From Girardia tigrina (lineage: Eukaryota), in the NCBI GenBank assembly GCA_001938485.1, contig MQRK01249777.1, forward strand, positions 1 through 52,972: a DNA stretch of 52,972 nucleotides, in the 5' to 3' direction. The position numbers and the translations under genes are program-made. Shown piece after piece: positions 1 to 52,972 of this stretch (position 1 is its first letter; every line of letters starts with the position of its first letter). The notes under the pieces were generated by a model. That model did not search any database. It saw only the letters and a list, made by a program, of their open reading frames with translations, and was not told where the DNA came from.

Positions 1-978
1 CTTTATGTACGTGTTAATATATGTAAAATTTTAAATTGTAATAAATGTTATTTTTCTGTTGTATATTCATTTTTGGAACTTTATGTCATTTTGTTCTCAA
101 ATAGCTGCCGCACCCTGTAGTTGTACGAAATATTCTTTTAAAGAAAGTATGGGGAAGTGAAAAGAGGTATTAAAGAAACACTTTTGTAAACTTTTTGAGC
201 ATACTGAGTGTTAGGAAAAATGCAAGTTTTTGCACATTTATTAGACTTATTTATAGAGTTATTCTTAATTTTATTTAAAGTTGTCCCGTTTATCAACAGA
301 TATTATATGTTATACATGTACCGAAGCATATTTCATCTAACTGACGCGGAACATAATCTTTTTTTCGGCTCACCTCGATCACACAATAATTTTACCAGAA
401 AATTAATAATAATACCAAAATAATAAATCAATAAGTACAAGAATTATGACTTAACACTGTACATTATCTCGGTCAATTTTTTTATATTTATTATACGTTC
501 GTTGTACGTTGGGCCACACAATTCGACTCCACCATTCAAAAATAAACATGTAAATTCACACTACTTTCATACCATCTGCTCCTAGTCAACGCTCCACGAT
601 CACATTCATTTTAAAATGTCTAGTAAACCCATGTACATAATTCTTAACGCGAAATTCTCCACCGAGAAACTCTAATACACAGTAGCGGACCATATTGAAC
701 GCACGAGTATGGATAATTTAATCATTTTAGCGACGGTAGACCCATAACCCGCAATCACATCTAATAAAATTTTTGCTAGTCAGATCATTTTTTTAATTTG
801 CATTTTCCGCAAAGGGGAAAGATAAACCCTTCACATACAGAGCCTGAAACACAGAGTACGAAACAGAATAAACACATCACCACATGTAAACTTTTTTAAA
901 CACATAACTTTATATTACTTTTGATTTTATTTCAATTAAATATTTTCATCAAAATTGAAATTAACTTCTTTACTTTAT

Positions 979-1020
979 AATAAATCTTTGCATAAATCTT
1001 TGCATAAATCTTTTAATAAA
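979..1020. repeat. 12-bp tandem repeat (TAAATCTTTGCA) x about 3
   Basis: Directly visible: taaatctttgca taaatctttgca taaatcttttaa. Confidence 0.8.
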
Positions 1021-1330
1021 CCTACCGTAAAATTTATTTTATTTCTTGCATAACTTAATTTTTACATTAAATTTCTGAAAATCTTATTTTAACATATCTA
1101 TAACAATATTTTACGGAATGTAATTGTTTAATTATTAATTTGATAAGATTGTAAATTCAAAAATTTTATGAACTCAACAACGCTCCAAAAACAGTTCTTA
1201 AAAGATGTTTCAACAAATAAGAGATTAAATCCTTGGAAATTTTTTCATTTTTTATAGGTTTTATTAAGTTTTAATACCAATTTTATATTTTTTCAGACAA
1301 TACTAAAATCTAGATATTTAAATTTTTTAA

Positions 1331-2251
1331 ATTAGTTTAGATAAGCTTTTTAAAAAGTCCAAATGTAAAGACGTGAATAACAATGCTAAATGCAGATCTC
1401 CTGACAAAAAGTTATTGTTCAACGAAGATGATGAATCCCAGGCCATAGAAGAAATATGGGATACTATAAAAAATAAAAAACTCAATATGAGATATCTAAA
1501 AACCGGTGATTCTATATCCAGACTCATTGACGATTGGGCTACTGAAATAGCAAAAACCAGAAAAAAGAAAAAACAACTTCAAATCCAAGACGAAATTGTT
1601 AAGGATCCCATGAAATATTTTACAGAAAATTATAATTTAACAGAAAAGAAACAAAATAAAAACGTTAAGAAAGCTTGTCACATTCTTCAACAAATCTTGT
1701 TTGACACCTTAAAATCGGATGGATTAAACGATTATTTCAATTATATTTTATCTCAAACTCCCAATAAAAATAAAATAATTAAAAAAATCTTTAAAGATTT
1801 ATCAAAAAACGGAAAAAAATCGTCCATGTATCCGATAGACTATTCTGATGAAAGTCCTAAACATAAGACATCAGATTCTTCGGATTCTTCGGAATGTTCC
1901 GAAGAATCCCTCAGTGATCACAGTTCTTTCTACGAAAAATATGATCTTTCAAAGCTTGTTGAATGTGAATGTCATAATTTTAATTTACCAGAATTCCCAC
2001 AATTTTCCTTTCTAAATTGCGATGGTCGAATCATCAGTATTCCGAACTGGGAAATCGAAAGAATAATTAATAAATATTTCTTCTCTCCGGAAGAAGCTCC
2101 AAAACCAGAAGCTCCGAAATTGTTTGCGGCGAAAAAAGTCGATGAATTTGGTAATTTACAAAGTCAGTTGGCGCTGAAACGAGCTCAAACTCAAAAGAAA
2201 AAGGAAATCAAGAAAAAGGATATAAAAAGTCGAATAAAAGCGAAACAATAA
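1331..2251 (+). CDS. Orphan intronless ORF A (about 300 aa, Lys-rich, Ser/Asp-rich linker, C-terminal CxCH motif); paralog of ORF B; true start unresolved
   Basis: The frame is open 1331-2251 (the ORF track starts at GTG 1373) in very AT-rich DNA, with AATAAA near 2312. It aligns by eye with ORF 2367-2969. The first in-frame ATG (1487) lies downstream of the start of homology. An upstream ATG at 1168 runs into TAG 1255-1257 and would also need a frameshift near 1328. Confidence 0.6.
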   Translation: MSLDKLFKKSKCKDVNNNAKCRSPDKKLLFNEDDESQAIEEIWDTIKNKKLNMRYLKTGDSISRLIDDWATEIAKTRKKKKQLQIQDEIVKDPMKYFTENYNLTEKKQNKNVKKACHILQQILFDTLKSDGLNDYFNYILSQTPNKNKIIKKIFKDLSKNGKKSSMYPIDYSDESPKHKTSDSSDSSECSEESLSDHSSFYEKYDLSKLVECECHNFNLPEFPQFSFLNCDGRIISIPNWEIERIINKYFFSPEEAPKPEAPKLFAAKKVDEFGNLQSQLALKRAQTQKKKEIKKKDIKSRIKAKQ

Positions 2252-2366
2252 GCACTAAAAAATCAACTTTTATTTTATTATTTCACTCAAATAATGCAAC
2301 TCGTTCACTTTAATAAAAGTTTTCTATTTTACTTTTATTTTATCATTTTTATATTTAATTATATAA

Positions 2367-2969
2367 TTATTTTAAATATTTTTTAAATAATTCCGTAAAT
2401 TCAGAACTCGGTATTTCTATCTGTTCGTTTTGGTCGTTTCCTATGGTAAATATTGGTAACTCAAAGGGTTTGTGACATTTACAATGTCTATTCTTCTTTA
2501 CACCTTTTTTCACAGTGATTTCTTTATATTGCTCATAATTTTCATTTATGAACATTGGAAAATGGTAATTTAAAAACTCTTTACTTTTTCGTTTTTTCAA
2601 TTCTTTACATTTCAAATATTCCAATAAGAAATCTGAATTCACTTCCGATGGTTTGGAAATCGTGTCACAAAAACGTTTTATGTCTTCATGTAAAGTACTA
2701 ACGCTAAAGTAACTGTGAATGTTTGAAAACATTCCCTTAGACAACGGGTCACAATTTATATCTTCCATTGAAACAAGATTGTTGAGGGAGTAAATTTGTT
2801 TGACATCTTCCACATTATTTTCCCAATAATCGAGAAATTCTTCCGCATTCTTCTTGGATTGGATATATTTACTTAAATGTCGTAGGTCTAATCTGTTGTC
2901 AAGAATGGCTTCCAATTGTTGACAATTCAAGTTAATGTGGTCTAAAGGATTTTGGTTTTTCCTGTTCAT
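2367..2969 (-). CDS. Orphan intronless ORF B (200 aa), distant paralog of ORF A
   Basis: ATG-to-TAA ORF of 200 aa. It shares N-terminal (N..L.xR.L...D.W), DP and C-terminal CxCH/ExPxF/IxIPxxE/KY motifs with ORF A. Confidence 0.7.
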   Translation of the reverse strand: MNRKNQNPLDHINLNCQQLEAILDNRLDLRHLSKYIQSKKNAEEFLDYWENNVEDVKQIYSLNNLVSMEDINCDPLSKGMFSNIHSYFSVSTLHEDIKRFCDTISKPSEVNSDFLLEYLKCKELKKRKSKEFLNYHFPMFINENYEQYKEITVKKGVKKNRHCKCHKPFELPIFTIGNDQNEQIEIPSSEFTELFKKYLK

Positions 2970-3215
2970 TTTACGGGTGGCAAGTGTCTTGGAAGTCTTA
3001 CTACAATTATGTCAGTAAAACTAAATATCGAAATATAAATGAAGAATAGATCTTATTTTAAACCTTTCAAACCATTCTTTAATAATTTGGATCAATATTA
3101 CATTTTATGATAACTGAAAATAATTTTATTTGTATTATGTATATAAATTCATTATTTATTCATTATTTGAATAGGAGTAAATTAAAATATTAGAAACGTA
3201 AAAGAAAGAGTTTAA

Positions 3216-3419
3216 CCCATTAACGCCGAACGGGAACATTCGTGCCCAGCTAATAAAAATGGCTGTAAAAGTAAAGACATTGCATTTAGCTATGTTTCGT
3301 TGATAAGGTGTGTACTCTGAAGGTTCAGAACACATACGGAACATGTTTTGTTTCTCTGTCACCAGGCATTATGAAAAATTATGAAAAATTCATATTACAT
3401 AATTCTCGGCATTAATGGG
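3216..3419. mobile_element. piggyBac-type MITE
   Basis: TTAA on both sides; TIRs CCCATTAACGCCGA / TCGGCATTAATGGG. Confidence 0.8.
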
Positions 3420-3499
3420 TTAAATAATGATACTAAGTTTTGATAGAGCGTATGAAGGTAAATGACTAGGGTGACTTACAAAATACAACTTCAAAATGT

Positions 3500-4205
3500 A
3501 AAATATCGACGAATCGCAAAATTAATATGATTTGTTTCAAGTCTTTTCACATTCAAATTCAGTATTTACCGAAAAAAATTAGATGTGAAGTTATTTAAAA
3601 ACATGTTATCACGATATAAAAAAACTGACAGAAAACTTATGGAAAAGATTTGAAAAATTTCCAAATAAGGAATCAGGTTGGATTCGTGACTAATTTTCTT
3701 TTGATTTCTTGAATTCCAATATCACTTGAACTGAAAGGGAACAGTTCATCAATATTTCAAGGGACGAAATATTTCGAATTTCATTTAAACTTTGACTTTC
3801 CACAGATTTAAAGAAGGCTGTAAACATTTTAATACAATTTGCATTAACCTACTTACTTGAAACTCGTTTTTCCTAATTAATGGCTATTAAAACAAGATCT
3901 CACTCTCATTTGGATCAACACGATGACTTACCGCTTGCAATTGCCAACATAAATCCAGATGTAAAAGCTATCATGAGATCTTTACAAATTCATGCTTCAC
4001 GTTAATATTTGTAAATATAAAACTTTAGCTGTGTCACTATGTATGCATAAATAAAACCGTTCTCAAACTTATTAATGTGTTAAATAATGACAATTATGTG
4101 TTTTATTTCAGTATAACTACGTTGATGATTGAAAAAATATTCACCGTTTACCAAGGGCTCGCAATGATATTTTATACAACATGAGGGTTCGTACATCAAC
4201 CGCTG
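3500..4205 (+). mobile_element. Degenerate hAT (Buster/Charlie-like) transposon, 3' remnant
   Basis: About 3810-4004 translates as AVNILIQFALTYLLETRFS*LMAIKTRSHSHLDQHDDLPLAIANINPDVKAIMRSLQIHASR*, a hAT C-terminal dimerisation-like region. It ends ...AACCGCTG followed by TTCTAGTG (NNNTANNN, Buster-type target). The left boundary is approximate. Confidence 0.7.
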
Positions 4206-4297
4206 TTCTAGTGTCATATATTTAAAAATTAAAAATATAAATAATCATATATTAATAATTATGTTTCAAAAATATTTTTATTATTCATTCACATTTA

Positions 4298-5070
4298 TTA
4301 GAAACATATGACTGCATTTTGAGAATCACATGACACGATTGTCCACTTTTTGTTTTCTGAGGGTGACCCATTTATACAATGACCATCTCCTTGAGATGCT
4401 CCATCTTTGAAATTTCTAAAATAATCAAGATGTAAAATATTTTCTTTAATCACAATTCTAACTTATATTTCAATGGAGTTCCATCTGAAAATGTCCACTT
4501 TCCTTCTTTGTCACTACCATCAATCCAAAACGACCCTAAATTTTTTTGCTTTACCATATTGAAAACAAGTTTCTAAAATTAATAAAAAATAAATTATTAA
4601 AATATTATTATGAAATTTTTCACATTGATTTCTTCATTTTCTAAACGAATCAGTTTCAGATCCTGACTTTTACAATAATTAACAGCTTCATCATAAGTTG
4701 TCTTTTCCTCTGTTAAGTAAATTGATACAGTTTCTGTGACGGTTTCTGTCTCTGTCTTCGTTTCTGTTTATAAATGCTTTTTATAACTTCATTAAATTAA
4801 TATAATACTACATATAACTAATAAATCAAAATAATTTTATATCCATTCTTAATGCTGGCAGAATTCTACTTGGCTAATAGAATTTTGTTGTTATCTTTTG
4901 TAGAAGAAAAAATTACTATTAAATTTTTTAATAAATTATTTTTTTTTATTGACTGCTGATTAAATGTTCACATTATTATTTATTGTCATCGAAAAGGAGT
5001 AAGTGTGAAAAGTTTGAGAAAATTGATTGAGTAGAAGGCCTTCAAAAATAGGTTTCTAAATTCTATGGGT

Positions 5071-5116
<46 letters not shown>

Positions 5117-7002
5117 NNNNNNNNNNNNNNNNNNNNNNNNNNNNNNNNNNNNNNNNNNNNNNNNNNATATATATATATATATATATATATATATCAAATT
5201 TTATGAAATAGTTAATGTCCAAATTTATTATTTATTAAACTTTAAAAAATTTGATAGTTGTTAAAGAAAATTCATTAGCAGACCTGATTCAGTGATCGTT
5301 GGTGTGGAATCTTTATAGCAAATAACGGCCATAGGAGAATTACAATTAACATCATTCCAAAACCCATTGGGATAAAATAAGCCATGTAAACAGTGTTCAG
5401 CCTTTTGCCAGTTACTCGGTTCTCCAGGGTGCCATTTACTTTTTATAAAGATTAATTCTCATTGGTGATAATAACCAAATTTTGATTTTACTTGTACACA
5501 ATTCTGTTACCATTTTCGTATATCCAATTTCCTTCTGACTGTCTATCATTTGCGTCCATCCAATACTGTCCAAGTTTTCTTTGTACAGCAAAATTGTACA
5601 CCATTTGCTGAATATTTTATAAATATGAGAAATATTATTTGAAAATGAATATAATTAAAAGATAATATTAATTTATAAACATTTATTTTCTCTGATTGTA
5701 TTTTCACCAAATTCAAACCCTGTTGCTTGCAAAGGTTGACAGCATCCTGTTGACCGACCTTGTTAGGAAGAGCAACTAACTGATTCTCTTCAAAAGTAAC
5801 TATTTTAAATGAATATCAGAAATTTTTAATAGAAATTCCTATAATTTTCATACCAAGATTAGTTAATGGTTTGTCTCGATAGCAAATAACAGCAATCTTA
5901 ATATTGCAGTTGACATCATTCCAGAATCCATTCTGATAAAATAAGCCATGTAAGCAGTGTTCATTGTTATTGCCATTATTGGGTTCTCCTGGATGCCATT
6001 TACTTTTTGTGAAAGATATTTATTTTACAACCTTTTCTATTTAAATTCAGCTTTACCTGTAAACGATTCTGCTACCGTCTTCATAAACCCAGTTACCTTC
6101 AGAATGTTTATCATTCGCATCCATCCAGTATTGGCCTAAACCTCTTTGTACAGCAAAATTATAAACCATTTGCTACAAAAATTTCAGAAAATTATTTTTT
6201 TTCAAAAAGAAAAACTGGATTTTTACATTTGTTTTTTCATCTTGTATTTTAACAAGATTCATTCCTTGTTCTTTACAAAGATTAATGGCTTCTTGATGAT
6301 TAGCTTTAGTCGGAAGTGATAGAAGTTGATGTTCTTCATACGTTACTATACAAAAAGGTAAATTATTGATATAAATAATCAAAAATCAGTATTTATATTC
6401 TACCAATGTTTTTCATAATTTTATCTTGATAACAAATAACCGCTATGTTAATGTTACAGTCAACATCATTCCAGAATCCATTTGGATAAAACGAACCATG
6501 TGCACAATTTTCTTTGCCAGCACCGTTGTTAGGCTCTCCACCATGCCATTTACTTTGAAAAATTTATATGTAATTCAAGTTTGATTACTTTTTTTTTATC
6601 AATACATACGTGTAAACAAGACGGTTACCATTTTCGTATACCCAAGTTCCTTCTGATTGCCTATCATTAGCATCAATCCAATATTGACCTAATTTTCTAA
6701 CAACTGCAAAGTTATATACCATTTGCTAAATATGAAATTTATTTAGAATTATCAAATATAATTCATCATACATTTGTTGCTTCATCTTCAATTTTCACTA
6801 AACTCAAACCTTGAGACCGACAAAGGTTAACAGCTTGTTGATGATTAACCTTGTTTGGTAAGACTACAAGTTGGTTCTCATTGAGTGAAGCTAATAAAAT
6901 ATTACTTTAAAAATATCGGAAGGAAGTTATACCATCTAAAAATTTTATAATCCCTAAAACATTCCATGTTAAAACAAGAAAATTTATTTGTCGAAAGAAC
7001 AT
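4298..7002 (-). CDS. Secreted multi-domain C-type lectin (signal peptide + 4 CTLDs; EPN, EPN, EPS, degenerate), multi-exon, paralog 1
   Basis: ATG at 7002 (MFFRQINFLVLTWNVLGIIKFLD). GT-AG introns are about 41-70 nt, plus one larger intron with a repeat and a gap. Each CTLD spans 3 exons, with YWxDANDRxSEGxW, KWHxGEPN/S, FWNDVxC and AVICY motifs. Stop TAA at 4298-4300 follows ...[10 protein letters not shown]. Confidence 0.92.
4817..5116. mobile_element. Copy of dispersed (TA)n-containing non-autonomous repeat family (HINE/DINE-1-like?)
   Basis: Reverse-complement of the core GGAATTTAGAAACCTATTTTTGAAGGC...CGATGACAATAAA and of the AAGAATGGATATAAAA end also seen at 22411, 26222, 34958 and 38858. 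Confidence 0.75.
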
Positions 7003-7864
7003 TGAAATATAAATAATTTTCACGATTTACGTTCACTTTATAAATATTTTTATCGTTGAAACATTTGTTGTTTAAAAACAAATTTTCATGCGACAGTTGT
7101 TACCAAAAATCTGAATTTTTATTATTTTGAAAATATAATATAACAAATTCTTATTAAATATGTTTAATATGTAAATTAATTCGTCTTGTTTATATTTTTA
7201 ATATTTTAATTTTAATATTTTTGAAAAATAATTTTGTTAAAGCTTTCTTAAGAAATAAATATATGTTGGGATCACGGGTAACTAATCCACTCTTTCCTTT
7301 ACAACCTCAAGCCCATTATTTAGCGGGTGCGGAGGTTGTTAGAAACCCTTGGGAGATTTAAAAAGAAAAAGTATATATAAATAAAATAGAAAATAAAAAT
7401 ATATAATTAAATGAAAAAATGATCTATCAATTGACGAACAAAATTAATTACGCTTAAAAATGAAATTGATTCCAAGTATGATGTCTATTTTTATGATTGT
7501 TTTTTGTTCTGTTTTTGTTGTCTGGAGGCTTCCATCTTATAGCGCATAAGAATCTTGTTTTCACGGAGTTTTCTATGTGTAAGCTCTGTCGTTTTTGTTA
7601 GGACTTCGATCATGAAGAGATAAAGAGTGTATTATTATGTGTTTCGATTGAAGTTTTATGCGTGTGGACTTTTTTTACTGTAATTAATTTTATTCGAATG
7701 TTCCGAATGTTTGTCGTAAATTAAATATAAGAGGGAATAAGCATCATCCAATCTCCATTCAGATCAGTTTTTTGTGTTTTTCTTTTTGATTATCCATCGT
7801 CATCATCTAGGCGTTCCTGAAAAAATAATTAAAACAATGCAACGCAAACTAGACCTTTTACAAG

Positions 7865-7867
<3 letters not shown>

Positions 7868-7910
<43 letters not shown>

Positions 7911-7960
7911 NNNNNNNNNNNNNNNNNNNNNNNNNNNNNNNNNNNNNNNNNNNNNNNNNN

Positions 7961-8009
<49 letters not shown>
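7868..8009. repeat. (TA)n microsatellite spanning a 50-N gap
   Basis: Directly visible. Confidence 0.95.
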
Positions 8010-8011
<2 letters not shown>

Positions 8012-8640
8012 GGAGTCTTGAGAATGCTAATTTAATAATTTGAAAAATAATTTTCCTAAAGCTTTTTAAAAAATTGATTAGTTCACATGTTTCGGATTTT
8101 TTTTCCCGTCATCAGCAATTCTAATGTTATATTTAAGATAATAAAATGTTAAGTAATGAGTGATTTATCAGTAAATATTTAATTTTGCAGGATTTAATAT
8201 CATATAAATGACAAAATTTTTTAAATATAGTAATTAGACTTTAAAAATTGAAACGGCCTTACTTTACCCACTTTGACTATTGATTAATAGGTTGAAGTGT
8301 CTTATATTATAATGATTTACAGAACTGGCGCGCATAATATGAATCAAAGCCTTTTTGTAAAACAGAAAGCTGATTCTATGAAACAGAAGAGATTCTATTG
8401 TTACAATGTAACAAATAACAAGAACATTTCTAGATCGATTTGATTGTGAATACTCATTAATTTGGGTTTTGAGAAGACAATTGTTCATTCCACTGTTCGA
8501 CATTTTACAACCAGATTAGCTTACAATTGTTGAATTATGTTAGTGTTTTATCTGAAATTAGGAAGGTATTATCTCAAACTTAAAAATTTCTGGATCACTT
8601 TATTTACAATGTCGACTTTGAGCCTAGAATCATCAATGAC
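8010..8640 (-). mobile_element. Degenerate Penelope-like element 3' end (GIY-YIG remnant + pLTR)
   Basis: The minus strand gives fragments LKTQINEYSQ...VLQKGFDSYYARQFC...LQPIN, typical of the PLE endonuclease C-terminus, followed by a hammerhead-like motif. Confidence 0.6.
8075..8120 (-). ncRNA. Degenerate minimal type I hammerhead ribozyme motif
   Basis: Minus strand: AATTG-CTGATGA-C-GGG-A(n)-TCC-GAAA-CATG-T-G. It has the core, stem II and a palindromic stem III, but G at the cleavage position and a poor stem I. Confidence 0.5.
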
Positions 8641-8854
8641 GACAATCCTTTATTTGAGTTAAAAACATAAACAACTTCATAGCCCCATAATACTGCTGTG
8701 AAACGCGCCTTAATCCTCTACATCCTCAAGCAGTCCAGGATCCTGAGCGCCTTAGGGTTCTGATAACATATAATTTTCGATCATATCAGTTTACTCTCGA
8801 TCAATTCTATCCAGATTTCGTATATAGTTAATAAGATATGAAAATATATAACTC

Positions 8855-9038
8855 TGTCAGATCGGATAATTATAAACCAGACAGTGACAGCGTTTGTTGT
8901 CGCTCATATTGTATAAAGATAAACGAAAATAATGTGTAGTGAAAATGTCGAAAATTTGTTTAAATAATCAGAATTCGGTCAAAGGTTTGTAAATCTTGTT
9001 ATTGAAATAAATCTTTATTTTCGTTATTCTCGTTCACA
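8855..9038 (+). repeat. Putative 5' LTR (TGT...ACA, 184 bp)
   Basis: Begins TGT, ends ACA, contains AATAAA near 9007, and is directly followed by the GC-rich gag region. There is no second copy to confirm it. Confidence 0.55.
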
Positions 9039-10819
9039 AGCTATCGCGGCTTTGTGATGAAGACTCTAAAAATCGTGCCGGTGTATGACGGCTGCGGGTA
9101 TTTTTCCATTTGGATCCAGCGATACCACGAGTGCGCGGATACGCTCAAAGAGAACAAGCTGGTGATGCTACCACTTGCACTGACGGGCGAAGCGTTAGTC
9201 GGACTTTTTTTCCGTGGATTCAGTGACACAACGCGACAAGATTTTGAGAAGAGAACAGCGGCACTTACAGAAGCGTTCGCCACAAGCCCGAGGCTATAAA
9301 GGGTGAGATTTGCCTCCTGACGGCTTGCGCCCGGTGGGGGCGTAGATTTTTCATGGCTGATTTGAAGCGGTCAGCGGCTGTCATCTGTGCTAACGGAGGC
9401 AACTGGAACGCTTTTGTGGCTCAGGAGTTCATAAATCGGCTGCCCGAGGAATCCATGAGAAGTGTGGAGGCCGAGGCGCTCAACAAAACGTTGGATCTGG
9501 AAACCGTTGTCCGGTTGGCTCGAGTGTCATGTCAAGGCAAGACGTGAACATACTGATGAGACTGCGGCAGCTGCACGGCAGTTGTATCGGCAACCACCGT
9601 TCCCGTCACCCAATATAGGAGAACGGATATGTTATTGTTGCGGCGGGATTGGGCATTTGGCGCGTGAATGTGCGACCGGGTGGTGGAGCGCTCATAATAC
9701 AACCGATCGAACCGCGAACCGAGATAATGGACGGGAGAGCAGATGCTTTAGCAGCGGTCGGGTGGGCCACATTGCAAGGAGGTGCCAGCGCCGCAACACC
9801 GACCGAGCGGGAAACGTATAGCGGGTACCCACTATTGTGCGGGTGGGGAGCCTGGTTGCGGTGATGCGCGACTTTTATTCGTTCTGGTGAACGTATGTGG
9901 AAGGACTGTAAGGGCAATGGTCGACAAAGGATGTTCTACGTCAGTCGTAACGAGGACGTTGGTCCCATCGGCAAAGCTGGTTCGAGTTGAAGAAGTTTTT
10001 CGGATGATGGATAGATCGGCGGTGGGCGTACAATTCGGAGCGACCCTTTCGATTGGGTGCAGCGGCAAGCGGATCGAATGCCGTGTTCTAGTTGGTACCA
10101 GAATTTGTCGAGTCGAGGACGGGGATTCTTATTGGCATGGACGCAATCAACCAACTTGGGGGCGTGTGGGTGCCAAGCAGAGGCGGTACCACAAAGTTTG
10201 GACGGATAGAATATCAGGCAGCAGTGGGTAGAGCGAAGCAACCGGCACGTACGCGGATTGACGATTCTGATTTTATAGCCGAGTTTGACGGCCACTCATG
10301 GACGGCATTATGGAAGTGGAAGAGCGGTGAGGAGCCACCAGAGTCACCTGGGGGAGCGGTCGCATACGCGTCGGCCAAGTAGTACGAAGAAGATGTGAGC
10401 AAGTTGTCCGAATATAATTAAAACGGGTAGCTCATCCCGTTTAATGGGAACGCAAAGGCAATTTTGCCTCTGATAGCGGTGGTTCAGGTGGCCAAAGGGA
10501 CGTTATGACCGGTGCTAGACTATAGAGCCTTAAATGAGTTCGTGTCCAGCTACGCCGCAGAAAGCTTGGTGTCCGCTGGAAAACTGCGCAAATGACGGAA
10601 GATGGGGTCATCGCTCGAGATAATCGATTTGAGGCGGGCATATCTGCAAATTAATGTGAACTCTATTAATTAATCCACCACGAGGGGAAGATGTGCTGCC
10701 TGACGCGAATGGGCTTTGGATTGAACACGGCCCCAAAAATTATGAGGCGCATCATGGACCACGTGCTCGGATCGGATCCACAAATTGCGTAAGCTGCAGA
10801 TGCGTACTATGATGATATC

Positions 10820-11875
10820 ATGATTGACAGCAGCAAAGTATTAGCGGAGCACGTGGTGGAGGTGCTCGATAGCTTCCAAAGGTTGACAAACGCTACGAGG
10901 GGCGATGGATCGGTCAGATCCAGTGGAATGAGGGAGCTACTCATAAAACGATGCATCTGCCCAATCAAGCAGACTATCGAAGAGGAGCAGCTTCGGGTGG
11001 AGTGGAAATTGGTCACTTCAGCAGAGAACCGAGCAGATCGCCTCACTCGCGTGCCTAGTAACTGTCTGATAGCGTCAAAAGGTCGACCGAATGTGGCGGC
11101 AGTAACAATGGAGGGAGAGGGGCAGCCGATAGATCGTCTGCAGGCGCTCTATGTTATCCAACATTTCGGGGTGAAGCGGACAATGTTCTTGGCGAGGAAA
11201 TTGTGGGGTCCATGGCGAATAACTGAGAAACAGGTGCAGATGGTGGTGAAAGGATGTCTTCAGTGCGCATCAATCGATCCGTCACCGGTAAAGTGGGAGA
11301 AATGCGAAATGTGTGTCAAAGAAACATGGAAGCGGCTCGCCATGGACGTGACACACACATCTGAAGGAAAGTACATGACACTGGTCGATTGCGGACCGGG
11401 GCGGTTCGCGGTATGGAGAAGGATCGCTTCAGAATGCGATGGAGATTTGTATGCCGCTCTTAAAGCGGTGTTCAATGATTTCGGCCCACCACAAGAGCTT
11501 TTACTGGATAATTTCACGAAACATCGTGGAGCGGCAATCCGACGATTGCTTTCGGAAATGAGTGTCGAAATTCGGTTTCGGTGCGCGAATCGACCCAGTG
11601 GAAACGGTATCGTTGAACGCTGCCATCGGATTATCAAGCGCATGGTAAGGCAAAGTGGGAAGCCGGTCCATAATATGGTTGCGTGGTACAACGCCACTCC
11701 AAATTCGACGGGTGTGATTCCGGCGTCCACAGTATTTGCACAACGGCGGCGACTGCCGCTACTGATCGATTTCGCGGACCAGCTTCAAAAGGACACTAGA
11801 GTTGTCTGGACGAGAGATCTACAAGTTGTGGACGCCGTGTTCGTGAAACCGGCGAGCAACACGTGCACGACGTAG
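10820..11875 (+). pseudogene. Gypsy pol remnant: RT YYDD region fused to RNase H C-terminus and integrase
   Basis: 351-aa ORF with the integrase HHCC-like and DDE regions. Confidence 0.85.
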
Positions 11876-12399
11876 TGGAAAAGATCAGTCGTGAGCGGAT
11901 TCTGCCCACCCCATCAGGTCGAGATTGACGGAGTCCCGTTCCAGGTGTCACACCTCAGGTGCGTGCACGAGAGCGGGTCAACAATGCCATCAGAAGGACT
12001 ATCAAGTTCGCGAGTGGTCCGCAGATCGACGAATGCAGTGATAGCTCAGACGAGGAGGACGAGCAGACATTGAATAACATAACGGATACCGTTAAAAACA
12101 GTCAGACTCAATCCGACGAGGTGCGGCAACCGTTCGGGCGGTAAGATTTGCTGATTATATGTGCACAGGAGTGACAGAACCAGATCCGAGCGAGACTCTG
12201 CAGTGCATAGAAGGCGTTCCACTATTTTTAAATAAAATATAAAAAACTTCAAATTCGAATGTTTTTATATTTGTCATAACTTTCAAGAATTTTCACATTT
12301 TTTGTAATAAATATATTTTGGATTCCTTAATAGTTATAGTTTATTTATTTATATTTTTGTCATGATGAATTTTCAAAAAATATTGAATTTCTGGACCAT

Positions 12400-12640
12400 G
12401 TGTATTAAATTCTAACACAACTTTCTCGTGTTAGAAACAGTTTTTTAATGGTTTAAGGTGCAGAAACGGTGCTTCGAAGATCAGGCTATCCAAATCAGAA
12501 ACCAATATATAATCATAGTTCAATATTCCAGTTTCACTTCACCAAAACACATCATAAAATGCTGGTAAGTCATTTGACATCAAAACAGCTTTATCGGACC
12601 ACTAGTTCGAGTTGTGGACCCGAAATATCGACTCCCAATC
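12400..12640 (+). mobile_element. Highly degenerate Penelope-like 3' end
   Basis: NFLVLETVF*WFK...EDQAIQ..KPIYN resembles the end of a GIY-YIG domain. It is followed by a GGACCAC...GTGGACCCGAAA hairpin resembling a decayed hammerhead stem II. Confidence 0.35.
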
Positions 12641-13416
12641 GATTAAATTAGTTAAAATTACCAATTTTTAAGTGACTTCTATTCACATAAAGTATACCCG
12701 TTCAATTTTTTTTCATTTACTAGTTATAAATATAATCAAACTTATAAAAGTTTTTTTATTCCCAACAATTATCAGTTTAAATAATTTATTAAAGATAACC
12801 GTTTGTTTAAATAATCCCGCCAATCAGCGCCAATTTGAAAATGGCACCAGTTTTCAGTAAATTACTCTCAAAACTAAATGTAAATCATTCCATTGGTTTC
12901 ACCGGCCTCGTTTTATCGGCAATCTTTCTACACGGATTACTAAAATCAAAATCTCTCAAATCGTACTTTAATTTTCCCCCTTTTTTTGAGTAACTTCGTT
13001 AAATAATTTAGCAATGATCAATTTCTATCGATTAATTTGAATAAAGATAAAAGTAAACCAGTAAGACTTTCATTTGTCAAATGAATTCCGATTGATTATC
13101 GATTAGAACGAGCTCAAAAAAATCGGAATTAATAAACATTTTTTAAAGTAAAACGAAATTTCAATGGAAATTGTTTTTTTTATGAATTTGATTTAGGAGT
13201 TTATTACACTTTATCAAAGTTCTCATTCCACACGCTTTTACTTTGCAGGTGAGAGGCTTTATTTTCATCGATTTTTATTCAATTTAAATATTGATTTGTG
13301 GTTTGTGTTCTATCAGTTTGGTATCGATAGTTGAAGTTGTGAGAATTTTGGGAAACTCGTATAAATTTGTGAATTTCAAATTTAACAATTAATTTTCCAA
13401 AACATTAAAAAATATC

Positions 13417-14110
13417 TTCTTCTTTTGACCTTAGCCATTGGGCCGTGGGTGCACCCCATTATAAACAAGTCTTCGCCACATCTCTCTATTTGTGGCTTCT
13501 TTTCTCAGACATTCCATACTCAGTCCAGTCCATTCTTTTAAATCGTCCATCCATTGCCTCTTTGGTCTTTCTCCTTCCACTCTTCCCTCAATCATAACCT
13601 TTTGCTAGTGCTTGTTTTCTTATTTGATGGCCGTAGAATCTGAGCTTCATTCTCTTGATGATCTCTTCTATTGATTCCGGTTTTTTACCTAGTATTTCTG
13701 TCACTCTCCTCCATACAAAGTCATTTGTCTTCTTTTCTTTCCACGTGATCTTCAGCATTCTCTTGTAGCACTTCATTTCAAACGCTTTAAGCCTATCCAT
13801 ATTCTTCTGATTTATTGTACAACTCTCGCATCCATAGAGGAGTGTTGCCCAGACAATAGCCTTAGTGATCTTCAATCTGCTCTTGAGATGGATTTCTTTG
13901 AGGTTAACAACTGTGCTAAGCTTAATCATTGGGCTTGTTGATATACCAATCCGGCTTCTGATTTCTTCTTCGCTTCCCCCATTCTCTGTCATAGTAGAGC
14001 CTAAATATTTGAAACTCCTTACTTGCTCCAGCTTCTCCCCTTCAATGAAAATCTCCAGTTTAACCTCGTTGTTATGGTTTCCTGAAACCATTATTTTGCT
14101 TTCAACAGAC
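13417..14110 (-). mobile_element. 5'-truncated LINE (RTE-like) with RT C-terminal region
   Basis: EQVRSFKYLGS...EEEIRSRIG...LLYGCES...AFEMKCYKRMLKITW...LRFYGH, then GRPKRQWMDDLKEW. It has a (GAA)-like 3' tail and approximate AAAAAATAT flanks. Confidence 0.88.
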
Positions 14111-14260
14111 AAAAAAGCAAAGCAAAGCAAAAAATATATCATAAATTAAAATAGAAGAATTTTGCGATTAGAATAAAATAAGTTAATATAAATTTTCATA
14201 ATAAAAAATGGAAATTTATTATCGAATATTTTCAATTAAAAGTGGTAATTAATTTTGATG

Positions 14261-15090
14261 TACCGCGTTGAGTCAAAAGTAATTCGTATTTTTATGCGAA
14301 TATTATATTTACACAATATCTTGACACTGATTATATTATTCCTCGAAATACAGTCATTCATTTTCAATGACTTGAAGCTATCTTTCTGCCAATTGATCGA
14401 TTCCATGGCGATAACATGCAGGTGTCTTGGAGGCGAAAAATTCAGAGATTCCAGTTTTGACCTCTTCTGAACCAAAGCGTCTCCCTTGTAAAAAGTGCGA
14501 GAGAGATCGAAACAGATGACAATTAGAAAGGGTGGAGAATGACTTTGATGTCTTGCAGTTCGTGAATTTTCTGCTTCACCCTTCGTGATATATAAGCTGG
14601 AGCATTGTCATGCTGTAGGATTGCTCTACCGCAATTCAATAATCCTGGGTAGTGAGTGCACAAAGCACCATGAACTCTCTATAATTATTCAGCATAAAAG
14701 TTATTATCGATGGCTCGACAATCAGGAACAAGTTCCCAGTGCACAGGTCCCTCATAATTCCACCAAACACACATCACATTCTTTTCGATGCGACCTTGAC
14801 GAACAACTTGTTAAGTTGGCTGATCAGGCTCAAGTCATTGCATACCTCCCTTAAAATCACGGAAGAAAATCCACTTTTCATCTCCTGTAATAATTCGATT
14901 CCAAAAACGGCTAAAATCAATTCGACGCTGGGCTTGAATATTTGTTAATTCTCGGAGAACTCGAAGTGGATTTTTATTTACAAAACCCAAGTTATGCAGA
15001 TGACGAACAATGGTACTTTGAGAATGGCCGAGCTCCTCGGACAGGGCTGCTGCTCCACCAGGGAATGAAACTCATCTTTGTTCCCCAACC
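14261..15090 (-). mobile_element. Degenerate mariner (DD34D) element, 5'-truncated
   Basis: Minus strand: IITGDEKWIF, CVWWNYEGPVHWELVP, ILQHDNAPA, FFASKTPA..HGIDQLAER. TIR-like GTTGAGTCAAAAGTAATTCGTATTTTT near 14269. Confidence 0.85.
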
Positions 15091-15287
15091 TGAACGTCGA
15101 ATTGTAACTTGCGATGAAAAGTAATGCAGACCAGCAAAATCAATGGTTGGACCCCAGACAAATGGCGAAACCGGTAGCGAAACGAGGTCGTTTCTCAAGG
15201 AAAGCACTTTTGTGTGTTTGGTAGAATTTCGAAGGCGTGTTTCACTTCGAGCTGGTTCCAAATGGTCGCACCATCGACGCTGACCTA
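15091..15287 (+). mobile_element. Second mariner transposase fragment, inverted relative to the first
   Basis: RRIVTCDEK...QWLDPRQMAKPVAKRGRFSRKALLCVW*NFEGVFHFELVPNGRTIDADL. Confidence 0.8.
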
Positions 15288-15463
15288 AAATATATTTTTA
15301 AATGGCGTTTATTTGTTTATAATAAAGAATTGCCATCTTTTTTCAAGTTTATTTGTAAAAAAGTATTTGTTTTATATTTTACTTGTTTTTATATTGAATA
15401 CAAATCTTGATTTTGATATTTTATTATCGTTTGTGAATTAAGTAAAATCTTTTATAAAATTAG

Positions 15464-18400
15464 GCCTTGTTGGTGTCGTTAATTGCAGTATCAATAATTG
15501 GAAGAACAATGTGTGATATTTGGGTAGTTAATTTTACTACCAAAATCGAAAGGTAAACTATAAAACTTTGATATTTTGTTAAGTCATAATTTAAGTTTAA
15601 TAATTACTCGTCAACAATCTGCATTTTATCAGGATTTAAAGAAATTTTTACTTGCTGCTCCATCAATTGCCTTAATAAATAATTTGTTACGGGTTTGATT
15701 AATTTTTTTTAATATTTTGTTACTGAAATAAAATTCATTAATTAGAATAATGTTACAGCTATAAAATGTTTAATGTCACTATGTTTTCTTTCAAAAAATT
15801 GAAAGAGAAGATTCCATTTTATGTATGATATCAAATGTATTATTACCATAATCATAAAAGTATAATGCTTCGCCATGTTTGAATCGAAAAACATTTAGAA
15901 AAAATTTTAGAATTTTGTTTTTATGAAAAAAATTAAAAATTGTAATTAATTTGTAATAATTAAACAAATAAAATTTTATTTTTTATATTGCAAATTATTA
16001 TATAAATTTCTATTTTCTAATTCTGTGATCTTTTGGAGGAGACAGCTCATTTCATAGTTATTCCCGCCGTTGCCACGCTTGATTGAATTATCGGGATTAG
16101 ACACATACGAATAATTTTCGAATTGATTACTATGTCGGTTTGATACGTTTTCAGACGCGCAGTTATCGATTGATTGGGTAGAAGTTGATCCGAATATTTT
16201 TTTTTGATAAAAATCTGACTGAAAATTCATCGTATTTATAAATGATGAAATATTAACTCAATTTGAAATACATTTGAAATAAATTAAAAGAGAGATAAAG
16301 GTATTCATTTGAATTTTTTTTACCTGCGGCAAATAATTATGACACGCAGTCACACACTGTGTTATACTGATTGATAAAATACCACCAACGTACCAAAAGA
16401 ATATTACATAATTTGATATATTCTTACACAGAATTTAACTTTGCAAAGTACGATTTCTCAAATACTCAAGTATAATCCTCTTCCAGCTTTTGATGTTGAA
16501 ATTTGGGATGAAATGAGAGCATTAAACTAGGGTGATTATGGTAATAATAATTATAATTATATTATACACAGTCATTTTTTGAAAACAATAACACAGAGAA
16601 AAAAGAATGTTAATCACTTCAATAAAAGATAAGTATAATGGATTTATTAAACAAAAGAATATAAACTTCATCTAAAGAATAAGTTTTTTTAATTTTTATT
16701 AAAGTCTTTGGAACACAAACATAGTTATTAAATTTTCTTAAAAGATTTACTTTCAAAAACTTGCGAAAATCGATTTTAAAATTTTTACTTGGAGAAAATG
16801 AAATAATTCCAGTGACAGTCGTACTGGACCAATTCGTGTTCTACTGAATATATTTTTTTCCATAAAACCTTGCAATCATTTTTGTAGCATATCAAAAGCA
16901 AACAACGGTCTATTTAATTGCATACAGCAAATATACTGTTTCTTCAACCTATTTTTTTAACCTTTTCATAACGCCCACCAAAGAATGAAACTTTTAGTAA
17001 TATTACTTCCTGAGTTTATTAAGAAGTGTCGAAAATATTGTTGTTTTTTCTTTCATTTATCTGGTTTGAACAAATCAAACTTCAGTTTTTTCTAATGATG
17101 GTCACAATCTGATAAATGAAAAAAATTGAAAAATCGATAGAAAAATATTAAAAAAATTTATTGAACAAAGAAAATAAAGTTTTCAGCCAAAGTTTTAGAA
17201 TAAAATCAAAACTTTTGAATAAAAAAAACGAATATAAAGTTTTTGATATCATCTAGATAAGTCTCCATAAATTTATGTTTTTGTCAGACAAGTATACACA
17301 TTTTTAAAACTATCTGTCAGTTTGATAAAATTATCCTATGAGTAAGAAGTGATTAGAATAAATAAATTATTTAGTTATAATACTTTACCTTGAATACAAC
17401 AGTATTAACCTAGACAAGTAGGTAGATCTTAAATTATTGAAAGGAAAGCCCCTTAGTTGAACCAGTGAGAACGTGAAACAAGAACAATCATTTGAGTGTC
17501 TGTGTTTGGTGCAGTCTCCAGGTTGCCATAGATACTGACTGCTGGTAGCAGAGTTATGCTGCTTTTGCGGTTCGTGCTGGGCCCATTTTTGAGATAATTA
17601 GTTGTTCATTGATTTATTTTTAAATTGCTAACAGATCGTTTTATAATTGTCAAATTCGTCAGCAAATAATTCGATTCACAAAAGATATAAAACACTAAGT
17701 CGTTTTCAAAAAATTCAAATTCTAAATTTCGTTCACAATAAAAAAATTAGATTCAAAATATTAGTTTCAAAACTGGTATCAAATTCGTTAGTAATCAAAA
17801 TTCAGCAGTTAAATTGCAAATAAACAAATCATCAGGTATAATCATAAATTCAGTCGTAAATTAAACGCAATAAAAGTTCGAAATCAGAATTGAATTCGTA
17901 AATTTTTAATCCTACATCATGAATTACTTCAAAGTAAAATAAATCGTGTTTCATAATTAATTCACGATCTAAAATAAATCGTAATCAGAACAATAAATTC
18001 GTATAAATTTCACAAATTAATTCGAAGACAAATTTAAATGTAATCATCGAAGATATTGTAAAGAAGACATAAATTCAGAACACTTCAAAATTCTGTGCTC
18101 TCAATTCAAGAATTATTGGGAGAAAGTAATATTGGGATCCTAAAATAATTATTCAAACTGCATTCTCTACAACTTTGTTGAAAGTTTTTAAATGATGTAC
18201 TGATGATATATTGATTACATACTCACTAGCTACACTACATAAGTAACTATCCTTTGAAAAAAACCTTTATGTTCCTAAAAGAATGATTAGCATATTTTTT
18301 AACAAATTTAGTATTATTATTTTATTTATTTTATTTAACTTATTTATTTAACGTTTATTTTATTTAACTATTTATTTAACTTTTAAATTCAAGTTTGGAA

Positions 18401-21400
18401 TAAGTCGATTAAAACTGGAATTTCGATCAAGATTATCTCAGTATTTCTATCAAAAATATATGAAGTAAGATTCATTTTTATGAAGTGTATCAAATAAAAT
18501 ATGTCGTTTAAAATTTTTCAAATATGCTTAGAAATTAATACTATATTTTGAGTTTTTCATTAAAAATATTTTTACAAAGTCTTCTATTTTTAGTGTTTGT
18601 TCTGGCCTTCTTGTTTTGACTTTTACGCAAAAAGCTAATAAACCATGTCTCTGGACATTTTTGATGATTTATAAACCATTTTCGATTCTTTTTATTCAAG
18701 TCAATTCGAAATCGACTTTTTATCAACAACTTTATAATATGTTTGTTAGGTTTCCTTAAAAGAATAAAAAATTAAGGATAGAAGGTATCATAGCTATTGC
18801 ATTTAAAAGTTACTAAGTTACTAAATGAAAATTTATCCGAATAATTGTTTAAAACGATTCATTATCGAAAATCATATCAATTTAGCTACATGTTAAAGTA
18901 CGAAAGCTTTACTGAGAATTGTTTCCAAGACAATTCAAACTGTGATAAAAATAAGTGTGGAAAATCTTATTGGTGTTCTAAATAGCATCAATTAATAAAT
19001 TTATTTCGGACACTAAAACCAAGACATTTAGTTTGGACAAATCTTATTGTGAAGTACTTATTACAGAAAGAAATCCAATTTGTTTGATAATCATTAAAAA
19101 AACATTTGAACAATATTTATTAAGCATATTAAAAGAACATTTAGAAAAGTCTCGTTTGAATTTTTATTACAATCACATTTAAAGTCATTATGACTCTCAG
19201 AAAGTCTTTCATCGTTTGTCATCGTTCTAATTTGTTTTCTTATTTCTATTTTTAATCATGATTATTCGAACAATTTTTAAGTCATTTTGTAAAATATTTA
19301 ACTTCTAAAAATTATTAATTAAAAATAATATTTTTTAACATTTCTCAATAAATCCCAAAATAATAAAAATGTCATCAAATTATTAAAAATCTATTTAATT
19401 TAAATTTTACTAAAAATAATAAACTTAATTTTAATTGTTAAATTAAAAAAATATGAACTTATAAAATGATTATTTTAATTTGGTTCGAATAGTCAATCAG
19501 TTTAAATTTAAATAAACAAATACCAATTTTCATCTGTGTGGGAGAATCACCATTCTAAATTCAACATACTTAAATCAACATATAGCATCAATATATTTAC
19601 ACATTCAAACAATTTAAAATATTCCTCACATACTCTCTGAACCTCTTTTTGTAAAAAGATAATCGGTAATTAACATCTTGCGCGATTTATTATTTTAATT
19701 AATTTTTAAAATATTACTGAATTTTTAGAGATTTAAAAACATTGTATACTTTTATTAATTGTTGCATCACTATTAGGTGTACAAGTATGAAATGCGGATT
19801 AAATTTTGAAAAGAAATACGTTAAAAACAAAAGAACGATAAAAAAGCTTTATTCAAAATATGCTCCATTACTAATGATACATTTGTCNNNNNNNNNNNNN
19901 NNNNNNNNNNNNNNNNNNNNNNNNNNNNNNNNNNNNNNNNNNNNNNNNNNNNNNNNNNNNNNNNNNNNNNNNNNNNNNNNNNNNNNNNNNNNNNNNNNNN
20001 NNNNNNNNNNNNNNNNNNNNNNNNNNNNNNNNNNNNNNNNNNNNNNNNNNNNNNNNNNNNNNNNNNNNNNNNNNNNNNNNNNNNNNNNNNNNNNNNNNNN
20101 NNNNNNNNNNNNNNNNNNNNNNNNNNNNNNNNNNNNNNNNNNNNNNNNNNNNNNNNNNNNNNNNNNNNNNNNNNNNNNNNNNNNNNNNNNNNNNNNNNNN
20201 NNNNNNNNNNNNNNNNNNNNNNNNNNNNNNNNNNNNNNNNNNNNNNNNNNNNNNNNNNNNNNNNNNNNNNNNNNNNNNNNNNNNNNNNNNNNNNNNNNNN
20301 NNNNNNNNNNNNNNNNNNNNNNNNNNNNNNNNNNNNNNNNNNNNNNNNNNNNNNNNNNNNNNNNNNNNNNNNNNNNNNNNNNNNNNNNNNNNNNNNNNNN
20401 NNNNNNNNNNNNNNNNNNNNNNNNNNNNNNNNNNNNNNNNNNNNNNNNNNNNNNNNNNNNNNNNNNNNNNNNNNNNNNNNNNNNNNNNNNNNNNNNNNNN
20501 NNNNNNNNNNNNNNNNNNNNNNNNNNNNNNNNNNNNNNNNNNNNNNNNNNNNNNNNNNNNNNNNNNNNNNNNNNNNNNNNNNNNNNNNNNNNNNNNNNNN
20601 NNNNNNNNNNNNNNNNNNNNNNNNNNNNNNNNNNNNNNNNNNNNNNNNNNNNNNNNNNNNNNNNNNNNNNNNNNNNNNNNNNNNNNNNNNNNNNNNNNNN
20701 NNNNNNNNNNNNNNNNNNNNNNNNNNNNNNNNNNNNNNNNNNNNNNNNNNNNNNNNNNNNNNNNNNNNNNNNNNNNNNNNNNNNNNNNNNNNNNNNNNNN
20801 NNNNNNNNNNNNNNNNNNNNNNNNNNNNNNNNNNNNNNNNNNNNNNNACACTACATAATTACTCAATATTATGACATCATTGCCTAACCATTGACCTACT
20901 TTTTGCATTGTGCACAATCCGTTTTCTGAAATCCGCATTTCATACTTGTACACCTAATATAAATTATTATATAATTAATAATAATGGATTTTTCATTTAA
21001 TAATAATTTAGTTCCGTTGTTCAAGAAGTGATGTTATTCATAAATACAATCTAAATCTAAACGTATTACAAGTACATTAACATATCAATCCAACATCATT
21101 CATATATCCATCCAAATACTAATGATTGTGAGGGATCTAATTTAATTAATTAAAATTTTATTTTACTATTGTGAGGAATATTTGGTGTGTTGGTGTTTTT
21201 GTGTAGTGTTTGCATGTTTAAATGTTGTGTGTTGATTTGGGATTGTGTCTCATAATCAGATGGATGATTAATATTTTAATTCTTATAATCTGAAACTAAT
21301 TTATTTAAATTTAGATATTCAAATTTAATATTCAAATTTTTAATTTTTATTATTGAAACTTTTAAATAATTTTATTGATTTTATTTTTGTAAATTTTTAA

Positions 21401-24400
21401 ATAATTAAAATCAAATTAATGTTTAAAAATGATTTTAAAAAGTAATTTTATTTTACCTAATAAAATTTAAATTAAATATTTTAAATAAAATAATTTTCTT
21501 CAAGTTAGTTCAGATTGTAATGAGAAGTATTAAACATTGAGTGATAGATTTAAGTGCGAGCAATACTATTGATTGTCATAGAGATGATCAAAATTGTGAA
21601 TGTAATAAATGTTCTGTCAAATGTGTGAGTTCTCTTAACAACTATGTTAAGAAAATTACGCTGCAGTATCTTTAAAAAAAACATGATTTAAGCCATAAAT
21701 TATATTTCGGGATGTTTTATTTGAACATAACATTTCATACTGTACCTTTTTAAAGTCTCAAGATCTCTTTGAATTCAAATATTAATATTCTTTAGTTATA
21801 ATTAACAGATGTTTTCTATTTAATTTTCAGGAATTTTACATTTTATCAATTAGCGAACTATGAAAATCGTATAAAAAATGTGGATCAATTGTTAACTGAT
21901 GACATTGAAAAATTCTGCTCTGCATTAGTTGATCTGTATTCCAATATCAGCAAAGTTACTTTAATTTTAATAAAATAGTTTATTCTCCACATTGTTTAGC
22001 CTATGCTTGATATCATAATATATGTTTATAAACTCTGTAGAGCACTTGGTTTAAAAGTAATGTTAACTGTTTTGTAATTTAATTAATATAACTAATAATA
22101 GGGACCAGGATATTTGTTATTTTATCTTTTTTTAAGTGGTGCTATTCTCACTAAGTTACGGAAGCCTCTTACAAGGCTGACAATAAGAGAACAGCAATAC
22201 GAGGGAGAATACAGGTTTATCAACTCTAGACTAATTGCTAATAGTGAAGAAATTGCTTTTTATCAAGGAAATGAAAAAGAGCAAAATACTATAAAACTCA
22301 TATTTGATCAATTGGTAAGGCTAATGAATAATATTTTGTTCTATATTGGTTTATTATTTGGAATATATATGGCTGTATGTGAGTCTCAAACTTGTAAAAA
22401 GACTTGTTTATTTTTCCATTCTTTTTATTAGCTTACTTTCTAGGTATATATATATATATGGAATTTAGAAACCTATTTTTGAAGGCTTTTTACTCAATCA
22501 ATTTTCTCCAAACTTTGCACATTTACTCAATCTCGATGACAATAAATGATTATGTGAAAATTTGATCAAATTAGGAAATCGGAAAAATTCTTTTGCAAAA
22601 AAACGTTTTACGATTATCCAAAAATGTCAAAACTGAATTAAATAGAAATCTTTTGCTTTTTTTCCTTCCATGTTTTATAATAGGTTTATCATGTTATTAG
22701 TGACTTTTTAATTGCAAAATGGAGTTGTCAATTTTTTGTATGAAATTTTCTCTTCTACAAAAGATTTCAATAGTTACTAATAACATAATAAATTGATTAA
22801 AAATGTAATAGTAATTTTCTCTTCTAGAAAGATTACAAAAAAAATTCTGTTTACCAAGTAAAGTTCTGGTTACATATAGAATGGAATAAAAAAATTTATG
22901 TTTACTAGTGTTGTTATAAAATATTGAAAATTTATCAATTATTTATTATGAAAATTATCGCAATTAAGTATAATGAAAATATCGTAAATAAATATATAAA
23001 CAATGACACTTATACGTCAATTTTAAAGTGATGTAAATTCTGTTGAAATGCTTTTAGGGCAAAATAAATTACAAAATAAACACGAATGAAAATAATGTTT
23101 CAATTTTTATCAAATTATATTTCACACATTATTGGATTAAAGAATTGAAAACTTTTAAATAATAAATATTTATATTTGAAAATATTACTAACATAAGGAT
23201 CGGTTAAACTGTTTATTGTATGTAGACAATAGTTCAGAGTTTGAAGTTGCATATAGAGGTTTATAAATCTTGTCTCACAAATTTAAGAGATTGATTATTA
23301 TAAAATCTTTAGAAGAAAAACCTAAAATAATTTAAAAATTCTTTTTTTCAAAAAATGAAATCTGTGATCTAATATAGCAAAAGCTTTGGCATTAATGTGA
23401 TAATCAGTACTACCATTGTCATAGTAGTCTTGATTCTGAAATGAAGAAAAATTTATTTTACAATTTATGATGAAAAACAAAATTACCAAAACAAATAAAA
23501 TGTGTGTACAATTTATCAACAATTGTTAGTCATCAAAAAATTTTGCTTATTTCAGTATGTTTGAGTACATATGTTACTTCAGCATAATCACTCTTTGTAT
23601 TATAAATTTATAACTTGTGCATCTCATTGTGAGAACGAGAAAGTAAAACATCACCAGCTTCGTGTTACGTATTTAATTTTTTCTCGACTTTTCTTTGCAC
23701 ATCCATTTCCTTTATGATTAAAATGTTTTAATTAGATTTATAATAAGGGTGTTGTTCGGCTCATCGACAGACAAGACCTTTGACCTCTGAAAGTCCATGG
23801 TATATTGCTTAACATAGGCAAAATGTAAATGTGATTGTAGTTACCGCAAACTAACATACCCGTTCTCCCCGTGGAGTTCCTTATCACAAAGAATCGAAAT
23901 TGGGTTATTTTTGTAAAAATTCATTAACATTAATTTGATTAATTAATTCATTAGCATTCTTTCTTCAATAAATTCTATCATCAATAAATTTTATCATAAT
24001 AACTTTTTGTAATTCTTTATCCAAAATTTCGTTTCGCTTTATATACATGACAAATTAATATTAGAAAAAAAACCAACAAAAAATTATTAAGCCAATCAAA
24101 GTTTATTAATTTCGACAGTTTAACCGTCATCGTCAGAACAAATGATCTTTCAAACGAAAAGTACTTATATAGTGCAGTTAACGATTATGTAATCAATACG
24201 TAATCAGTACATCATTTAAAAACTCTCAACAAAGTTGTAGAGAATGCAGTTTGAACGTTAATTTTAGGATCCAAAGATCTTACATATAACGCTTCACATG
24301 TCACTCTCCCAATAATTTTTAAAGTGAGTGCACAGAATTTTAAAGTGTTGTGAATTTATATCTCCTTTACAATATCTTCTATGTCCTGCAATGTTACTTC

Positions 24401-27400
24401 CACCTTCATTGCGACTGTGTTCCTGGATTCTCTTACAGAGATGACGTGAAGTCTCTCCAATGTATGTGGCGTTACACCCATTACATGCATATTGGTAAAT
24501 GAGATCCGAACACAATCCTAATGGCGTTGGAGATTTATTGCCGAACATGCTTTCATTTTTCTGGTTACGGAATATTACTTTTAAACTTATTGCATTATTT
24601 AACGATTTCAAAATAGAATTTTTAAATATTTTAAACCCCTCTGAATATGGTACAGTTAACACAACCAATTTCCATACTTTTATCATTAGTGTTGCAAGAT
24701 TGCTCTTGATCTTGAACATCTAAAATTTTAGTACTATTTTTTTGTCAATTAATTTATCAATACTTTCCTTTGTCAATTTCTCCACTATCGATTTTGAATA
24801 TTCGTTATCATATAATAATTTGTTTAATTTATTAAGGCTGTCATTACATCCTTTATATGTAGATGAAAGAGCCCATGAGCGAAAAATAAAACCTTTAATC
24901 ATATTTCGACGATATTTGGATTCACAGAAACTGATCCGTGTTGTATAAAACCCCGTGTCAGTTTTCTTTCTAAAAATCTCCGTCTCATAACGTCTGTTTT
25001 TTTCTCTCAATTAATAAATCAAGAAAGTTTTAGCACTTATCTTGTTCTTTCTCCACAGTAAACTTTACATTTGAATGCAAAGAATTCATATAACTTCAAA
25101 GTCTTTCATCTACATATGTAACATCTAGATCTATATGTAACATTCAAACAATTTAAAATATTCCTCACAAGTTACATTATTTTTTATTAATTTTAGAGGG
25201 ATCATTTGGGAAATCTAATTGAATTTCGATTTTTCTTGGGCATAATCGAAAATATTTTATCAAAATGTTAGTTAATTCTTATCTTTTATAATCTTAATTT
25301 AATTATTATGTAATTTGGGTTTTAAATTTTAGATTAAAAATAAACTAAATTATTTAATTATTTGCTCTTGAAACCATTTAAAAATAAATACAGGCGTATG
25401 CCAAGTCAAAAATACATTTTTAACAATTCTGATCTTGATTTTTATTTTTGAATAGATAGTCGTATTCCATAGATGTCTAAATTCTTTTTACAAATTATGT
25501 AATTTTTGATCAACCACATTAATTCCTATCAATCTTAACTTATTGTAATGTATGTAGAGAAGAGTGGGATAAGTTGAATAGAGTGTGATTTAAGCTTTCC
25601 ACTTACTCACTTATCCCAACACTGCCATCTTCAAACAGGGTAAATGAAGGGAATAGTACTAAACGTTTTCTGTAGTTATGCGTGTATGATCAAATATGAA
25701 TATTCAGTGCTAAAACCTCCTAGAAAAAATAATTACATTAATATTACCATTACAGTAGATATCACTAGTTAATCAGTAATGTTTAAGTTCCCATGAAAAC
25801 TGAGTTTAAAACTATAAGTATGAATTGCTTCTTTGACTTATCCTGCAATGTGGAACTGATAAACTGTGTTTCAAGAGTTATTATCTACACAACAATGATT
25901 TCAAACTTCATAAAATACTTAATTTTTACTTTCAAAAATTTGAGACAATCACCGTGTTTTTCCATGTATAAGACCCCATTTTTGTTAAAATTTAATGAAC
26001 ATTTAACGCGAATTTCAAAAATTAGTAAATATTTGAAATATTTCTCCAAAAAAAAGATTACAATTTATTTTATGGAATAAATAAGGTACTTTTTTGAACT
26101 TTTTGCCAAAAATGCACACCCAAAAATAGGAGGGATCCTATACACGGAAAAATACGGTAGTTTATGTTTTTTTGAAAACAAATTATTATTTTTGTAATCA
26201 TTTTCTCGTTATTTTTGTTTACTTTTACATTCTTTTTATTAGCTTACTTTCTATATATATATATATATGTACCCATTGAATTTAGAAACCTAATTTTGAA
26301 GACCTTTTACTCAATCAATTTTCTCCAAATTTTGAACATTTACTCATTCTCGACGACTATAAATGATTATGTAAAAATTTTATCAAAAAAACATTTTTAC
26401 GGTTCAAAAATGGGAAAAAACTACAAATTCTGACTTCCAGAACAATATTAATTGAAAAAGATCTACTTATAAATTATAAGTAGATTATATTAATTTTTTA
26501 TTGTGGATTTTTTTAATATTTTTTTTAATTCAAACTTTGTTGGCAAAGTAGAGTTCTGTCTACATAAAGAATGGATATAAAAATTTTAATTTTTTGATTT
26601 ACTAGTTTTGTTATATTGAACAGTATTTGAATAAAAAAATACTGTTTGAAGATTAATTTAGAATGTTATCCAATCTCATTGAGTAATCTCGAAATAAATA
26701 ACCTCGTATCAACTTTATGTTTACATCATATGGTTTAAATAATCTCTAAATATACTGTGCCAAAATCAAATCCAATTTAGATGGCCCACGAATGCATTGT
26801 GGCCTGGAGAAAACTTATATAAAAATATAGCTACTGCTTTTCTTGAGAATTCAAGAAATAAATGAACCTATATGTATCAAAAATATTTTATAGTTTTGTA
26901 AAACAGGATTATATGGTCGTACAAATAACGGTTTAAAGGGTTTATTATAAGAGGAGTCACGTTATGTTTGCATAATATTAAAAGGCTATTGATAATTTCG
27001 TTACAGAAAGAGAACAGATCTTGCAAAATAAAAATTTTCGTTGCATAATTTATTAATGATCGCATAGTGTTTCTTGCGTTATTATTAAAATTTAGATTAA
27101 AATTTAAATAAGATTTACTGTTTCTTCTTATTATTGAGGCACGTTTTTAATTATTTCTTTTCATCCAAAATAAATGATATTGTAAATATTTATGAATTAA
27201 AAGGAAACGTTTATGTTAATTTTATAAAATACTTTCGACTAATTAAATTTTTACACTTTAGATGTCGCCACGACTGTGGGATTTTACTCCATTAGTCGAT
27301 TATTTTTCCAGAAAGAGAAGTCTAACTTGGACAATTTAAATTATTCTGAAACAATGAATTATTATTATTCTACAGGAAGAATGATGGTCAAAATGGCTCA

Positions 27401-30400
27401 GGCTGTTGGTCGTGTAGTTCTTTCTGGTAGACAATTGGCAAGTTTAGCGGGATTTACAGTTCGAATTCAAGAATTAGAAAACTTACTTAATGAACTTAAC
27501 TTGAATAAATCGAATTCTTCGAAAATCATATGCAATAAAAGTATATAAATATTTACATATACTGTAAAATTTTCAATAAATCCGATTCTCTCATGCCGAA
27601 TAAAAACTTTTAAAATAAAAATAATTCATAGCCAAATTATTATTATATGAGCTTTTAGTTTAAACATTATTTTAAAAATTTTTTAAACGATAAATATCAG
27701 GGTAGGTATAAGTAATAGAGTGCTATTAAATTGTATGTGTGCATCAACTCATTGTTTATTGGCTGGTCAATAAAATTCTTTTGAAAGCGTATGTACCAAC
27801 CTTTATACTATTTGCCATTTCCTTTCATTTTAATTTTTTTTGAAATGAAATACGATCAATATTCAACAACACAGTCTATTTGGATGATAGAGCACAAGTA
27901 TCGATTAAATTATAACACCTCTAGCCAATGGTTATGGATTAAAGAATTGTATAAACTTGCACCTAACAGCAGAACAATCAATTTGTTCGCTAAATGAAAG
28001 ACATAGGTTCTATCTAAGATTTACCTTGGTACGATAGATCGATATCAATGTCTACAAATGCTACCAAAGCCATGGTTCAAGAAGAATTTTCAGATCAGCC
28101 ATCTTCATCTGTTCATCAATTGAATTACATATCAGCAATCTGTCATTACGCCGCCTAATGAAGCTCTGTGTCGCCCACGATTAGTACAGAAGTTGACTAA
28201 GGACAACCTAGATAGATGGCTTAAATTTGGCTACGAAATGCTTCCGGCCTTTTGTTAGTTTCATTTAAATTGTAATCAATATTAGAATTAGAAATTATGA
28301 TGATCAAAATTTATTAATATATTACACGTATTGAAACAATTTTCATCTCCTTTTCTTTAAAAACTTTAATCATTGGTATTTTTGTTTCTCCTTTTTATTA
28401 AAAAATTGATATTCATTTCACCTAATTCATTTATTTATTTTATTATTTAGTTAATCATATTTTTTAATAAAATTTTATAATATTATTGTAATTGTGGTTA
28501 ATTAAATTGTTTTATTTTAAACTAAATATTTTATAATGGCGACTATTATTTTGGCTCAGTAAAAACAATAAAACTCCCGATATTTTTAAAATTGATTTCT
28601 CAGTATCTTAAATTGAATTCTCAGTATTTTACAGGGGTTTTCATTTTTATAAAGCCCATTTTTCATTTTTATAAAGCCCATTTTTCATTTTTATAAAGCC
28701 CATTTTTATTTTTATAAAGCCCATTTTTAATTTTTATAAAGCCCATTTTATTAAATAAAATAAATTAAATATTATTTGCAAAAATTATTTTTAAAAATAC
28801 CAACCAATACCAAAATATAAAAAACAATTTAAATTTATTTAAAAAAGCTTTGTTTATTTGATTTAGTGTCGAAAATGGCGATTTCTTTGATTTAAAATTC
28901 CTAATTTTAATTTGTTCTATCTATTATGATTTTACAATAATTATCCCTAATGAATTTTTTTAACAGAAATGATAGTGTTGACCAAAATAATAACAATTCT
29001 GATGAAATGTTTTCTGAAGGTGAAATCTTTGATCATTTTAACGAGGAACTGGATGTTTTGAAGGTTTCCCAAAACATTGTTGAAAATGCACCTAGAAAAA
29101 TCCAATGTACTATTACAAAGGATAAAATAAAGGACTTTGTGCGTTTGTACGAAGCCCAAAACAGCTTCAAAACGATCAAAAACTCGTAAGACTTGTCTAT
29201 GAGTTCTATTAAAAAACTGGCCATGCAGTATCGGCTTGGAAATTTTTTAAATATTGATAATTTAAAAACTTTTAGTGAGAAAAAAAAGAAACAGTAAAAT
29301 AATCAGAAAGAAATGATTTGCATTAGATGCCAACAACTCGTTGACTTGAAAAGAAATGAAAGAAGGTTTAAATAATAGTGTTTCTGTCTCAGAAGTCCAT
29401 CGAATTTTGAAAAAAAAAATGGATTACTCAAGAAAAAAACTGACTCTGGTTCCGATTGAAAGAAATGAACACAGAGTGCTGGAATTAAGAAGAATATATG
29501 GTAGATATATTCAAAACATCAATAACTCTTCAATGATTTTTTTTGGATGAATTCGGTATAAATAACCACACAACACGTGGATATGGATATTCTACAAGAA
29601 ACTCGAAATCTTTTTTAAATCTAAGAGCAAACAAAGGAAAAAGAAACGTTTCTGTCCAAGTTGCTATAAATTATAATGGTTTGCTTTGTTATGAAATTTC
29701 AGATAGGCCATTTAATTCTGAAAGTTTTAATCGATTTTTGACAGAAAAATTGTTTTTATCAATTGAAAACATGGAGAATCCACTAATAATTATGGATAAT
29801 GCAAGTATTCATAAATCCCAGAATGTAATAAGATTTTTTGAAACAAAAAATTAGGTTATAAATTCTTGCCACCATACAGTCCACAATTGAATCCAATCGA
29901 AGAATCTTTTTCTGCAATAAAATCAAAATTTAAAGCAATCAATCCAAAAATAGTCGGTTTTGAAAATATTAAGAATGCCATTAGTGAAATTTTAAATAGT
30001 TATGAAATTGACAATAGTAATTTTTATAGGCATATGAAAGTTTGGGTTGATAAAGCTTTGGCTGGTTTCCCGTTTATTTAATAAAAACAAGTTTTATTTA
30101 TTTATTTTATATACCTTTTAATTTTATTATTAGTTTTAAAGAAGAACGTTTTAAAAAATAATTTTTGCAAATAATATTTAATTAATTTTATTTAATAAAA
30201 TGACTTTATAAAAATGAAAAATGGGTTTTATAAAAATGACAAATGGGTTTTATAAAAATGAAAAATGGGCTTTATAAAAATGAAAACCTCTATAAAAAAC
30301 AAGTAAAAATTTTTTCCTCGACATAATATTGTTGTAATTATCATAAAAGGGTGATGTTCCAATCAATTTACCAATCCAACTTTAACATTCTACAGATTGT

Positions 30401-33400
30401 AGTATATACGGTGAAATAGGTGAAATGGTTTTTTTAAATACTGAGAAATCAATTTAAAAATACAGGCCTTTTATAATTTGTTTATATTTCTTTTATATAG
30501 GAATTTAATTAAACATTTATTTAACTTTTTTGATTATTTATTTTTATCTAAAATATGCATAAATGGAGTAATCATTATGTCAATGGATTGAAGAGCTACA
30601 AAAATGCAACATCCATAAATTCAAAAGAATGGACAGGTGGTTATCAATAGGTAAAGATCATAACATCAATATAGCTAGCAAATAGTATAGAATTTTATTG
30701 TCCACCGAAAGATGAAGATAAACTAACAAATGAAGAAATTCAGAATGCTTAAGAAATGAATTGGAAAACTTTTGATAAATTCAAACAAGAGCATTTGCAG
30801 CATAACGTTACAGTAGATTAAGTTACTAAAAGAGTCATGCAAATGGCAGGAAGTTTTTTCAAGAAATATATTTGCAAACACATAATTGGAATAGCAATTC
30901 ATCCAAAATATGGACGTCTAAAATACACCACCATCAAATGCCAAAGATGATTTAATTAATGAAAAATGCAAACATGGTTGACCACGTAAGATTTCAAAGG
31001 AATTGTTGGTCGATTTGTTAATAAAACTTAGTTGTATTTATTTTTATTTTTAAAATAATATTTTTACTAAATACTGATCATGTATTAAACTGATAGTTAC
31101 TTAAATAAATACTTACCAAAAATTAATGAAACACTGAGTATCGTTTATTTTTTTTACTTACCAATTAATTAACTTACTGATCGATTATATATTATTATAG
31201 TGGCCATTTAAAATAAAAAAATAGTGATCAATTTAATAAAAATACTGATAAATTAATTTGTTGATATTAAAAATAGTTTTATATTACTATTTGCTTTTCA
31301 TATTCATGAAAACTCAATTATTTAGCTTATTACTCGTATAAATATTTTTTATTTTATATTTCTTTAGCTTCAGAATTGGAAAAAGTCATGATGAATGCTG
31401 ATATCATTTTGGAAGATAATATTATAAAGTAAATGTATTTTATATTATTTTGATAAACTCATAATCACTTTCTCAGATTTGAAGATGTACCAATTGTCAC
31501 ACCAAATGGAGACATTCTTGTCGAAAAAATGAGTTTTGAAGTACTTTTTACTTATCATAAAATTTATAAATCATTAATCGAAGGTAAAATCTGGCTGCAA
31601 TGTTTTGATATGCGGTCCAAACGGCTGTGGCAAAAGTTCTCTGTTCAGAATATTGAGTGGAGTTAGCTTTTATCGATATTTACAAAATATATTGTAAAAA
31701 AATAAATGTACAATAACCATAATCTATGAGGTATATTATGGTTTAGTAATTATAACAACAATTATTAATCGAGTGCGGAGCGGAAATTGATTCTATTGAC
31801 CGAACATTTTGCCAGTTTATAAAATTTAAAAGAAAAATAAATTAAGTAAATAAATAAAATCATAAAATAAAGTTTAAAGTAATTAAAAGTAAAATAAAAT
31901 AAATAACTTATATAATTTAAATAAATACCGTAAATTCCGGACTATAAGCCGCACTTAAAAACCTGAAATGAGTTATAATTTAAGAGTTGCGGCTTATACG
32001 TTAATGTTTTAAGTGCTCAAAAAATATTTTAAATTAATTTAAATATTCTTTAAACAAGTCATAATTCAAAATATTTTACGGTATATTTTGATTTTACGGT
32101 TAGTTTACGTTATAATAAATTATTTCAATTTTAGCCATGAACCGCTCTTCATATACCTCAGAGTGGAAATTAAAAGCAATTAAATTAGCTCAATCAAATG
32201 GAAATCGTAAAGCTGCATTTCAACTCAATGTCAATGAGTCAATGATCAGAAGATGGAGAAAGCAAGAAGATGAGTTGAGACAAGTTAAAAAATCTCGTAA
32301 GAGCTTTCGTGGAAACATTCCAAGATGGGCACATCTTGAAGATGATCTTAAGAATTGGATCTATGAAATGAGATCAATTGGTAGAAGCATTTCAACGGTC
32401 TCTATACGGCTTGTGAGGAATATTTGGTGTATAATTGTTTTTTGTAGTGTTTGCATGTTTAATGTCGTGTGTTGATTTGGGATTGTGCCTCTCCTAACCA
32501 GATGGATTATCAATATTTAATTTTTTATAATCTGAAACTAATTTATTTAAAGTTAGATTTAATATTCAAATTTTTAGTTTTTATTATTGCAAATTTTAAA
32601 TAATTTTAATGATTTTATTTTTGTAAATTTTTATATAATTAAAATCAAATTAATGTTTAAAAATGTCTATAAAAATATTTTATTTTAGCCAATCAAACTT
32701 AAATTAAATATTTTAAAATAAAATAACCTTTTCAAGCATAGTTCAGATTATAATGGGAGATAGTGAAAATTGATTAATGGATTCTAGTGAAAGCAATAAT
32801 ATTGATCATCATAAAGATGATAAAATTTGTGAATGTAATAAATGTTCTGTCAAATGTGTGAGTTCTCTTAACACGGCTCAAAGCCAAGACACTAGCTAAA
32901 AAATTGGGAATTATGAATTTCTCAGGAGGACAATCTTTGTGCACCAGATTCATGAAACGAAATAATCTTTCGATTCGATGCAAAACGACATTAGCCCCAC
33001 GCCTTACTCCAGATTTTGAAGAAAAGGCCAGCATATTCCGTGAGTTTTGTCAAACAAAAATTACAGAGAAGAATATACATCATGGTAACATTTTCAATAT
33101 GGATGAAGTATCTATCCCTTTTGATAAATATTTTGGTGAATATATTATTTAGTGTTATTAGTTTATTTCCTTTGAACTGATTTATTTAAAATGGGCTTAA
33201 AATCTTTACATTTAGTGTGCGGCTTATAATACGGCGTATTTTACATGCGGCTTATACGTTAATGTTTTTTTTGGGAAAAGCAGACAATGTGCGGCTTATA
33301 ATACGGTAATTAAAATAAAATAAGTAAAAAGAAATTAAAAAAAATTAAAGAACTAATTAAATTAACGAGTGAAATAAATGAGTTAGGTGAATTTATAGCT

Positions 33401-36400
33401 TTGATTTGTGAAATTTGATTTTGAATTGGTCAATCGTGTGTTTTGTGTTGAAATTTTGAATTCGGTGAGTGGAGGTCGCCAGAAATTCAAAATGTTTGTT
33501 TAAATGAATTAATTTAATGAATGTTGGTTATGTGAATTTGTCACAATTTCAAAAGAAATGTGTCCAAAATGTATTTGGTTGTATAGGTTGGGAAAAGTTA
33601 ATCAATTTTTGACTTTCTTTATGTGTTTCAACAAAAAATAAATCAATTTGTGAAAATTTTGATCGAATTTGTGGAATTGATGGAAAATTAATAAAAAAAT
33701 GTGTGAATAATGAAATTAATTCCCGTTTAAAAAAATGATGTAGAAAATTAAAAAATAAAATTTTGAAATAAAAACATTTTTTAAAATGCTATTTGACTTC
33801 ATCAAATGACAGAAAATCGACCCGGTTGTCAGGGAAGAATACTGTCAAACTTTCGTTAATGAACTCGAATTACTCAATAAAACGGAAATTTTTTCCGAAG
33901 TTAAAAGTTTTATAATTTTCGGTAACTCACTTTATCCAAACGATTTTCAAATAAAGTTTGCCGGTTATGAGTGCATTAAGATGAATAGAGATTACAAAAT
34001 GGCAACGAACTTATTAAATGAAATGCACACAAAATTTCCAAATGAATTGTACGGCGAATTTTAAAAAAATTTTAGGCACGGTTTCTGTCTAGAGTGAATG
34101 ATAACTAATGACTAGTTGTAGGATCTTATAAATAGAGATTCATAGAACTGCTGCTCGTAATGTGAATCAAAACCCTTTTGTAAACAGAAAACTCATGTTT
34201 TGAAAAAGATGGAGTTCTAGTCTTACAACAAAACACTTGGTAGAGAAGTTTACTCGATCTATTCAATTGTGAATGCTCACTATTCTGGGTTTTGAGATTA
34301 CAATTTGTCTCTCATATTTACGAGTTTTGACACTTATGACATTTAAATTTAAGTTAAATTAAAATTAAAGTGAGTGTGCAAAGTTGTCCGATTTGTCAGA
34401 TCTCCAAGACATATACGGGAGTCACGAAAGAAGAAATAGTCGATCTTGTTTCCAAATGCCCATTTGAGGGTATTTATATGGATTTCTGTGGACCATTACC
34501 GAAAATGAATGGAAGAAATATATTCCTTGGTATAATAGATAAGTTTAGTAGATGTAAAAGTTTAACTGCATTGAATAAGCAAGATTAAGCTACAATAATT
34601 CACACGATCCAACAAATGTGGATTTATTCATGTGGACAGAGGTAAAGCTTTCGAGTCCCAAAACTTTGAGGAATTTGCAAAATCGATGTTGATTAAAATA
34701 CAATTTTAAAGTCCATATCACCATAGCGCTAATGATATCATAGAACGACAATTTAGAATCATTTATGATCTATTGAATGTTACAATGAAAGATCGAGGAT
34801 GCAACAATTGAGTGGATTTGCTTCGAGAAATTTAATATAGTATGAATGGATCCAAAAAAATACTCTAAGAGAAGCCTCAGTGGAAGTCATCTTGGGAAAA
34901 CGTATACACTAGATGGATCTCGATCATGAGTTAGGTAACCAGAAAATCATAGATAAAACTAGTAAATCAAAAAATTAATTTTTTTATATCCATTCTTTAT
35001 ACAGACAGAACTCTACTTTGCCAACAAAGTTTATAAAATTAAAAAAAAATTTAATTAAAAAAACACATTAAAAATTAATTCAAACTATTTATAATTTATA
35101 AGTAGAAATCTTGCAATTAATATTTTTCGGGAACTCCGAATTTTCTGTGTTTTTTTCAATTTTGGGATCTTAAAAAATTTTTACATAATCATTTATTGTC
35201 ATCGAGAATGAGTAAGTGTGCAAAGTTTGAAGAAAATCGATTGAGTAAAAGCCTTCAAAAACAGGTTTCTAAATTCCATGGATACATATATATATATATA
35301 CACACATATATATATATATATACAGGGTGTCCCAAAAATATGTATACACATTAAAAATTTAATTTTATTGATTAAAAAAGTAAAGATAAGTACGAGTAAT
35401 ATTTATTTATATTGGTCACAGTTTGTTCTCAAACTGACGTCCATCTTGATCCAGACACTTCTAACAACGCGAAGCAATGGAATCGCACACATCAACAAAC
35501 ATTTCCCTTGGTATTTTGCTGCATTCATGTTCAATTGCTTCTCTCAATTCAGCGATTGNNNNNNNNNNNNNNNNNNNNNNNNNNNNNNNNNNNNNNNNNN
35601 NNNNNNNNNNNNNNNNNNNNNNNNNNNNNNNNNNNNNNNNNNNNNNNNNNNNNNNNNNNNNNNNNNNNNNNNNNNNNNNNNNNNNNNNNNNNNNNNNNNN
35701 NNNNNNNNNNNNNNNNNNNNNNNNNNNNNNNNNNNNNNNNNNNNNNNNNNNNNNNNNNNNNNNNNNNNNNNNNNNNNNNNNNNNNNNNNNNNNNNNNNNN
35801 NNNNNNNNNNNNNNNNNNNNNNNNNNNNNNNNNNNNNNNNNNNNNNNNNNNNNNNNNNNNNNNNNNNNNNNNNNNNNNNNNNNNNNNNNNNNNNNNNNNN
35901 NNNNNNNNNNNNNNNNNNNNNNNNNNNNNNNNNNNNNNNNNNNNNNNNNNNNNNNNNNNNNNNNNNNNNNNNNNNNNNNNNNNNNNNNNNNNNNNNNNNN
36001 NNNNNNNNNNNNNNNNNNNNNNNNNNNNNNNNNNNNNNNNNNNNNNNNNNNNNNNNNNNNNNNNNNNNNNNNNNNNNNNNNNNNNNNNNNNNNNNNNNNN
36101 NNNNNNNNNNNNNNNNNNNNNNNNNNNNNNNNNNNNNNNNNNNNNNNNNNNNNNNNNNNNNNNNNNNNNNNNNNNNNNNNNNNNNNNNNNNNNNNNNNNN
36201 NNNNNNNNNNNNNNNNNNNNNNNNNNNNNNNNNNNNNNNNNNNNNNNNNNNNNNNNNNNNNNNNNNNNNNNNNNNNNNNNNNNNNNNNNNNNNNNNNNNN
36301 NNNNNNNNNNNNNNNNNNNNNNNNNNNNNNNNNNNNNNNNNNNNNNNNNNNNNNNNNNNNNNNNNNNNNNNNNNNNNNNNNNNNNNNNNNNNNNNNNNNN

Positions 36401-38882
36401 NNNNNNNNNNNNNNNNNNNNNNNNNNNNNNNNNNNNNNNNNNNNNNNNNNNNNNNNNNNNNNNNNNNNNNNNNNNNNNNNNNNNNNNNNNNNNNNNNNNN
36501 NTATTTATGTTAAAAAAAACTATTTATATTAAATATAATGAAAGTTAAACATAAATAAAATTCAATAAAATTAAATTTTTAATGTGTATACATATTTTTG
36601 GGACACCCTGTATATATATAAAGTAGACTAATAAAAAGAATGGAATAAGAGTGGGAATCAGGAAAAAAACAACTTAAATAAATGTGAGACGTAAATTCAA
36701 TATAGGTTATTTAGTCTTAGTTAAGATATATAACAGAATCAATATAACAAATATATATGAAAAAATGAATCAACGATACTTGATCCAAAGACAGTTAATC
36801 CAGGACACTTAATCTCAAGGACACTTGATCCTGAAGACACTTGATACAGAAGACACTTAATCATGCGGTATTTGAAGGTAATTTGATCCCGAAGATGATT
36901 AATCTCGACTTTGATTTACAGATGTTTCGAGTATTGGAAACATCGTAAAAATGCTAATGAAACGATCATATGACAATGCACAAAAAACGTGAAATTTCAT
37001 TGCAAAGCGAGGCTAACAACGAAGAGCGATGCAATTGTGACATAGCAGAATCCGGAGCATACTGATGGAGGTAAAAAACAACATCACAAGCTCGGATAGC
37101 TGTTAGCGGGATGAAAAGGAAAATTACGGACATAGGTGTTACCCGATCCTACTTTCATGGTTATTTTAAAACGAGCAACAATCAACAAGGCTTTAGAACA
37201 ACATTGTAACAAACTGTTGAGAGTTAGACATGGAGAAAACAATACAAAGCCGTCAGCATCTGTCTATCACAACTTAGAAATAATGCAGATTTTTACAGAT
37301 CTTGTTCTGTATGACTTAGGTTCAGGGGTTGTTCGACTTATCATTCTTGACAGAGATAAAACTCAATGTTGGATGGATTAGCTCGAGCTCAGACCTGGAT
37401 TGCTGATGGAACATTTGTACTTGCACCTACTTTTTTTCAACCTTATTCTATCAATTTTGCGTTAGGAGATGGAATAAATTAAGTCGGAGTGTATTGTTTA
37501 ATGACAAACAAAACGGCCGATTCATACAATCAAATGACTGCGGCTCTAAAAACCCTTATTCCAACTGCTGCGCCAACGACAATATTGCTTGATTTCGAAA
37601 ATGCAGCAATTATAGAATTTACAGTTGCATTTGCTATGGCAACAGTAACAGATTGTTATTTTCACCCTTGCCGGAGTTGGTTATATTGGCATGAAAGTAG
37701 GTTATATTGGATTACGAAAATAATGACTCCATCCGTGATAATGTGCGCTGTCTCGCAGCATTAAAATTTGTTCCAGTGGACGACGTAATGGAAGCATTTG
37801 ATCTTCTCGCCGATAATTGAGTTTCTAATTTTGGTGTGCGTGACTAATAAAGTTTATTTGGAAATTATTCGTTTTGTATCAAAACTAATTAAACCATTAA
37901 CTCAATTGTAAAATTTAAAATGACTTCATTAAAAAAAAATTATTCTACTGTTAATTTTCATACTTTACTACTTCGACTAAAAATATTTCTGAAGACTAAA
38001 TAAATGAAGACTAAATATGAAGACTTAATAAATATGTTCACTCTATAACAAATTCATTTTAGAATTAGAATTTGCTGATAACCTCCAGGAATCACTTAAT
38101 GTCTCTGAAATTAAAGTTCCTGATCAGTGTATTTATCTTCTTTAAAGCATTCCTGATCAGAATTCAGATCCGGATTATCTCTTGGCAAATGGAACTCCAG
38201 CCTATTACCAGATTCCGATAGAAAAGAAGCATAAATGAACAGATCTCTATGATTACTCAAAACGTGTAGTTAAAGATTTTCAAATGGTTATTGATAATAT
38301 ATACAGAGATAGTAAAAAATAGTAATTTATTTAGGTGATATCTTAATTGGATATTAATATATAGAAGAATATTGAAAGGACATTGAGTAAAGAAAATAAC
38401 TTAAAATTAAATATTAGAAATTTTTCCTTGATTATTTACTCAACAGAAATTTTTGTTACCAATTTTATTTTGACATTTAAATTCTGTAGAGAAATTTGCA
38501 TTTGATTAAGAAATACTCAAAACGTCTTCCGCTATTCAAATTTGTAATTTCCAAATAAAATATTTTTCATAACTTTTACTGCTAGCTTTCATATTTGTTA
38601 GACATTGACATTTCGCTTATTGTCTGGCACATCTTGTTGTTAATTGAAAGGGAATTTGTCACAAATTGTAAAAGGATTATAAAGAATAAAAGATTGAAAA
38701 CATCAAAATTCGTTATATTCAACTTTCAACTTTTTATTACTTATAACGTTTATTCTATGAATTTACTACGGATCATTTACTACTTATTTGTACAAAAAAT
38801 ATATATTTAATAAATTTATTTTATCTTATATTTAAGGTAAAGTCGTAATTAAGACCTTTTCCCATCCTTTATCTTAGATACT

Positions 38883-38919
<37 letters not shown>

Positions 38920-41900
38920 NNNNNNNNNNNNNNNNNNNNNNNNNNNNNNNNNNNNNNNNNNNNNNNNNNTATATATATATGGAATTTAGAAACCTATTTT
39001 TGGAGGCTTTTTACTCAATTGATTTTCTCAAAATTTTGCACACTTACTCATTTTCGATGACAATAAATGATAATGTGAAAATTTGATCAAAAAAAACTTT
39101 TTAAGGTCCCAAAATGGGAAAAAACGGAAAATTCTGAGTTTCAGATCAATATTAATTGAAAAAGATCTATTTCAAATTTATAAGTTTACTATAAGTTTAA
39201 TTTATAAGTTTATAAGTTTATTAAATTAAATTTATAAGTTTAATTATTAATTTTTCATTGTTTTTTTAATTAAAAGTTTTTAAATGTTAAATTTTTTTAA
39301 GTTTTTAAAACTTTGTTGGCAAAGTAGAGTTCTGTCTACATAATGAATGGATGTAAAAGATTTAATTTTTTGATTTACTAGATATTGTTAAAAATAATAA
39401 ATAAAATTAAAATTTATTTTCTTTCAAAAAAATGATTGTATTCTAAACATTTTAAATAAACATTGAATAGTTAAGGTTGATATAGTTGGAAATTTGGTCC
39501 ACAATAATGTTTATTTAAGTCAGAAACATATGACTGCATTTTGAGAATCACATGACACGATTGTCCACTTTTTGTTTTCTGAGGGTGACCCATTTATGCA
39601 ATGACCATCTCCTTGAGATGCTCCATCTTTGAAATTTCTAAAATAATAATCATCAAGATGTAAAATATTTTCTTTAATCACAATTCTAACTTATATTTCA
39701 ATGGAGTTCCATCTGAAAATGTCCACTTCCCTTCTTTGTCACTACCATCAATCCAAAACGAACCTAAATTTTTTTGCTTTACCATATTGAAAACAAGTTT
39801 CTAAAATTAATGAAAAATAAATTATTAAAATATTATTATGAAATTTTTCACATTGATTTCTTCATTTTCTAAACGAATCAGTTTTAGATCCTGACTTTTA
39901 CAATAATTAACAGCTTCATCATAAGTTGTCTTTTCCTCTGTTAAGTAAATTGATACAGTTTCTGTAACGGTTTCTGTCTCTGTTTTCGTTTCTGTTTTTT
40001 AAAATGTTAATAAAATAAAAAAATGTTGTTAAGATTGATTTATTTTATTTATTTTTTCCATGTATTTTACTTTTATTTTTATTTGCTTTTAATATTTCTA
40101 AAACAACATTTATCTACTAACCTGTTTCAGTTGTTGTGGATGTTGAACCTTTGTAGCAAATAACGGCCATGTTAGCATTACAACCAACGTCATTCCAAAA
40201 TCCATTTTGGTAAAATAAACCATGTAAACAGTGTTCATTGTTGCCTGCATTATTTGGTTCTCCAGGGTGCCATTTACTTTTTTTAAGTTATATTCTCATT
40301 TAGGATAATTAATATTTTTATATTACTTGTACACGATTCTGTTACCATCTTCGTAAATCCATTTTCCCTCTGATTGTCTGTCATTGGCATCCATCCAATA
40401 CTGCCCGATTCCTTTTTGTACGGCAAAGTTATACACCATTTGCTGCATATTTTGAAATAAAAGGAAAAATATAATTTTAATGCAGTCTTTCATTACAAAA
40501 TTTGTTATATGATGGCTTATAATTAGAACAGCGATAATCAATATTTGCAATTTTATTAGGTTATCTAATAAAATTTATTCTAAGAATGTAAACAATTAAA
40601 TTTATCATTGATGATTACGAAAATGTACACATTACGAAGGCTACACATCATTTGCGCACCGTAATAAATTGTATTAAAGTAATAATTTTAGTTTTAATCA
40701 AGTATTTTATTAAATGTAATAAAATTTTGTTTTTGTCAATTTGGGCGCCAAGCTTTATAAAACTTTATCACACGGTGGCTCGTTAATTTTTTCATAACTC
40801 CATAATGATTTCATCCCTTTAATACTAAGTTTATCGAAACCGTATAAAAATCTACCATGTTCATATTTAAGACGATTTCGGTTCGATCTCACAGTTGCTT
40901 AATTCATAACAATTTATAGACACTTAAAAATGGGAAAAATATAAAATCTATAAAATGAAATTATATTTTAGTATTAAATTAAATTATTATTTACATTATT
41001 ACACTTAACACATTGAATGCTGAGTACGAGATATCTCGTACTTCAATATTCATTAGTTAGACGCTAAGTACGAAATATCTCGTACTTTGGCTTACATTAC
41101 TAAGACGCTAAGTACGAGATATCTGCTGCGCGCATGAGATATGCCTGCCGCGCGGCAGTAAACTTTTTTTTCCCACGCGTAGCGCGCGTAGCAGACGTTC
41201 GGTGCATGATGTCAACAGCAGTCAATGTGTTAATAAAATACTGGATTAAAACTAAAATTATTACTTTATTACAATTTATTACGACGCCCAAATGAACATT
41301 TTATTACGGCTTCCAAATGGCAGCGCCCAAATGACAGTGTCCAAATGAACTATTCCCCGAAAATGTAAGCATATAAGTTGTTCATTCCACTAGCTTATTC
41401 TACATAGACGCTTTCGACGAACTAAATACAAAGTCGTTATCAAAACTAGTATGAGTAATAAATAATTCAATAATAATATAATAATAGTAATAATAAATAT
41501 TATTTTGGTCGAAGAAGTAGGAAGTGATGGAGCATTTCGTTTATTCCTTATATAAATATTGATTTGTAAGAACAAAGTAAAACAACAAACTCAACGACTT
41601 GTAATTATTTATTAAAATGAATATTTTAACAATTATTTTATTAGTAATATTTATTCGTCAATAAATATTTAATAAATTTTAAAGATTGTTAAATAGGTTT
41701 TTAATTTTACTTTCAATTTAATTCTTTTACTTATCGCTATTTTAGCAGATCATTACATTTTTAATAATAAAAATAATATTAAAGTATGAACATTTATTTT
41801 CTCTGATTGTATTTTCACCAAATTCAAACCCTGTTGCTTGCAAAGGTTGACAGCATCCTGTTGATTGACCTTGTTAGGAAGAGCAGTTAACTGATTCTCT

Positions 41901-44900
41901 TCAAAAGTAACTATTTTAAATGAATATCAGAAATTTTTAATAGAAATTCTTATCATTTTCATACCAAGATTAGTTAATGGTTTGTCTCGATAGCAAATGA
42001 CGGCAATGTTAATATTGCAGTTGACATCATTCCAGAATCCATTCTGATAAAATAAGCCATGTAAGCAATGTTCATTGTTGCCAGCATTATTGGGTTCTCC
42101 TGGCTGCCATTTACTTTTTGTGTAAGACATTTATTTTACAAATCTTATTTGTTAAATTCAGCTTTACCTGTAAACGATTCTGCTACCGTCTTCATAAACC
42201 CAGTTACCTTCAGAATTTTTATCATTCGCATCCATCCAGTATTGACCTAAACCTCTTTGTACAGCAAAATTATAAACCATTTGCTACAAAAATTTCAAAA
42301 ATTATTTTTTTCAAATAAAAAAAAGATCTTCACATTTGTTTTTTCATCTTGAATTTTGACAAGATTCATTCCTTGTTCTTTACAGAGTTGTATAGCTTGT
42401 TGTTGATTAACCTTATTAGGAAGCGATAAAAGTTGGTGTTCTTCATATGATACTATATAATATAAGACTTTATTCATTTCATAAATGTTATATAACTCTT
42501 ACCAATATCATTCAAAGGTTGGTCTCGATAACAGATAACAGCAATATTGATATTACAAGGAACATCATTCCAGAAACCATTTGGATAGAATAACCCATGC
42601 AAACAGTGTTCATTGTTACCAGCATTGTTTGGTTCTCCAGCATGCCATTTACTTTGAAGACATTCAATATAATTATTTCAGTTTTTTATTTAACTTAAAT
42701 ACATACGTATAAACAAGACGGTTACCATTTTCGTGTACCCAAGTTCCTTCTGATTGTCTATCATTCGCATCAATCCAATATTGTCCTAATTGTCTCGCAA
42801 CTGCAAAGTTATATACCATTTGCTACACATGAATAACATGTTTTATAAGTACTACAAATAATGCAAATATACATTTGTTGCTTCGTCTGTAATTTTCACT
42901 AAACTCAAACCTTGAGACTTACAAAGATTAACAGCCTGTTGTTGATTAACCTTGTTTGGTAAGGCTAAAAGTTGGTTCTCGTTGAGTGAAGCTAATGAAA
43001 TATTACTTTAAAAAATATTTTGAAATGAAGTTCTACCATTAACAAACGTTGATATCTCTAAAACACAGTATGTGAACAAGAGAAAATATAATTTTTGATT
43101 ATACATTTTCAAGTATTGTAATATTTGAAATCAACGTTTATTTTATATAAATATTTTTATTGTTGATGGGACATCTGTTTTTGAAATAATGTTTTTATTG
43201 TACAGTTGTTATTGAAATCTGATTTTTTTAAATAAAATTTTTAAAATAAACTCTACATGTATATTTAAATATTATATTTACTTTATATGCAAGTAATTGT
43301 TTTCAATTTAAAACTATTTTAAATTCATTTTCTTCTTATTTAGCTTTGGCCTCAATGTGGGGGTAGGATTACAAAACCATCAAGTTTCAAGCTTTTCTAT
43401 ATACCTCAGGTTAAATATTCCTTTTTAATAAAAATATTATATCAAAGTTTATATTAACCTTCAAGAATTGTTTGTTTTTTATTTAGCACATGAGGTTTTT
43501 AGGAATGCAATATATTTCATCTGAGCTTCACTGTTATAAATATAAAATGAGACTTGTAAAATTTAGTTAAAACTAAAAGTTTAGTAGTGTAAAAATAGAC
43601 CATCTTCTTGTTCTCGAGTGTTTAACAAAATTTACTTCAATCGTATTTTTACTTCAATTACAAATATTTTAACAAATACGAAATACGATTGAAAATTAAT
43701 AACAAATTACAAACTCATTTTTTAGTTTTATTTATTTATTTTGATACTCCATGTGACCATTTATTGGCTTTTATTTTATAACTGAACTTTTCCGACAAGA
43801 ATGCTCATCAACTTTTCTAATTACCCTCAATGGTCGTTAAGATCTCAAGACATCTGATGGCAAGTAGGACAAATGAAATATTTAAGTATTTTAATACAAT
43901 AGCCATAGTACTGATACATCTAATTTTAGAACATAACTGGAATTCAATTTCCAAGGTTTCGGATTAAAATTGTTTAGAGGTGATATGAACGCTACATAAT
44001 ATAGGTAACAAAATAGTATTATGACACTGGGTCAATTCAAAACCTTTGTGAAATTATTCTACTAGAAGATAAAATAACTCGGTTTTCCTTTCGGATTTTA
44101 ACGTAGTTGATTACTACCTTAGTACCTTATGGTTCATATCTTAGAACCTTAGTAATTCTTATTTGAACCTAAAAATTCAAATATCAAAAAAATATAAAGT
44201 TTCCTTCAATGTTGTTCAAAATAGCGGTCAGATTACTTACTTAGTTTATCCATAATATGAAAGTTTATTTACGGTATCATTTGATTGCATATTAATTTAA
44301 ATTACTCGATGGTAAAAATTAAATTTCTAAATCTATCATATATGTTTCTCTCCTAATGGAAAAATACATTTGGAATGTTTCATTTTATTGCAAGGTGATC
44401 TGAAATTTGCTCTTTCACTCTTCTCGGCCTATTACCATAGCTTTTATCTAGTCATTAGTACTGTGGGTGTTTTAAGAAATGTTTTGATTACATGTACATA
44501 TTTTGCTAAACTCAGTATATTTTATTACTAGAAAATTTATAGGCGGCAAGCCGCCCATGAAAAGATTTCCAATAAAAAGTTGTTTAATTCTTCAAATCAG
44601 AATCATGTAGTCTCCTGAGCACGTTGTAAGTGCTTTGAAACAGCATCACATTCCAGGTGAGCGCGATTTACCGCTTGAGATTGATGAGCGCGTTGTAATT
44701 GAAGTCGCTCGGACTCCTTAAACTTTTATGCTGAGTGTTATTGGGCATTTTTTACGCTGTTCAGACGTGACGATTGTCCATAGTATTAGCTGTAGTCGGA
44801 TTTGAATGTGGGTGTTTATAAGAAAAAAATTTAACATTTTTGAAAAAAATTAAATTGATATCCAAACAGAGATTATATATTTCCTTATACTTTTTTATTT

Positions 44901-47900
44901 CATCTAGTGTCCATATTCCGTAATGATTTTTTAAGTTGTATTCTGTGTTTATTTTCTTTCTAGCAATAATACTGCATTAGATTTTTTTTAATTTTACCCA
45001 GTTTCTTTTAGTAGTTAGTTATAAATGCATGTAACTTTATGGTTGTTGGTAGAAATCATATTAGTTTTCAGTGGTTTAGGTGTTGGTAACGTTTTAGTGG
45101 GTATTTATGGTGTTTTGGTTTTTAAGTGATTTTCTATTTTGGTTATATTGTTGTTTTTGATTCCAGTGTTTTGATTGGTTGGTTGAGCGTGATTTACAGA
45201 CCGACAATTTTTAATTTTTAAATTTGTGGATCTTTAATGTTTCAATTTTATTTTTTTTTATTTAATAATTTTATTATATTATCTACTTATTATTGTAAGT
45301 AGACGATGATTGAACGTGACGTACAGACAGATAGACATTTAAGACAAATATTATATGTTATATATAACGATGTATCATTTTTGCTATATTAAAATCGTAA
45401 AATTATGAATGTAGTAATTTTATTATTTTGTATCATGCTAAAATTGAAAGTTTAATTAAATGTTTAAATGAAAAAAATATAAAAAATATATTAATTATCG
45501 CTGACTAACTTGTTATTTTTAATTATATTAGTTAATTTAATTATAAATTGAAATTGAAGAATTATACAGGGTGACGCAAAATAAACTCCAAGGTACTTTT
45601 CTATTGTATCTTTTTATCCACCTACTTTTTTGTAGGTAAAGAACATTTTTAGAATCCTGAGCGTCGCCAAATTCTGATGGTATAAAAATAAAATAAAAAA
45701 AACATCAAAAATTAAAAAAAATTTTGAGACGAAAAATTTAACAAGCGCTTTTTTAAATGAACTTAGAAAGTTTTACCCTAAAATTTGATTCAAATGACGT
45801 ATTCGGATCAGTAAAAAGCTCATCTCGTTTTGATGCTTGTTGAGGAAGCCTATGATTATGCGCAGTTCAAAACTCGATTCCTAAGTGAAACAAGAAATGG
45901 TCGAGCAAAGATTCCGGAAAAAAAGAGTCATTGTAAAATGGATTGGCGATTTTCGAGCGACTGGAAGTGTCCATGGAAAGCGCGGAAAGAACAAGCCAAA
46001 ACGTGTTCGCACCAAAGAAGCCATTGAAGATGTCCGTGAAGCCTTTATTGCAAATCCTCATCTATCAACTCGACGCAATCCATTTGTTTCAACTGGCGAC
46101 ACTGACAGCGAAGAAGACGATCACGGAACAGTTCGTATATCACAAAGAAGCTTGCAGTGAATTTTGAAAGAAGACTTACAGATGCGTAACTATCATTTGC
46201 AAATGGCTGATGCCTTGGAGGAGACCGACTATGCCGCTCGAATCGAGTTTGCTCGAACCGAATTGGATCGATTGGATGAAGATGCAAACAGACTCAACAA
46301 TCTTCTTTTTACGGATGAAGCCCACTTTCATTTGGATGGAAGCGTCAATCGTCAAGACTTCATGTGGGCCGATGAAAATCCTCATTGGTTTGATGTTCGT
46401 CGACTTCATCCTCAAAAATTGACAGTTTGGATGGGAATTGGTGTCGAAGGTGTTGTTGGCCCATACTTTTGGGAGCGACAAGGAAATGAGCGCGGAATCA
46501 ATGGTCGTTGGATGACTGAATTGTATCAAGAGCACGTTATTCCAGAGTTTCAAACTTGGTGAATTTCAATTCTCTCATTGAGCAGCATGACGGCGCTCCG
46601 CCACACATTCTTGGAGATTTTTCTTGAATTGTTGGATCAACAGTTTCCAAATCGATGGATAGGTCGCAGAACACGGGCGCATCCTGCTCCAGTTACATGG
46701 CGACCTCGCTCGCCAGATCTTACAGCATGTGACTATTGGTTGTGAGGCTACATGAAAGGTCGAATTTATCATCGCGAACAACGTCCAAGCACAATCGAAG
46801 AGTTGAGGGTAGCGATTGAAGGAGTTGCCAATGAAATCCGTGAACTTCGTGAACGCGTTGTGGCTGACTACAGACGACGTTTACATGAATGTTTTCTTAG
46901 AGATGGAGGACAAGTTGAAATTCGATAATTAATTGTTGTTATGCTTTTATGGAATAAAAAGCTTGTTAAATTTTTCGTCTCAAAAATTGTTTTTAATTTT
47001 TGATGTTTTTTTCGATTTTTTTATATACCATCAGAATTTGGCAACGCTCAGGATTCTAAAAATGTATATTTTACCTATAAAAAGGTAGGTGGATAAAAAG
47101 ATCCAATAGAAAAGTACCATGAGTTTATTTTGCGTCACCCTGTATTATTGAATTACAATATTAATTGGAATTTTAATTTACAGGGTTATTCACTAATATA
47201 AACACATTCATTCAAATTATAAACAATTCTATTCATTTTTATAAATAATAATATTCACTTTTATAAATAACAATAAAAAATTTAAATTCGTTATTTATAA
47301 TTAAAAAACTTTATACAGTCCATTTCATAAATAAAAAGCCAGATTTTATAATTAACAATTCTGATGCTTTGTTTTTACAACCATAATCCTCCCGATTCCC
47401 GAGTTGCACCGAGACCCGGATGATGTTAGCAGTCGCACGCAAGGTGTGTTCGAATAAGACATCGGAATCAATAAGCTGGACCCATTTATCTGCGATCCGT
47501 ATAACTTTAAAATGATTTGGTTTTTCAAAATTCGTAATGGCGGTCTCGAATAAGTCAAAAATATCTTCTGGTCACAATTTTTCGTTCAAAAATAGCTTAG
47601 CGATGATTATATTAACTATGACCGTTGTTCCCAGGGAAGCTACCATCGACGCTAGTGCTAGTCCGAGTGAATAGAAGTGTTTATAATTTGAATTAAGATA
47701 TCTATATGAGTTAATAACGCTATAATATTAAATTCCAATAACCCTGTAGTGTTCACTAGGGCTGCGGAGTCGGAGTCGGAGTCAGAGTCTAACTCGGAGT
47801 CGTGTAACTCGACTCCGACCAAAATAATAACAAATATTATAAATTGACCTAAAAAGGAGTCGGAGTCGGGCAATTTTAGTTTACTGTAAGAAGTTATGGC

Positions 47901-50900
47901 TCAATTCTATAATTTGCCCACAAATTTTTAAATACTAAGCTTCACCAATATAAATTATAAGTAATTATAAAATTAAAATGCTAAAATTTTTTAACAGTTA
48001 CCGGTTCTAATTACGCGGATGGCCCAAAGGCAGCTATATCACAAAAAGTGTTTAAAATTTGCATATTCCGGGTTTAATGCATTTCATATATTCACACAAA
48101 TAACTGCCCAATAGCTCCCTGTGAGTTCCAAACTGACGTATATTCCTTTCTTTACTTTTGACCACATTGATTCAACTGTTTGAGTGTGTGCACCAGTTAC
48201 TGGATCAATGAAGTTTCTGGAATGATTTACCGTAATATGATTATTGCCGAGATCTTGAATTCCATTATACAAGGGCCATAAATATGAACAAATAGTACTA
48301 CCAGTAATAATAAATTGTTGAATGACGTTAGTAAGGGTTAAGACAGATCGATCGTGGACAGCTTATAGGAAACATTTACTGGTTTCCCTACAAATTCGTA
48401 CAAACACCCATTGAGCGGGGAAGATACGACCAACGTTATTTTTTCGTTTTGAAAACTGACTTTCATCAATTTCAACTGTCAAACTAGGTCCCCCCATGCG
48501 TGTAGAATTTTGCAATAATTTTCAAGCACACACCTATCTGAGGTAATTCTTCCAATTCACCACTCTCTGATGACTGATTTGTAACTCCCTTTCACGAAAT
48601 TCGATAGAAGTCATTTCGTATGGCCAGCATTAAATAAAAAGAAGACTATCTTTAAAAGGAATATTATTATTCTTCAACTACTTTCGTTTTCGAAACTGAT
48701 ATCTTCACGGCAAGCTCTAACAATGTATGTCCACTGATCTCGTGAATCACTTAATTTGATTAAAATAGCATGACCGTTAAGACACCTTTTATCATTTGGT
48801 CAAATTCCATGTTGTTGGTAGAAAGCAACTGCCTAAGTCTTACCTGGAATAAGTCTGTCTAATTCTAATAAGCGCAAATTTAATATAATTAATTGACTAC
48901 ACTTGAATATAATTTATATAATTAATTAATTAAAGTTTAGTATATAAAAATTGGTTGGCAAATAGTGGGAAAGAGCCGAAAATATTTGTTCCCATTTCTA
49001 TCACACATTCCAGTCTGCTTTGATGCTGTAGAGTAATTCTGATTGTTTTCTTTAATTTTCAGTCTATATCAACATTAATAGTCAATCATAATAATAAAGT
49101 TTAATTAACTTTATTAAAGTATCAAAATGGTAGGTTAAAAATGAAATCAATTGAAGTTTCAAACATAATACATTTAATATTTAGTTACTTTATTTCTTTT
49201 TGCTAAGAGTTTTAGGATCTGGGAGTTCTTAATTTCAATAGAATGAAACAAAAGAGTCGCTGTACTTCATGCATCAAATCTTAACCCTCAGAGTACGGAG
49301 TGGGGGAATTTAGATCCCCCAAGATTAATTTTTTTAACTTCGTAAAAATAAATGCTGTAAATTTAATTAAATAATCGTTTTTTAATTGACTAACAGTTTT
49401 TATAATATTTTATAATTTTTATATGCCAACTTATAAACAAACCAAAACAATTTTTGAGTTGGGCATTTTAGTGACCCCACTCCGTCATTTATGTTATAAA
49501 ATAGACTTCGTACTCTAAAGGTTAAACATACTGCTTCTCTTAGATACCTTTTCAATGAATAGGTTGAAAATGAGTAACAGTATCATATAATATTATCATA
49601 GTGTTAGGTTACAAAATAGAATGAATTGAAAAGAAAATAACATTTTATTGAAACGTATTTTATTATTTTAATGGGATGAATAAAGTCTTATTTTCCACGA
49701 TGATGATTTTATGATAATGTGTTTTTATTTTGTTTTTCAAATTTGTTTATTTAACGAATAACTTCAAATGGTATAGTCATTGTCAAAACGATTTGAGCAT
49801 ATTTTGTGGTACTTGAATACATGTTTAGTTGGTTTTATCATCTCCAGATATAGAAATATGGTTGAAGGAGTCTTCAATAAAATTGAAAAAGGGAAAAGAA
49901 TTAACTAAATAAGTAAACCCTTTGTCAAATTTATTGTTCATGCAATACGATAAAAAATAGTAATAAAAAATTGTATGGGATGAAATATTTCAGAGGTACG
50001 CAAACTTTTTAAGTCGTGCCCCCATTTCAATATAATTATTTTTGGCGCCCCAACTTAATAAAAAATCATAATGTCACTATAAAAACTTCATAAATAACAA
50101 AAATACCTTTTCAATAACAAAATGTATTTTTTTCTGTTTCTTGTAAATTAAATATTACGAAAACAACAGTTCTTTAGCAAAAACAAAGAAACATTAGCAA
50201 GATTTATTTTTAATTCTTTATATTTCAATAAATAGTTTTCAATGAATACATAATTATGAAGATTAAATGAGTTGGATGAGCCTGAGATTGTTCGGTTGAA
50301 ACATCCATTTTGGGGTAAATATTTTGAGATTGCTACTCTTAGTTCATCTTCGCCATTCAAATGCGAGCAAAATTTATTTTTTTAAAATTTCATCGCAAAC
50401 TTTATTTTAATAGAATAAAACATTATTTAAACATCCACAATAACCCTATACATAATCTGTTATTGTACAAATGCCACTACCATTTCTTAGCTGCTTTTTG
50501 TCGTTGTTATTTAATGACTACTATTTCGCCATTGTGATATCTGTCTGCTAAAGTTATTTTTAATTAACAACTACAAAATACCAGAATACCAAATAGCATA
50601 TCCCTAATGAATATGCATAATTGCTTTTTGAATTTGTAAGTATATTTGCTTTGAAATTTTATTCTTTATAATTGTTCTATATCAAGAACGTTAATTATGG
50701 AATTAGATGATAGAATTACTTGAATTGATAAAAACAAAAAAAATATTCAAAGAAACAACAAAACTTTGATATTAAATTTTGGCAATTTAAAAATTTTTGG
50801 CGCCCTCAGATTATTATCACGCGCCCCAATATGGGGGCTCGCCCCCTAGTTTGCGCACCTTTTAAATATTTCTAGAATATTTTTCTTCTTTGTCATACTT

Positions 50901-51758
50901 TGGACAAAAATTTGGTTTTGGTCAGTTTGAATTTTAAAATAAATGTTTCTTATCTATGGTGAAATGGATGAAAAATTATGGATTCTTGGAATTGCCGTTT
51001 CTATTTGATTTCGAAATTTATATCCACAATCTTCAAATTTTATTCTGAATGAATATATTCTTTTTATTTTTTAAATCCTCTTTATTAATCTTGTCGTCAA
51101 CTTATATTTTTAGTTAGTTTTTTCTTAAAACTAAAAATATATTATTTTAAAATTTTAATGTAAGTTTAGAAACCATACATGACAATAGGTACTTTAAGAG
51201 ATCAGATAATATATCCTAACTCATTACAAACGAATAAAACAGAAGAATTGGATAAAAGTTTATGTAAAATAATGGCTAAAGTAAGTTATTTTTGCCTATA
51301 TTATTTGTTCCAGTTGACAATTTTGAAAGGTTGAATTGGAATATATTGTGGCACGAGAAGGAGGTTGGGATTCTATCAGAGTAGATTAACGATTATATCC
51401 AATATTTTTCATCAATTTACTCCATTAAGGATTGGAATGAGGTTCTTAGTGGTGGAGAAAAACAAAGAATAGCAATGGCTAGGTTATTTTTCCACAAACC
51501 TCAGTTCGCTATTCTAGATGAATGCACTAGTGCAGTTAGCGTTGATGTAGAGGGAATACTGTATGGATATTGTCGTGAAATTGGTATCACACTATTTACG
51601 GTCTCCCACAGAAAATCATTGTGGAAATATCACGAGGTTTGAGTGCTTCCCAATTATATAAAAAGATAAATTTAATTTAGTTTTATCTTCATATGGACGG
51701 CAAGGGTAAATATAATTTTAAACCCATATCGGAAGATGTTGAAGTTTTTGGATCCTAA
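15464..51758 (+). CDS. ABCD3: Peroxisomal ABC transporter subfamily D (ABCD3/PMP70-like); 16 resolved coding exons, N-terminus missing
   Basis: Exons are in consistent phase with GT-AG introns: 15464-15552, 15596-15692, 18394-18464, 21831-21954, 22000-22056, 22102-22314, 25197-25266, 27262-27540, 31368-31428, 31477-31540, 31584-31661, 43344-43409, 51170-51280, 51330-51380, 51430-51636, 51681-51758. Motifs: NSEEIAFY (EAA loop), Walker [17 protein letters not shown], Walker [17 protein letters not shown], and the C-terminal ...VFGS*. Confidence 0.93.
18040..18222 (+). mobile_element. Penelope-like element 3' fragment (same family as 24090-25110)
   Basis: [27 protein letters not shown], and downstream DNA closely matching the reverse complement of 24186-24385. 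Confidence 0.8.
19081..19630 (-). mobile_element. Diverged LTR related to the TGTGAGGAAT solo-LTR family
   Basis: The minus strand starts TGTGAGGAATATTT like 21170 and 32412, and ends AATAAAT...TCAAATGT...ACA. No TSD was found. Confidence 0.45.
19773..20957 (-). mobile_element. mariner element (mauritiana/Mos1-like TIRs), interior is an assembly gap
   Basis: Perfect TIRs TTAGGTGTACAAGTATGAAATGCGGATT with TA flanks. The transposase C-terminus [12 protein letters not shown] is on the minus strand. Confidence 0.9.
21170..21640 (+). mobile_element. Solo LTR (TGT...ACA) with 5-bp TSD ACTAT
   Basis: ACTAT|TGTGAGG...TTAACA|ACTAT; homologous to 32412-32873. Confidence 0.9.
22411..22908. mobile_element. 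Copy of (TA)n-containing dispersed repeat family
   Basis: TTCCATTCTTTTTATTAGCTTAC-(TA)n-GGAATTTAGAAACC...AGAATGGAATAAAA...TTTACTAG. Confidence 0.75.
24090..25110 (-). mobile_element. Penelope-like retroelement (RT C-terminus + GIY-YIG endonuclease + pLTR), frameshifted
   Basis: [18 protein letters not shown]; [13 protein letters not shown]; [29 protein letters not shown]. Confidence 0.92.
24101..24139 (-). ncRNA. Minimal type I hammerhead ribozyme in Penelope pLTR
   Basis: Minus strand GTT-CTGACGA-T-GACGG-TTAAA-CTGTC-GAAA-TTAA-TA-AAC. It has a CUGANGA core, a 5-bp stem II, GAAA, a palindromic ATTAAT stem III, a UA cleavage site and a 3-bp GTT/AAC stem I. Confidence 0.72.
25952..26157. mobile_element. 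pogo/Tigger-type MITE
   Basis: Imperfect TIRs CCGTGTTTTTCCATGTATAAG / CTATACACGGAAAAATACGG followed by TA. Confidence 0.7.
26222..26605. mobile_element. Copy of (TA)n-containing dispersed repeat family
   Basis: Same core and ends as 22411 and 38858. Confidence 0.75.
27900..28260 (+). mobile_element. Degenerate N-terminal remnant of a Tc1/mariner (rosa-like) transposase
   Basis: KLAPNSRTI...[21 protein letters not shown]...VQKLTKD, an HTH-linker-like pattern. Confidence 0.4.
28632..30292 (+). mobile_element. Tc1/IS630-like DD34E transposon with long TIRs built of 22-bp tandem repeats; transposase pseudogene 28950-30081
   Basis: [12 protein letters not shown] and [12 protein letters not shown] (34-residue spacing after repairing one frameshift). 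TIRs are about 145-165 bp, CAGGGGTTTTCATTTTTATAAAGCCC..., with TA flanks. Stops and frameshifts are present. Confidence 0.9.
30560..31020 (+). mobile_element. Degenerate MULE transposase C-terminus (SWIM finger)
   Basis: NWKTFDKFK...[15 protein letters not shown]...[28 protein letters not shown]. Confidence 0.7.
31928..33306 (+). mobile_element. pogo/Tigger-family transposon (Brinker DBD + CENP-B HTH), internally deleted, interrupted by a solo LTR
   Basis: TA|CCGTAAATTCCGGACTATAAGCCGCAC ... GTGCGGCTTATAATACGG|TA. The [18 protein letters not shown]... continues across the LTR (SIRL|[10 protein letters not shown]) to IFNMDEV, then is truncated. Confidence 0.9.
32412..32873 (+). mobile_element. 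Solo LTR with 5-bp TSD CGGCT inserted in the pogo ORF
   Basis: CGGCT|TGTGAGG...TTAACA|CGGCT; removing it restores the pogo frame. Confidence 0.92.
33800..34950 (+). mobile_element. Degenerate Gypsy remnant (integrase)
   Basis: SCPICQISK...[14 protein letters not shown]...GIIDKFSR...[11 protein letters not shown]...[16 protein letters not shown]. Confidence 0.8.
34958..36650. mobile_element. Reverse-oriented copy of the (TA)n repeat family, split by a Tc1/mariner insertion
   Basis: The core is at 34958-35322 and the end (AAGTAGACTAATAAAAAGAATGGAA) is at 36611-36650. Confidence 0.75.
35323..36610 (-). mobile_element. Tc1/mariner (maT/rosa-like) element inserted in (TA)n; interior is a gap
   Basis: About 50-bp perfect TIRs CAGGGTGTCCCAAAAATATGTATACAC...; minus-strand C-terminus [45 protein letters not shown]. 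Confidence 0.88.
36775..37860 (+). mobile_element. Degenerate MULE transposon (FLYWCH-like + DDE) with GACACTTGATCC subterminal repeats
   Basis: [15 protein letters not shown]; [15 protein letters not shown]; [10 protein letters not shown]...VTDCYFH; about 6 tandem 17-20-bp repeats at 36775-36905. Confidence 0.8.
38858..39381. mobile_element. Copy of (TA)n-containing dispersed repeat family (gap in microsatellite)
   Basis: Same core and ends as other copies, plus an internal TTTATAAGT tandem. Confidence 0.75.
39520..43106 (-). CDS. Secreted four-domain C-type lectin (EPN, EPN, EPN, degenerate), paralog 2, nested antisense in an ABCD3 intron
   Basis: ATG at 43106 ([23 protein letters not shown]) and the same exon layout as 4298-7002. 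[12 protein letters not shown] and FWNDV motifs occur three times. Stop TGA at 39520-39522. Confidence 0.92.
41009..41229. mobile_element. piggyBac-type MITE with internal palindromic repeats, in a lectin intron
   Basis: TTAA flanks; TIRs CACATTGAATGCTG / CAGCAGTCAATGTG; GTACGAGATATCTCGTAC palindrome x3. Confidence 0.8.
43130..43235 (-). promoter_or_regulatory. Putative lectin proximal promoter conserved between paralogs
   Basis: Alignable with 7030-7125 (TATAAATATTTTTAT.GTTGA, ACAGTTGTTA, AATCTGA). Confidence 0.5.
44528..45370 (-). mobile_element. Non-autonomous Helitron
   Basis: Minus strand A|TCGTTATATATAAC... ends with the hairpin GGCGGC-TT-GCCGCC about 10 nt before CTAG|T (AT target, no TSD). 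Confidence 0.78.
45567..47142 (+). mobile_element. rosa/DD41D-like Tc1/mariner element with about 180-bp TIRs; transposase pseudogene 45794-46927
   Basis: TA|CAGGGTGACGCAAAATAAACTC...GAGTTTATTTTGCGTCACCCTG|TA; [34 protein letters not shown]; stops and frameshifts. Confidence 0.92.
47757..47870 (+). repeat. (GGAGTC)n subterminal repeat array, probable hAT end
   Basis: TAGGGCTGCGGAGTCGGAGTCGGAGTC... plus inverted GACTCCGAC. Confidence 0.55.
48020..48885 (-). mobile_element. Degenerate Merlin (IS1595/ISXO2-like) transposase
   Basis: [32 protein letters not shown]...[30 protein letters not shown]. Confidence 0.9.
49285..49521. mobile_element. piggyBac-type MITE
   Basis: TTAA flanks; TIRs CCCTCAGAGTACGGAGT / ACTTCGTACTCTAAAGG. 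Confidence 0.78.
49991..50863. mobile_element. hAT-type non-autonomous element with 8-bp TSD AAATATTT
   Basis: TIRs CAGAGGTACGCAAACT / AGTTTGCGCACCTTTT; GCGCCCC subterminal motifs. Confidence 0.75.
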
Positions 51759-51898
51759 TATTTTTTGATTTATAGTTTATTAACTTTTAGAATTTTAAAA
51801 TTAGTTTTTGATTCTTTTAATAAAATAAACTCAGTCGCATAATGTACTTTATTTTTGTTTATTTAATTGAAATTATTTTTCAAAATATGATCCTGGAT

Positions 51899-52557
51899 TT
51901 AAGAAGCGGTAATGGATAAAGAGTTATCATCATCATCTTCTTCGGTACTTTCTTGCATCAGTACCGCTATGTCATTTCGGTTGATTTCCAACAAAGCCTG
52001 TCTTAATATTTCTGGCTAGTAAAACATTGGAAATAAAATTATCAGAATGTATATATGTATATCACTTTATCGTCCTTAAGTTCTAATCCTTTGAGCCAAA
52101 ATAATAACATTTGAATAGCTATTTTGCTTGGCTGACTACCTGGATTATGATGTTTTAGAGACTGTAAACGAGATTCTGAAATTTTAAGAGCTGCACCAAG
52201 TTCTTTCCAAGATACACCGATACTTTGAGCAATGCGGGTGAGGAGACCCATATAATCCTCTGAAAATTAATAAGTTATTTTGTTTACCGTACTAAAATAA
52301 TACCCAGTATATTTCTGTTAAACGGAGTACTTCTTAACGGTTTATGGGCTGTTAATCTTTTTTTTGGAATAGATATTAATAACTGACATATTGTAACTTC
52401 TTCTTCGACCATTTGGTATTGCACTAGACCTTTTCTAGCCTTTTTATCAGTAGATTCTATTTGTTTCTTTACCAGTTTGTTAGTGATCACCATAATGTAT
52501 CCTCTGTAATGGTCAATTGCTCTTTGTGCATAAGGATCGATTGCTTTGGTTTGAAAC
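51899..52557 (-). CDS. 3' exons of a death-domain protein (DTHD1-like, UPA C-terminus + death domain); 5' part unresolved or outside the window
   Basis: Exons at about 52557-52306 (FQTKAIDPYAQRAIDHYRGYIMV...TICQLLISIPKK), about 52259-52065 (LLTRIAQSIGVSWKELGAALKISESRLQSLK...QMLLFWLK) and 52015-51899 (PEILRQALLEINRNDIAVLM...*). The pattern recalls the DTHD1 C-terminus. Confidence 0.75.
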
Positions 52558-52972
52558 TTAATAAGACTTATTTATATTTCATGTAATATCGTTACAGTTT
52601 TAAGCATGAAATCATAGATAAAATAATTATTATTTTAAATAGTTTTACATAATCAACTAAATCATTACAGTTCTTTACATCTTGTTATTTTGATATCTAT
52701 TTAAAAAATACATGAAGGTACAAGGGGATCTAACAAAATTGTTACATCAACTTTATGAGGGGTTAATTTAAATTTTTATCTCGCCTGAATAGTTTATTAT
52801 TTTTTAATTTAAAGGGTAAAATATTTTTATGTTAATTTGCTTATTAAATATTTTTAAAAATTATATAATAAAAGAAAATCATAAAAATAAAATATTTATT
52901 TAAAAATAAAAAATATCTTTAATGTATCTATTAAATATCTTAAAATTAAAAATGTCAAGAAAACAAAAATAT

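Follow-up and report, generated by a model that had tools for sequence, protein, structure and literature searches.

The window examined here is the entire contig MQRK01249777.1 of Girardia tigrina, 52,972 nucleotides long and part of an assembly of 1.43 Gb in 255,254 contigs. Close to its left end lie two long open reading frames, placed tail to tail and 115 bp apart. An earlier note on this DNA had described them so, and both the coordinates and the shuffles bear this out. The features of the locus are as follows.

120–905, no strand: single-copy (unique) DNA, by comparison with the organism's own genome
906–1189, no strand: truncated end of a high-copy repeat, showing 89–95% identity with the listed copies; separate from the pair
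1331–2251, plus strand: ORF A, 306 codons from stop to stop, first ATG at 1487 (254 aa from there)
1338–1357, plus strand: candidate 3′ splice site (predicted), in phase 0 with ORF A and in the top 0.2% of the window's AG sites
1439–1612, plus strand: N-terminal shared block of ORF A (QAIEE..KDPM), predicted helical; p 56/5000
1964–2080, plus strand: C-terminal shared block of ORF A, CECH and then a predicted beta-hairpin and helix; p 0/5000
2252–2366, no strand: AT-rich gap of 115 bp between both stop codons
2367–2969, minus strand: ORF B, 200 aa from its ATG, 214 between stops
2373–2483, minus strand: C-terminal shared block of ORF B, CKCH and then a predicted beta-hairpin and helix, from alignment and model
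2742–2921, minus strand: N-terminal shared block of ORF B (QQLEA..CDPL), predicted helical
3216–3419, no strand: 204-bp element whose inverted arms measure 19 nt, flanked on either side by TTAA; it lies upstream of the ORF B ATG at a distance of about 250 bp and is separate from the pair

ORF A and ORF B are real coding frames, far longer than chance. At the local base composition, the probability of such stop-free runs is about 5e-12 for ORF A and about 2e-8 for ORF B, and in 2000 shuffles of the 2-kb region no frame reached 200 codons (the maximum was 155). The remaining five frames of each ORF carry 8–36 stops. Base use by codon position is similar to that of host exons, with a G-rich first and a T-rich third position, and GC3 is 0.28 in ORF A and 0.33 in ORF B compared with 0.31 in host exons. 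The coding constraint proposed in the earlier note draws its support from ORF length and codon-position bias. The ATG of ORF B stands in an AAAATG context, and candidate polyadenylation-type hexamers occur on both strands of the gap between the ORFs. With a pI of 9.2 the predicted ORF A protein is basic; it contains several clusters of lysine, a Ser/acidic linker and a Lys-rich tail. The ORF B protein has a pI of 7.0. Neither contains a signal peptide or a membrane segment (maximum 19-residue hydropathy 0.44 and 0.27 for ORF A and ORF B, respectively).

The start of ORF A is less straightforward. Its first 52 open codons contain no ATG, the first being codon 53, and an open stretch of this kind would arise in about 1% of cases by chance if it were non-coding; the N-terminal block shared with ORF B begins within this stretch, 5′ of the first ATG. 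The candidate acceptor ending at 1357 is accompanied by weaker candidates at 1335–1345, as scored with a splice matrix built from 11 local introns only. These 11 introns, measured nearby, are 44–73 nt long. Exon enumeration, which considered acceptors up to 1349 only, gave no convincing upstream ATG exon for ORF A, and possible donors occur about 100 bp upstream of ORF B. The two ORFs had been called intronless, and the bodies of both frames indeed need no intron, but for ORF A the term is unproven because of its late first ATG and the strong acceptor candidate at 1357. Flatworm spliced leaders that end in ATG can provide a start codon, as passages of PMC12582326 describe; a leader of this type would fit the phase-0 acceptor of ORF A, and we suggest that the start codon may be supplied either by cis-splicing or by a trans-spliced leader joined to an acceptor near 1335–1357.

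The unique DNA further upstream, at 120–905, exceeds its flanks in CG between about 500 and 900, contains a short hydrophobic ATG frame and a minus-strand donor-like site near 850, and matches nothing in Pfam or Rfam. A promoter, upstream exons of ORF A and the start of another gene are all possible identities for it. The repeat at 906–1189 is truncated on its left; sister copies keep the right end and extend further left. The element at 3216–3419 is presumably a piggyBac-like MITE. Rfam gave no match in 1–4300.

It is unlikely that the locus is an artefact of assembly, since six sequencing runs from two studies contain 61–77% of the sampled words of the stretch, and two DNA-type runs cover 26/30 and 27/30 bins of 1–2340. 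No run of RNA type is among those listed as containing the stretch. Four runs from one sample, guessed to be RNA, contain 74–77% of the words of 1250–3100, which exceeds what either ORF alone could give. One guessed-RNA run (X1) has no contig on ORF A; its records are incomplete, and the DNA runs have holes there too. The contig carries animal genes, namely those for a C-type lectin and an ABC transporter and death-domain exons, and the pair lies 2 kb from the spliced C-type lectin gene.

When the two proteins are compared with each other, BLASTP aligns the C-terminal 41 residues at an E of 0.005. A pairwise alignment with shuffle statistics, as the earlier note had proposed, is significant, if modestly: six scoring schemes gave p values of 1/3000 to 19/3000 with full shuffles and 1/3000 to 29/3000 with local shuffles, and the best two collinear ungapped blocks, in a test free of chosen borders, were equalled in 70/2000 cases (p 0.035). 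These values are optimistic because the pair was chosen by eye. With three matrices the score also tops every decoy (150 for ORF A and 142 for ORF B), the decoys being pieces of real long frames from the same genome, exclusive of the window's own loci and of 11 loci picked earlier for their likeness to A or B. The motifs quoted in the earlier note are all present: CECH is found at 1964 in ORF A and CKCH at 2483 in ORF B, in each case directly before an ungapped block of 30 aa with 10/30 identities, and long frames taken from 20 other stretches, 60,109 aa in total, contain no CxCH. The putative family has these two members only, and there is no third to confirm that CxCH is conserved. In single-sequence models of both proteins the aligned C-terminal residues form a beta-hairpin and a helix, at low confidence.

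Not all of the alignment contributes equally. With block borders that were chosen post hoc, on an alignment already seen, p is 0/5000 for the C-terminal block and 56/5000 for the N-terminal 60 aa, but 2415/5000 for the middle and 1556/5000 for everything except the C-terminus, so the claim that the ORFs align over their whole length holds for their two ends and fails for the middle. The DNA of the two ORFs shows nothing notable (local score 29). As judged from the protein alignment, the two ORFs resemble each other weakly, yet more than chance would give. The C-terminal block of CxCH and hairpin-helix carries this similarity, with a small contribution from the N-terminal part and none from the middle. 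That the two ORFs are a duplicated gene pair is favored by the shuffle statistics and by a score above all decoys, whereas the two-block test is marginal and neither ORF A nor ORF B retrieves its partner when the whole genome is searched at E up to 1 or 10, where unrelated stretches outscore the A/B match. We consider that they are probably distant paralogs, the relationship being carried by the C-terminal tail.

Alternatively, ORF A and ORF B could be two unrelated host orphans that happen to lie side by side, their resemblance being a fortuitous likeness of Lys/Asn/Ile-rich proteins in an AT-rich genome. The dissimilar middle, the non-significant result for all but the C-terminus, the two-block p of 0.035 and the selection of the pair by eye would all fit this explanation, as would the finding that chance matches elsewhere in the genome reach 38–40 bits against ORF A. 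A chance match would, on the other hand, have to account for a score that beats all decoys from the same genome, for two blocks whose order and approximate relative position agree, for a CxCH directly before the block in both ORFs and for predicted secondary structure that is in register. We regard coincidence as unlikely.

The earlier note recognized no known domain in either protein, and this agrees with our searches. Pfam, PHROGs and NCBIfam gave best E values of about 0.01, under the cut-off where one exists. Neither ORF has a relative in the Atlas or among PDB sequences, nor in viral contigs, metagenome contigs or phages. An exact look-up gave 0/4, and a HMMER search of 1.84 billion representatives with the two-sequence A/B profile, run with no positive control, returned 0 matches at E 0.001. 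A word-based protein search with both ORFs, confined to proteins of similar length, found no relative. Such blanks say little, because a true COMMD exon of the same genome (Pfam E 7e-10) is also without a match in that search. The word-based search thus lacks or misses this lineage, and the orphan status of ORF A and ORF B may for that reason be a failure of detection. In our literature searches, which could not be made by sequence, no description of such a pair was found.

Within their own genome ORF A and ORF B are each single copy, as protein and as DNA, in searches where a word-based first look selects the candidates and the best of these alone are scored, so that distant paralogs can be missed, and there are no remnants of either ORF elsewhere in the 52,972-nt window. 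A recent retrocopy is unlikely, as no parent gene was found. Several weak matches elsewhere in the genome were judged to be due to chance: a retrotransposon Pol frame with an Integrase_H2C2 match (L006), four further loci (L032–L035), and three loci with an internal stop (L003–L005). The contigs of the last three are 100% identical over 3165 bp, which suggests assembly redundancy or a very recent repeat.

Homology detection failure accounts for many lineage-specific genes, according to Weisman, Murray and Eddy (2020; PMC7660931). ORF A and ORF B resemble the orphan genes described there in that they are apparently coding, single copy and without a detectable relative outside the genome, and differ from them in that their sole candidate relative is an adjacent, inverted and very distant paralog. 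The same phenomenon would also allow that the pair is a strongly diverged branch of a known family of small paralogous dimerizing proteins in which a strand-strand-helix tail follows a helical front, for which we considered COMMD, Spc24/25 and chromoshadow proteins.

The models that bear on this are poor (pLDDT 40.0 and 41.5), and the structural comparison proposed in the earlier note came back empty: Foldseek found no match for either of them at E 0.001, although models of this quality are too poor to exclude any fold. The best VIA Z values from these poor models were 3.5 and 4.5. Among the 45 Foldseek rows listed for the ORF B model (pLDDT about 40) are five chains of COMMD complexes at E 0.6–1.7, and the poor ORF A model brings up Rhino chromoshadow chains at E 3.0 and 3.6. 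COMMD proteins are dimerizing paralogs of about 200 aa, with a helical N-terminal part and C-terminal strands and helix, and the COMM fold forms a domain-swapped dimer; Spc24 and Spc25 are marked by a long coiled coil together with an RWD domain. The likeness of A/B to COMMD (Pfam PF07258) thus lies in size, a helical front and a tail of strands and helix, all predicted in the case of A/B, while A/B differ in having no sequence or profile match, no W-R motif, a shorter final helix and a CxCH. More specifically, Pfam gives no match for COMMD, Spc24/25 or chromoshadow at E up to 10, including HP1-type chromodomain or chromoshadow in either ORF. The COMM model has 7 matching loci in the genome, of which 3 exceed the cut-off, and the A/B locus is not among them. 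Comparison of the A/B profile with three COMMDs of the same assembly yields 0.1%, and the W-R pair that is invariant in those three is missing from the A/B tail. The Spc24 profile (PF08286) does not match the A/B locus either, and finds nothing over the cut-off genome-wide, so that this result is without a positive control. We find descent from one of these families improbable.

Two of the COMMD matches elsewhere in the genome (L040, 1474–2007, and L041, 1444–1935) fall in long frames that run without interruption and have a GC content of 47% and 57%, within AT-rich loci. These frames may represent large exons, but foreign DNA or a second organism in the assembly could also explain them.

The dense layout of the pair had led the earlier note to propose cargo of an endogenous DNA virus or a Maverick/Polinton-like element extending to the left, a proposal that our analysis leaves unsupported. 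Polintons carry polymerase, ATPase, protease, integrase and capsid genes inside inverted repeats, as set out in passages of PMC8097293. With Polintons and Mavericks as described in those passages the pair shares intronless, closely packed ORFs, and such elements are common in this genome, where we found 85 pPolB matches; it differs from them in having no core genes and no terminal inverted repeats within the stretch that the contig covers, in being single copy, and in showing no similarity to ORFs near the genome's own pPolB loci. None of the five core genes was found near the pair on this contig, and A/B match no family. No inverted repeat encloses the pair in 1–4300, and before 9917 there is no other ATG-started ORF of at least 100 aa. 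Among 1205 frames from 20 stretches, 153 kb in all, around 10 of the 85 pPolB loci, there was no relative of A/B (best E 0.11), and nothing similar was found in viral contigs, phages, PHROGs or predicted viral structures. Nor do A/B match a parvovirus-like family, which bears on the planarian virus-like element PEVE, grouped with parvovirus-like sequences in passages of PMC3198968.

Codon use leans slightly toward the host, by +0.02 (ORF A) and +0.05 (ORF B) bits per codon, in what is a weak test: of 16 ORFs from Polinton loci 12 were negative and 4 positive, and two halves of the host set gave −0.02 and +0.09. Nonetheless, the pair could derive from an endogenous DNA virus, a Polinton or another transposon, as accessory cargo or as a relic, with the core of the element left of the contig end or deleted. 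Its long uninterrupted frames stand out where the 11 nearby introns are 44–73 nt, pPolB loci are numerous, the Polinton-locus ORFs include four that are host-like in codon use, and the contig stops in a repeat. An upstream look for pPolB, ATPase, capsid, integrase and terminal inverted repeats found none on the contig, but only 1.3 kb lies between the left contig end and ORF A, and we leave this origin a small probability, the lowest that we assign to any of the explanations considered.

In the reading that we favor, at a probability of roughly 55%, ORF A and ORF B are host paralogs restricted to their lineage, and they encode soluble proteins that may be nuclear. The tail-to-tail arrangement would go back to a host gene that was duplicated locally and in inverted orientation long ago, and fast evolution or lineage restriction would have left relatives outside the genome undetected. 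Each product would consist of a helical front and the shared tail of CxCH and hairpin-helix, which may act as a metal-binding or protein-docking unit. The basic clusters and pI of the ORF A protein suggest that it could be nuclear and bind nucleic acid or chromatin. As for the mechanism, we would favor an adaptor role in which the C-terminal module pairs with itself or with its paralog, the two CxCH half-sites sharing a zinc ion, though this particular step is rather unlikely to be correct. One CxCH provides three ligands at most; to complete a zinc site, another residue or a second protein chain would have to contribute, which makes an A/B dimer plausible and no more. We hold it to be doubtful that the pair represents a new lineage-restricted family forming a zinc-bridged nuclear heterodimer through paired CxCH and hairpin-helix units, possibly replacing a conserved complex that is apparently absent from the lineage.

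If the paralogy holds, the tail would be a small protein module that is unrecognized by current libraries, and the pair may seed a new small domain family and the search for its members in related genomes. Lineage-restricted and possibly nuclear proteins of this kind might have a part in biology specific to the lineage, or might belong to conserved complexes that have diverged past recognition. As it stands, the locus presents two orphans with a weak mutual match, which are common in poorly sampled AT-rich animal genomes, and its interest is modest until orthologs are found.

The remainder of the contig offers some observations of its own. The multi-domain C-type lectin gene is present in two copies with short introns, at 4300–6910 and at about 39500–43100, both on the minus strand, and their matching segments are 68–97% identical; beside the second copy there is no trace of ORF A or ORF B. 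At 9000–12150 on the plus strand lies a decayed retrotransposon, which we take to be Gypsy-like, with a match to an integrase core and a GC content of 52% in a background of 25–30%. Exons of the ABC transporter, presumably ABCD-like, at 31457–31663 and 51170–51760 (plus strand) are spread over 20 kb, and a death-domain exon follows at 52045–52266 on the minus strand.
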